From the NCBI GenBank assembly GCA_964389675.1, contig CAYMEV010000004.1, positions 124,001 through 178,232 of the forward strand: DNA of 54,232 nt, in the 5' to 3' direction. Below, piece after piece: positions 1-54,232 of this stretch. Every line of letters starts with the position of its first letter. Positions within the stretch are counted from its first letter, which is position 1. Made by a program: the position numbers and the translations under genes. The notes below the pieces were generated by a model, which was not told where the DNA came from, did not search any database, and saw nothing but the letters and a program-made list of their open reading frames with translations. The stretch is from an uncultured Candidatus Sumerlaeota bacterium (lineage in GTDB: Bacteria > CAYMEV01).

Positions 1-513
1 GACTACAATGCTTGAGGATGAGCTTAAGCCGGCTTCAGCCGGCAGGTCTCCCGAATCAATGATCATGTCATAACCCCTGATCTTAGAATCATGCGCTCTG
101 TTAAAAAGGTACCTTAAAACAGGGGACAGCACGTAATTTACAGGATCACCAGCTTTACGGAGAAAACAGGGGTTTTCCCATATGAAGTCTTTCCAGGACA
201 TATCACGCCCTGCCTTTTTCATATACCTGATGTAAGGGTCTAAATCAATCATCTCCCCTGTATCAAAGGCTTTAAGGATAATCTTTATCATTCTGTCCTG
301 CCTTCCGGTGCTCATGCTCCATATCCCCCGCTGAACAGTGAAACTGACCTGCCTGGACCTGAGCATATCCATGTATTCAGTTATATTTACCCTTCCAGGG
401 ACGAATGATATGTGCAGGGGTCCTCCTTTATATTCAATGCCTCTCTTAAGCTTCTCTATTATTCTCTGTCTTTCTTTAATGCTATAGCCTTCCGGAGCAG
501 GATCGACTGCCAT
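1..513 (-). CDS. GHMP-family (galactokinase-like) sugar kinase, truncated by window edge; not in ORF track
   Basis: Hand translation from ATG at 513 gives 171 open codons MAVDPAPEGY...FVPGRVNITEYMD...DLPAEAGLSSSSSIVV, with GalK-like PGRVN motif and GHMP PxxxGLSSS loop; starts just after the 518..1522 stop. Confidence 0.8.
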   Translation of the reverse strand, partial: MAVDPAPEGYSIKERQRIIEKLKRGIEYKGGPLHISFVPGRVNITEYMDMLRSRQVSFTVQRGIWSMSTGRQDRMIKIILKAFDTGEMIDLDPYIRYMKKAGRDMSWKDFIWENPCFLRKAGDPVNYVLSPVLRYLFNRAHDSKIRGYDMIIDSGDLPAEAGLSSSSSIVV

Positions 514-517
514 CCTT

Positions 518-1522
518 TTATAATCCTTCCATTTTTATTCTTTCCAGGAACAATTCAAGAACCTCAGTTCCATCTATGTCGTTTGTCTTCAGAAATTCTG
601 AAAGCCTTTCATATGCTGTTCTTATGTACTGGCCGAAAAATTCTTTCCCCTTATTATAATACAGGTTGCAGTAGGCACCCATCATCTGTAAGAGCCTGTA
701 TATGCTTACATACCTGAACTCATGGAAAAACTGGTCTGTCCCTTCATTATTGCTTTTCATTATACCTGTAATTCTATCTGTAATGTATTCATAATATACC
801 GGATAAAGATCAGTATATGCATCAAATATGAAAGAAGCAAAATCATATGCCCTGTGCCCCATCCTTGCACCCTGAAAATCTATAAGAAATGGAGAATTAT
901 CCCTTATTATTATATTCCTTGACTGAAGGTCTCTGTGCATAAAACCTCTGTATAAAAAACCCTCTGACCTGCATGCAAGCCTTTTTAATTCATCTTTCAT
1001 TTCCTGTAAAAGCGTTTTGTCCCTGGAGAATCTTACAGCGAAATGATTGTAAAAATAACAGCATTCCTCATTAAAAATAAAGTCTGAATCATATGCATGG
1101 CTGAAGATGTATTCAGGGTCTACTGACTCTATCCTCCCTATCCTGTAGATAGCTTCCAGTATGTCATCAATAATTCCTTTATCATTTTTCCCCTTTCTAA
1201 GGTATTCCTGCATGTTTATTTCACCAAGGTCCTCCAGCAGAATAACTGACCTGTCATCGGAGCAGCCCATAATTTCAGGAACATTGACCCCTGCATTCCT
1301 TAGTATGCTCTGCACATATATATATGTACGGTTTTCATCTGTGCTGTTTCCAGTCCCTGGTTCTGTGTTGCTTACGGCAATATAGCTTCTTCTGCCTCTT
1401 GATATCCTGTAAAATAACCGTTCAGAGCCATCTGGCATTATCCGGTCAATGCTGTCAGCGTCCTCATTCCCTAAGATCTTCTTTATCTCATTGAATATAT
1501 GTTTTTCCTTTTCATTCGTCAT
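518..1522 (-). CDS. amgK: Aminoglycoside-phosphotransferase-family kinase, AmgK-like anomeric MurNAc/GlcNAc kinase
   Basis: DGSERLFYR, LLEDLG, HRDLQSRNI, LIDFQGARMG, YD motifs; directly downstream of a lytic transglycosylase. Confidence 0.75.
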   Translation of the reverse strand: MTNEKEKHIFNEIKKILGNEDADSIDRIMPDGSERLFYRISRGRRSYIAVSNTEPGTGNSTDENRTYIYVQSILRNAGVNVPEIMGCSDDRSVILLEDLGEINMQEYLRKGKNDKGIIDDILEAIYRIGRIESVDPEYIFSHAYDSDFIFNEECCYFYNHFAVRFSRDKTLLQEMKDELKRLACRSEGFLYRGFMHRDLQSRNIIIRDNSPFLIDFQGARMGHRAYDFASFIFDAYTDLYPVYYEYITDRITGIMKSNNEGTDQFFHEFRYVSIYRLLQMMGAYCNLYYNKGKEFFGQYIRTAYERLSEFLKTNDIDGTEVLELFLERIKMEGL

Positions 1523-3707
1523 ATATTATGCTCCTGTATATCATATAGTTCCTGAGTATGAGCTGTACATAATCCCTTGTCTCCCTGTAAGTCACAATAA
1601 AGTTGTATATGTCCATATCCTCTCCGTCATACATTCCGATCCACCTGTCAGCATTCCTGCTTCCGGCATTATAAGCACTCAATGCATAATTCACATTTTT
1701 ATATTTCTTGATGAGCGTCTCAAAATACTTTATCCCTATACTGATATTCACTTCCTCATCAAAAAGGTCATGGCTCCCTCTGTAGCCAATACCGTGCTTC
1801 TTTGCGACCTGCCTTGCAGTTGACGGCAGTATCTGCATCAGACCCATTGCGTTCCTATGCGAAACGGCGTACCTGTTGAAACCGCTTTCCTGCCGGATCA
1901 GTGATTTGATTATTAAAGGGTCAGTATTTTCATAATCTGTATTTTTCTCTATTATATCAAGGAACCTCACAGGAAAAAGGACTTCCCTGTATATGTCGGG
2001 CAGAAGCCTTATATCCGGCCTGGTGGAGAACCTGTTTATAAGGGCTGTACACACGGCGATTGCCCTGAGGTTCTGCCCGTTCTCATATAGAAGCCTTATA
2101 TATTCTGTATCAATTGCTGCATTATCATATTTTTTGTAAAGATAACTGATATAAGGATTTATGATCTCATAATCCCCTGTTTCTGATAAATCCCTGTATT
2201 TTGAAACATATAAATCATTCATCTCCAAAAGCTTTTTTTCGTCCTGCTTTACTAAATATTCAGTATATATTTTCAGGTTTTGCCTTGCATTTTCCTTATA
2301 TCTGCGCTTTTCAGCACTGGATGTACTGAGCCTGTATAAAGCCTGTGAGTACTTAATTACTGTATCAGTATTTATCTCTGAAGTATTTATAAGCCTTCTT
2401 ATGATCCTGCTGTCAGCATTTCCCGAATCAGGAAGCTTTTTGTGCAGTTCTTCAGCTTTGAGGCTGTAATAAGTATTATGGTTATTCACAATGCTGTCAT
2501 AGATGATCTGTTTTGCCTTATCCGGCATATTTTCGCCTATATATATCTTTGCCAGGAAATACTTTCCAATAGCGCTGTAATCGTTGTTTTTGATCCGGCT
2601 TAATTTCAGGAAGCACTGTTTTGCCCTGTCCAGATTTTCTGACATTATACTGAGGATACCGTTTCTGATTATAAACAGCTCATAATTTTTTGAAAAAAAC
2701 CGTTTTTTTTCCATCATAATGTACAGATCAGCAGCCTTATCGTATTCTTTGTTCTTAATAAATCCTGCTGATGCCATAAAGAGCGCTTTCTCTGCAAAAC
2801 TGGAGCATGGGTATTTCCTGAATATATCACTGTAATATTTTTTAGCGCTCTTAAAACTTATTCTTTCTATTCTCCTGTAAATTATTTCAGCATTTTTTGT
2901 GTATTTAATGACATTGCCAAGCTCAGCAAGGACCCTGCCGTAATATGGCATCCTTTTTCTTCTTCTTTTCAGGTCCTCAATAATTCTTAAAGCCTTATCA
3001 TAATCACCGTTTTCAATATAATATATAAGCAGTATGTTTTGATTGAGGCTTTCCAGTTTTTCCCTGCTTATTCTTTTAACAGCCAGATTTATCCTGCCCC
3101 TGTTATATCTGCCTGGGTTCTCCTTGTATAATTGCAGGTATCCTTCCAGGGCCTTTAGATATTCCTTTTTCTGATAATACTGGTCATATATAAACCCTTT
3201 TATATACTGATCAAATTCCGGGTACCATTCATAATCTGAGATAAGGCCCCTGAGCTCTTCAAGCCTTTCCAGGCCAATTCCTTTTCTTATTAATTCCATT
3301 ATCCCTGTCAGGGATTCCCTGATCAGTACTGCATCACCCGATTTTAATATGGTCTCCTGGTATATCTCATATGCATCTTCTGTAAGGCCTTTTTCTTTAA
3401 GGCTTTTGGCCCTGTAGATCATACAGTTGTAATAAAGGGGTTCTTCTGGTTCTATACGGTAATTGATCTGCAGTATCTTATTGTAGGATTCCTCGCTGAA
3501 CCATATATGCAGTGAATAAAGTATAATTTTCGATGCTTCCCCGGGTTCAGTATCACCGACATTATCCAGTACAAGGGAAATAAATCCATCGATGCTGTTA
3601 TTATCCTTGTAATATTTTACAGCATCCTCAACAGTAAATGAGTATAGACATAAACTCAGAAGGCTGGTTAAAGCGACAAATAATAAACAGCCCCTAAGGA
3701 GTCCCAT
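1512..3707 (-). CDS. slt: Soluble lytic transglycosylase, Slt70-like (TPR-like region + SLT domain)
   Basis: Signal peptide; IRQES, AMGLMQI, AYNAG, ETRDYV motifs. Confidence 0.85.
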   Translation of the reverse strand: MGLLRGCLLFVALTSLLSLCLYSFTVEDAVKYYKDNNSIDGFISLVLDNVGDTEPGEASKIILYSLHIWFSEESYNKILQINYRIEPEEPLYYNCMIYRAKSLKEKGLTEDAYEIYQETILKSGDAVLIRESLTGIMELIRKGIGLERLEELRGLISDYEWYPEFDQYIKGFIYDQYYQKKEYLKALEGYLQLYKENPGRYNRGRINLAVKRISREKLESLNQNILLIYYIENGDYDKALRIIEDLKRRRKRMPYYGRVLAELGNVIKYTKNAEIIYRRIERISFKSAKKYYSDIFRKYPCSSFAEKALFMASAGFIKNKEYDKAADLYIMMEKKRFFSKNYELFIIRNGILSIMSENLDRAKQCFLKLSRIKNNDYSAIGKYFLAKIYIGENMPDKAKQIIYDSIVNNHNTYYSLKAEELHKKLPDSGNADSRIIRRLINTSEINTDTVIKYSQALYRLSTSSAEKRRYKENARQNLKIYTEYLVKQDEKKLLEMNDLYVSKYRDLSETGDYEIINPYISYLYKKYDNAAIDTEYIRLLYENGQNLRAIAVCTALINRFSTRPDIRLLPDIYREVLFPVRFLDIIEKNTDYENTDPLIIKSLIRQESGFNRYAVSHRNAMGLMQILPSTARQVAKKHGIGYRGSHDLFDEEVNISIGIKYFETLIKKYKNVNYALSAYNAGSRNADRWIGMYDGEDMDIYNFIVTYRETRDYVQLILRNYMIYRSIIYDE

Positions 3708-3909
3708 CTTTATTGTTTTCTAGTCTTTTAATTATTTTATGGAGCATCAGCAGCATAGCACGGTCTTTTGGCAGGCATGTTGTATTTTCATATGAACATG
3801 CCTGAAAATCGCCAAAATTTGAAAAGTTCGGCCTGTCTTTGGGCTCAGAATTCTTATCCTGCAGTGAGAAGCACAGCTGGCATGCCTTTGGTAAATGCTT
3901 TATATCCAT
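3694..3909 (-). CDS. Small Cys-containing hypothetical protein (71 aa)
   Basis: AGGAG RBS 6 nt before ATG; overlaps slt start; CQLC...C-x6-C. Confidence 0.6.
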   Translation of the reverse strand: MDIKHLPKACQLCFSLQDKNSEPKDRPNFSNFGDFQACSYENTTCLPKDRAMLLMLHKIIKRLENNKDGTP

Positions 3910-4082
3910 GTTATTCTCCTTTTGTAAGATGCTAGGGTATTCTACCCATATCTGCCTTTTTATGCAAGATATTATAAATGAGTCAAATATTTTTCTGTCT
4001 TGACATTTTTGGTAATTCTGTTATATCATATAAAGGTTGTCTATTTTATAGCTATCGTTTTTTATCGGAAAGGAGATGTCTG

Positions 4083-4571
4083 ATGTCTGAAATCCAGATT
4101 ACTTCAAAGCTTCTGCAAAAATCCAGCAAGCTCTACAATCTTATTGATTCTACCCTCCAGAGATTCATCAAGCTTACAGGGGCTCAGCGCGGTTTTTTGA
4201 TCCTTGTTAACGAAAAGGGCGAATTTGAGATAAAGATTTCAAGAAATTTTGAAAATAAAGAAGAACTGCTTGAGAGTGTAAATTTTTCCAAAAGCATATT
4301 AAACAAGCTTATTACGGAAAAGACCCCCATTCTCACCCATAATGCATCAGATGACAGCAGTATAGACCTTTCCAACAGCATACTCAGCATGAACTTAAAG
4401 TCAATTATCTGCGTCCCTCTTATTGTCAAGGATAATCTGATTGGAGCAATCTACATGGAGAACAATGAGATATCAGGCCAGTTCACAAGCAAGCATCTTC
4501 ATAGTCTTGAGGATTTTGCATACAGGGCTTCGATAAGCATAAAGGCAAAGCTTGCTACTTTCTCAGCCTAA
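4083..4571 (+). CDS. Stand-alone GAF domain protein
   Basis: GAQRGFLIL...SIICVPLIVKDNLIGAIYMEN...FT GAF pattern; AGGAG RBS favours ATG 4083 over 3978. Confidence 0.8.
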   Translation: MSEIQITSKLLQKSSKLYNLIDSTLQRFIKLTGAQRGFLILVNEKGEFEIKISRNFENKEELLESVNFSKSILNKLITEKTPILTHNASDDSSIDLSNSILSMNLKSIICVPLIVKDNLIGAIYMENNEISGQFTSKHLHSLEDFAYRASISIKAKLATFSA

Positions 4572-4573
4572 GG

Positions 4574-6376
4574 CTAAAAGTTTTTTATTATTTCTGAGAT
4601 AGTATTAAGGATCTTATTGTTCAGGTCTTTTTCATTTTTGACAAGCAGTTCCAGCCTTGTCTCAGATGATGATGCAAAATACCCGCCTAATTCTTCCAGC
4701 GCTTTTGTATTTGCCTGCAGCCTCTTCTGAAATACAAGCATTAGCCTCTGCATATTCTGTATCTTCTTTGATATATCATTTTCAGAACCGCTTTCTGATC
4801 TATGCTTAAGCTTTGTATTCTCAATGACAAGGGCAGCCTGTGTTGCAAGAGAGTATAAAAATTCTACATCTTCAGTGCTGAAATCATAAGGCGATTCAAC
4901 CCTGTAGAAATTGAATACACCGTGCATAATCCCTTTTGAGATCATTGGAGCGACGACAAATGCATCAATTTTACTGTCCTTCAGCATTTTGAAAAATTCC
5001 TGGTTTTCTATTCCTATATCACTGAGTTCAGGGTCATTAATAATGCTTGCTGAAATGATCTTTTTCCTTGAAATAATCTCGCTCAGAGCGGTATTATTGC
5101 TGTTCAGGCTCAGGCTGTTAAGTGGGTCGCTGGAAAAGCCTACGGCAATAAGCTGTTTATATCCGTCTTTCTTTGGCACAAGAAGCGATCCGTGATGGAG
5201 ATGCTTAGCCTCCATTGCAAATTTGAAAATCCTTTTTAATATTTCAGGCAGCTCCTCCCTGGTCGACATAAGCATGGACACCTGATTCAGGACGGATATC
5301 TCCTCTATCTTTTCATTAAGCTTTCTGGTGATCTCTTCTACCTGTAGGTATAACTGCGATATCTGCAGGTTCGAATCCACAGCCTTTTCGAACAGCTCCT
5401 TGTCAACCTCCTGGCTTTCTTGATCCTCAGCATCCTTTTCTGCATTTTCAGGCTCCATGATAAGGTCATCCGTGTCAATATGCTGTTCATAGCTGGTTTC
5501 ACCAGCATTTCTGCTGTCTGTGTCAGGATTTTGCCTGCTTTTTTCTTTGTTCAGGTAGGCTTTCTCCAGTTTATCAAGCACACTCAGGGGATCTTCAAGG
5601 CTGAATGAAATTGATGGTTCAGAAGGTACCTCTTCAATTGCCTGTTTAACATGCTCCTTTTCCGTTTGGGCTTTTGGTTCTTCATCTGGAATTATAATTG
5701 CTTCTTCTATATTTGATTTTGAAAACCTGCCGAGGTTCTTTACAATAAGCCTTTTTATATTTGCAATGTCATCCACTACGCTCGGCAATTCGAATTCCTT
5801 GCTGACATAGTCAACAGTATCAAACAGAACGCTGGTAAGTGTTTCAAATACCCCGTCTCCATTTATGGCAATGGCTTCAAAATACGGGCAGTTCCTTTTA
5901 TTCAGAATATTGTTCAGCTCATTGACGGTAAGTATCTTGGGCAGGTCTCTCTTATTATACTGCATGACAAGGGGGACGGTATCGATGTCAAGTTTGTTCT
6001 CCCTGAGGTTGACTGCCATATCCTTCAGATTCTCAATATTGCTTGTCATCATATACCTCTGTGAATCGGCAACGAATACTACACCATCAGCGCCCTTCAG
6101 GACTGCTTTCCTTGTGGAGGAGTATTTTGACTGTCCAGGAACGGTATATAACTGCATTTTTATCCTCATTCCCCTGATGTTTCCGAGGTCATAGGGCAGG
6201 AGGTCAAAGAACAGGGTCCTGTCCTTTTCTGTATTCAGTGATATCAGCTTTGTTTCTCTGTTCGGGTCAGTGGCCTTGTGTATGTATCTAAGGTTGGTTG
6301 TTTTGCCAGAAAGCCCCGGGCCATAATAAACAAGCTTTATTATAAGCTCTTTTTCTTTTGCATTAAATTGAACCAA
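4574..6376 (-). CDS. MglA-like small GTPase fused to acidic linker, coiled coil and GAF domain
   Basis: KLVYYGPGLSGKTTNL, RTLFFD, LYTVPGQ, DGVVFVADSQ, QYNKRDLP; C-terminal APMISKGIMHGVFNF...LATQAALVIEN (GAF). Confidence 0.85.
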   Translation of the reverse strand: MVQFNAKEKELIIKLVYYGPGLSGKTTNLRYIHKATDPNRETKLISLNTEKDRTLFFDLLPYDLGNIRGMRIKMQLYTVPGQSKYSSTRKAVLKGADGVVFVADSQRYMMTSNIENLKDMAVNLRENKLDIDTVPLVMQYNKRDLPKILTVNELNNILNKRNCPYFEAIAINGDGVFETLTSVLFDTVDYVSKEFELPSVVDDIANIKRLIVKNLGRFSKSNIEEAIIIPDEEPKAQTEKEHVKQAIEEVPSEPSISFSLEDPLSVLDKLEKAYLNKEKSRQNPDTDSRNAGETSYEQHIDTDDLIMEPENAEKDAEDQESQEVDKELFEKAVDSNLQISQLYLQVEEITRKLNEKIEEISVLNQVSMLMSTREELPEILKRIFKFAMEAKHLHHGSLLVPKKDGYKQLIAVGFSSDPLNSLSLNSNNTALSEIISRKKIISASIINDPELSDIGIENQEFFKMLKDSKIDAFVVAPMISKGIMHGVFNFYRVESPYDFSTEDVEFLYSLATQAALVIENTKLKHRSESGSENDISKKIQNMQRLMLVFQKRLQANTKALEELGGYFASSSETRLELLVKNEKDLNNKILNTISEIIKNF

Positions 6377-6553
6377 GATCCATCACCATAATCAAATTAG
6401 AAAGACAAGCAGATATCAGTTTATAAATTTTTTAATAAATAGCAAATAAATTCTGAATAATGGCAATTTTTCTTAAAATATTTGCCCTGTGGGTATTATA
6501 TTATATATTAGGAGTCCAGTTTTGTAAAAAGATCTTCGATCAGGAATGAATAT

Positions 6554-7480
6554 ATGGGAAATAATGATATAAAATGGATCAGAAAAAGAAGGGTAAACAG
6601 CCCCTTTGTCTATAATATATCGATGTTTACGCTCAATTTCCTCCCGAGGAAGATAAGCCACTGGATAGGTCATCTGATCGCGATTATCATATACATCCTG
6701 CACAGAACAGAGAGGATATTCCTGCAGCAGAACCTCTCAATACTTACTAATAAACCCCCGCGCTCAGCTTTCATAAAGAAACTGAGCTTCAGGGTCATTA
6801 AAAATTTCATTATAAGCCAGATAGACCTGTTAAAGTCATACAATGGATTCATCAGGGGGAACAGGGATTTTGTAAAAAGCATAATCCTGATCAATAAACA
6901 GGATTTTTTGCCGATTGAAAGCCTCTTATCCCTGAAAAGGGGGCTGATACTCATCACAGGCCATATAGGCCTCTGGGAACTGGGAGGCATTGTACTTAAA
7001 CTGCATGATTATCCTGTTACGGTCATTACATACAAAGATTCAAAGGATGTCCTGGAGAAAAAGAACTCAATAAGGTCCGCTCTTAATATCAGGACAGTAA
7101 CTATAGGAGAGGGGCGGTTTGAATCCATTAACATAGTAAAGGAACTCCGGTCCGGGTCTGTCATAGCCCTTCTCATGGACAGGCCTGTCACGAAGTACAG
7201 GAGGGCTGTGGAGCTTTTTGGGCACAAATGCTTTTTCTCAACTGATATGTTTTTATTGGCAAAGATCTCAAAATCCCCTGTTCTGCCAACGTTTATAGTA
7301 TTAGACAAAGTGACCGGGAAATACAGGGCAATTTTCGGAAAACCCCTCATTTCGTGCGATGGCCCGGATTCTGAAGAAGCGGTGGATTATTTCAATTATT
7401 TAATAAATCTTTACAAAAATACAATGCTGGATTATAATGAACAATGGTATAATTTCTATCCCTTTTTTGAGGAGCTTTGA
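6554..7480 (+). CDS. LpxL/HtrB-family (lysophospholipid) acyltransferase
   Basis: GLILITGHIGLWE (Hx4E), ALLMDR, QWYNF. Confidence 0.8.
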   Translation: MGNNDIKWIRKRRVNSPFVYNISMFTLNFLPRKISHWIGHLIAIIIYILHRTERIFLQQNLSILTNKPPRSAFIKKLSFRVIKNFIISQIDLLKSYNGFIRGNRDFVKSIILINKQDFLPIESLLSLKRGLILITGHIGLWELGGIVLKLHDYPVTVITYKDSKDVLEKKNSIRSALNIRTVTIGEGRFESINIVKELRSGSVIALLMDRPVTKYRRAVELFGHKCFFSTDMFLLAKISKSPVLPTFIVLDKVTGKYRAIFGKPLISCDGPDSEEAVDYFNYLINLYKNTMLDYNEQWYNFYPFFEEL

Positions 7481-7483
7481 TTA

Positions 7484-7942
7484 ATGATTGTACAGTGCAG
7501 CAACTGCAATTTCATTTTCAGGCTGGATTCTATAGACAACCCCCTTTGCATCAGATGCAGGGCCGCCCTTGACCCGGACCAGCTGAATCTGCTTTTCCCT
7601 GTGTTTCAGTCCGCAAACAGGGAAGTAATAGAGAGATTTGCAAAGCTTTCCGATGAATCCAGATATTCCTTCTCAGTCTCAAACCCGAAGGCATCCTTTA
7701 TATACAGCATTGAAAAAGAACAGATAGTCATAGGCAGGGTGGATGCGGACATATCCCTGGACGATCCCCGTGTTTCAAGGAAACACGCCCTTATTGAAAG
7801 ATACAAATACCAGTTCTATATCCGCGACCTTGACAGCAAAAACGGTACCTTTATAAACGGAAACAGGATAATAGAGGGTAAGCTCAATCCAAATGATGTA
7901 ATCTCCATAGGGATTACAAATCTGACATTTTTAAAAACATGA
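7484..7942 (+). CDS. Zinc-ribbon + FHA domain protein
   Basis: CSNC...CIRC; IGR, SRKHA, DLDSKNGTFING. Confidence 0.85.
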   Translation: MIVQCSNCNFIFRLDSIDNPLCIRCRAALDPDQLNLLFPVFQSANREVIERFAKLSDESRYSFSVSNPKASFIYSIEKEQIVIGRVDADISLDDPRVSRKHALIERYKYQFYIRDLDSKNGTFINGNRIIEGKLNPNDVISIGITNLTFLKT

Positions 7943-8268
7943 TTATTAGAAAATATTATATACTTTTTGCCATTATTGCGTTCATGATCATTTCATCCGG
8001 CTGTGACAGCTTCGATGAGGATTATCTTTCATACATTTATGTTAAGAATAATACAGAGTGCCTTCTGGATATTTATCTCAACTCAAATTATCAGTTCTCA
8101 ATATTAAAATCAGACAATATCAGGATCATTGAAAATGTATCGCTCGGATACAATACTGTCACGGCATATAATCAGGAAACAAACCAGGAAGTATATTCGT
8201 TGGTTATTTATGTGTATACTTATAACAGGGGCTATTATTTTATTATCGCGGAAGAGCTCTGTTCTTAG
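7939..8268 (+). CDS. Small putative lipoprotein
   Basis: Hydrophobic signal with SSGC lipobox-like site; ATGA overlap with FHA gene. Confidence 0.6.
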   Translation: MIIRKYYILFAIIAFMIISSGCDSFDEDYLSYIYVKNNTECLLDIYLNSNYQFSILKSDNIRIIENVSLGYNTVTAYNQETNQEVYSLVIYVYTYNRGYYFIIAEELCS

Positions 8269-8288
8269 ATTAGCAAGGAGGATTCAAG

Positions 8289-11102
8289 ATGTTTCCCTTA
8301 AAAAGAGCTATTATTTCTTTTTTTATTTTCCTTTTGCCATTCGCTGCTGTAAATGCGGCGGATTGCCTTAAGATTGACTATGAGAGCAACTTTGCAGAGA
8401 TAAGCTTTAATTACGATGAAAACTCTGCGGGATCATATACAGACAGCAATGGCTATATCCTGCCTCAATTCACGCTTAACCTTGCGGTACCTCCGTCTGA
8501 TTCTTATTATATAGAGGCTCTGGATTACAGCACTGTCATTATTGACAATTCATTCAGGAAATTTGCATCAGGCGCAAAGACCGATATTACAATACCTGAT
8601 GCATCAGTCGGGATAGATCCCCTGATTAACGGGATCATCAGGGCAAAATCAGGCATACTGAGGTTTCAGCAGATCATTGCGCTGAACATAAGGCCTGTAC
8701 AGCTGTCAGATGGATCTGCCACTCTATACAGCACCCTGAAGATCAGGCTTCATTATGAAGGGATAAAATATGAAAGCATAAGGGGAATATATTCAAAAAG
8801 CGATTATTCTGAAATGTGGGAGGAGACACTCAAGAACCTCCTGGTCAATTATGAATACGGCAAGTCATGGAGATTGAAGCAGAAAGGCACTGAAATGGCC
8901 ATACCGCCCTTTCTTAAAAATGAATCATCACCTGTTATAAGGCTGACGGTCACAAAAGACAATATCTACATTGTAAAGCCGAAGCTCTTTTACTTTCTCG
9001 GCCTTGACCCTTCAACAATAGACCCGAGGACTTTCCAGCTTTTTTACAAGGGGGAGGAGGTTCCAATAATCGTCATAGGCGAAGAAGACGGCATTTTTGA
9101 CAATAATGACTATATACTGTTTTTCGGCAGGTCTGTTGAAAGGGGTGAGTTCTACAGGAATATCCTCACAGATGAATCCAATTATTTCCTTATATACAGC
9201 CAGTCAGAAGGCAAAAGGTATACTGTCCACAGTTCTTCGCCTGTTGGAGAGCCAAATGCCGTTGCCTTCAACACCTCTACGCTCCAGGAGAAAAACCTGC
9301 TTCATGATATATACAATATCTATACAAGCGACCCTATGGCTGATAATTTTTTCTGGAAGCGTATAGATGCGCCCAGCCAGAAGATCTTTGCCTTTGCTGT
9401 CAACAATATTGCCCAGGATAGCCAGGACTTTATATTCAAGCTCTTTTTATCCGGGGTCACTGCCCTGGAAGAATCACCCGATCACCATTTTATTGTGAAG
9501 CTGAACAATACACAGATACTGGAGGGCTTCTTCGACGGAAGGACATCTCACATGTACACAGCCCAGTTTCCCGACTCCCTCCTGACCAATGGGCTGAATA
9601 TCCTTTCCGTACAGTCTGTCGGAGATACTGTTCCCGACAGTATAGACTCAATCTATGTGGACTGGTTCCAGATTGTATATAATGCCTATTATGTAATGCA
9701 GAAGGGAAAGCTGACATTTGCAAGGCCAAGGATATACACCTCCCCATTCCCCTATACATTCGAGGTAGACAATATAAACACCAGCGATGTCCTTCTTCTG
9801 GATACAAAAAACCATGTCATGTTTACTGATTATACAATGGAATTTAATGAAGAAACAGGCAGGTACAGCCTTTCCTTCACGGACGACCTGATACACGAAG
9901 GAAACGGGGGCCAGCCTCTTAAGCCATCATATTTCCTGACATTAAGAAAACTCGTCAAAAAACCTGACAAAGCCGAACTGATAGAGGTTCCCGATCTTTT
10001 AAACCCTTCAAACAGGGCAGACCTGCTCATGATATACCATGCAGAATTCCAGGATGCAGTTGATACTTTGAAATCCTTCTACGAGTCGAAAGGCTTTGAG
10101 GTATATGCTGCAAGGATAGACCATATATATTATGCATTTAATAACGGAATTGTATCAATACCCTCGATAAGGAGCTTTCTTGAGGGGGTTTTCAATACAT
10201 GGGAGAAGGTCCCTTCCCATGTAACATTTATCGGCGGAACGACATACGACCCTATGCTGTTTTTGGAAGACTCTTTCAAGGGGCTTTTTATACCTGCCTG
10301 GGGGGAACCGGCCAATGATTTTTACTATGCATGCGTAAGCGGGGAGGATGAGCTTCTGGATTATTTTTTAAGCAGGATACCTGCACAGACTGCAGAAGAG
10401 GCTGTCTCCTATGCAGCCAAAGCAATGGAGTTTGATACAAACCCTTTTATTGGAGACTGGCAGAAGATGTCCCTTTTTATAAACGGCGGGTTTAATTCAT
10501 CTGAACAGACAATATTCTCCTATCAGACAGACAATATCATAAATGATATTATCTGCCCCAATACATCTGCTAAAGACAGCTATATATGCAATACCTATGT
10601 AGTATCAAAAACCACAACCGGATGCAACTGGGACGAGTATAAGGACGAGATAAACCAGTATATCACGGACGGCGTCTCAATTATCAATTTTTTCGGACAT
10701 GCCGGGTCTATGACATGGGACTGCATGTACAGCACTAATTCAGTACTGGCCCTTTCTAATTCTCCGAAGCTTCCAGTGATTTTCTCAAATACCTGCTTTA
10801 CGGCTGCATTCGACAGCCCTTCTCTATATTCGCTATCGGAACTGTTCACCAGCTACCAGCCGGACGGCGGGGCTTTAGTATTCGTTGGCCAGCCTCTTTT
10901 AGGCTATATGTGGGGAGGTTACTACCTTGCAAGGGAATTTTTTACAGGATTCTTTGTTTATAAGGACATTAACATAGGCCAGGTCCTGACAGAAGCGAAG
11001 CTTAGGTTCTATCTTGATTATTTCCCTGATTATGTCGGAACCTACCAGATGTCAAATGTAATTGGTGACGGATTTATGAATATTCGCCTTACATTTGAAT
11101 AA
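8289..11102 (+). CDS. Peptidase C25 (gingipain/PorU-like) protein
   Basis: Signal peptide, propeptide-like region, DYILFFG, NDFYYAC, SRIPA, catalytic FFGHAG and NTCFT, terminal IGD. Confidence 0.8.
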   Translation: MFPLKRAIISFFIFLLPFAAVNAADCLKIDYESNFAEISFNYDENSAGSYTDSNGYILPQFTLNLAVPPSDSYYIEALDYSTVIIDNSFRKFASGAKTDITIPDASVGIDPLINGIIRAKSGILRFQQIIALNIRPVQLSDGSATLYSTLKIRLHYEGIKYESIRGIYSKSDYSEMWEETLKNLLVNYEYGKSWRLKQKGTEMAIPPFLKNESSPVIRLTVTKDNIYIVKPKLFYFLGLDPSTIDPRTFQLFYKGEEVPIIVIGEEDGIFDNNDYILFFGRSVERGEFYRNILTDESNYFLIYSQSEGKRYTVHSSSPVGEPNAVAFNTSTLQEKNLLHDIYNIYTSDPMADNFFWKRIDAPSQKIFAFAVNNIAQDSQDFIFKLFLSGVTALEESPDHHFIVKLNNTQILEGFFDGRTSHMYTAQFPDSLLTNGLNILSVQSVGDTVPDSIDSIYVDWFQIVYNAYYVMQKGKLTFARPRIYTSPFPYTFEVDNINTSDVLLLDTKNHVMFTDYTMEFNEETGRYSLSFTDDLIHEGNGGQPLKPSYFLTLRKLVKKPDKAELIEVPDLLNPSNRADLLMIYHAEFQDAVDTLKSFYESKGFEVYAARIDHIYYAFNNGIVSIPSIRSFLEGVFNTWEKVPSHVTFIGGTTYDPMLFLEDSFKGLFIPAWGEPANDFYYACVSGEDELLDYFLSRIPAQTAEEAVSYAAKAMEFDTNPFIGDWQKMSLFINGGFNSSEQTIFSYQTDNIINDIICPNTSAKDSYICNTYVVSKTTTGCNWDEYKDEINQYITDGVSIINFFGHAGSMTWDCMYSTNSVLALSNSPKLPVIFSNTCFTAAFDSPSLYSLSELFTSYQPDGGALVFVGQPLLGYMWGGYYLAREFFTGFFVYKDINIGQVLTEAKLRFYLDYFPDYVGTYQMSNVIGDGFMNIRLTFE

Positions 11103-11706
11103 TAATCAGCAAAATTGCTGCATGAACAGCGATGTCTTCTTCTGCCAGCCTGAAGACGGCTACCGCATCAATCAGGACTCCATCCGGCTGTCCTCCTTTG
11201 TGCCTGACAGCCTGTTCGATCAATCCTTTCTGGACATCGGCTCCGGGTCCGCTATTATACCTTTAATGCTTGCCAGGAGAGGTTTCAGGCATATTTTTTC
11301 AATAGAGATACAGCCCTGTTTTATGCCCTACTCAGTTAGAAACATCCTCTCAAATAACCTTGAATCCAATATATTGCCTGTTCTGGGAGATGCAAGGGTC
11401 AAGAATTGCTGCCTTATACGCAGTTCATTCAATAATATCATATCAAACCCGCCATATTACAGAAAAGATTCCGGATTAGCACCAAGGACAAAGCATCTGT
11501 GTATCTCAAAGCAGGAAATTACACTCTCATGCAGTGATCTATTTTATTCTGTGGATTTTCTCCTGAAAAGACAGGGGAACTTCTTCGTGTCTGTTGCATT
11601 CATTCGCCTGGGAGATTATTTAAGGGTGTTCAGCAATGGCTTTATCCTGATGGAGCGAGTGGATATTTCAAGAAAGACATCTCTTTTGTGGTTCAGGAAA
11701 AAATGA
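11095..11706 (+). CDS. SAM methyltransferase, tRNA1(Val) m6A37 (TrmN6/YfiC)-like
   Basis: QPEDGYR, LDIGSGSAII, SIEIQ, ISNPPYY. Confidence 0.7.
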   Translation: MNNNQQNCCMNSDVFFCQPEDGYRINQDSIRLSSFVPDSLFDQSFLDIGSGSAIIPLMLARRGFRHIFSIEIQPCFMPYSVRNILSNNLESNILPVLGDARVKNCCLIRSSFNNIISNPPYYRKDSGLAPRTKHLCISKQEITLSCSDLFYSVDFLLKRQGNFFVSVAFIRLGDYLRVFSNGFILMERVDISRKTSLLWFRKK

Positions 11707-11709
11707 GCT

Positions 11710-12282
11710 TTATATAATGCTGTTCTCCAGCCTTTTTAATATATAATCCATCTCTTCTATGTCCTTTTTCAGCAGAGCATTGCTTTTTTTCAGGTATGAT
11801 ATATTTATCTTCAGCTCATCCTGTTCTTTTATTAGCTGCTCCCGCTTTTTTATTTCCCTGTCATAATTGGTAAAGGCCTGGCCCTGTTCTGCTGAATCCT
11901 TGTAATCATCTACTGCTTTTTCGATCTGCTTTATTTCAAATTCAATCTTTTTTATCCTGGATTTTTTCTGGCTTAACTCGTACTTTATCTTTTTTGTCCT
12001 GTTTATAAGATCGTTCTTTACCTGCACCAGTTTGTCATATTCAGCCTTTGTGCTTGCATAGTTCTTCTGCGCATTCTTATCGCTTTCAATTGCCTTTTTC
12101 ATGGAAGCTATCTTTGAAAGAATGCTCTTATTGTTATCCTTGAGGGTTTTCAGCAGGCTTTTTTTTGATTCAAGCTCTTCGGTCTTTACAATAAGGTCAT
12201 TTGAATTCTTCTGGTATTGTGTCTCCATCCTCTTATATTCTTCAATTATCTTCGTAACTGCATTGCTCTGTATCTTATCCAT
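11710..12282 (-). CDS. All-coiled-coil protein (190 aa), likely co-transcribed with pomX-like gene
   Basis: Continuous K/E-rich heptads; 4 bp downstream of 12287..13285. Confidence 0.7.
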   Translation of the reverse strand: MDKIQSNAVTKIIEEYKRMETQYQKNSNDLIVKTEELESKKSLLKTLKDNNKSILSKIASMKKAIESDKNAQKNYASTKAEYDKLVQVKNDLINRTKKIKYELSQKKSRIKKIEFEIKQIEKAVDDYKDSAEQGQAFTNYDREIKKREQLIKEQDELKINISYLKKSNALLKKDIEEMDYILKRLENSII

Positions 12283-12286
12283 ACCT

Positions 12287-13285
12287 TTACCCGCCCTGTT
12301 TATTAATGCTCATTATATCATTCAGGTCATTAAGTGTCTGTTTCATCTGATCTGACCTTGATTTCAGAGTAGTATTCTTCTGGTGCTCTTTTTTATGCTC
12401 AATTCTCAGGGAGAATATGGAATCCTCTATACGCTTGTTCTCTTCTATTATCAGCATCAGTTCACGCTTCTCCATCTCCCTCAGTTCCTTCTGGCTTTTC
12501 TGATGGAGCTCTATCTTCTTTAAGGCCTGAAGCTTCTCCTTAAGCATCAGCTGGGATGAGCCAAGCTGGGACTCAAGGTCCTTCAGCTCTGTTTCAAGCT
12601 TATCATGCTCGTCCTTAAGTTCCTTTATGAGTGTTTTATTGCTCTCGATTTCATTTTTCAGGACATCCTCTGTCTGAACGCTTACTTCGGATTCCTCCAT
12701 CTGGTTGCTTAAGAAGGAATGCAGCTCATAAAGCTTCTTGTTCCTTTCCTCCTCGCTTTCTATGAATGACTGATAATCGCTGATCTCCCTGCTTATTATC
12801 TCTATGTCATTCTGGCTCATTATCAGCTTTTGTTTCATCTCAGTAAGGGAGTTGTTGAAATTATGCAGATATTCCCTCACAGCAAGGCTTTCTTTTATGT
12901 CAGCCTGCTTTTCCTCTGGCGCCGCTGCCTCTTTATCCGATACCCTGCTGACCGGTTCTCTTGCCTTTGCCTTATGGGCTTTAGCCTTTTCCGTGCTGAC
13001 TGCATCAGCGCCGGGACGGTCCTTTTTATCATCCAGGCTTTCATTTTCAATCATTTCGGATCCCCTATCAGGCATCTGCCCATCATGGCTTTCTTCACGG
13101 CTTAATTCCCTTGCAGCCTTGATAATCTTTCTCATAGGGGATATTCTGGCTTCGCTTTCTGTTTTATCATCATCTCCGGGCATATTGTCCTCCAGCACCT
13201 GAGGCTTATTATCCCACTGCCCGCCGGGCTTGTGCCTCTTTCCTAAAGGTTTCCTGGATGCAACATTGTCTTTAAAACCTACCAT
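12287..13285 (-). CDS. PomX-like protein: basic N-terminal peptide, disordered region, C-terminal coiled coil
   Basis: N-terminus MVGFKDNVASRKP resembles recalled M. xanthus PomX MKKAFEQNVSRAKP; divergent from a PomZ-like ATPase. Confidence 0.6.
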   Translation of the reverse strand: MVGFKDNVASRKPLGKRHKPGGQWDNKPQVLEDNMPGDDDKTESEARISPMRKIIKAARELSREESHDGQMPDRGSEMIENESLDDKKDRPGADAVSTEKAKAHKAKAREPVSRVSDKEAAAPEEKQADIKESLAVREYLHNFNNSLTEMKQKLIMSQNDIEIISREISDYQSFIESEEERNKKLYELHSFLSNQMEESEVSVQTEDVLKNEIESNKTLIKELKDEHDKLETELKDLESQLGSSQLMLKEKLQALKKIELHQKSQKELREMEKRELMLIIEENKRIEDSIFSLRIEHKKEHQKNTTLKSRSDQMKQTLNDLNDIMSINKQGG

Positions 13286-13328
13286 AGTTCAATCCTTGAA
13301 TTTTGTATTATTATCCTTTACTTCTTAA

Positions 13329-13357
13329 AGTATAGTATGCAGGGGATAAAATATCAA
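13329..13357 (-). promoter_or_regulatory. sigma70-type promoter for pomX-like operon
   Basis: TTGATA-N17-TATACT on minus strand. Confidence 0.55.
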
Positions 13358-13365
13358 AAAAATAA

Positions 13366-13394
13366 TTGCATTTGTCCATATTTTTATTTATAAT
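13366..13394 (+). promoter_or_regulatory. sigma70-type promoter for pomZ-like gene
   Basis: TTGCAT-N17-TATAAT. Confidence 0.6.
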
Positions 13395-13423
13395 TCTGCC
13401 ATTGAGATATTCGAGGTATTTGT

Positions 13424-14395
13424 ATGGATATTAGATCATTCACAGTAAAAGAGTTTTGTAATGAGCTTGGAATAACAAAAAACCAGCTTATAGAGCTTGC
13501 AAAAAATGGTACAGTGCCTGAATCCGGCAGGGACCCGGAGACAAATTTCAGGCAGTTTTTCCCGTCTGACCTTCCTGAATACCGTAAGCTTCTGAATATA
13601 GAACCAATGATAAAAAAGCCTCAGAAACAGCTTTTCCTTAATTTTAAGGGAGGCACCGGCAAAACCACAATTTCTACATCATATGCCTACCGTGTCGCTG
13701 AGATGGGCTACAGGACTCTTCTGATAGACCTCGATCCTCAGGGTCACGTTGCAAAATGCCTCGGATACGATGCGGAGAATCTGAAACACACCCTTTACAA
13801 TGTGCTGATAAACAAGCTCAGCATACGAAATGTCATCCAGCATACCACACTGGACACCTTTGATTTCATACCCTCCAATCTTTCGCTTACGCCTGTGGAG
13901 ATAAGCCTGGTCTCGAAAACAAACAGGGAATGGAAGATAAAGAAAAGCCTTCATGAGATAGAAGGGGAGTATGACCTTATTGTCTTCGATGCCCCCCCGA
14001 ACATGGGAATACTGAACCTGAATGCCATACTGGCAAGTGATACCATTATCATACCGGTTCTGGCAGATTTTCTTTCTTTCCACGGTCTCAAGATCCTTTT
14101 TGAAACACTATCTGAAATAGAGGAGGATTTTGAATTCTTCCTGGACAGCTTCATACTGCTGAACAGGTACAATGCCCTGCAGAACATATCAAATGAGTCT
14201 TTCAATGCCCTGAGGTCAAACTATCAGGATTATCTGCTGGATACCGTCATCAGGCAGGATACCAAGCTTGCAGAAACAAGCTCCTACGGCAAGCCTATAT
14301 TTCAGTACCTTCCTTCAAGCAAGGCTGCAAAAGATATAAATGCACTCATAAGCGAGATATTCTCAATAATCAACAGCAATAATTCCGCAGAATGA
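13424..14395 (+). CDS. pomZ: ParA/MinD-family ATPase with N-terminal HTH-like extension, PomZ (AgmE)-like
   Basis: QLFLNFKGGTGKT, STSYA, IDLDPQGH, KCLGY, FDAPP, PVLADFLSFHGLK, IRQxTK match recalled PomZ blocks. Confidence 0.75.
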   Translation: MDIRSFTVKEFCNELGITKNQLIELAKNGTVPESGRDPETNFRQFFPSDLPEYRKLLNIEPMIKKPQKQLFLNFKGGTGKTTISTSYAYRVAEMGYRTLLIDLDPQGHVAKCLGYDAENLKHTLYNVLINKLSIRNVIQHTTLDTFDFIPSNLSLTPVEISLVSKTNREWKIKKSLHEIEGEYDLIVFDAPPNMGILNLNAILASDTIIIPVLADFLSFHGLKILFETLSEIEEDFEFFLDSFILLNRYNALQNISNESFNALRSNYQDYLLDTVIRQDTKLAETSSYGKPIFQYLPSSKAAKDINALISEIFSIINSNNSAE

Positions 14396-14440
14396 TGCCT
14401 GAGAGGGCACCGACAGGGCTATGGCCTGCCGGCGCACTTC

Positions 14441-15265
14441 CTACAGGTCTAATTCATTTGCTTCCTTTGTCTTTTTATGCATCGGGAATTCCCTGTTCAG
14501 CCTTTCAAGGTAATTCCGCGCTTCCTTTACCATGCCGAGCTCATTATATATCTGAACGCTCCTGAAGTATGCATCAGGAAGAAGATTATCCTTTGGCCTG
14601 GTCCTGCCGGCTTCTGATACATAGGTTTCCATATAGTAGGAAGCCTTGTTGTAATCCTTTTTGATATAGTAGCAGTCGCCAAGCCAGAAATATGAGTTCA
14701 CTACCATGTATTCAAGCTCAGGGATACCTTTAGCATCCTTTATGAAAGATTCAAAGCCTATTATGGCAATGGAATAGATCGAGGCAATATAATCTGAATA
14801 GGCGGAGCTGTAACGTTTCTGAAGCTCCAGTATATCGGGTCTTTCCTCACGGGGGGGAAGGGTGCCGCTATTACTGCCTATTATTGATACCCCCTGATCA
14901 TCAGTGACATTATTCTCATCATTAGCCTCCACCACTGGCTTCGCCGGTGCATTATAGGCCATTGTATCAGTCCTGCCCTCAATGGCTTTAAGCTTGATGG
15001 TCAGATTGTCAACATCTTCCGAGATTCTCTTAAGGTTGTCCTTAAGGTCATTTATGGCTGCATAAAGCTCATCTGCCTGCTCAAGGAGCTTGTAGGTTGA
15101 ATCGGGAAGCTGGCTCATCCTGGATTTTATATCCTGGAGTGTCTCTGCGTTTTCCCTTGTCTGTATCTCTATTCTCTTGATATCATTGCCAAACTCATTG
15201 TATGCCTGCCCTGCGCAGGATGCAAAAACGATGCATATCGCCAGGACCGGTATGATATACTTCAT
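14441..15265 (-). CDS. cpoB: CpoB/YbgF-like coiled-coil + TPR lipoprotein
   Basis: FASC lipobox, coiled coil, YFWLGDCYY TPR; last gene of tol-pal operon. Confidence 0.75.
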   Translation of the reverse strand: MKYIIPVLAICIVFASCAGQAYNEFGNDIKRIEIQTRENAETLQDIKSRMSQLPDSTYKLLEQADELYAAINDLKDNLKRISEDVDNLTIKLKAIEGRTDTMAYNAPAKPVVEANDENNVTDDQGVSIIGSNSGTLPPREERPDILELQKRYSSAYSDYIASIYSIAIIGFESFIKDAKGIPELEYMVVNSYFWLGDCYYIKKDYNKASYYMETYVSEAGRTRPKDNLLPDAYFRSVQIYNELGMVKEARNYLERLNREFPMHKKTKEANELDL

Positions 15266-15270
15266 ATTTT

Positions 15271-15810
15271 TCAGTACCTCTGTATCTTGAAATGGGCCCT
15301 TCTGTTCTTTGACCTCTGAGATTCAAGAGTTCCCAGAACAAAGGGTTTCATCTTACCATATGATACAGTCTTGATCCTTGACGGGTCAATCCCGTTCAGT
15401 ATGAGATAGTCTCTTACACAGTTGGCCCTTCTGTCCCCGAGAGCATAGTTATACTCCACTGTGCCGATATCGCAGCAGTGGCCCTCTATCAGGACATTAA
15501 CCCTCGGATTTTCCTTCAGCCACCTGATGTTCTTATCAAGGATCCGCCTGTCTTCATTGTCCAGATTGTATTTATCCAGTTCAAAGAATACATCATCAAC
15601 ATATCCCTCAGCAGTGACATATTCATCCATAACAATATCCTCATCCTCATCAATGTCATGTATCCCTATGTCTTCCTCTACAGGAACAAAGGTCTCCTCC
15701 TCAGAAGGCGCTGTGTCTTCATCAAGGGTGACCTTCTTCTTCGAAGAACAGGAGAGCATGAAGATAGAGCACGTGATAATAAGGAAAAGAACAAGTAGTC
15801 TTTTTGTCAT
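15271..15810 (-). CDS. pal: Peptidoglycan-associated lipoprotein Pal
   Basis: MLSC lipobox, IEGHC, GTVEYNYALGDRRA, VSYGK, NRRA; GGAG RBS supports ATG 15810. Confidence 0.9.
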   Translation of the reverse strand: MTKRLLVLFLIITCSIFMLSCSSKKKVTLDEDTAPSEEETFVPVEEDIGIHDIDEDEDIVMDEYVTAEGYVDDVFFELDKYNLDNEDRRILDKNIRWLKENPRVNVLIEGHCCDIGTVEYNYALGDRRANCVRDYLILNGIDPSRIKTVSYGKMKPFVLGTLESQRSKNRRAHFKIQRY

Positions 15811-15827
15811 ATTTTTCTCCTTTTTTT

Positions 15828-17123
15828 TTATTTCCAATGTGGTTGTATTATATTCAGGTTTTTATCTGTAATGGGAATATTAAATTCAGCATCGGTATTT
15901 GTCAAGAACAAGCGGATCGAACCCCACTCCTTTGATGAATATACGATGAGCCTTCCCCTCGGGGAAAAGGACGGGTCCTCGTTTGACCCCTGGGAGTGCG
16001 TCAGCCTCCTTGGATTGGAACCGTCAATGTTCATTACAAATACATCAAACCTCCCGAAATTCATGCTGACGAATGCAATATGATTTCCGCAGGAGCTCCA
16101 TGACGGGCTTTCATAATACTGCCCGCCGTAGGTTATTCTCTTTGAATTTGTGCCGTCTGCATCCATGATGTATATATTGGGAATCCCCGCCCTGTCGCTT
16201 GTATATGCTATATTCCTGTTATTTGGGGAAAAGCATGGTGATGTTTCTATGCTTCTCGCCGCTGTCAGTTTTTCAAGCTTTTTGGAATTGAAGCCTTTAA
16301 TGAGGTATATATCTGTATTGTTGTTTACAGACATTGCAAAGGCAATTGTATCCCCATCACTTGTAAATGTCGGAGCACTCTTGGTATATCTGGTCTGTGT
16401 GATCTTTCTTACTGCCCCTGTCTCAATGTTTCTTACAAAAAGATTGGGATAGCCGTCCTTATAGGATATATAAATGAGGTTTTTCCTGTCATCTGAAAAC
16501 CTTGGGCTTGAATTAATGCTGTTGTCATTTGTTACCTGTACCATATTCCTGCCGTCATAATCCATAATTACAATTTCCTTTGAATTATCACCTACCAGTA
16601 CTGCAGCGATCTTGCTTGTGGCTATGCCTTCTTCTCCTGTAAGGATAAACGTGATGTCATCACTGAAGGAATGGACAATTTTGCGGAAGCTTTGCTTATT
16701 GCCTGTATATTTCTTGCTAAGAAGCCTCTCTGCGGAGAAAGGGTCCCTTACGAATCCGTAAAGGGCAATATCACCATTTTTTGACTCTTCAATATAGGCA
16801 AAGACAATAGCCCTCAGGCGGGTTTGATAGGAAGGGTCATCCCTGACATGGTTCCTGTCCAGCTTTTCTTTCTCCGTAAGCTCTTTTTCCCCGTAAAGCT
16901 CGAAATAGCCCAGGATACTCAGATCAAAGACAAGTATGCTGTCGCATTCATTTGTCAGCCTGCTGGGCCTTCCAGTGTTCTTATCAAGGGTATCCATGAT
17001 CCCCACAGGGGTTTTTCCCGTTCCCTTTCTTGAGATAGTAAGGTATACTTCATCATCAATAGAATAGGCATTGATGGCAAAGACTAAAACAATTGCAATA
17101 ATTATTGGATACCTAAGCCTCAT
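15828..17123 (-). CDS. tolB: TolB
   Basis: MDYDG, repeated SPxFS/WS propeller blades; operon position. Confidence 0.9.
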   Translation of the reverse strand: MRLRYPIIIAIVLVFAINAYSIDDEVYLTISRKGTGKTPVGIMDTLDKNTGRPSRLTNECDSILVFDLSILGYFELYGEKELTEKEKLDRNHVRDDPSYQTRLRAIVFAYIEESKNGDIALYGFVRDPFSAERLLSKKYTGNKQSFRKIVHSFSDDITFILTGEEGIATSKIAAVLVGDNSKEIVIMDYDGRNMVQVTNDNSINSSPRFSDDRKNLIYISYKDGYPNLFVRNIETGAVRKITQTRYTKSAPTFTSDGDTIAFAMSVNNNTDIYLIKGFNSKKLEKLTAARSIETSPCFSPNNRNIAYTSDRAGIPNIYIMDADGTNSKRITYGGQYYESPSWSSCGNHIAFVSMNFGRFDVFVMNIDGSNPRRLTHSQGSNEDPSFSPRGRLIVYSSKEWGSIRLFLTNTDAEFNIPITDKNLNIIQPHWK

Positions 17124-17137
17124 AATATATCTTTCTC

Positions 17138-17746
17138 CTAAATGTTTTCAAATCTAAAGAATACCGTAAGCCTTTCATTTCTGTAATTTGCAGGCAGGGG
17201 CGGGAAGGGTTCCGATAAAACCACAGCTTTCATGGCTGCCCTGTCAAAGTTATAGAAGCCTGAACTCTTTTCAAGCTTCACATTATCGATCATGCCCTTT
17301 CTGTTTATCTGGAATCTGACAATGCATTCCATCTTAAATGGCCTGTCTTCAACCGTCCAGTTCCTGTAGACCTTGTCCCTCAGAAGGCCAAGGTAGTAAT
17401 TGCTCTCAAAATCCTTCTCAAGCACCGATACAGGTGCTCTCTGTACCTCCCTGGGCTTTTCTTTCTGCTCTGCCGGCTTTGTTTCCAGTACCTGCCTTGT
17501 GCCAATTGTATTTTTTGGCTTTTCGTATTTTTCATCAGGCCTCTTAAACCTGTCAGGCTTCTGCTCTTTTGGCCTCTCGACGACCCTGACAGGTTTCTCT
17601 GCCTCCGGTTTGGGGGATTCAAATTCTACCAGGCTTGCTTTTATGAATCTCGGTGCCTCCGGGAGCTTCAGCTCTTTTGTAGGCAGAAACACAAATACAA
17701 TGATCATAAGGTGTATTATAACAGATATAATAAAGCCAGATCTCAT
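17138..17746 (-). CDS. tolA: TolA/TonB-family protein
   Basis: TM SxxxH, Pro/Lys/Glu linker, SSG..FDRAA..AV..PFPPLP. Confidence 0.8.
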   Translation of the reverse strand: MRSGFIISVIIHLMIIVFVFLPTKELKLPEAPRFIKASLVEFESPKPEAEKPVRVVERPKEQKPDRFKRPDEKYEKPKNTIGTRQVLETKPAEQKEKPREVQRAPVSVLEKDFESNYYLGLLRDKVYRNWTVEDRPFKMECIVRFQINRKGMIDNVKLEKSSGFYNFDRAAMKAVVLSEPFPPLPANYRNERLTVFFRFENI

Positions 17747-18150
17747 TTCTTCCTTTCCTGTATGACAAGCCCTACTTCTTCTATGCCGGCCTGCTTTATC
17801 TCATCCATGACCTCGATAACAAAGCCATAATCGACCTCACTGTCCCCTTCTATAAGGACCCTGTATTCCCTGTTCTCTGAAATCCTGTCAGCCACTTCCT
17901 TTCCGATGCTGGTAATGAACATGGGCTTTTTTTCAATATATATTGTTTTATCCTTTGTAATACTTATAATAACCGATTTCACCGGATCCTTTATGCTTTT
18001 TGAAGCTGTTGGAAGGTTCACATCAACCCTGCTCTGGAGTAGAGGTGCCGTTATAATGAACATGATCAGAAGGGTAAGGGCGACATCCACCAGAGGGGTA
18101 ACATTTATCTCGCTTAGAGGCTTTCTTTCAAGGCTTGGATTATGGTACAT
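17743..18150 (-). CDS. tolR: TolR/ExbD
   Basis: EINVTPLVDVALTLLIMFIITAP. Confidence 0.9.
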   Translation of the reverse strand: MYHNPSLERKPLSEINVTPLVDVALTLLIMFIITAPLLQSRVDVNLPTASKSIKDPVKSVIISITKDKTIYIEKKPMFITSIGKEVADRISENREYRVLIEGDSEVDYGFVIEVMDEIKQAGIEEVGLVIQERKK

Positions 18151-18922
18151 TTCTTAAGCTTTCCGTTATATTATCCCTGCTGACGAACAGGTATCTTTCA
18201 ACAAGGCCCTGAATCTGGGAATTGAATGAAACCATCTCGTTCTGCATTTTTCTTATGGTGTTGACCAGGTAATTATAGGAAATAACGGCAGGGATCGCTG
18301 TTATCAGGCCCGCTGCAGTAGTTATAAGCGCCTGGGCCAGCCCTGGGGCTACAGCGCTAATGGATACTGAACCCTGCAGGCCCAGCGCCTGGAATGATGT
18401 CATAAGGCCCCAGACAGTACCGAAGAGCCCCAGGAACGGGGAGACGCTTCCTGCAGTTGCAAGGATACCAAGGGACCTTTCAAACCTTGACAGGATCTCT
18501 GATGATTCCGCATTGGATGCCCTTACAAATGCATTTGTATAGAAGTTCAGGTCCTGTGTTATCCTCCTGTCCCTTTTGACCTTCAGCTGCTCCTTGATCT
18601 CAAGCAGGCCGCTCAAAGAGGCTTTTGCCAGTACATTGTTCTTTGCCTTGGAAAAGATCATGATCAGGTCTCCGGGGCTTTTATCCTTCAGGCGCTTCTT
18701 GAACAGCCTTTTGAACCTGTCAATATTAAGCTTGTTTATGGTGAACTGTATATATTTCGTAATAAATATTCCCCATGAGAAGATGCTTATAAAAAGCAGT
18801 ATAAGAAGTATGATTTTTGATACTGTCCCTGTCTGGTGTATCAGCGAGAATACAGCGCTGTCTATGTTCATTTCGGAATTACCTGCTGTACCGGCCAGTG
18901 AATTGATAATTGTAAGATCCAT
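18140..18922 (-). CDS. tolQ: TolQ/ExbB
   Basis: SPFLGLFGTVWG, VAPGLAQALITTAAGL. Confidence 0.9.
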   Translation of the reverse strand: MDLTIINSLAGTAGNSEMNIDSAVFSLIHQTGTVSKIILLILLFISIFSWGIFITKYIQFTINKLNIDRFKRLFKKRLKDKSPGDLIMIFSKAKNNVLAKASLSGLLEIKEQLKVKRDRRITQDLNFYTNAFVRASNAESSEILSRFERSLGILATAGSVSPFLGLFGTVWGLMTSFQALGLQGSVSISAVAPGLAQALITTAAGLITAIPAVISYNYLVNTIRKMQNEMVSFNSQIQGLVERYLFVSRDNITESLRNVP

Positions 18923-19092
18923 AATATTACCCTCTGGATGACTTATTATTAAACAAAGAGATGTATGATTTGTTTCCTCATATAAGATAATTTTACCAAT
19001 ACTGTTAGTTTAGTCTCCAGATTTTTTTTTTGCAACTAATTTAATAATAATGTAACCTTTTTTTTGCATAATAAAAAAACCAGGAGTTATAT

Positions 19093-20463
19093 ATGAAGGG
19101 CTACATTGAAAATCTGATGAACCGGTACAAAAGCGAATGTGATTATCTGGAGATAAGGCACGAAGAACGAGAATCCTTGTCTATCAGCTATGATAATGGG
19201 GCGATTTCTGATACTGGAAGTTCCTTAAGCAGCGGCATGGCTGTCCGTGCCTTGATAAACGGAGGCTGGGGGTTTGCCTCATTTACAAACCCGTCCTACC
19301 TCGAACCATATATCAAATATGCAGTAAAACAGGCAAGGCTTGTATCAGGACAGCCGTTCTCCCTTGCAGAAACCAGTGTTGTCAATGATGAAATACTGGT
19401 AAACCCGGACAATGACCCCCGTAATATACCCCTCAAGGAGAAGATATTCCTTCTTGACAGGTATAATGATATTATAAAGAAGTACAGCGGGAAGGGCATA
19501 AAATCAAGGATCATATATTTTGACAAATTCTCCAGAAAGACCTTCCATAATTCAGAAGGCACATATATATACACTGAAGGGGTTGATATCGCAGGAAGCC
19601 TCGTTCCTGTGGGTATGATAGGAAATAATGTCCAGAGTATAGGGGTTTCATTCGGTTCGTCATCCACATTTGATGTTGCCTATGGGCATGACGAGGACAT
19701 TCTTTCCAAATGCGAGCTTGTGCTCAAACTGCTTAAAGCTCCCATAGTTAAAGGCGGAAGATACCCGATCATACTCGACCCTGCATTGACAGGGGTCTTT
19801 ACTCATGAGGCTTTCGGGCATCTCTCTGAAGGAGACAATGTATCCAATAATAAACAGCTTAGAGAGGTGATGGTATTAGGCAGGGAATTCGGCTCCAGTG
19901 TCCTTAATATATACGATTCAGGCCTGGTTGAGGGAAGCCGGGGTTACATGAAATATGATGATGAGGGCGTAAAGACTCAAAAGACATACCTTATTAAAGA
20001 GGGTAAGCTGACTGGAAGGCTTCACTCCAGGGAAACAGCAGCAAAGCTTTCAGAAAAGCCTTCAGGAAATGCAAGGGCTGTATCCTGCAGCTATCCCCCG
20101 ATCCCAAGAATGACCTCTACAAATATCGAACAGGGCACCAGCACTTTTCATGACCTTATCAGGGATATTGAACTTGGAGTATATGCAATAGATGCTAAGG
20201 GAGGCCAGACAAACGGTGAAATGTTCACATTCATGGCAGGATACGGATATATGATAAGGAACGGTGAGATTGCAGAGATGGTGAGGGACATCAATCTTAC
20301 CGGCAATGTATTTGTAACGCTGAAGAATATTGATGCTGTGGGAGATGACCATATCATCCACGAATCACCGGGGGGTTGCGGCAAGGGTGGCCAGTACCCG
20401 CTTCCTGTATCCCATGGAGGCCCCCATATCAGAATACAAGATGTTACTGTAGGAGGAAGGTAG
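19093..20463 (+). CDS. tldD: TldD metalloprotease
   Basis: HEAFGH, DDEG, PRM, CGKGGQ. Confidence 0.9.
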   Translation: MKGYIENLMNRYKSECDYLEIRHEERESLSISYDNGAISDTGSSLSSGMAVRALINGGWGFASFTNPSYLEPYIKYAVKQARLVSGQPFSLAETSVVNDEILVNPDNDPRNIPLKEKIFLLDRYNDIIKKYSGKGIKSRIIYFDKFSRKTFHNSEGTYIYTEGVDIAGSLVPVGMIGNNVQSIGVSFGSSSTFDVAYGHDEDILSKCELVLKLLKAPIVKGGRYPIILDPALTGVFTHEAFGHLSEGDNVSNNKQLREVMVLGREFGSSVLNIYDSGLVEGSRGYMKYDDEGVKTQKTYLIKEGKLTGRLHSRETAAKLSEKPSGNARAVSCSYPPIPRMTSTNIEQGTSTFHDLIRDIELGVYAIDAKGGQTNGEMFTFMAGYGYMIRNGEIAEMVRDINLTGNVFVTLKNIDAVGDDHIIHESPGGCGKGGQYPLPVSHGGPHIRIQDVTVGGR

Positions 20464-20464
20464 A

Positions 20465-21796
20465 ATGAAATATTTTGAGGAAATTGCAAAGCAGAACAAT
20501 GTAAGCAAATGGGACCTTTTTTATATAAACAGCATGCAGAAATCGATAAGCTTTGAGGACACAAAGCTTGAAAAGATCGATAATTCAAACTCTGAAGGGA
20601 TAGGCATAAGGGTTATAAGGAACGGCAAAACAGGATTCAGCACGGCTCCCGGCCTTGATAATAAGATTGAATGCCTGAAAAAAGCCATTGATATCTCAAA
20701 CTATGGCGAGGAGATTGACCTTGACCTGCCTGCTGACAGCATAAACAACAGCAAAGATTATATCAATCCGGAGATAGAGAACCTGAGCCTTGAGGAAATG
20801 GTCGAACAGGGCAGGATCATAGTTGATTTCCTGAAGGCCGGCGCTCCGAAGTATATGCCTCACAGCACCATTGCAAATGATATACATGAAGTCAGGATAT
20901 ATAATTCAAACGGATTGTCCTCAAGCTACAGAAAGAGCCAGTATGTTTCCTTTTTCGGCTGCTCACTCATTGAGGAAGGCAACTTCATCAAGAGGCACAA
21001 GGCTATCATAAAGAATGAAAAGGACATATATGATGAAAAAATGCTGGAGAGGCTCCTTCTGGAGATGGAAGCCCTTGAAAAGAAAGCTGATGTTTCAAAG
21101 GGGCTCTATGAAGTTGTCTTCACCCCCAATGCTGTGATGAGCATCATGCTTGCATTCTGGAAGGGGATCTCGGGCAATGCTGTGGAAAAGGGCCTTTCTC
21201 CCCTGAATGGGAGGCTTACAGAGCAGATATTTGACAGGGCTTTCAATATCATCAGCGACCCTGTTGACAGATCGCTTCCCGACTGTGTCCCGTTTGATGA
21301 TGAAGGGGTCAGGGCGGAGAAGGTTAATATAGTGTCAGAAGGATACCTGGAAAATTACCTTCTTGACCTGAGGTCTGCATACAAGCTGAAAATGACCCCC
21401 AATGGGCACGGGATCAGGATAAAGGGCCTAATGGGCGGCAAAACTCATGCAGTAACTCCATCACCCGTTCCTGTGAACCTGCAGATACTTCCGGGGGCTG
21501 TTGAGAAGGAGGACATGGTAAGCAGCATGAAAGAAGGCCTCATTATTGACGATATTATGGGAATACTTATGAGCAACCTTATCTCAGGCGAATTTTCAGG
21601 AAATATCTCAACAGGAATAAGGGTCTCCAATGGCAAAAGGATAGGAAGGGTCAAGGACTGCATGGTTTCCGGGAATATCTACGAGCTGTTCAGGGACAGC
21701 CTGCTTGGCATATCCTCCAATACAATGCCCTGCATAACCCTTGGATTTTCCGGCATAATGCCCTATCTGCACCTTAAGGATATATTTATCTCATAG
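20465..21796 (+). CDS. pmbA: TldE/PmbA
   Basis: PFDDEG, SGEFS, no HExxH; follows tldD. Confidence 0.85.
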   Translation: MKYFEEIAKQNNVSKWDLFYINSMQKSISFEDTKLEKIDNSNSEGIGIRVIRNGKTGFSTAPGLDNKIECLKKAIDISNYGEEIDLDLPADSINNSKDYINPEIENLSLEEMVEQGRIIVDFLKAGAPKYMPHSTIANDIHEVRIYNSNGLSSSYRKSQYVSFFGCSLIEEGNFIKRHKAIIKNEKDIYDEKMLERLLLEMEALEKKADVSKGLYEVVFTPNAVMSIMLAFWKGISGNAVEKGLSPLNGRLTEQIFDRAFNIISDPVDRSLPDCVPFDDEGVRAEKVNIVSEGYLENYLLDLRSAYKLKMTPNGHGIRIKGLMGGKTHAVTPSPVPVNLQILPGAVEKEDMVSSMKEGLIIDDIMGILMSNLISGEFSGNISTGIRVSNGKRIGRVKDCMVSGNIYELFRDSLLGISSNTMPCITLGFSGIMPYLHLKDIFIS

Positions 21797-21818
21797 AATA
21801 TCAGGATCAGAAGGGAAC

Positions 21819-23078
21819 CTAAAGCCTGTCGCGGGGATATATAAACCGGGTTCCCTTTTTAATGATGCCCCTGCTGTCAGGACTGCCGAGGTGCATTATC
21901 ATGCCCCTTGGCACATTGAGGTATTCCACAAGCTCCTCAACTGACATGTCATTGTCTATCCTGACGGAATTCCAGTGTATGAGGTGCTTTTCGTCAATAT
22001 CCGCCAGCCTGCATGAAGTGCCTGTGTAAATGTTTATTGTATATCCGCCTGCTGAATAGGGGATTATCCCCTTTTTTATATCAGGGTTGAGAAAATAGAA
22101 GTCGGCCTCGCTGATGTCAATATATCTCAGAAGGTCAGCAACCCTGATCGAAAATGGTATCACAACATGTGTTATATTGTGGTGTCCCTGGAAATATGAA
22201 AGGTCAATATTATCAATTAGGTACATAAAGGATCTCACATAGTTTTCCGTCTCCCCGGGGAGCATGCCGGATTTCAGCAGGACAGGCATTTCATCGGACC
22301 TGATGCTTTCAATAATGCGGGCAAGCCTTGTTTCACCGCAGTTGTATGCCGCAAGGGCAAGCTCCCATTTTCCGAACCTTTCATAAAGGTAGCTTAAATA
22401 TCTTGCTGCCGCCTTGCCTGAGGCGAAGGGGTCCAGCCTCTTGTCAGCCCAGTAATTGACAGGCAGGCCATAAGATTCTGCAGTAGGCTCCATAAACTGC
22501 CACATTCCGACAGCACCCTTCGGGCTTACGGCGCTCGGGTCAAAACCGCTTTCCAGAAGGGGAAGCAGGCTAAATTCCACAGGAACTTCATATCTGGCCA
22601 TCTCAGACCTGAAATAAGGTATGAACATTTCCCCCACCATATATACAGTTTCCATATATGCATCGGAAAGGTAGGCCTTGTCCTTCCCAATCTCAAGGGG
22701 GAAAATATCCTTATTGCAGGCCCCCCTCCTTTTATCGTGCATGACCCATCTTTCACTGTAATCAAGGTCCAGCTTGTCCCTTAAATTAAAATTTATCTTC
22801 AGGGCCAGGTCCATCAGCTCATTATACCTTCTGTCCTTTCTCTCCTTTGCCTCATTAAGCAATAGAAGGGCATCGTATACATTGCTGTAGGACATCTCAT
22901 ACAGTCCCAGATCATAGTACATTACAGCATCTTTTATATGCCTGTCTATTATTGAGGCATTGCTGTCAGCCTGCTGAACCTGAACAGGGTAGAAGGTTTT
23001 TTCAGGCATGCCGGCATAGCATGATACAAATGCTATCAGGAGCACAGAAAGCAATACAGCCTTAATCGAGTTTTTCAT
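21819..23078 (-). CDS. MltD-like lytic transglycosylase (probable lipoprotein)
   Basis: LESGF, GAVGMWQFM, ALAAYNCGE, ETENYV; degenerate LysM-like tail. Confidence 0.8.
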   Translation of the reverse strand: MKNSIKAVLLSVLLIAFVSCYAGMPEKTFYPVQVQQADSNASIIDRHIKDAVMYYDLGLYEMSYSNVYDALLLLNEAKERKDRRYNELMDLALKINFNLRDKLDLDYSERWVMHDKRRGACNKDIFPLEIGKDKAYLSDAYMETVYMVGEMFIPYFRSEMARYEVPVEFSLLPLLESGFDPSAVSPKGAVGMWQFMEPTAESYGLPVNYWADKRLDPFASGKAAARYLSYLYERFGKWELALAAYNCGETRLARIIESIRSDEMPVLLKSGMLPGETENYVRSFMYLIDNIDLSYFQGHHNITHVVIPFSIRVADLLRYIDISEADFYFLNPDIKKGIIPYSAGGYTINIYTGTSCRLADIDEKHLIHWNSVRIDNDMSVEELVEYLNVPRGMIMHLGSPDSRGIIKKGTRFIYPRDRL

Positions 23079-24615
23079 ACTTCAGCCTCTTGGACAGCCT
23101 GCCATCGTGTATATAATACTCTGCCATTATTCCGCTGTAGCTTTTCTCGCTTTTCTCTATCATATCAATGATACCCCCTATGTCATAACCGAGAAGATAG
23201 TATTTATCCTGCTCATAAAGGCCATGTTCCTTCAGGGCATCGTTTATCCTTGAAAGAAGGGGCATATGGGTCAGAATTTCTCTGTACCTGAAGCCCTTCA
23301 GCCTGGAAGCATAGCTGCCCATATCATTGAGAAGGTATATCTGCCTGATATTTTCAAGGCTTATCCAGTTTATTTCATTGAGGACAATGAATATCTCCTC
23401 GGCTGAGCCGTCAATGACTATATATCTTATCTGTTCTTTTTCCTGTCCGGTTAAATAGCCTGCAGTATCAGCCTTAAAAACGCAGTTCTTCAGCAGATTG
23501 AAAATAGCCGGTTTCTGCTCCCAGTCACGCAGTATGACCAGGGTCCTCTCCTCTGCAATGAGCGGATCATGCCTTATCAGGTATTCTGCCTTATCCCTGA
23601 GGGATATGACCGGCTGGATAATATTTCCTCCTTCCTGATTAAAAGATGAGCTTACAGGGATATAGAACCTCGATTTTCTGCTGGCAGTATCCCGGTCTGT
23701 CAGTTCATACCTTATAAGCCTGCTGTCCTGGCTTTCCAGGCTTATCTTCCGGCCCATCCTGCTGAAATATTCCCTTATGCCCCCTGCCAGCATCTCATAT
23801 TCACTGCTTTTGCTGTCATATGAGAGATTCATAAGTATATAGACCGGCATATTAAGAAAGGATTTCTTCAGTTCCCTGTATGAATTATGGGTTATCAACC
23901 CCCTGCCGTACAGAGTGTTAATGTAACTGATCCCCTCGTCCACCATCCTGTTTTCATAATAATGCTTAAGAACCCTGTTGATGATCCGCTCTCTTTCAGG
24001 TATATCATAAAGGCTTATTGCCTCAAGCAGGCCGGTATCGGTTATAAGGTCTGCCAGGCCGGCATCCTCCGAACTGCGGATAAGCCCTGCTATGCTTTTT
24101 GTGTCCCCGGCTTTTATAAGCAGTTTCAGGTAATACAGAAGATAGGTCTTGTACTCGGTATCCGAAAGCCTGTTTATATTAAGCCTGCTTAGCAGGATCG
24201 ATGCTTTATCATGCATTTTGTTCTCAATAAGGTATATTGCATGATAAAGAGGGAAAACTTTATCCCTGTTTTCGCACTTGCCCATCAGGTTCAGGAATTC
24301 CTCCCTGCCGCAGTGAAACATCAGTGCGGCCGATTCCCGTCTTGTCATGTCCAGCCTGTATCCTGAAAGGGAGAATATCCCGCAGGCATCCTCGACATTT
24401 CCCATAAAAAGCTCAATATATGCTTTATTAAGCGTATACTGGTCAGTATTGATCCTGTTTGCCCTGTAATCCGCCTCATTTGCCTGCATTGCCTTCTGAA
24501 AATCACCCCTGAATAAAAAATATTCGATCGCCTTAAGATCAAGGCCTGTCAGTATCATAAGCACTGCAAAAACAATGAGTGCCTTTCCCCATGCCCTATT
24601 TTTTAATTCTTCCAT
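23062..24615 (-). CDS. Exported helical hypothetical protein, possibly LpoA-like
   Basis: N-terminal TM/signal, TPR-like helices, C-terminal YLLGYD; overlaps both neighbours; product tentative. Confidence 0.4.
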   Translation of the reverse strand: MEELKNRAWGKALIVFAVLMILTGLDLKAIEYFLFRGDFQKAMQANEADYRANRINTDQYTLNKAYIELFMGNVEDACGIFSLSGYRLDMTRRESAALMFHCGREEFLNLMGKCENRDKVFPLYHAIYLIENKMHDKASILLSRLNINRLSDTEYKTYLLYYLKLLIKAGDTKSIAGLIRSSEDAGLADLITDTGLLEAISLYDIPERERIINRVLKHYYENRMVDEGISYINTLYGRGLITHNSYRELKKSFLNMPVYILMNLSYDSKSSEYEMLAGGIREYFSRMGRKISLESQDSRLIRYELTDRDTASRKSRFYIPVSSSFNQEGGNIIQPVISLRDKAEYLIRHDPLIAEERTLVILRDWEQKPAIFNLLKNCVFKADTAGYLTGQEKEQIRYIVIDGSAEEIFIVLNEINWISLENIRQIYLLNDMGSYASRLKGFRYREILTHMPLLSRINDALKEHGLYEQDKYYLLGYDIGGIIDMIEKSEKSYSGIMAEYYIHDGRLSKRLKYEKLD

Positions 24616-25591
24616 GGTAGGTAACTTTCAGAATCTCTGTAATATCCTCTGCCTTTGCCTTTATGGTTATCTCTCCGAAGAAGTCCCGTTCCAGGCCTGA
24701 GGGGTCTAATGAGACTATTAATTCAATAATATTGTCGGCGATCCTTTCTGTATTAAATTCCAGTATCCCTTCCCTGCTGCTGGTTATTTCCAGGATATCC
24801 AGGCTTTTTAGGTCCTCTGCCTTTACTGCAATCCTTTTAACCTGTATTTCATCCTCCCCTGACAGGGAACCGAATGGTATATCCGTTTTGTCCGATATTA
24901 TGTATCCGGTTGCATTTGCAAGGGCATCAATGGTTATCGTGCTGAACATCTCATTATCCGTCTTTACCGTCAGCCTGTCCAAATGCCTTCCCTCGCTTTC
25001 ATACTGAAGGGTAAGGGTAAGCTTCTTTCTGTAGCTGCTGATCTCATCTACCATGATATTGAGGCAGTTCCCGCTTGAAAATGATGTTCCGGTTATTCTG
25101 AAATCGGACTTATTGTCTGTCTCGATATACAGAGAGCACTGCCTTTTTTCCCCCCTGGTTATCTTCCTTATTACTATGCCGGGGGGGGATACTGCATAGA
25201 AGCCTGAGATATATGCACTTACGGGAATGAAGAACTTCTTTTCCTTCCCTTTCAGCACATAGGCCACCTCGATCGTTTCCTCCAGCCTGCCGAGTATGTT
25301 CTCCGCCTTGAGCCTGAGCTTATACAGCTTTTTGCCTTCCCGGTCCTTTGAAGATGCTTTTTCCTTCTGGATCTCAAGGTTCCTGTTGTCTACCGCAATA
25401 TCCTTTAATAAGACATCCTCAGGGGACAGGCCGTCTGCGTGATCGATCTCTATCTCAAAACCAAGGAAATACTCCCTTCCCTGGTATATATTCCCGAAAT
25501 CCAGTTTCTCCGGCCTGGCCAGGATCACTTCAGAGGAGCCTGAGAGGCAGAATATCTGAAGCATCATGATAAGAAGCAACATTCTTTTCAT
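24596..25591 (-). CDS. Exported Ig-like repeat protein (DUF1573-like)
   Basis: Signal peptide; three beta-rich units (LDFGNI, GIVIRKI, IPFGSL). Confidence 0.55.
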   Translation of the reverse strand: MKRMLLLIMMLQIFCLSGSSEVILARPEKLDFGNIYQGREYFLGFEIEIDHADGLSPEDVLLKDIAVDNRNLEIQKEKASSKDREGKKLYKLRLKAENILGRLEETIEVAYVLKGKEKKFFIPVSAYISGFYAVSPPGIVIRKITRGEKRQCSLYIETDNKSDFRITGTSFSSGNCLNIMVDEISSYRKKLTLTLQYESEGRHLDRLTVKTDNEMFSTITIDALANATGYIISDKTDIPFGSLSGEDEIQVKRIAVKAEDLKSLDILEITSSREGILEFNTERIADNIIELIVSLDPSGLERDFFGEITIKAKAEDITEILKVTYHGRIKK

Positions 25592-25620
25592 ATAATCACC
25601 AGCCTTTTTTATATACTGAA

Positions 25621-25649
25621 ATAATACAAATTTCCAGTTTATAAGTCAA
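25621..25649 (-). promoter_or_regulatory. sigma70-type promoter for the 25591 operon
   Basis: TTGACT-N17-TATTAT on minus strand. Confidence 0.5.
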
Positions 25650-25806
25650 TATTACAAAGAATAGACCTTTATTGTTCTGTTACTCTTATCAGCATTGCAA
25701 AATCCAATAAAAATATAGCTGAGATGATGCAAAATTTTATTGAAAAATAATCAGATCCATAATAACATAGATTTATTAGCAATAAAAGATAAAAGAGGGG
25801 TATGAT

Positions 25807-26925
25807 ATGGAACTTTCAGTACAAAAGAATGAATTGCTCAGTGCACTTGAAAAGATTGAGGGGATCATTGATGTAAAGCGCCTTCTTCCTATTTTGACGC
25901 ACTGTCTCTTTACGGCTAAAGATGACTCTATACAGCTTTTTGGAACAGACCTTAATATCTCTGTCATCACGAAATGCCAGGCTGATATTGTCAATCCTGG
26001 CAAAATTGTAGTACCTGCCAAGAAATTCTACGAATTATTGAGGGATTTCCCGGAAGGCAGGCTTTTATTAAAGTATGATGAAACAACGAACAGGCTTATG
26101 ATAAAGATGGACAATTACCAGTTTGCACTGGCATGCGCCATTATTGAGGACTACCCCTCTATCCCTGATTATAAGTCTGAGGATACAATAGAGTTCTGTG
26201 CTTCATTCCTCTCCAATATAATCAAAAGGATACAGTTCTGCATAAGCACTATCCGCCAGCACATAGGCCTGACCGGAATGATAATGGATTTCAGGGCAAA
26301 GAGCATAGCATGCGCCACTACTGACGGCCACAGGCTGTCTGTAGGCGAATTTTACATGCCAAAATACTCCGAGGACTTCAAATACCTGACTCAGCTGAGG
26401 CATATAAGCAAAAAGACCATAACAGAATATGTAAAGCTTTTCTCGAACGATGAGGATATCAGGTGCTATGTTCTCGACAGGGGTATCTCCTTTGAGCAGG
26501 ACAACACAGTACTGATCTCAAAGTTCCTTGAGCTTGACTATCCCAATTATGCATCCCTTATTCCCACAAAGATTGCAAAGATATACCAGCTCAACAGGCT
26601 CGACACCATAAGCGCTGTAAGGACGACAGCCCCTCTCTCTAACGAGCTTACCAACAGCGTCAAGTTTGATTTTACTGAAAATGAGCTGAGGATACGGTCT
26701 TCAGATTCACAGATCGGCATGGGTGAGGTCAAGATCGAGGTTATGCCGACATATCCTCAGGATAAATATTCCATGGAGTTCAATGCCTTTTATCTCATTG
26801 ACATCCTGAACTCCCTTTCTGAAGAGACTTTTGAGCTCTGTGTCCAGGAAAGCCCCAAAGACTCAGTAATAATGCGGGACAAGGAAAGAACGCATTTCAC
26901 TTATGTCCTGATGCCCCTTTCCTAA
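25807..26925 (+). CDS. dnaN: DNA polymerase III beta clamp
   Basis: GTDL, ATTDGHRL, YPNY, FNAFYL, VLMPL. Confidence 0.95.
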   Translation: MELSVQKNELLSALEKIEGIIDVKRLLPILTHCLFTAKDDSIQLFGTDLNISVITKCQADIVNPGKIVVPAKKFYELLRDFPEGRLLLKYDETTNRLMIKMDNYQFALACAIIEDYPSIPDYKSEDTIEFCASFLSNIIKRIQFCISTIRQHIGLTGMIMDFRAKSIACATTDGHRLSVGEFYMPKYSEDFKYLTQLRHISKKTITEYVKLFSNDEDIRCYVLDRGISFEQDNTVLISKFLELDYPNYASLIPTKIAKIYQLNRLDTISAVRTTAPLSNELTNSVKFDFTENELRIRSSDSQIGMGEVKIEVMPTYPQDKYSMEFNAFYLIDILNSLSEETFELCVQESPKDSVIMRDKERTHFTYVLMPLS

Positions 26926-26963
26926 AGGGATTAAAGCTCTTTTTACCCTCTCTGGCATAATTT

Positions 26964-28052
26964 ATGTACTTGGAAAATATTGTTATACAAAATTTCAGGA
27001 ATATTGAAAAAGCGGAATTGGAATTCAAAAGCAGGTTCATCCTGGTTACCGGCGATAATGCACAGGGGAAGACCAACCTTCTGGAATCAGTCTATTATCT
27101 GCTGAATGCACGCAGTTTTCTTGACTCAAAGATAGAAAGCATACTGCAGTTTGATAAAGCCTCTTTCTGGCTGAGGGGCACAGTAGACAAAAGCCCGAAC
27201 CGCTTTGAATCTGTAATAAGCTGGCTTTCATCTACCAAGCGTGTAATGGTGAACAGCAAAGCAGTCAGGTCCATGTCAGAATATCAGAAATATTTCTCAT
27301 GCGTACATTCAAGCTCGGCCCAGACAGAGGAGTTCTCAAGGGGCCCGGGATGGCGCAGAAGGATGCTTGACAGGCTTGTCATGCAGATTGAACATCCCTA
27401 TATCAGGCTGATGGGCGATTATTACAAAACTATTAAAAGCAGGAATATCCTCCTGAAGAGGAAGGCTTTCGATGATGCCCTGTTCGAGCAATATACCGCA
27501 TCCCTTGTGGATCTGTGCTCAAAGATAATGGGTTTCAGGATGAAATACCTGAGATTATTTTCAGAAACCTATGACAGGGTCTTCCTTGACCTCTTTGGAA
27601 AGCTCCTGCCCTCACTCAGGCCTGTCCTGCTTCTTAACGGCAGTATAATGGACGAATCCTCCAGTTTTTATGATATATTCTCCTCGCTCTCCTCAAAGAA
27701 CCTTGCAGATGACATGAGAACAGGCTTTACTACCTGGGGCCTTTCAAAGACAGATTTTCTGTTTTATCTTGACAGCAGGCCAATAATCAGGTATTCTTCT
27801 CGTGGTCAGTTAAAGCTTATTATAATTCTTCTGTTACTTGTACAGTCGGAGATTATCAGGGGAATTGAATCCTCTTCACCCGTCCTGGTCATTGATGATA
27901 TGTTTGGTGAAATGGGCGATTCATTCATTGAAACTCTTCTGGACTATTTGAATGCTTTTGATCAGGTCTTTATATCAAGTATAAAAAACAACCTTGGTTT
28001 ACGTGAACATGACCTGATTATCATGAAAAACGGAAATCCTGTAAAGGGGTGA
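26964..28052 (+). CDS. recF: RecF
   Basis: NFRN, GDNAQGKTNLLE, RRRMLD, SRGQ, LVIDD. Confidence 0.9.
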   Translation: MYLENIVIQNFRNIEKAELEFKSRFILVTGDNAQGKTNLLESVYYLLNARSFLDSKIESILQFDKASFWLRGTVDKSPNRFESVISWLSSTKRVMVNSKAVRSMSEYQKYFSCVHSSSAQTEEFSRGPGWRRRMLDRLVMQIEHPYIRLMGDYYKTIKSRNILLKRKAFDDALFEQYTASLVDLCSKIMGFRMKYLRLFSETYDRVFLDLFGKLLPSLRPVLLLNGSIMDESSSFYDIFSSLSSKNLADDMRTGFTTWGLSKTDFLFYLDSRPIIRYSSRGQLKLIIILLLLVQSEIIRGIESSSPVLVIDDMFGEMGDSFIETLLDYLNAFDQVFISSIKNNLGLREHDLIIMKNGNPVKG

Positions 28053-28057
28053 TTTAA

Positions 28058-30541
<2,484 letters not shown>

Positions 30542-30582
30542 CAGCTTTTAATAAGAAAACCAGGAGGTTGCAATAAACATAA

Positions 30583-33063
30583 ATGGGGCATCAGCAATTA
30601 TTGGATGAATTATATAAGAGAGTAAATCTGGAGGACGAATTCAAGTCGAGCTTTCTGGACTATTCCATGAGCGTAATAGTCTCAAGGGCTATTCCTGATA
30701 TAAGGGACGGGCTCAAGCCTGTTCACAGAAGAATCCTGGTAGCGATGAACGACCTGAGCCTTCACCACAATTCCGGTTTCAGAAAGTGCGCCAAGATAAC
30801 CGGAGAAGTAACAGGAAAATACCATCCTCACGGAACCAGCGCTGTTTACCAGTCAATAGCCAGGATGGCCCAGTCCTTTTCGCTGAGGTACCCGCTCATA
30901 ATAGGCCAGGGGAATTTCGGCTCGGTTGACGGCGACCCGCCTGCCGCCGAAAGGTACACTGAAGCCAAGATGTCTGCTGTAGCTGATGAGATGCTCAAGG
31001 ACCTGAAAAAGGATACCGTGCCCTTTGTCCTGAACTATGACGGTACAGAGACGGAACCCGTAATCCTTCCTTCAGTAGTGCCCAATGCCCTTATTAACGG
31101 CTCAAGCGGTATTGCAGTGGGCATGGCGACAGAGATACCTCCCCATAATCTGACCGAGGTGATCGACGGGCTTCTTTTCTATATTGATAGCCCCGAATGC
31201 TCAACCCTTGAACTCATGCAGTACATAAAGGGGCCTGACTTCCCGACGGGGGGCATAATAAACGGAGTAGACCCCATAAGGGAGTTTTATGAGACAGGCA
31301 GGGGCAAGATCAGGCTCAGGGGAAGGCTTATAATAGAGACTGACAAATCATCCAGGGAAAAGATAATAATTACAGAAATTCCATATATGGTTAATAAGTC
31401 AAGGCTTATAGAAAGCATAGCGCATCTCATAAACCAGAAGAAGATAAACGGCATCTCGGATATCAGGGATGAATCGGACAGGGATGGAATACGTGTGGTA
31501 CTTGATGTAAAAAGGAATGAAAACTCCAATGTTATAATGAACCAGCTCTATAAATTCACACAGCTTGAGGTTACCTTCGGGGGTAATTTCCTTGCCCTGG
31601 TAGACATGGCCCCGAGGCTCCTGACGCTTAAGCAGTCGCTGGGGCACTTTTTATCACACAGGAGGAATATAGTCATCAGGAGAACCAAGTATGACCTCGA
31701 AAAGGCTCTCCAGAGGGCACATATTCTGGAAGGCCTTAAGATTGCGATCTCCAATATTGATGAGGTCATAAGGATAATAAAATCTTCACAGACTGTAAAA
31801 GAGGCTGAGGAGAACCTGATAGGGCGCTTCGAACTTTCACAGCCGCAGGCAAGGGCTATTCTGGACATGAAACTGCAGAGGCTTACAGGCCTTGAGATGG
31901 AGAAGATAATCAAGGAGCTCGAGGACCTTCTTCTGGAGATAAAAAGGCTTCAGGACATACTAAAAAGCAAGATACTTATCGACAATATAATCAAGGAAGA
32001 GCTGAAGGAGATCAGGTCAAAATACGGAGACCTGAGGCGAACTGAAATAATGATGGTCTCAGATGAGCCTGATATCCAGGATATGATAAAACAGGAGGAT
32101 ATCGTGGTCTTCCTGACAAACCAGATGTATATAAAGAGGACATCCCTAAGCTTTTACAGGAGCCAGAAAAGGGCAGGGACAGGAAAAAGGGGCGTAATGA
32201 CCAAGAACGACGATTTTGTGGAAAAGATATTCACTGCCCAGACACATGATTATTTCCTTATTACTACAAACAAGGGCAAGCTTTACTGGCTGAAGGCCTA
32301 TGAGATACCCGAATCCGGAATAACATCCGTGGGCAGGGCTATAATTAACCTGATCAGCATAGGCCAGGATGAGCTTATAAACACGATACTCCCCGTAAAG
32401 GAATTCAGGGATGACCAGTTCCTCTTTTTCGCCACCAGGAAGGGGCTTGTAAAAAAGACATCCCTCTCGCACTTTTCAAGGCCCAATAAGGCAGGCATAA
32501 AGGCTATCCTCCTGGATGAAGATGATGATCTTGTTGCTACAAGGATCTCCTCAGGAGTAGATGATATAATGCTTATAACAAGGGCAGGGATGAGCATAAG
32601 GTTTTCCGAAGCAAGTGTCAGGCCGACAGGCAGGGCCACAAGAGGGGTAATTGGCATAAGGCTTAAAAAGAGGATGGATGAGGTTGTATCCCTGGCTCTC
32701 TTCAATAAAGGCGCGACCGGTGAAGATGAATGCTCGCAGAAACCTTACGGGCTTTTCACAATAACAAGCAACGGCATCGGCAAAATCACCCTTGAACAGA
32801 AATTCCGCGCACAGAGCAGGGCAGGAATGGGCGTGATAAACATCAGGCTTTCAAAGAAGAAAAGCCATGTAATAGGTGCCAAGCCCATATGCAAAGGCGA
32901 TGATATAATAGTATGCACACAGAACGGCAAAGTAATACGCTTCAGCTCGGATTCCGTCTCCACAACAGGAAGGACATCGCAGGGGGTCAAGCTTCAGAGC
33001 CTCGGGGATGATGATTATGTTGTATCCTTTGCCACTGTCCCAAGCGACCAGGATGAGGATTAA
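30583..33063 (+). CDS. gyrA: DNA gyrase subunit A
   Basis: DGLKPVHRR, YHPHG, RYTE, GyrA-box-like QKRAGTG, CTD repeats. Confidence 0.97.
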   Translation: MGHQQLLDELYKRVNLEDEFKSSFLDYSMSVIVSRAIPDIRDGLKPVHRRILVAMNDLSLHHNSGFRKCAKITGEVTGKYHPHGTSAVYQSIARMAQSFSLRYPLIIGQGNFGSVDGDPPAAERYTEAKMSAVADEMLKDLKKDTVPFVLNYDGTETEPVILPSVVPNALINGSSGIAVGMATEIPPHNLTEVIDGLLFYIDSPECSTLELMQYIKGPDFPTGGIINGVDPIREFYETGRGKIRLRGRLIIETDKSSREKIIITEIPYMVNKSRLIESIAHLINQKKINGISDIRDESDRDGIRVVLDVKRNENSNVIMNQLYKFTQLEVTFGGNFLALVDMAPRLLTLKQSLGHFLSHRRNIVIRRTKYDLEKALQRAHILEGLKIAISNIDEVIRIIKSSQTVKEAEENLIGRFELSQPQARAILDMKLQRLTGLEMEKIIKELEDLLLEIKRLQDILKSKILIDNIIKEELKEIRSKYGDLRRTEIMMVSDEPDIQDMIKQEDIVVFLTNQMYIKRTSLSFYRSQKRAGTGKRGVMTKNDDFVEKIFTAQTHDYFLITTNKGKLYWLKAYEIPESGITSVGRAIINLISIGQDELINTILPVKEFRDDQFLFFATRKGLVKKTSLSHFSRPNKAGIKAILLDEDDDLVATRISSGVDDIMLITRAGMSIRFSEASVRPTGRATRGVIGIRLKKRMDEVVSLALFNKGATGEDECSQKPYGLFTITSNGIGKITLEQKFRAQSRAGMGVINIRLSKKKSHVIGAKPICKGDDIIVCTQNGKVIRFSSDSVSTTGRTSQGVKLQSLGDDDYVVSFATVPSDQDED

Positions 33064-33068
33064 CCCTT

Positions 33069-34313
33069 ATGTTCAGCCTGGATTTCATCAGGGATAACTT
33101 TGAAGTCCTGAAATACTATATTGAGCTGAAAGGCCTGGACACAGACATAGATTATGTATATCAGCTGACGCTTGACAGGGTAAAGCTAATAAAGGACATT
33201 GAGCAGACACAGAAAAGAATAAACCAGCTGAACAGGAAATACCTTGAACTGGAGGAAAACAGCCCCAAAAAGCAGAAAATGCATGAAGAGCTCAAAAGCC
33301 TTTCCAAAAGGAAGAAGCATATCAGGAAAAGCAGAAAAGAGACCGAGGGCAAGCTTGGGGAACTGCTCCTGACCATACCCAATATACCCAATATTGCCCT
33401 CTATCAGCCCCATTCCCACTTCACAACCACTGATACACTTCAGAAGGAATGGTATCCCCATGAATATGAAAAGAATACTGCCATAATACCGCATTATGAA
33501 ATGGCTTACAAACTACGCATATTTGACCAGAGCTTCACAAAAAAGATAAGCGCACCGAAATTCAAACTTTTTCTGCCTAAGGGCTCAATTCTGGTTGCAA
33601 AGATATCAAGGCATATCGTTGATTTTTTTCTCAGCAGCGGTTTCGAGAGGGTTTTCGTTTCAGAGGTCCTCGACAGGGATGTAGTGAAGATGATGGGATA
33701 CCTCCATAAGGACAGGGAGATGTTCCTGCTTGAAGACAAGAACCTTCAGCTTTCTCCTTCAGGGCACATCGGAATACTCAATATGCTCTCCAATATGAAC
33801 CTGGACAGCTCATACATACCCCTGAAGTTTTTTGCTGTCTCCAACTGCTTCAGGAAGGAAATAGGAGGATACGGCAAGGACAACAGGGGCCTTTTGAGAA
33901 TGTACCAGTTCATGAAGAATGATTCCATAATCATTTCTGACCCTGATGATTCATATGCCATTTTTGACAGCCTTGTTTCAACGGTGGAGAACCTGATTAA
34001 AAGCTTTGCGATCCCCTACAGGATCATAAACCCGTCATACTCAAGCACACCCTTTACCTCCAGCATGACACTGAACTTTGAGAGTTTTCTTCCGAGCCTT
34101 GGAAAGTGGATATCACTCCTCACCATATCAAATACGGAGGAATTCCTTTCCAGGCGGATCAATCTGCAGTGCAGGTGCCATAAGAGGAAGGCCAGGGATT
34201 ACCCTCATATACTGCACTGTTCAGGACCTGCAATAGAGAGGCTGATAGCGCTTATTCTGGAAAACCGCCAGTATGACGGGGGTTTTGATTTCAATACCCT
34301 TTTTGAATACTGA
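33069..34313 (+). CDS. Seryl-tRNA synthetase homolog with degenerate active site
   Basis: N-terminal coiled-coil arm, IPNIP, CFRKE..G.D.RGLLR.YQF, AIER..ILEN; TxE, KxE, ExSS and NGS motifs altered. Confidence 0.8.
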   Translation: MFSLDFIRDNFEVLKYYIELKGLDTDIDYVYQLTLDRVKLIKDIEQTQKRINQLNRKYLELEENSPKKQKMHEELKSLSKRKKHIRKSRKETEGKLGELLLTIPNIPNIALYQPHSHFTTTDTLQKEWYPHEYEKNTAIIPHYEMAYKLRIFDQSFTKKISAPKFKLFLPKGSILVAKISRHIVDFFLSSGFERVFVSEVLDRDVVKMMGYLHKDREMFLLEDKNLQLSPSGHIGILNMLSNMNLDSSYIPLKFFAVSNCFRKEIGGYGKDNRGLLRMYQFMKNDSIIISDPDDSYAIFDSLVSTVENLIKSFAIPYRIINPSYSSTPFTSSMTLNFESFLPSLGKWISLLTISNTEEFLSRRINLQCRCHKRKARDYPHILHCSGPAIERLIALILENRQYDGGFDFNTLFEY

Positions 34314-34314
34314 T

Positions 34315-35106
34315 TCAGATCTTCCTGGCAACCGCAATATAGGCAGTATGCCCTACCATTGCGTCATTGGGCCTCAGCCGTTCTGATACGACCTTATAGT
34401 TCCTTATCAGCAGTTCTGTTATCTCTGTTTCCCTGAAACCATAATGATTCAGGCTCTCGATAATATTTGAAAGCTGGTTTACAGTTGCAACCACCATGCC
34501 CACGGTACCGCCGTATTTCAGTGCCCCATAAACATGGCCTAGGACATCCTGCGGCTCCCTTATATCTATAAAGACATTGTCAAGTTCCTTTTCATCAATC
34601 CCATCCTTGATCACATCACGGTTCTTGAAGCTTATTCTTGTTTCCAGCCCCCTGTCATAAAGGAGTATGTTTTTCCGGCTCATCTGGACAAACTCGGGCC
34701 TTGCCTCATAGGTCACAATACTGCCTTCCTTTCCTGCAAACTGTGAAAGCACAAGGGTCATCGAACCCGTCCCTGTCCCGATTTCGGCTATTCTTGCCCC
34801 TTCCCTTATTCCCATCCTGAAAGCGATGAATGCGCTGTCCTTTGGGTATATTATCTGTGTATGCCTTTTCAGGCCGAAAAGGATATACTCATACATGGTC
34901 GGCTTAAGGACTGCATACAAAACCCCCTTGCTTGTTGTCAGGCATGTGCCGTAGCCCTTCTCAACGATCTCCTTTACATAGAGAAAGCCGTTTGTCGTAT
35001 TATACTTGAAATTGGGGACTATATTAGGCGGTATCTGGTAAAAATACCTCTTATCATCCCCCGTGTCATACAGCAGGACAAGGTATCCGGGTTTTATGGA
35101 ATTCAA
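34315..35106 (-). CDS. trmI: tRNA (adenine-58-N1) methyltransferase TrmI/Gcd14
   Basis: RHTQIIYPKD, EIGTGTGS, DIREP, LRP..MVGHTAY. Confidence 0.9.
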   Translation of the reverse strand: MNSIKPGYLVLLYDTGDDKRYFYQIPPNIVPNFKYNTTNGFLYVKEIVEKGYGTCLTTSKGVLYAVLKPTMYEYILFGLKRHTQIIYPKDSAFIAFRMGIREGARIAEIGTGTGSMTLVLSQFAGKEGSIVTYEARPEFVQMSRKNILLYDRGLETRISFKNRDVIKDGIDEKELDNVFIDIREPQDVLGHVYGALKYGGTVGMVVATVNQLSNIIESLNHYGFRETEITELLIRNYKVVSERLRPNDAMVGHTAYIAVARKI

Positions 35107-36497
35107 CGTATCAGCCTCTGCTGAAATGTAAATACCATCTTTGCAGTTTCCGTCAGTATTATTATGTCAAGGAATATATTCTGGTTGTATATATACGCAA
35201 GGTCGTACTTCAGCTTTATCTCAGGGTCAGTATAATATTCCCCGTTTATCTGGGCAAGCCCGGTGAGGCCCGGCTTTACCCTGAACCTTGCGCTATAGCT
35301 CTTTATTTCCTTCTCAAACTGCTTTACAAAGAAGGGCCTTTCCGGCCTCGGGCCCACGAAGGACATATCCCCTTTAAGTATGTTGAAAAGCTGGGGAAGC
35401 TCATCAAGCCTCAACCTCCTTAATACCCTGCCTGTCTTTGTGATCCTGGTGTCCTGCTCTGCTGCAAGGACCGGCCCTGTCTTTTCCTCTGCATTGTTGA
35501 CCATGGTCCTGAACTTGTATATGACAAAGTCCTCCTTGTCCTTTCCGCACCTTAACTGCCTGTAAAATACCGGCCCGCTTGATGTAAGCTTCACTATAAG
35601 CCCTATGATCAGCAACAGGGGTATTAGAAGCAGGATTGCAAAACCCGACACGGCAACATCAAAGATTCTCTTTATAAGTACGGAGGAAGGGGGCACAGGG
35701 TCCTTGTATATTTCAATAAGCGGTATATCATGTATCTTCACCTGCTTAAGCTTGCCGATAAGTATCTCATACGGGGATGGCACGATCGTAATCCTGGTCT
35801 TATGGTCTGAGGTTGACATATCGTGTATTATGTCATCCAGCCAGCTGTTTGTCTGGGCGACCACAACCTCGTCTATCCTGTGCTTTTTTATTATCTCCAT
35901 CAGATTGCCTGCACTGCCGAGTATCGGAAACCCCATAAAGGAACCTTTATCTTCTTTCTCCCTTGATATGAATCCCTTTATCCTGAACGCCTTTTTATCA
36001 TTCAGCAGGTGCCTGAGTATATCCTCTGCCGTTTTGTTTGTCCCGAGTATCAGGACATTCCTGGGTGCAAGGCTTATGCTGAAAATTCTTATTACAAAGT
36101 ACCTGAACAGAAGCAGAAGCAGGAAGTCAATTATTCCGAAAACAAAGAATATTGACCTTGGAAAGTCAAACTCTGCAAGGAAATAGTAAATTGTGATAAG
36201 CACCAGGCAGCATATAATTACAGAGAATAAGAGGTTCTGTATAAATGACCTTACCCTGGTACGCTCAGCTATATCATACATTCCGAAAAAATAAAGGCTC
36301 AGCACCTGTATTATGATCAGAAGAAGGGTATAATGGGTAAGGTTCTGATAGACATCATCAGGGAGGACATCACTGAAGATAAAGAACCTGAAATAATTCC
36401 TCAAAAAGAAGGAAAGCTTGTATGAAAGCATAACAATGCTGATATCGCCTATCATGAGCACAAAAAGCTTCAATCTGTAGAAAGGAGATACTAACAC
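35103..36497 (-). CDS. Undecaprenyl-phosphate sugar-1-phosphate transferase (WcaJ/WbaP family)
   Basis: KRIFD, KFRTM, LDELPQL, MSFVGPRPE, KPGLTGLAQ. Confidence 0.92.
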   Translation of the reverse strand: MLVSPFYRLKLFVLMIGDISIVMLSYKLSFFLRNYFRFFIFSDVLPDDVYQNLTHYTLLLIIIQVLSLYFFGMYDIAERTRVRSFIQNLLFSVIICCLVLITIYYFLAEFDFPRSIFFVFGIIDFLLLLLFRYFVIRIFSISLAPRNVLILGTNKTAEDILRHLLNDKKAFRIKGFISREKEDKGSFMGFPILGSAGNLMEIIKKHRIDEVVVAQTNSWLDDIIHDMSTSDHKTRITIVPSPYEILIGKLKQVKIHDIPLIEIYKDPVPPSSVLIKRIFDVAVSGFAILLLIPLLLIIGLIVKLTSSGPVFYRQLRCGKDKEDFVIYKFRTMVNNAEEKTGPVLAAEQDTRITKTGRVLRRLRLDELPQLFNILKGDMSFVGPRPERPFFVKQFEKEIKSYSARFRVKPGLTGLAQINGEYYTDPEIKLKYDLAYIYNQNIFLDIIILTETAKMVFTFQQRLIR

Positions 36498-37402
36498 AGC
36501 CTTGCTCTTTTCCCCCCTGTCATTCTGCTGAAGATATTATAGATAACCTTTACAGCAAACAGCATTATAATAAAGAAAAATCCGAAAATTACCTTGAAAA
36601 TGCCTGCAATTCCCCTCGAATATTTAGCAAGGTAAAGGAACATGGAATAATAAAAGTAAAAAAGCGGTCCCAGCCACCTGTCCCTGGATGAATAGTTCTT
36701 TACATGAATTATATGGCATGATGGCATGTACCTGATCCCCATCCCGCTTTGCCTTACAGCCCTTGCAATATCAAGGTCTTCCCCGTACAAAAAGAACCTT
36801 TCATCAAACCCCCCTATACTGTCATAAACATCCTTCCTTATCATCATGCAGGAGCCCGAACAGGTATCCGTATCCTGCTCTGTATCATATCCCTTGTGAG
36901 ACCTGTGGTAGCTGTTAAAAAAAGAGCTTTTCCAAAATATTTTTGAAAGCCCGGTCAATCTGAAAACAGAGCCAAGAACCCCTGGAGTGCTCCTCAGGGA
37001 TGCAGGCTGGACTGAATTGTCAGGGTTGAGTATCTTGCTGTAGGCTATCCCGTAACTGCTGTTTTTCTCAAGGAAGCTGTAGAGGCAGTATATAAAATTC
37101 TCTGAAAGCTGCGTATCAGGATTGAGCATGAGTGCATACCCTGCTCTTACATTCCTGAGTATCCTGTTTATGGCCCTTCCGAAACCCATGTTTCTGCCGT
37201 TGTCAGTAATCCTGGCGTCGGGATACTCCTTTTTTATCTGGTCAAGGCTCTCAGAGGGGCTGTTGTTTGCTATAAACACAGTGATCTTCTTTCCACTGAA
37301 ATGGCGCGAGAAATAAAGGGCAGACCGCTTCAGTGACTTAAGTGAATCAAGAAGGACATCCTCAGAATAATAGTTTATATAGACAACCGCTATTTCACAC
37401 AT
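36491..37402 (-). CDS. GT2 glycosyltransferase (WbbL-like)
   Basis: NMGFGRAIN, LNPD, GSCMMIR, GGFDERFFLYGEDLD; start 37402 preferred over 37471. Confidence 0.85.
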   Translation of the reverse strand: MCEIAVVYINYYSEDVLLDSLKSLKRSALYFSRHFSGKKITVFIANNSPSESLDQIKKEYPDARITDNGRNMGFGRAINRILRNVRAGYALMLNPDTQLSENFIYCLYSFLEKNSSYGIAYSKILNPDNSVQPASLRSTPGVLGSVFRLTGLSKIFWKSSFFNSYHRSHKGYDTEQDTDTCSGSCMMIRKDVYDSIGGFDERFFLYGEDLDIARAVRQSGMGIRYMPSCHIIHVKNYSSRDRWLGPLFYFYYSMFLYLAKYSRGIAGIFKVIFGFFFIIMLFAVKVIYNIFSRMTGGKRARLC

Positions 37403-37519
37403 ATTAAGCTTTTGCTTCCAGGCCCCATAAAAGCCTTTTAAAACAATTTCTTGAAATTGTTTGTTAATCAATATATATTATTAACTGTCATATTTCAAAA
37501 TAATTATAGGAGTGGCATT

Positions 37520-38452
37520 ATGAAAAAGTCGCTGATGCTGATAATCCTGCTTCTCTTTTCCACATGCCTGTATGCTGTGAATATATCCAGCATCAATTAC
37601 CAGGCATATTTCGGAGTGGATAATAAGCCAAGGCTTGCACTGGTAAAATACAATGACAATTATCTCTATCTCGTTGAGGGAGATATAATAGCAGACGAAT
37701 ACCAGGTAAAAGCGCTCAACAGCCAGTATATCACCCTTCTGGATATTGAAAGCGGGATGGAGCATAAGATAAATATCAGCCAGAGGGAAGAGGGCCCATC
37801 CGTTAGCAGGCCGTCCACAAGGGGAAGGGACAGCTCGTCTGTGCAGAAGGACCGCACCTTTCAGCCGGCAGCCACTCATGACAGCAATGCAAAGACACCC
37901 GAGGTCTACCTGGAGCCTCAGAACTTCAATATAACATGGGCAAATGCAAGGGCTACTCTAATAATAATGGCAAGGGGATTTACAGACCTTTTCTCCATTT
38001 CCCTTAATATAACCTATGATTCATCCCTTGCAGTTGTTGATGACATAAACGAGGGCTACCTCCTTAAGAGCAAGGGGGGGTCCACTGACTTTTCCGCCGA
38101 CATAGCGGAGGGTAACCTCGATATTGAGATAACGCGCCTGGATGATACGGGGGTTTCAGGCAACGGGATGATAGCAAGCATAATCTTCCGCCCCCTGGAA
38201 AGCGGGACCACCAATTTTGACATAAACAGCATTACAGTCTATGATTCTTCCTTTTCCCCTATTGAAGTTGATATAACCAATTCAGTCGTTAATATACAGA
38301 TCCCCAAGATAGACCCTGAAGAGCAGAAGCTGAACGAGGAGCGCCTGAAATCAGATGACCTCAGAAAAGAGCTTCCATTCCCGGGAGATTTTGACAAGGA
38401 TATCCCCTTTGACAAGAACGACCTGGAGGAACTTCCCCGGGAAGAAAGATGA
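37520..38452 (+). CDS. Exported cohesin-domain protein with PilP/GspC-like N-terminal domain
   Basis: AGGAG RBS, signal peptide, YLVEGDII..YQV, LNITYD...GVSGNGMIASIIF. Confidence 0.6.
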   Translation: MKKSLMLIILLLFSTCLYAVNISSINYQAYFGVDNKPRLALVKYNDNYLYLVEGDIIADEYQVKALNSQYITLLDIESGMEHKINISQREEGPSVSRPSTRGRDSSSVQKDRTFQPAATHDSNAKTPEVYLEPQNFNITWANARATLIIMARGFTDLFSISLNITYDSSLAVVDDINEGYLLKSKGGSTDFSADIAEGNLDIEITRLDDTGVSGNGMIASIIFRPLESGTTNFDINSITVYDSSFSPIEVDITNSVVNIQIPKIDPEEQKLNEERLKSDDLRKELPFPGDFDKDIPFDKNDLEELPREER

Positions 38453-38871
38453 TACACGACAAGACAATGATAAAGAGGCTTCTTCCTCACAGGGAGCCCT
38501 TTCTTTTCCTCGACAGCCTTGAAGATGTTGATTCTCCCCACAGGGGAAGCGGGTTTGTAAGGCTTCAAACCTCGGATCTCCGGGACAGGCCGCTTTTTGA
38601 TATATACCTTGTGCTGGTGGAGTTCGCCGCGCAGGCTTCAGCATATGTTTCCTTTTTCAGCAGTTTCAATAAGGATTCTTCTCTCAGCAACCGCGGTTAC
38701 CTTGTTACAATCAGGGACTTCAATATCAAAAAATGCGTGGAAAGCACTGGCAATTACGCCGATTTTTCCGTCAGGGTGTCTCTTTTGAAGAATTACAAAA
38801 CCCTTTACAGGTATTTCTTTTCTGTTGACGATTATATTGAGGGGGAACTGGAGTTCATTGCTGACATATGA
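38449..38871 (+). CDS. FabZ-like hotdog-fold protein
   Basis: LLPHREPFLFLD, VEFAAQA; lacks HFP motif. Confidence 0.65.
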   Translation: MIHDKTMIKRLLPHREPFLFLDSLEDVDSPHRGSGFVRLQTSDLRDRPLFDIYLVLVEFAAQASAYVSFFSSFNKDSSLSNRGYLVTIRDFNIKKCVESTGNYADFSVRVSLLKNYKTLYRYFFSVDDYIEGELEFIADI

Positions 38872-41087
38872 CTGATGCACGCCCAAACATTCTTCTGGTT
38901 GATGATGATAAGGATATCCTTTCCTTCATGGAGGCAGCGCTCCATACCATAGGCGCCAGCTGCATACTCTGCGAGGACGGCGCAAAAGCACTCGCGCTCA
39001 TAGAGGAAAAGAAGAAGGATTTCTTCAATCTTATCATACTTGACTGCCTTCTCCCCAAGATGCATGGTTTTGATGTCCTCAAGGCCATAAAGTCAAACCA
39101 GAGGACCTATCATATACCCGTGATCATGATAAGCGGCATCTATAAAAAGAGGACATACCGGGAGGACCTGATCGACAACAAGAAGGCAAACGGCTTTCTA
39201 CTGAAGCCCTTTACAACGGCTGACCTTCTCAATGAGATAGAGCCCTATATAAACACAGAGATCATGCAGCAGGATTCCCAAAAGCACAAGCAGGAAGATG
39301 ATGACTCTGCCTACTACGGGGCGACTTTCGACGAACTTCCCGAAGATGATATACCGGATATTCCGGATATAACAGAAAAAGCAGAACCCTCTGGGCCTGT
39401 CCAGGCTGAAAAGGCAATTCCGTCAACAGGGAAGCTCTCTGAGTATCCCTTCTCAGAGATAATAAGAATACTATGCTCCACAGGGTCAACAGCCACCATA
39501 AAACTTGTACGTGAAGACGAGAAGAAGATAGTACTTATAAAGGACGGCAGTTTCATCTGGGCAATGAGCAATATGATCATGCATACACTTGAGCACATAA
39601 TGTTCATGGAGGGCTCGCTCTCCCTTGAACAGTATTTTTATTTTTCAAAAAAGGCCTTCGGCAAACAGAAGGAGCATATCAATTCACAGGACATACTGTC
39701 CACTGTCTCTGAAGGCGAGAAGAAAGCGCTTCTCCGCAAACAGATGCAGAATATAATAACTGATACCTTCCGCTGGTATGACGGCAGGTTCATCATTGAA
39801 AACAGCCTTATGAAGCTTGCCAGCATAGAGGATATAATGATGTCCACCCATGAGATAATAAAGAACGGCGTCATGTCCATAAAAAACTGGGAAGTGCTGA
39901 AAATATCATTCGGAAGCCTCCAGGCACGGTTCAAATACAATAAATCATGCGACCTGGGCAAACTGAAGCTCATCTTTTCACCTGAAGAACTTGCCCTGCT
40001 AAAGGAGGTAAGCAATAATATGTCCCTTGCCGATATACTCAAATCCTCCTCAAAACCTGATTTTGAGACGCTCAGGCTGCTCTATGCCTTTTCAGTCCTC
40101 GGAGCCATTGAGCCTGTAAGCACAGAGGTGCATTCAAAAATAACCTTTTCCTCAGGCCCTGAACATGTTTCTGAAGAAAAACCCCCATCAGCCCCCAAAA
40201 AAGAAGAAGAGCAGGATATAGAAGAGAGGCTCGAAGATGATACTATAACAACCTACAAGGTAATAAGGCACGACACGACTCAGAGGATCCCAAGGCCCGC
40301 CTCAACCCAGGTTGAAACAGTAAAGGAACAGAAGCAAAGCACCCCGGGCCCTATTGACCATTTCTATGATTCAGTCATAAACGAGAAGAACCCTCTTAAA
40401 ATACTGGATATCTCACAGGGGGATTCAAAGGATGACATAAAGAAAAAGTATGCAAAGCTTGTCAAGGAATACCACCCTGACAAATACCACAACAAGGTTG
40501 ATACTGACACATATAATAAGCTCGTTGCTATTACAGACCTCTTAAACAAGTCCTTTAAGGCTGTAATTGAAAGATACGATGACCTTTTCGAAAAGAAGCA
40601 GGTGGATTTCAAGGATTTCAAGCCCTCTGAAGATTCAGCACAGGCTTCAGCAGAGGATGATGCCCGCCTGAAACAGCAGAAGGAACAGATTTCAAGGAAC
40701 CTCTTCATCAAGGGCAGGAATGCCATTATAAAAAAGGACTATCAGGCAGCATTCAGCTCATTCCGCTACCTGAACTCCCTTGACAGTGAAAACCCTGAAT
40801 ACACAGGCTATTACGGCATCGCGGCATATTATGTGAACCAGAAGACACTTGCTTTTGAGCTTCTCTCAAAGGTGGCGGAATCCAATATTAACAACCCGGA
40901 CCTCTATTATTTCATTGGAAAGGTATATGCCGAAAGGAACCAGAAGACAAAGGCCAGGGAATTCTTCAACAAGGCCCTTACCTTTGACCCTCTCCATGAA
41001 CCCTCTCAGAACGCACTTGACAATATTGACTCCCCAGGCAAGGGATCAAAGGACGGCTCCTTCTTAAAGAAGATCTTTAAGAAATAG
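38868..41087 (+). CDS. REC + DUF4388(PatA-N)-like + DnaJ J-domain + TPR protein
   Basis: ILLVDDD, ILDCLLP, LKPF; GKLSEYPFSEII...FRWYDGRF; YHPDK; C-terminal TPRs. Confidence 0.8.
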   Translation: MTDARPNILLVDDDKDILSFMEAALHTIGASCILCEDGAKALALIEEKKKDFFNLIILDCLLPKMHGFDVLKAIKSNQRTYHIPVIMISGIYKKRTYREDLIDNKKANGFLLKPFTTADLLNEIEPYINTEIMQQDSQKHKQEDDDSAYYGATFDELPEDDIPDIPDITEKAEPSGPVQAEKAIPSTGKLSEYPFSEIIRILCSTGSTATIKLVREDEKKIVLIKDGSFIWAMSNMIMHTLEHIMFMEGSLSLEQYFYFSKKAFGKQKEHINSQDILSTVSEGEKKALLRKQMQNIITDTFRWYDGRFIIENSLMKLASIEDIMMSTHEIIKNGVMSIKNWEVLKISFGSLQARFKYNKSCDLGKLKLIFSPEELALLKEVSNNMSLADILKSSSKPDFETLRLLYAFSVLGAIEPVSTEVHSKITFSSGPEHVSEEKPPSAPKKEEEQDIEERLEDDTITTYKVIRHDTTQRIPRPASTQVETVKEQKQSTPGPIDHFYDSVINEKNPLKILDISQGDSKDDIKKKYAKLVKEYHPDKYHNKVDTDTYNKLVAITDLLNKSFKAVIERYDDLFEKKQVDFKDFKPSEDSAQASAEDDARLKQQKEQISRNLFIKGRNAIIKKDYQAAFSSFRYLNSLDSENPEYTGYYGIAAYYVNQKTLAFELLSKVAESNINNPDLYYFIGKVYAERNQKTKAREFFNKALTFDPLHEPSQNALDNIDSPGKGSKDGSFLKKIFKK

Positions 41088-41979
41088 ACATCCTCTTCCT
41101 GCAGGAATCAAGCGTATTTTTAAGGAGCATGGCCACAGTAAGCGGGCCGACCCCCCCGGGCACAGGGGTAATAAAGTCTGCATCCCCGCTAAGCTCATCA
41201 AAATCCATATCCCCCACTATTGTATAACCCTTGGCTTCAAAATCCTTCTCCCTGATCTCATCCATATCCTTATATTTCAGGTATTCTTCCCTGGAAAGTG
41301 TATTTATTCCGACATCCACAAGCACGCTCCCCTTCCTTACCATGCCCCTTTTTATTATAAAGGGCTTCCCAACAGCGCTCACCACTATCTCTGCCTCCAT
41401 CATTAGCCTGTCAAGCCCCATGGTTCTGCTGTGCGCTACAGTTACTGTAGCGTCCCTCTGCATGAACAGGTGGAAAAGAGGCTTTCCCACTATATTGCTC
41501 CTTCCCACAATAAGCACCCTTTTTGATCTTATCTCTATCCCGTATTCATCCAGGAGCCTGATTATACCGTTCGGAGTGCATGGCACATGCCCCTCCTCGC
41601 CCCTCATCAGCCTTCCCAGATTGAAAGGGTGCAGGCCGTCAACATCCTTATCCGGGCTTATAAGGCCTGTTATCTCAGATTCGTCATATCCCTTCGGTAG
41701 CGGTATCTGAACCAGTATCCCGTCAATGCTTTCATTTTCATTAAGCCCGCCTATGGTTTCTTTGATAATATCAATATCTGTGCCATCCGGTATCCTGACC
41801 ACCTCGGAATAAAACCCCGCCTTCCTTGAAGCCCTCTCCTTGCTCTTTACATATACATTCGATCTTGGGTCATCCCCCACTATCACAACAGCAAGCCCCG
41901 GCCTTGCCCCTGTCTCTTCTATTTCTTTCTTTATCTCCTGCTTTATCTTTTTTGCCACAATATTTCCGTCAAGTATCAT
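41077..41979 (-). CDS. folD: FolD
   Basis: YVKSK, KDVDG, PCTP, GRSNIVGKP, ITPVPGGVGP. Confidence 0.97.
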   Translation of the reverse strand: MILDGNIVAKKIKQEIKKEIEETGARPGLAVVIVGDDPRSNVYVKSKERASRKAGFYSEVVRIPDGTDIDIIKETIGGLNENESIDGILVQIPLPKGYDESEITGLISPDKDVDGLHPFNLGRLMRGEEGHVPCTPNGIIRLLDEYGIEIRSKRVLIVGRSNIVGKPLFHLFMQRDATVTVAHSRTMGLDRLMMEAEIVVSAVGKPFIIKRGMVRKGSVLVDVGINTLSREEYLKYKDMDEIREKDFEAKGYTIVGDMDFDELSGDADFITPVPGGVGPLTVAMLLKNTLDSCRKRMSIS

Positions 41980-42275
41980 ATCTTATCCTCTTTCATCTCA
42001 ATATTTATAGACCTTAAAAACTCTATGTCACCCCTTGTAAAATCAATATCCTTATCCCTCACAGCCCTCTTTTTCATCTTATCAAGAAAAAGCACGCTTA
42101 TCTCAACCACCAGGCAAGGGGTCATCTCCTCTGACGAGAGCTCTCCCAGAAGCTCCCTTACCTCTTCAGACTCGTCAATCATCCTGATAAATACATCCTT
42201 CAACTGCTGAAGCTTATCAATGCTGTCACCTTCATCTTCCGGATCCTCTGGCAAAAAGTCATCATATTCTTCCAT
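41976..42275 (-). CDS. Small acidic hypothetical protein
   Basis: GAGG RBS, ATGA overlap with folD; C-terminal DIEFLRSINI. Confidence 0.7.
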   Translation of the reverse strand: MEEYDDFLPEDPEDEGDSIDKLQQLKDVFIRMIDESEEVRELLGELSSEEMTPCLVVEISVLFLDKMKKRAVRDKDIDFTRGDIEFLRSINIEMKEDKI

Positions 42276-42287
42276 ACCTTCAACCTC

Positions 42288-43019
42288 CTATATTCTTCCG
42301 CAGAATACTATATCGGCACCCCCCCTTATCCTTACAGAATCCCCTTCCTTAAAAAGCCTGTATTCACCCCCTGCCATCTCAATACATGCCTTATCCATGC
42401 CATGTTTTCTGCAAAGGTGGTAAAAGATGGCAATGGCCGCGCTCCCGCAGCTTAGGGTATATCCGACGCCCCTTTCCCATACCATGGCATAGTATTTCTC
42501 ACCCATATCCCTCACAAAGCTTATATTTGCTTTATCCATTTCATTCTGTATCCTTTCTGCATACCGGAAAAAATCATCTTCTTCCCAGTCACCGAAATAA
42601 AGCCCGTGAGGGTTGTTTACAAAATAATAGTATATTTCAAAGGCCCTTCCGTCGATCTCCAAGCTCCTTTGCCCCTCTTTTACATCCCCCAGCCCAATGA
42701 CTGCATCTATCTTATCGCCTGCACTCTCAATATATGACATCCCTGCCCTTGTTTCAACGATCAGGCTGTCCATATTAAGCAGATCCATCAGATATTTTCC
42801 GAGCACCCTGAGCCCGTTTACGCATATCTCGCTTTCTGTCCCGTCAGCATTTATTATGTGCATGAAATAATGCCCGTTTATCTTCTCCCAAAGCAGTATG
42901 CCGTCTGCCCCTATCCCGTAGTGCCTGTCGCACATCATCAAAGCATTGGTTTGAGCAAAGCAGTCCCTTCTTATTATTATAAAGTCATTGCCGTTTGCCT
43001 GTGCTTTTACAAATTCCAT
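42288..43019 (-). CDS. dapF: Diaminopimelate epimerase
   Basis: GNDF, GIGADG, CVNG, NPH, WERGVG.TLSCGS. Confidence 0.92.
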   Translation of the reverse strand: MEFVKAQANGNDFIIIRRDCFAQTNALMMCDRHYGIGADGILLWEKINGHYFMHIINADGTESEICVNGLRVLGKYLMDLLNMDSLIVETRAGMSYIESAGDKIDAVIGLGDVKEGQRSLEIDGRAFEIYYYFVNNPHGLYFGDWEEDDFFRYAERIQNEMDKANISFVRDMGEKYYAMVWERGVGYTLSCGSAAIAIFYHLCRKHGMDKACIEMAGGEYRLFKEGDSVRIRGGADIVFCGRI

Positions 43020-43083
43020 ACAGTATTATACTAAGGTCAGGGGTATTATTGTTCAAGAAATTTAAATCGGTTCCTGAGGTAAG

Positions 43084-44658
43084 CTACCTTCTCAGGACAG
43101 CCAGTATCCGCTTTGTTATAACCAGAATAACAAGGCATAATACACCTGAAAAAAGATATATGCCAATTATCTTCTTAAATCCCATGCCTGTCTTGTAGAG
43201 ATTGACTGCAGATACATCAAGGTCCCTTCCGAAACACCCGTATTCAAAGGATGAGATATAAAGCCTGTCATAATCATAGTCCAGAGCGCACTGTTCTATA
43301 TCTCCAAGGTCCCTGAAATTCTTCAGCATATAGCCATACATTCCGAAAAAGGGGCTGAACCCTGTATTGTAATCCCCCGCAAACCTCCACAGGTATTCAG
43401 GAAGCCTGCTCTGTATCTCAGGGTCATCCGGCCCTGTATAATAATGCCCGTTTACATTTATTGAATAATAGGAAAAATCAACAAGCGACCCTCCCAGATT
43501 CACAATGATCCCGGCAGTAAGCAGGAATATGAACAGATATCTCTTTACCCTTGTATTATACAGCATTTCCTTAAGATTTCCCGCCACAGCAATATTGAAA
43601 AGGACCATAAGTACCCCGGTCACAAGGAACCTGCTTCCAAAGCATGTCCCCCCTTCATAATGCTTCCAGAACGAATAGAAAACAAGCGATACTATAACAG
43701 TGGACAGGCAGAACAGTGTTATATTCCTGTTCTTCTTTATGTATTTTTTTATATTTATCAGATAAAGGATTATCATGGGAAAATAAAAGATTATCCCCTT
43801 GCCGGGGGAGAAGGCCTGGGTAATCATGCCCCTTATGGGATTGCCGATAAAGACATTCATGCTCTCCCCGAACTCGTCCACTTCGGGATACCCGAAGTCA
43901 AAAAGGCTTCCGAACCTCACATAGTTGTAGTTCAGGTAAAACATCAGAAAGAACATCACAGGCAGGAAGAACATGAACAGCTTCTTAAAAAGCAGTTTTT
44001 TATCCCTTTCCTCAAGCCATAGATAAAGCAAAAAACACGGGGCAAAAATAAGAGCATTTATCTTTGTAACAACGGAAAGCCCGAAGAAGAAACCCGACAG
44101 GAAATAATATGTATCCTCTCTTTTCAGAATCATAAAAAGGAAACTTGCCATCACGAGGAATGAAAGCAGTATATCAGCATAAAAGGTCTGAGTGTAATAC
44201 AGAAGCAGAGAGCCTGATACCAGAAGGACCATCATTACTGCACTGCTTTTTTCAGAGCTCAGCTTATGCACATAATAAAGAAGATATACAATAATGAGCA
44301 AAAGGAAGATATTAAGCATAATAGAGCTGTACCACAGCAGAACTTCCCTCTGCACCTCATTAAGCTCAAGGTATCCTGACATAATATGGCTGATATAATA
44401 AGTGGGGCATGCAATAAATGACATAAGCGGCCCATAGGGGCTGTAAAAGCCGTCAATTCCCTCTTTTCCATAGAAGAACTGTCCCTGCCTGTTATTCCTT
44501 ATCCCCAGAAGCAGGCCCTGGTGTATGGTGATCCCCTTCCCTGAAAAAAGGCTGTCTGTAACCCAGTAATAGTTATACTCGTCTATCTCCTTAAATTTCG
44601 CAGGATTAATGAGGGAAAGCAGTATTATAAACAATAAAAATACAGTATACCTTTTCAT
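43084..44658 (-). CDS. Multi-TM GT-C-type glycosyltransferase
   Basis: DE motif after first TM, many TM helices, FGSRF loop. Confidence 0.65.
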   Translation of the reverse strand: MKRYTVFLLFIILLSLINPAKFKEIDEYNYYWVTDSLFSGKGITIHQGLLLGIRNNRQGQFFYGKEGIDGFYSPYGPLMSFIACPTYYISHIMSGYLELNEVQREVLLWYSSIMLNIFLLLIIVYLLYYVHKLSSEKSSAVMMVLLVSGSLLLYYTQTFYADILLSFLVMASFLFMILKREDTYYFLSGFFFGLSVVTKINALIFAPCFLLYLWLEERDKKLLFKKLFMFFLPVMFFLMFYLNYNYVRFGSLFDFGYPEVDEFGESMNVFIGNPIRGMITQAFSPGKGIIFYFPMIILYLINIKKYIKKNRNITLFCLSTVIVSLVFYSFWKHYEGGTCFGSRFLVTGVLMVLFNIAVAGNLKEMLYNTRVKRYLFIFLLTAGIIVNLGGSLVDFSYYSINVNGHYYTGPDDPEIQSRLPEYLWRFAGDYNTGFSPFFGMYGYMLKNFRDLGDIEQCALDYDYDRLYISSFEYGCFGRDLDVSAVNLYKTGMGFKKIIGIYLFSGVLCLVILVITKRILAVLRR

Positions 44659-44754
44659 ATCTGTCTTTTTTATTTAATATTAACTCATTTTTAGTCTTTA
44701 TCAAACAAATTATTCAATGCTTATTAGGATGATTATAACTATTCTGCATTATTA

Positions 44755-44771
44755 TTGGTATAATTTTTGCA
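44755..44771 (+). promoter_or_regulatory. sigma54 -24/-12 promoter of pilin 1
   Basis: TTGGTATAATTTTTGCA (GG-N10-GC). Confidence 0.7.
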
Positions 44772-44810
44772 TTAATTTAACTGAATATAAATATTTCATT
44801 AAAGGAGATA

Positions 44811-45317
44811 ATGATGTCAAAGGCATTTACATTAATAGAACTGCTGATTGTTGTTACTATCATAGGTATAATAGCAGCAATGGCAATACCAAGCCTTCTT
44901 AAATCAGAGATGGCTGCACATGAATCAAGCGCCATAAGCGGACTAAGGACTTATTTCTCCGCCCAGCAGGCTTACAGGTCCACCCATACTCCAAGGCAGT
45001 ATGCACCTATTGCATATCTTTACGGTGAAGGATATATAGAAACTGCCTTCGGCAATGCTCTTGAATCAGGGGAAGGCGCAGTCCTTACTGGTTATCATTT
45101 TGATGAGGAGGTGTTTACTTCTCCTGACGGCAGGAGTCTTCTTTTTGACGCCGAAGCAGGCCCAGAGCTCTATAATGTCAGCGGTATCAGGCAGTTTTAC
45201 CTCTCCACAAGGGGGACAATATATGTAAGAGATGAAGAAGAGAGTGGCCTTCCAGGTGTTGTAGGCAATTTTTTCACAGGACCCCCTGATGGAACATGGA
45301 ATGCACTTCCTGAATAA
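44811..45317 (+). CDS. Type IV pilin (paralog 1)
   Basis: KA|FTLIELLIVV prepilin site; AGGAG RBS. Confidence 0.92.
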   Translation: MMSKAFTLIELLIVVTIIGIIAAMAIPSLLKSEMAAHESSAISGLRTYFSAQQAYRSTHTPRQYAPIAYLYGEGYIETAFGNALESGEGAVLTGYHFDEEVFTSPDGRSLLFDAEAGPELYNVSGIRQFYLSTRGTIYVRDEEESGLPGVVGNFFTGPPDGTWNALPE

Positions 45318-45319
45318 CA

Positions 45320-45460
45320 TGACAATTTTTGTCATGTTTATATATTGCTGACATAATTTGTCACCTTCCTTTATGGCCTTATTTATCACGTTGAGCTGTA
45401 CATTCCGTCTTTTTGATGTCAAGATCTTGATATATTTGCGAATTATGACAAATATTGTCA
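45320..45460. promoter_or_regulatory. Three TGACA-N5-TGTCA palindromes, probable sigma54-activator (PilR-like) sites
   Basis: Copies at 45320-45334, 45349-45363, 45446-45460. Confidence 0.65.
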
Positions 45461-45554
45461 TTTTTATATATGCTGAGATTTCTCTCACCCTCGCTAATTG
45501 TTTCTATGTCGTTCATATACAATGACTTATATTATTTTTATTTTTTTCTTGATT

Positions 45555-45571
45555 TTGGTATCATTTTTGCA
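45555..45571 (+). promoter_or_regulatory. sigma54 -24/-12 promoter of pilin 2
   Basis: TTGGTATCATTTTTGCA (GG-N10-GC). Confidence 0.75.
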
Positions 45572-45611
45572 TATATATTTACGGAACAAAACTAAAAAGG
45601 AGGCTTATTTA

Positions 45612-46112
45612 ATGAAAAAAGGTTTTACATTGATCGAACTTTTGATTGTTGTAGCAATCATCGGTATTATTGCAGCCATGGCAATACCGAACCTGCTGAA
45701 AAGCACCATGGCAGCTAATGAATCAACAGCTATCGGCAACCTGAGAACATACTTCTCATCACAGCATACATACAGGTCCACAAGGACCCCGAGATCATTC
45801 GGAACACCTACAACTCTGGAGGATGATGGACAGATAGACGTCGCATTTATGGAGGCTCTAACAATAGCTGGTACCCTTCTTCAGGGATACGTATATAACC
45901 ATGCTGAAGAACCAGATGCCAATGGCAATATAGTTAGGTTTGACGTAGAGAATGGCCCAGGCCAGTATGATGTTGACGGAAAGAGACAGTTCTACATGGG
46001 ACCTAGCGGAACAATATGGACTATTGATTCTGGTGCAGGCGGACTTCCAGGTGAGACTGGAAACTATCATCCCGGAGAACCAGGTGCTGACTGGAACACA
46101 CTTGCTGAATAA
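45612..46112 (+). CDS. pilA: Type IV pilin, probable major pilin
   Basis: AAGGAGG RBS, MKKG|FTLIELLIVVAIIGIIAAMAIPNL; own promoter and terminator. Confidence 0.9.
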   Translation: MKKGFTLIELLIVVAIIGIIAAMAIPNLLKSTMAANESTAIGNLRTYFSSQHTYRSTRTPRSFGTPTTLEDDGQIDVAFMEALTIAGTLLQGYVYNHAEEPDANGNIVRFDVENGPGQYDVDGKRQFYMGPSGTIWTIDSGAGGLPGETGNYHPGEPGADWNTLAE

Positions 46113-46133
46113 TCAAACGCTGATAACAGCTTA

Positions 46134-46167
46134 AATAAAAGAGCCCGCTTCTGCGGGCTCTTTTATT
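46134..46167. terminator. Bidirectional intrinsic terminator
   Basis: AATAAAA-GAGCCCGC-TTCT-GCGGGCTC-TTTTATT between convergent genes. Confidence 0.9.
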
Positions 46168-46401
46168 TTCAATGCAATATTAGAACGCTTTATTAACTAA
46201 ACCAAGAAAATGCAATTGAGCTATTCTGTTTTTCTATAATGACTACTCTATTATTTGCTTCTCTTTCATCTGTATACTAAATGAATTAGCATTTTTTCTT
46301 TATTTATTCTTTTTCATGCAAATCCAAGCTATCTCATTAATAAAGGTCACTCTATTTATATAAATTCCATTTGATTCAGAATAAGTCGCGATAAAACCTG
46401 G

Positions 46402-48129
46402 CTATCTCTTGTATTCTACAAGGCTATAGTCTCCAGGATTAAAGAGCCATATATGCCTGTCTGAGAAATAGGAAATAAGCTCAATGTTTTTTTCAGGACC
46501 GAGGTCATGAGCCCAGACTATCCTCTCATTATCAATATCAGCCTTGTTATATACCCATTCGCAGTGTATATTGTATGATTCAGGGTAATGTACAATAATC
46601 AGGTGCTTCCCTGCTATTTTCTTTAAGTGATCCATAAGTAAAATACGGTCTCTGCTCCAGGAGGGAGTTACATATACTGAGAGCTTATCCCATCTTGAGG
46701 GTTCAAGCTTTGGATGCCCATGGACTGCTGTAACTGCATTCCATATTATTGCAGAAAGCAGCAGTGGCATAATGATCTTTCCCGGAATAAATCCTAAAAG
46801 CTTACCTTTTGAAATATGGCGCACTGCAAGGGATATAAGAATAAAAAGGATAGGGGCAACTGGAGCAAAATAATGAGGCCATCCACGTGTATAGGCCAGC
46901 CCGATGAAAACTACAAATAATAATGTTCCGGCAAGGAATTTTGCCTCAGTCTTTCTTGAGCTCTGGACCATAAGCATTGACTGAAAAACAAGCAACAGCC
47001 CTATCATTGCATAAGGCCTGAGATTCATCTGAGGAAATGCAAATCCAAGTATAATAATAAAGAATAGTGCATAAATAAGCCGCCTTAAGATTGGTCTTTC
47101 TGATGGCCATTGCAATATCATGAAAGGCAGCGCTATCCAGAAGCCAATAAAAAAGGCAATTACTCTTTCTGATCTCATAATAAAGCTCAGGGGGTTTGAA
47201 CCCTGATATCTTGCAATCCTTGGGTTGCTGATATTATTATTCTGATATGCTGCTTTCCAGAGGCGATGAGGAAAAGTTAGCGCATTCCCCGTTAATGCAT
47301 TATTATATAATGCAAGGGATATCAGTGTGATAATCAATATAATCATAACAAGCACAACTGCTTTTACTATCCTCATTTTGTCAATTCTTAAAATATATAC
47401 TCGCCAGGAATTTAATATCAGCATTCCAGAAAAAACAACAAAAAGCAGCCCCCCTTCAAATGGGCGTGAATGAAACAGAATGAGCGCACCCATTCCCATT
47501 ATAAGGCCTCCTGAATAATCCCATCTTTTCACCAGTTTTTTTGCACCGCCTATCAGCAGTGCTCCTCCCAATAAAGCAACGGAACCTCCCCAGTAATTCT
47601 GACTCCAGATGCATGTAATAGTGGGATGCATGGCGACGATGAACCCACCGAAAACTGCCCATCTCGCTGGCATATATAAAGTAAGCATCCAACATATTGT
47701 CATAACAGCAAGACAGCCTGCAAGCCATACGCCTGCTATAGCATGACCTGTAGTAAGGAACCCTATTGACATGAACAATGACGAAGCAGGGGGATACTTG
47801 CTCTGGTATGTGGGTTTTTGTATTACATGGAATGTTTCGAAGTGCTCCCACATTGGATGGGTTGGATTGGTAATCCTGCATTTTGAGAATGTATCAGCTC
47901 CGAGAAGATATGCAAACTCATCATGAACATAGGGTATCGGATAATCTTTTAATGATAAGGAAATGCTTAAAGCAAGATATAATATCCCCATAATGGAAAT
48001 ATATACTTTTATGTGGTGGGACAGAAAGTTGATTAACCTGTCGAATAATATTATTGGTATATTCAGAATCCTTATAATAAGGTCCATAATACCCTCATTC
48101 TTTATCTTTTTGATCATCCTTGAATTCAA
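46402..48129 (-). CDS. Multi-TM GT-C-like membrane protein
   Basis: VHDEFAYLL after first TM, SKYPP, SRPFEG, many TMs, WVYNKADID tail; start uncertain. Confidence 0.6.
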   Translation of the reverse strand: MNSRMIKKIKNEGIMDLIIRILNIPIILFDRLINFLSHHIKVYISIMGILYLALSISLSLKDYPIPYVHDEFAYLLGADTFSKCRITNPTHPMWEHFETFHVIQKPTYQSKYPPASSLFMSIGFLTTGHAIAGVWLAGCLAVMTICWMLTLYMPARWAVFGGFIVAMHPTITCIWSQNYWGGSVALLGGALLIGGAKKLVKRWDYSGGLIMGMGALILFHSRPFEGGLLFVVFSGMLILNSWRVYILRIDKMRIVKAVVLVMIILIITLISLALYNNALTGNALTFPHRLWKAAYQNNNISNPRIARYQGSNPLSFIMRSERVIAFFIGFWIALPFMILQWPSERPILRRLIYALFFIIILGFAFPQMNLRPYAMIGLLLVFQSMLMVQSSRKTEAKFLAGTLLFVVFIGLAYTRGWPHYFAPVAPILFILISLAVRHISKGKLLGFIPGKIIMPLLLSAIIWNAVTAVHGHPKLEPSRWDKLSVYVTPSWSRDRILLMDHLKKIAGKHLIIVHYPESYNIHCEWVYNKADIDNERIVWAHDLGPEKNIELISYFSDRHIWLFNPGDYSLVEYKR

Positions 48130-49087
48130 TCTTGCGCAGCCGCCATAGAAGCTCTTCTATCAGCTTTCTGTTGTGCCTTATTAGATCTGCAAGCAGCCCT
48201 GTTATACCAGACTGAAAACCAAGCAGCATGAGAAGTATGCCAAGAAGGAGAGACTGGACTTTTCCCTGCCCCTGGCCAGCCGCAAAAAAATAAAGGAATC
48301 TTAGTCCTATAAAAAAACCAATAACCCAGAGAAATGACCCTATGGCAAAAAAGACCCTTAATGGCTGATACATTGCATATATACGAATTATTGTAGAAGC
48401 AGATCTTGAAATATAACCTGATATGCTTTTAAAAAGCCTGCTTTTCCTTAGAGTTTTATTGGTATTCACCGGTACCTGCGTAATTGTAATCCCCCTCTGA
48501 CCTGCCTGAATTATTGTCTCTACAGTATATGTAAAATCACTCACAATATTCAGTTTTATAGCGGCACTCCGGCTTATTGCCCTAAAACCGCTGGTTGCAT
48601 CCCGAATATCCGTACCCGATGCCTGCCTTACTACCCAGGAGCCTATCTTTTGGAGTTTTCTCTTGGCAAAGCTGAAATGCGCTATCTTGTCAGTCTGCCT
48701 GTCTCCTATGACCATTTCAGCTCTGCCTTCAAGTATTGGCTTTACCAGCGAAGTTATATCAGAGGCACAGTACTGATTGTCTGCATCTGTATTAATAATT
48801 ACATCAGCCCCGAGGCGCAGGCAGGCATCCAGCCCGGTGGCGAATGCCCGGGCCAGGCCAAGATTGGCTGTATGCCTTACAATATGGTCAACGCCGTTTT
48901 CCTTTGCATTTTTACATGTAAGATCAGAAGAGCCATCATCGACGAGAAGCCACTCAACCATGTCAAAACCTTCTATATTTCTCGGGAGCTGGGAAAGAGT
49001 CATCCCGATTGTTCTCTCCTCATTATAAGCTGGTATCTGGATTATTAACTTTTTCATATTCATTTGGTTAAAAATAACGATTATCAA
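48095..49087 (-). CDS. GT2 polyprenyl-phosphate glycosyltransferase (DPM1/GtrB-like)
   Basis: IPAYNEE, DDGSSD, DADNQY, DATSGFRA, two C-terminal TMs; true start probably 49063 or 49057. Confidence 0.85.
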   Translation of the reverse strand: MIIVIFNQMNMKKLIIQIPAYNEERTIGMTLSQLPRNIEGFDMVEWLLVDDGSSDLTCKNAKENGVDHIVRHTANLGLARAFATGLDACLRLGADVIINTDADNQYCASDITSLVKPILEGRAEMVIGDRQTDKIAHFSFAKRKLQKIGSWVVRQASGTDIRDATSGFRAISRSAAIKLNIVSDFTYTVETIIQAGQRGITITQVPVNTNKTLRKSRLFKSISGYISRSASTIIRIYAMYQPLRVFFAIGSFLWVIGFFIGLRFLYFFAAGQGQGKVQSLLLGILLMLLGFQSGITGLLADLIRHNRKLIEELLWRLRKIEFKDDQKDKE

Positions 49088-49279
49088 ATATAAATTTAAG
49101 GTATCTGTACATAAAAAAGATGCTTTTATTATAATGCTGCTATTAAATATATTTTTTAGACAGTCTTAAGTCAATTAAATTTGACTAATATATTTTATAA
49201 TAATTTTTGATGTTTTTTTACCCCACTTTTTTCATTATAATAATCAAGATGGAATTGGAGGATCACATTGATTAAAAGA

Positions 49280-50167
49280 TTAATTTCGTTCAGTCAGGAT
49301 AAACCTGGATGCCAGAGCAAGCATAATTTCCACAGCAAGGTATATCAGCCTGTTTGCAAATGATATTATTAAAATAGCCTCAGCAGGCATATATGCAATA
49401 AGCCCGACAGTTAGAATACCCTCCCGTATCCCGATTCCAGCAGGGGCAAATGGGGTGATAAAGCCAATGCTGTAAGCTAAAGCATAAAAAGCAACCATAA
49501 GGCATAAGGTTTTTGGCTGGCTTAGTTCAGACATAGCAAGTACTCCAAATCCAAACCCAAGCAGGGTCCAGACCAAAAGAAGAACAAGCAGTATCTTCAC
49601 GGTCAGCTTCCCGCTTCCCAGAATCATTTTCAAATTAATTTTAAGGAGATATCTTAATATGAAATAAGTTGCAGGAATCAGGAATAATATGATAATACAA
49701 GTAATACTGTTACTGCCCATATAATTTAATAGAGCCTTCCTCCCAAATACCAGGAAAAAACCTATGCCATACAGGAAAGACGATGCCAGCAGCCATATAT
49801 TCTCAATTACAATAGCTTCTTTAATCTCTTTAGTACTCATTTTCTCATTTTTGTATAAAGCAGCCTTTCCAACAAAGTGCCATATATTGCCGGGTATATA
49901 TTTCCCAAGCTGACTATTGCTGTATATGTATAGGCATTTTCTAAAAGAGAGTCTTCTGCCAATGCTGTGTAACACAAAATACATAAAAAGAGCCAGAAAT
50001 ATCTTAGCGAGAAGGATGCATACAAATGATGCTACAATGAAAAGACTTCTAATGCTGCTTACCGTCATTAATATGTCAGAATGGTTTTTTAGAAAAAATA
50101 GAAAGATAAAAGAGGTTACAGCAATAATATATATTAGTTTAATGATTGAGGAGATTCTATTTTTCAT
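49280..50167 (-). CDS. Lysylphosphatidylglycerol-synthase-TM (UPF0104) flippase-like protein
   Basis: LGKYIPG, PAGIGIRE, about 8 TMs. Confidence 0.8.
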   Translation of the reverse strand: MKNRISSIIKLIYIIAVTSFIFLFFLKNHSDILMTVSSIRSLFIVASFVCILLAKIFLALFMYFVLHSIGRRLSFRKCLYIYSNSQLGKYIPGNIWHFVGKAALYKNEKMSTKEIKEAIVIENIWLLASSFLYGIGFFLVFGRKALLNYMGSNSITCIIILFLIPATYFILRYLLKINLKMILGSGKLTVKILLVLLLVWTLLGFGFGVLAMSELSQPKTLCLMVAFYALAYSIGFITPFAPAGIGIREGILTVGLIAYMPAEAILIISFANRLIYLAVEIMLALASRFILTERN

Positions 50168-51434
50168 ACTTCAAAAGAAAGTTTACTATATATTTGATCT
50201 GAATTTCTGAGCTTAGCCTGACTTTTTCCAATCCGTCCCTGATCTTATTATGTATGATGTCCCTGTTCTCTAATGCAGATCCTATAAACTCTATAAGTGC
50301 GGTAATATCCCTGTCTCTATAATCAAAAACATAATCCTGCAGCTCAAACTGCATCATGACTTCCTTGTATTTATGGCCCCAGCCCAGCACAATAACAGGA
50401 ATTCCAAGCTCCAGTGCTCCAATCATGGCATGGAACCGTGATACGATGTTAAGCTCGCAGCTATTCATCAGCCTCTTTATTCCTGCTGTGTTTATATCCT
50501 TCTTTACAATCAGGAGATTTTCAGGATATTCATTGAAGGCAGCAAGATACCTGCCAGTCTTTTCTATAACGGGAAGATCATTGTTTCTGAGCTTCCTGCT
50601 GTGCTCCCTGGTGGCATTAGGAAAAAGCAGTATCCCATATCCCATCCTGCTTATCCTCTTCACAATCTCTGATAACATATATATATAGTTCCAGCCTTCC
50701 TTTTTTGCTTTCTTTGCAATTACAGAGCTGGGACAGATACCTATCATTTTTATACCTTTTATCTTTTTATGGTTTATACTCCCAATAAGCTCATCTATAT
50801 ACTCAGGATTTTCCTCAGAGAGGGAATAGCACTCCCTGTAAAGGAAAGCAAGGTCGCTTGCCTTATCAATTTTATCGCTTTTCAGTCTGAGTTTTTTTAA
50901 ATTTAACTCAGTATCATGGCCCCTTGCAAATATTCTTTCACAGCGGGAAAGAAATGTTCTGGCAGGAAATTGGACCAGAGGATTACTGAAAGGTCCAATT
51001 GCCTGAGAGAATTTTACAACCGGCGTCCTGACCAATATGGATGGCAGGATTGTAAGAATATTATAGGGCATGAATTTTACCCTCCCATCCATAAAAGATA
51101 CTCCCGAAATATCTATTAGAACATCAGAATCATCCAGTGCTTTAACTGATTCCGGCATAAGATGCTTGAATCTATCAATACCAAACAGCTTTAGCAATCC
51201 AAGGATTGATGAAAATGGGAATATTATAAAAAGCAGGCTTGACGGTGCAGCAGGAAGAATATCAATACTTCTGTCATTGCATAAAGCTCTGTCTTTTATT
51301 GGATAATATGAAAAAATATTGAATTTTGTATCTGGCAGATGCTCCCTTATCTCGCCTATTACCGTACATAGCATTGCTTCTGCACCCCTGTTGCCTGAGA
51401 TAGTAGCCCCGATTAATGATACTCTTTTCATCAT
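50157..51434 (-). CDS. Polysaccharide pyruvyl transferase (WcaK-like)
   Basis: NRGAEAM, QAIGPF, SDLAF, SRFHAMIGA, WGHK. Confidence 0.85.
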   Translation of the reverse strand: MMKRVSLIGATISGNRGAEAMLCTVIGEIREHLPDTKFNIFSYYPIKDRALCNDRSIDILPAAPSSLLFIIFPFSSILGLLKLFGIDRFKHLMPESVKALDDSDVLIDISGVSFMDGRVKFMPYNILTILPSILVRTPVVKFSQAIGPFSNPLVQFPARTFLSRCERIFARGHDTELNLKKLRLKSDKIDKASDLAFLYRECYSLSEENPEYIDELIGSINHKKIKGIKMIGICPSSVIAKKAKKEGWNYIYMLSEIVKRISRMGYGILLFPNATREHSRKLRNNDLPVIEKTGRYLAAFNEYPENLLIVKKDINTAGIKRLMNSCELNIVSRFHAMIGALELGIPVIVLGWGHKYKEVMMQFELQDYVFDYRDRDITALIEFIGSALENRDIIHNKIRDGLEKVRLSSEIQIKYIVNFLLKYEK

Positions 51435-52543
51435 AAAGACTCCAGAGCTTTGATTATCAATAAATACAGCTTCAGCATCTTTCTGGGGATATAAAAAATC
51501 AAACTGGAATATTTTTTATTCTGGCTCCATCTGTAGTTAAAAATTATCAAAAAAGCCGTCAGGTACTGGTTCCATTTAACCCTTCTTCCGTATAGATCAG
51601 GTATATCCATTCCAAAGAGCTTGCCTGCCTTTTTCTTTGCGCTGGTATTATTATGGGTAGGGGCTGTTCTTGCCTGACCATCCAGTATATCCTCAATATT
51701 TACATCCTTTATCTTAATCAGCTTATCATCTACTGCTTTTTTAATAATATCAGCTGCTTTCTGATTTCTGCAAATAATGGAGCTGTATTTTATGCTGCAC
51801 CCTTTAAGATTATAAGACCATATATCGCCTATGGACAAATCTGCATAATATGCAAAATGATCACTGCAGTACAGGCATTTTTTCTGACAAAAGAAATAGA
51901 GATTCTGGTAAAGATTGAAATAATTTGATGGCTTTTCAATAATAGTATCATTATTAAATTTTGCAAGAGAATAGCCCCTCCACAACCCTGCCCTGAACCG
52001 GAAGTTAGTAAGGTGGCTTTTTTCCCCCGGGCTTATTTTGTCTATTATTCTGTCAATAAGCTCAGATCGTGAGTTGTGGCCACAGAAAAGACCTATTGTA
52101 AGCCATATTTTATCAGCATGAACCTTATTTTTCTGTAATTGTTTATGAAGATAATTTATATCACATGGAAGACCCACAACAGCCAGTTTTCCATCAAAAT
52201 CATCTATCAGTTTCAGGCATTTTGCAGCAAAATCAGTCTCAATATATATGCTCCCCTGACTAGAAAGCAGATCTTCTATACTACCTGCAATAAAGAATCG
52301 GGGTCTTACCTTATTGTCAGATAAAATTTCTGTTTTGCATACCAGAGCACCATCAATATTGCCTTTTTTTAAAGCATCAGCAAGTATTGCCGTGACAATC
52401 CCTCCTGATGATCCACCTAATCTAATTCGTTCATTCAGTGCAAAACCAATAAATGTGGAATTGTATTCACCCACCAGCCTTTCTATTTCCTGACTGGACC
52501 ATCTTTTCTTTATGATTTTCTGCAGAGTTTTGTTCAGATTCAT
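51431..52543 (-). CDS. FrhB/FdhB-family (F420 hydrogenase beta-like) protein
   Basis: SSGGIVT, SQGSIY, VGLPC, GLFCG, CLYC.D..ADLSIGD. Confidence 0.8.
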   Translation of the reverse strand: MNLNKTLQKIIKKRWSSQEIERLVGEYNSTFIGFALNERIRLGGSSGGIVTAILADALKKGNIDGALVCKTEILSDNKVRPRFFIAGSIEDLLSSQGSIYIETDFAAKCLKLIDDFDGKLAVVGLPCDINYLHKQLQKNKVHADKIWLTIGLFCGHNSRSELIDRIIDKISPGEKSHLTNFRFRAGLWRGYSLAKFNNDTIIEKPSNYFNLYQNLYFFCQKKCLYCSDHFAYYADLSIGDIWSYNLKGCSIKYSSIICRNQKAADIIKKAVDDKLIKIKDVNIEDILDGQARTAPTHNNTSAKKKAGKLFGMDIPDLYGRRVKWNQYLTAFLIIFNYRWSQNKKYSSLIFYIPRKMLKLYLLIIKALESL

Positions 52544-52714
52544 AGAAACAGTTACCCTTTTAAAAATTATAACACAATTAAGCCAAATGCAATCTAATTA
52601 TATATAGTTATAATAATTTTATTATCAGCTGTTTTCTGAAAAGATAAAAAGATTTATAAAGCGTAATATGGTTATAGAAGGTTCTATTTTCACAAAAAAG
52701 GAGCAAGAGGGTTC

Positions 52715-54181
52715 TTATTTGGGTTTAATTTTTATAATCCCTATTTCTTCTATCTTAATGAGATTTTCAATATTTCCAAGCCTTCGGGAGGCATTCACAG
52801 CTGTTTCTGCTTCCTCTAGATAATGAAGAAGCCATGCTTCAGTTTCAGCAGGCCTCTTGGGAATATCGTACCCAAGTGATAGGAAAGAACCCATGTCATA
52901 CCTGTAAAAATAATATTTGACAGGTGACCATATCAGCCCTGCTGTATAAATTTCATCTTCATGATTAATATTTTCCCGAAGATACACCACAGCCTGTCGC
53001 ACATTTAATCTTGAAACCTTTGTGTATTCAGGAATTCTGGATAAAGGGCATATTATAAGAACTAATGCACAAGCAATGCCAATAATTCTATACACAATAC
53101 GCCTGTCCAGCCAACTGTTTGAACAACCAAAGCCTATAATGACACTAAAAAAAGGGTGGATAAAAAGGATAAGCCTACCTGATACAATGGTCGGCTCACC
53201 CCCTATGGGATATAAGCTTAAAAAGGAAGCCAGAATAAGAAATATTACTGGAGCATAAAAAAGTATCAGATATCCGTTATCTCTCCTGGAAATGGATAAA
53301 GATCCCAAAATAAGTGCACCCAATGCTATAAAAATCTGATAATTTCCTGATAATGCAAAAGGGTGCTCAAGCATTGTAAATAATACAGCACCGTATTGCC
53401 TGATATGTGATAAATTTTCTGGAGGGAAGGTCAAAAAGCCTTTTTCCCAGTAGCCAGACATATAATCAAATCTGGAGAAGGAATTTATCATTGTAAAGAA
53501 TATAAAAAGAATAAGCCCTGTCAGGCACATCACTATAATAAGCCTGATTTCTTTGCTCTTTAAGATTCCTTTTTTTGCCTTTGAGTACCTGTGAAATAGT
53601 ATAGCAAGGATACTTCCTGGAATCACAAACATTACTGGCTGACTTATTATTGGGGTAATTAACAGCATGACCCCCAAAATTAAGGCATTTTTGCTGTTTT
53701 GATTTTCTATGTAAAGAAGGCTTGCAAATATGATACAGAGACATGCAAAAACATCCCCAGAATACTGCTTTAATTCGGAGGAAAATCTGATAAGGTATGG
53801 CCCAAAGGAAAAAAGGGAAAGAGAGATTGTTTTTGTATATAATTCTGCATTTAACAGAATTAAAATTCTCCATAATATAAATATTGATGATATACCAAAT
53901 ATAACAGGCCAAAGCCTCAGAGAATATTCAGAAGGCCCAAAAATAAACATGGAGATTTTTTGAATCAGCAAAAAACCTGCAGGAGCTACCTGACCGTAAT
54001 CCAGCGGATGAAAAAGAAGCTCAGCAAGAGATTTCTCAATAATATTCAGGGCAAGTTTTGCTTCATCAGCCCAGAGACTGCGATTAGACAGGTAAAAATA
54101 TAACCTCAGATTACAACCCGTGATTACTATGATAAGAGGTAAATATAATGGAATTCTTTCTTTTATTTGTTTAAAATAAGG
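52715..54181 (-). CDS. GT-C (PMT/ArnT-like) glycosyltransferase; frame extends 70 codons upstream of first canonical start (53971)
   Basis: Upstream frame reads ...RLYFYLSNRSLWADEAKLALNI...DYGQVAPAGF; downstream SEYSLRL, ELKQYS. Confidence 0.7.
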   Translation of the reverse strand, partial: PYFKQIKERIPLYLPLIIVITGCNLRLYFYLSNRSLWADEAKLALNIIEKSLAELLFHPLDYGQVAPAGFLLIQKISMFIFGPSEYSLRLWPVIFGISSIFILWRILILLNAELYTKTISLSLFSFGPYLIRFSSELKQYSGDVFACLCIIFASLLYIENQNSKNALILGVMLLITPIISQPVMFVIPGSILAILFHRYSKAKKGILKSKEIRLIIVMCLTGLILFIFFTMINSFSRFDYMSGYWEKGFLTFPPENLSHIRQYGAVLFTMLEHPFALSGNYQIFIALGALILGSLSISRRDNGYLILFYAPVIFLILASFLSLYPIGGEPTIVSGRLILFIHPFFSVIIGFGCSNSWLDRRIVYRIIGIACALVLIICPLSRIPEYTKVSRLNVRQAVVYLRENINHEDEIYTAGLIWSPVKYYFYRYDMGSFLSLGYDIPKRPAETEAWLLHYLEEAETAVNASRRLGNIENLIKIEEIGIIKIKPK

Positions 54182-54232
54182 TTATGTCAAAATTTTTCTG
54201 TAAATTTTTTAGCCTGAATCCTAAGTTATCTT

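Follow-up and report, generated by a model that had tools for sequence, protein, structure and literature searches.

A full-length bacterial seryl-tRNA synthetase paralogue encoded behind gyrA has a rebuilt and conserved pocket

The window (the whole stretch of DNA analysed, 54,232 nt) carries, immediately behind gyrA, a gene for a 414-aa homologue of seryl-tRNA synthetase (SerRS). Its reading frame is intact, as the first-pass annotation had described, with an ATG at 33069 and a stop codon at 34311-34313. The start codon lies 5 nt beyond the gyrA stop codon (33061-33063), and none of the five terminator-like sites found in 25400-35300 is on the + strand. The genes and signals at the locus are:

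25807..30541, + strand: dnaN, recF and gyrB, in a single gene string with gyrA and the SerRS paralogue
30583..33063, + strand: gyrA, directly upstream of the SerRS paralogue (PF00521, 2.5e-159)
33055..33059, + strand: GAGGA ribosome-binding site, 9 nt ahead of the start codon and within the 3' end of gyrA (read from the sequence)
33069..34313, + strand: SerRS paralogue (P0001), 414 aa (open reading frame; Pfam PF00587 and PF02403)
34315..35106, - strand: GCD14/TrmI-like methyltransferase, the convergent neighbor (PF08704, 2.3e-25)

The link from gyrA to the paralogue is found in all three contexts available: the window, the G001 contig (3-nt gap) and L019 (2-nt gap). This synteny is kept across the paralogue-bearing lineage, although its GyrA proteins are only 59% identical. 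The first-pass annotation had spoken of a gyrA-serS position, and such a slot is real, because the sole canonical serS directly follows gyrA in 4 of 60 unrelated genomes; it is probably an ancestral serS slot. Downstream of the paralogue, no conserved partner was found across the window, G001 and L019. The GCD14-like methyltransferase gene is also present in G001 and is not orthologous to the downstream pcm or TtuA-like genes of L019. Near the paralogue, neither a carrier protein nor a biosynthetic partner is conserved. The host is a rare sediment bacterium from a phylum-level lineage with two genomes only.

The protein is a full-length bacterial-type SerRS homologue. Pfam places Seryl_tRNA_N (PF02403) on residues 1-107 (7.1e-15) and tRNA-synt_2b (PF00587) on residues 222-399 (1.4e-25), and the first of these matches bears out the earlier claim that the tRNA-binding arm is retained. 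The closest solved relative is the Aquifex aeolicus SerRS (2dq3, E 1.6e-44); this structure and 6r1n, 6r1m and 6hdz, the relatives named among 47 matches, are all bacterial enzymes. An AlphaFold2 model (pLDDT 90.2) superposes on SerRS with the arm included, and every top Foldseek match of the model is a SerRS (TMq 0.86-0.89, with 2dq3 at 0.89). Both Pfam matches, the model and the Foldseek search thus agree on an arm joined to a class-II core. The protein scores 211.7 bits against TIGR00414, the seryl-tRNA synthetase equivalog model (EC 6.1.1.11), which is below the curated cut-off of 301.65 bits.

The first-pass annotation had predicted a functional serS elsewhere in the genome, and a second copy was indeed found, so that the window copy is not the sole serS. 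It lies at C5:106640-107887 beside cysS, reaches 459.7 bits with TIGR00414, and encodes the canonical motifs PTSE, YRRE, QFNKIE, EVSSCSN and HTLNSSG. This canonical SerRS retains its arm (PF02403, 79 bits) and is 25% identical to the paralogue. ARAGORN found 43 tRNAs and a tmRNA, and Rfam RF00005 returned the same 43; among these there was no odd tRNA that might be dedicated to the paralogue. All tRNA-Ser (4/4) and tRNA-Sec begin with GGAG and appear to have the usual G73, as read around the ARAGORN boundaries. A role for the paralogue in filling a gap in selenocysteine synthesis was considered and rejected, since selA (350 bits), selB (274), selD (354) and tRNA-Sec are all present.

Searches among billions of proteins identified a paralogue family of five distinct sequences, which correspond to five 90%-identity clusters (cluster sizes listed: 6, 1, 1 and 2). 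Word-index searches with P0001 and with the member P0078, an exhaustive profile search and a two-pattern contig scan added only the G001 contig, and a search of the ESM Atlas returned ordinary SerRS clusters only. Fragments from three runs were near-identical, with 0-1 differences each.

Residues were numbered by alignment to S. aureus SerRS (6r1n), and contacts were taken from the list in bioRxiv 10.1101/586255. According to that list (Cain et al.), the serine-binding TxE motif comprises E. coli T237 and E239, the seryl-contacting residue of HTLNGSG is the Ser of GSG (E. coli S391, S. aureus S385), and the Mg ligand is S. aureus E349. More generally, Mg-ATP is described as held by conserved acidic residues in class-II enzymes (PMC9840234). 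The corresponding segments of the paralogue are:

33069..33389, + strand: N-terminal coiled-coil tRNA-binding arm, residues 1-107 (Seryl_tRNA_N match; model helices 27-60 and 66-100)
33753..33767, + strand: SPSGH in place of the serine-binding P-T-x-E (TxE), residues 229-233 (alignments)
33843..33923, + strand: motif 2 and its loop, residues 259-285 (alignments)
34113..34133, + strand: Mg-site strand, residues 349-355 (alignment to 6r1n)
34203..34241, + strand: motif 3 region, residues 379-391 (alignments)

The motif swaps named in the first-pass annotation are all present in the residue alignments: PTAE to PSGH, QFDKVE to QFMKND, EISSCSN to SLLTISN, and HTLNGSGLAVGR to HILHCSGPAIER. The arginine motifs FRKE (motif 2) and AIER (motif 3) are retained, again as noted there. 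Two points refine the view that the altered motifs contact serine or ATP-Mg. First, E233H is a radical change and the Mg ligand E349 is lost, whereas T231S and E285D are conservative. Second, in HTLNGSG the seryl-contacting Ser is retained as S385, and Thr381 to Ile is also found in ordinary SerRS.

Comparison across the family distinguished which of these changes are fixed. In the TxE strand, all five members have S231-G232-H233; position 233 is Glu in 217 of 220 other SerRS and His in none. Motif 2 and its loop retain R262, E264, Y268, R273, R277 and F281, with H279 changed to Tyr or Arg and E285 to Asp; E264 is kept in four of the five members and is Asn in P0078. The Mg-coordinating Glu is replaced at position 349 by Ser (two members) or Asn (three members), where 217 of 220 other SerRS-like sequences have Glu; the same strand retains S/T352, S354 and N355. 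The motif 3 region keeps H380, S385, G386 and R391, has lost N383, and has gained an invariant P387 and E390; position 385 is Thr in P0078 and otherwise Ser. Of the five seryl contacts, two thereby remain the same in kind (Asp285 for Glu, and Ser/Thr385), and the motif 2 and 3 arginines and stacking Phe (R262, R277, F281 and R391) are invariant in all five members. The motif-1 proline has become Ser in four of five. The earlier suggestion of a metal-binding His-Cys pair in the pocket was rejected because positions 383/384 vary among the members (HC, HC, HI, HW and IG); His233 is the only new pocket His that is invariant in the family.

All five members share SGH together with Asp285 and Ser/Asn349, a combination absent from the 220 other SerRS-like proteins compared. 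Eight positions have a residue on which at least 98% of 214 ordinary SerRS agree and which is missing from every paralogue; for E233, E285 and E349 this figure is fixed by the rows dropped from the full set, in which Glu stands at each position in 217 of 220. The eight include newly fixed residues (S231, H233, D285 and L360) and relaxed ones (279, Y/R; 336, N/Q/L/F/R; 349, S/N; 383, H/I); H279, D336, Q360 and N383 are among the canonical residues lost. The paralogues still match canonical SerRS at 31 conserved positions, among them R262, R277, F281, R363 and R391. Within the family, 12 of 13 positions are invariant in the TxE strand, 20 of 27 in motif 2 and its loop, and 31 of 107 in the arm. 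Judged from the alignment, conservation within the paralogue is highest in the pocket motifs (53/83 positions invariant, against 84/331 elsewhere), with the motif windows picked after the alignment was seen and the counts overstating independent support because the five sequences are kin from one lineage.

The rate of protein change between two species is similar for the paralogue and for canonical serS. dN was 0.158 in the paralogue, compared with 0.172 in canonical serS and 0.212 in cysS, and protein identity was 74.3% for the paralogue and 75.3% for canonical SerRS; dN/dS of the paralogue does not exceed about 0.09, dS being close to saturation. These values, and the presence of SGH, Asp285 and Ser/Asn349 in all members, favor the first of the two outcomes foreseen in the first-pass annotation, conserved substitutions or decay. 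In a FastTree phylogeny (215 sequences of 380-470 aa, P0005 excluded), the paralogues formed a clade with support of 1.0 on a stem of 1.18 substitutions per site. This clade was not sister to its own genome's canonical SerRS, and was placed with a support of 0.37 beside another long branch.

Pocket conservation together with a dN like that of canonical serS therefore argues that the paralogue is neither decaying nor the housekeeping SerRS, and that it is not of the SLIMP kind. A new tRNA-linked job is probable. Our tentative preference, drawn from sequence comparison, is for a neofunctionalized paralogue that would bind tRNA and nucleotide and would not carry out standard serine activation. 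Housekeeping charging would be left to the canonical serS beside cysS. The paralogue may dock a tRNA with a long variable arm (tRNA-Ser or tRNA-Sec) through its own arm, and its pocket may bind an adenine nucleotide or an adenylate-like ligand, while Mg-ATP-dependent activation of L-serine would no longer take place. Its role would depend on the pocket, where a serine-like ligand, an adenylate-like one or a charged tRNA end might be sensed, held or processed, with the protein acting alone or as a dimer with canonical SerRS. Against this reading, the retained ATP-side arginines, Phe and motif-2 loop would be expected of an enzyme that makes or uses an adenylate, and the known pseudo-SerRS, SLIMP, lost the very ATP-side residues that the paralogue retains. 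We infer, rather than observe, the loss of activation, because Ser/Asn349 and Ser/Thr352 might still hold Mg-ATP through water.

The same ATP-side residues are what make a ligase of altered specificity possible, if doubtful. Here the rebuilt subsite (Ser231, His233, Asp285 and Ser/Thr385) would pick a substrate other than L-serine, such as an acid resembling serine but altered at the alpha position, or one whose polar side chain is slightly larger, and a long-arm tRNA or some other acceptor would receive the product. The residues for ATP and the acceptor end, like the motif-2 loop, are invariant and close to canonical, and the changed amino-acid-site residues are not drifting but fixed to specific new ones in all five members, within a TxE strand that is nearly invariant. 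Moreover, bacterial aminoacyl-tRNA synthetase (aaRS) paralogues of full architecture are described as enzymes, for example PoxA and the amino acid:[carrier protein] ligases (PMC9437257). However, the Mg-binding Glu, which is independent of the substrate, has been lost and its position varies among the members (S, S, N, N and N), and D336, invariant in canonical enzymes, is fully relaxed. To our knowledge, other class-II ligase paralogues retain the Mg-binding Glu. The 43 tRNAs include no dedicated one, and conserved carrier or biosynthetic partners are absent nearby. A related proposal, which we consider somewhat unlikely, is a new chemistry at the tRNA 3' end: a serine-like acid other than serine would be loaded on tRNAs of the tRNA-Ser/Sec type, or a seryl group would be hydrolyzed or transferred independently of Mg. 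In the loading variant, an alpha-hydroxy or alpha-modified analogue could fit the change of the TxE Glu to His; in the Mg-independent variant, the His233/Asp285/Ser pocket could act on Ser-AMP or Ser-tRNA.

A second genuine SerRS, for instance an inhibitor-resistant or condition-specific enzyme charging tRNA-Ser or tRNA-Sec, would explain the full SerRS architecture and the three of five seryl contacts that are retained or conservatively changed (S231, R262 and S385, with Asp at E285). A resistant SerRS2 about 30% identical to the housekeeping copy is on record (PMC9437257), against the 25% seen here. This is nonetheless improbable: Glu233 and Glu349, near-universal in other SerRS, are absent, the TIGR00414 score is well under the cut-off, and the gene lies in the dnaN-recF-gyrB-gyrA string, with no antibiotic cluster in the 54-kb window. 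Since the genome already has the complete bacterial Sec pathway and a canonical SerRS, no missing function is left for a second SerRS to fill. Still less probable is an obligate partner like SLIMP, a dead subunit that lends only its arm to a heterodimer with canonical SerRS. The retained arm, the altered amino-acid and Mg site and the motif-1 change, which hints at a changed dimer interface, would suit it, and SerRS is described as binding tRNA across the dimer (PMC9427863), but the canonical SerRS has an arm of its own, R262 and F281 are kept in the paralogue, and the conserved pocket would go unexplained. We give almost no credence to a decaying duplicate on its way to a pseudogene. The long stem branch and the loss of several canonical-invariant residues are what decay might leave, yet the frame is intact in all five members, dN equals that of canonical serS under a low dN/dS ratio, the pocket is the most conserved region, and synteny has outlasted the divergence of GyrA.

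Comparison with known systems places the neofunctionalized reading in context. Canonical bacterial-type SerRS (2dq3, 6r1n and 1sry) share length, fold, arm, motifs 2 and 3, stacking Phe and motif-2 loop with the paralogue, and in 4 of 60 other genomes a sole canonical serS has the same place behind gyrA; the paralogue differs in its score, SGH, Asp285, Ser/Asn349 and the coexisting second copy. SLIMP, to which the first-pass annotation had likened the protein, is also a SerRS paralogue with an arm, an altered pocket and a coexisting working SerRS. However, it is metazoan and mitochondrial; as characterized in PMC10570016, it lost the motif-2 Arg and stacking Phe, its pocket is collapsed with no ATP bound, and its partner SerRS is coil-less, without the arm. 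The paralogue is bacterial and keeps these residues, and R277 and R391, invariant, beside an armed partner, and the analogy did not hold. The albomycin-resistant SerRS2 of Streptomyces is catalytically active and linked to antibiotic production, whereas the paralogue has replaced catalytic residues and belongs to a replication/gyrase operon, with no link to an antibiotic cluster in the window. Amino acid:[carrier protein] ligases have a methanogen-type core without a tRNA-binding domain and an adjacent carrier protein; the paralogue, in contrast, is bacterial-type with an intact arm, has gyrA and a methyltransferase gene as neighbors, and has no carrier-protein gene nearby. These ligases are described as truncated SerRS homologues with a new acceptor (PMC9437257).

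The functional analogy that we favor is HisZ, a bacterial HisRS paralogue without adenylation activity whose role, as summarized in PMC9437257, rests on the binding of a small ligand. HisZ is a regulatory subunit of ATP phosphoribosyltransferase from another aaRS family, whereas the paralogue has no evident partner enzyme and matches the NCBIfam hisZ model with an E of 0.028 only. HisZ lacks a tRNA-binding domain and works with HisG.

Paralogues of aaRS have repeatedly been the origin of new biology, as HisZ, PoxA, the amino acid:[carrier protein] ligases and SLIMP illustrate. For SerRS, the account in PMC9437257 names only SerRS2, SLIMP and the truncated amino acid:[carrier protein] ligases as kinds of paralogue, and our literature search turned up none that is bacterial, full-length and rebuilt at the TxE and Mg site. 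The family described here would offer a clean and small case, in which the grip on tRNA and nucleotide appears retained and a new pocket has become fixed; it would represent a pseudo-synthetase that senses a ligand or else a new tRNA-linked activity. The label "serine--tRNA ligase" would, on either account, misstate the function of this gene.

The open reading frame that directly follows gyrA encodes a homologue of seryl-tRNA synthetase (SerRS):

33069-34313, + strand: intact open reading frame, 414 aa

Pfam matches cover the N-terminal arm of SerRS over residues 1-107 (PF02403, 7.1e-15) and a class-II synthetase core (PF00587, 1.4e-25); the best solved relative was A. aeolicus SerRS (2dq3, 1.6e-44). 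An AlphaFold2 model built from a 40-sequence alignment was confident (pLDDT 90.2, pTM 0.86), with the arm folded as two long helices (27-60 and 66-100), and its best structural matches were all SerRS (TMq 0.86-0.89). The closest NCBIfam model was serS (TIGR00414), at 211.7 bits against a cut-off of 301.65; the protein falls outside the SerRS equivalog by score, TxE motif and Mg-binding Glu. Printed alignments to solved SerRS displayed every motif substitution listed by the first-pass annotation, and bore out the retention of FRKE and AIER.

A functional serS had been expected elsewhere in the genome, and a canonical copy was found in this 3.57-Mb assembly (G000; 58 contigs, 93.8% complete):

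G000 C5:106640-107887: canonical serS, followed by cysS; 459 bits, above the TIGR00414 cut-off

Its product has the canonical motifs PTSE, YRRE, QFNKIE, EVSSCSN and HTLNSSG, and the two proteins share 25% identity. The window homologue is thus a paralogue, the genome having a canonical serS as well. The same genome encodes a complete bacterial selenocysteine machinery, comprising tRNA-Sec (C9:65782-65876), selA (C20:65852-67144), selB (C17:43471-44526) and selD (C1:61696-62613).

The catalytic domain aligns without gaps to S. aureus SerRS (6r1n), with identical numbering. In that numbering (E. coli numbering in parentheses), the seryl moiety is contacted by T231 (T237), E233 (E239), R262 (R268), E285 (E291) and S385 (S391), Mg is coordinated by E349, and F281 is the adenine-stacking residue (Cain et al., bioRxiv 10.1101/586255). 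At the seryl contacts the five-member paralogue family has S231, H233, R262, D285 and S385 (Thr in P0078, the most distant member); all five retain F281, and position 349 is Ser in two of them and Asn in three. Our residue survey covered 226 aligned proteins; setting aside the five paralogues, together with a truncated duplicate of P0078 (P0005), left 220. Glu was present at 233, at 285 and at 349 in 217 of these 220 each, and the combination of SGH, Asp285 and Ser/Asn349 in none (0/220).

Removal of six atypical sequences (P0080, P0128, P0132, P0138, P0160 and P0208) left 214 ordinary SerRS, in which the 100% figures at 233, 285 and 349 arise by construction because the dropped rows were chosen for deviating there. 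Relative to this set, 31 canonical-conserved positions are kept in all five paralogues, including R262, G266, G269, R277, Q280, F281, R363, H380 and R391; another 12 differ. In ordinary SerRS, eight of these show conservation of 98% or more; in the paralogues, four of the eight now carry one fixed new residue (T231S, E233H, E285D, Q360L) and four are relaxed (H279 to Y/R, D336 to N/Q/L/F/R, E349 to S/N, N383 to H/I). The change of Thr381 to Ile is also found in ordinary SerRS and is therefore not diagnostic, and the motif-1 proline is Ser in four of five members. The His-Cys pair that the first-pass annotation proposed as a possible metal site is not conserved, reading HC, HC, HI, HW and IG across the family.

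The paralogue and the canonical serS-cysS pair are both present in G000 and G001; in the GTDB set searched, no other species genomes belong to this isolated, phylum-level lineage. Protein identity between G000 and G001 was 74.3% (paralogue), 75.3% (canonical SerRS), 71.1% (CysRS), 85.6% (GyrA) and 87.8% (GyrB), and dN (Nei-Gojobori) was 0.158 (paralogue), 0.172 (serS), 0.212 (cysS) and 0.090 (gyrA). The paralogue dN/dS of ~0.09 is a rough bound only, because substitutions at synonymous sites approach saturation (pS 0.68-0.79). Among five related sequences, with motif windows set after viewing the alignment, 53 of 83 positions were invariant in the four pocket motifs and 84 of 331 in the rest of the protein; within the rebuilt TxE strand, 12 of 13 positions were invariant in these kin. 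The identities, dN values and invariance counts indicate that selection maintains the gene and that the pocket is its most constrained part; beside them, a gene in decay is scarcely credible.

Across 5.8 billion clusters, a word-index search returned four more relatives (75, 67, 64 and 49% identity), below which matches fell to ordinary SerRS at ~30%. The 49% relative is a truncated gene call; the complete 420-aa gene lies on the metagenome contig L019. In a profile search of all 1.84 billion representatives, only two 50%-identity clusters exceeded 500 bits, the next match scoring 234 bits, and a search seeded with the distant member added none. Two family-specific peptide patterns, scanned over 185,579 species genomes, returned the G001 contig alone. 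The paralogue clusters comprise 6, 1, 1 and 2 sequences, all unnamed. The paralogues are monophyletic (support 1.0, stem 1.18 substitutions per site); their clade is not sister to the canonical SerRS of G000, and its placement in the tree is poorly supported. Three further studies also yielded near-identical fragments, in their sediment and soil metagenome runs.

The paralogue is the last gene of a string on one strand, after dnaN, recF, gyrB and gyrA. A gap of 5 nt separates its start from the gyrA stop, and GAGGA lies 9 nt upstream of that start; no + strand terminator-like sites were found in window 25400-35300. The gyrA linkage recurs in G001 (3-nt gap) and L019 (2-nt gap), the GyrA of L019 being only 59% identical to that of the window. 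Downstream lies a convergent GCD14/TrmI-like methyltransferase in the window, and different genes in L019:

L019 3997-5824: unassigned 95-aa ORF, protein-L-isoaspartate methyltransferase (pcm), convergent TtuA-like tRNA sulfurtransferase

Among 60 genomes from other families, the single canonical serS directly follows gyrA in four (G007, G014, G021, G055) and lies within 2 kb of it in two more (G004, G015); the position is therefore a recurrent serS slot that carries little information on a new function. In G021 (C1:1162031-1164286) the gyrA match preceding serS sits inside an unusually long 1257-aa open frame, which could be a fusion or insertion. The window GyrB has an N-terminal extension of ~35 aa with CxxC...CxxC (MLKCKKCGY...CPQCNG; 28058-28160, + strand) that looks like a zinc ribbon; it is conserved in G001, and the first GyrB-related Pfam domain begins at residue 60.

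From the residue pattern we tentatively favour a pocket-dependent, non-aminoacylating protein that would dock tRNA-Ser/Sec, along with a ligand that is an adenine nucleotide or resembles an adenylate, with no standard serine activation. The paralogue retains the arm and the apparatus for the nucleotide and the acceptor end, as well as two of the five seryl contacts in kind (Asp285 in place of Glu, and Ser/Thr385); in SerRS-tRNA complexes, motif 2 and its loop enter the acceptor stem (PMC9427863). Lost or rebuilt are two carboxylates, that of the TxE motif, which contacts the seryl moiety, and the one that binds Mg; class-II synthetases hold Mg-ATP through conserved acidic residues (PMC9840234). 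The main rival, a ligase that is active on a different substrate, is possible: the ATP-side residues are strictly retained, but the Mg site is relaxed and no dedicated tRNA or partner gene was found. A second true SerRS seems improbable. The first-pass likeness to SLIMP did not hold, since SLIMP has a collapsed pocket and a partner lacking the arm (PMC10570016), and the paralogue differs on both; a SLIMP-like obligate heterodimer subunit is accordingly rated very unlikely. The paralogue also differs from the aa:CP ligases and SerRS2 (PMC9437257).

The literature searched, which included few subscription journals, yielded no account of a comparable full-length SerRS paralogue from bacteria. Five metagenomic SerRS-like proteins unrelated to the family (P0132, P0138, P0160, P0080 and P0128) each lack the TxE Glu, the equivalent of E285 or the Mg-Glu, or more than one of these; P0132, for instance, has NGL, S and F at the three sites. 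SerRS copies that are degenerate or remodelled may occur more widely than published work suggests.
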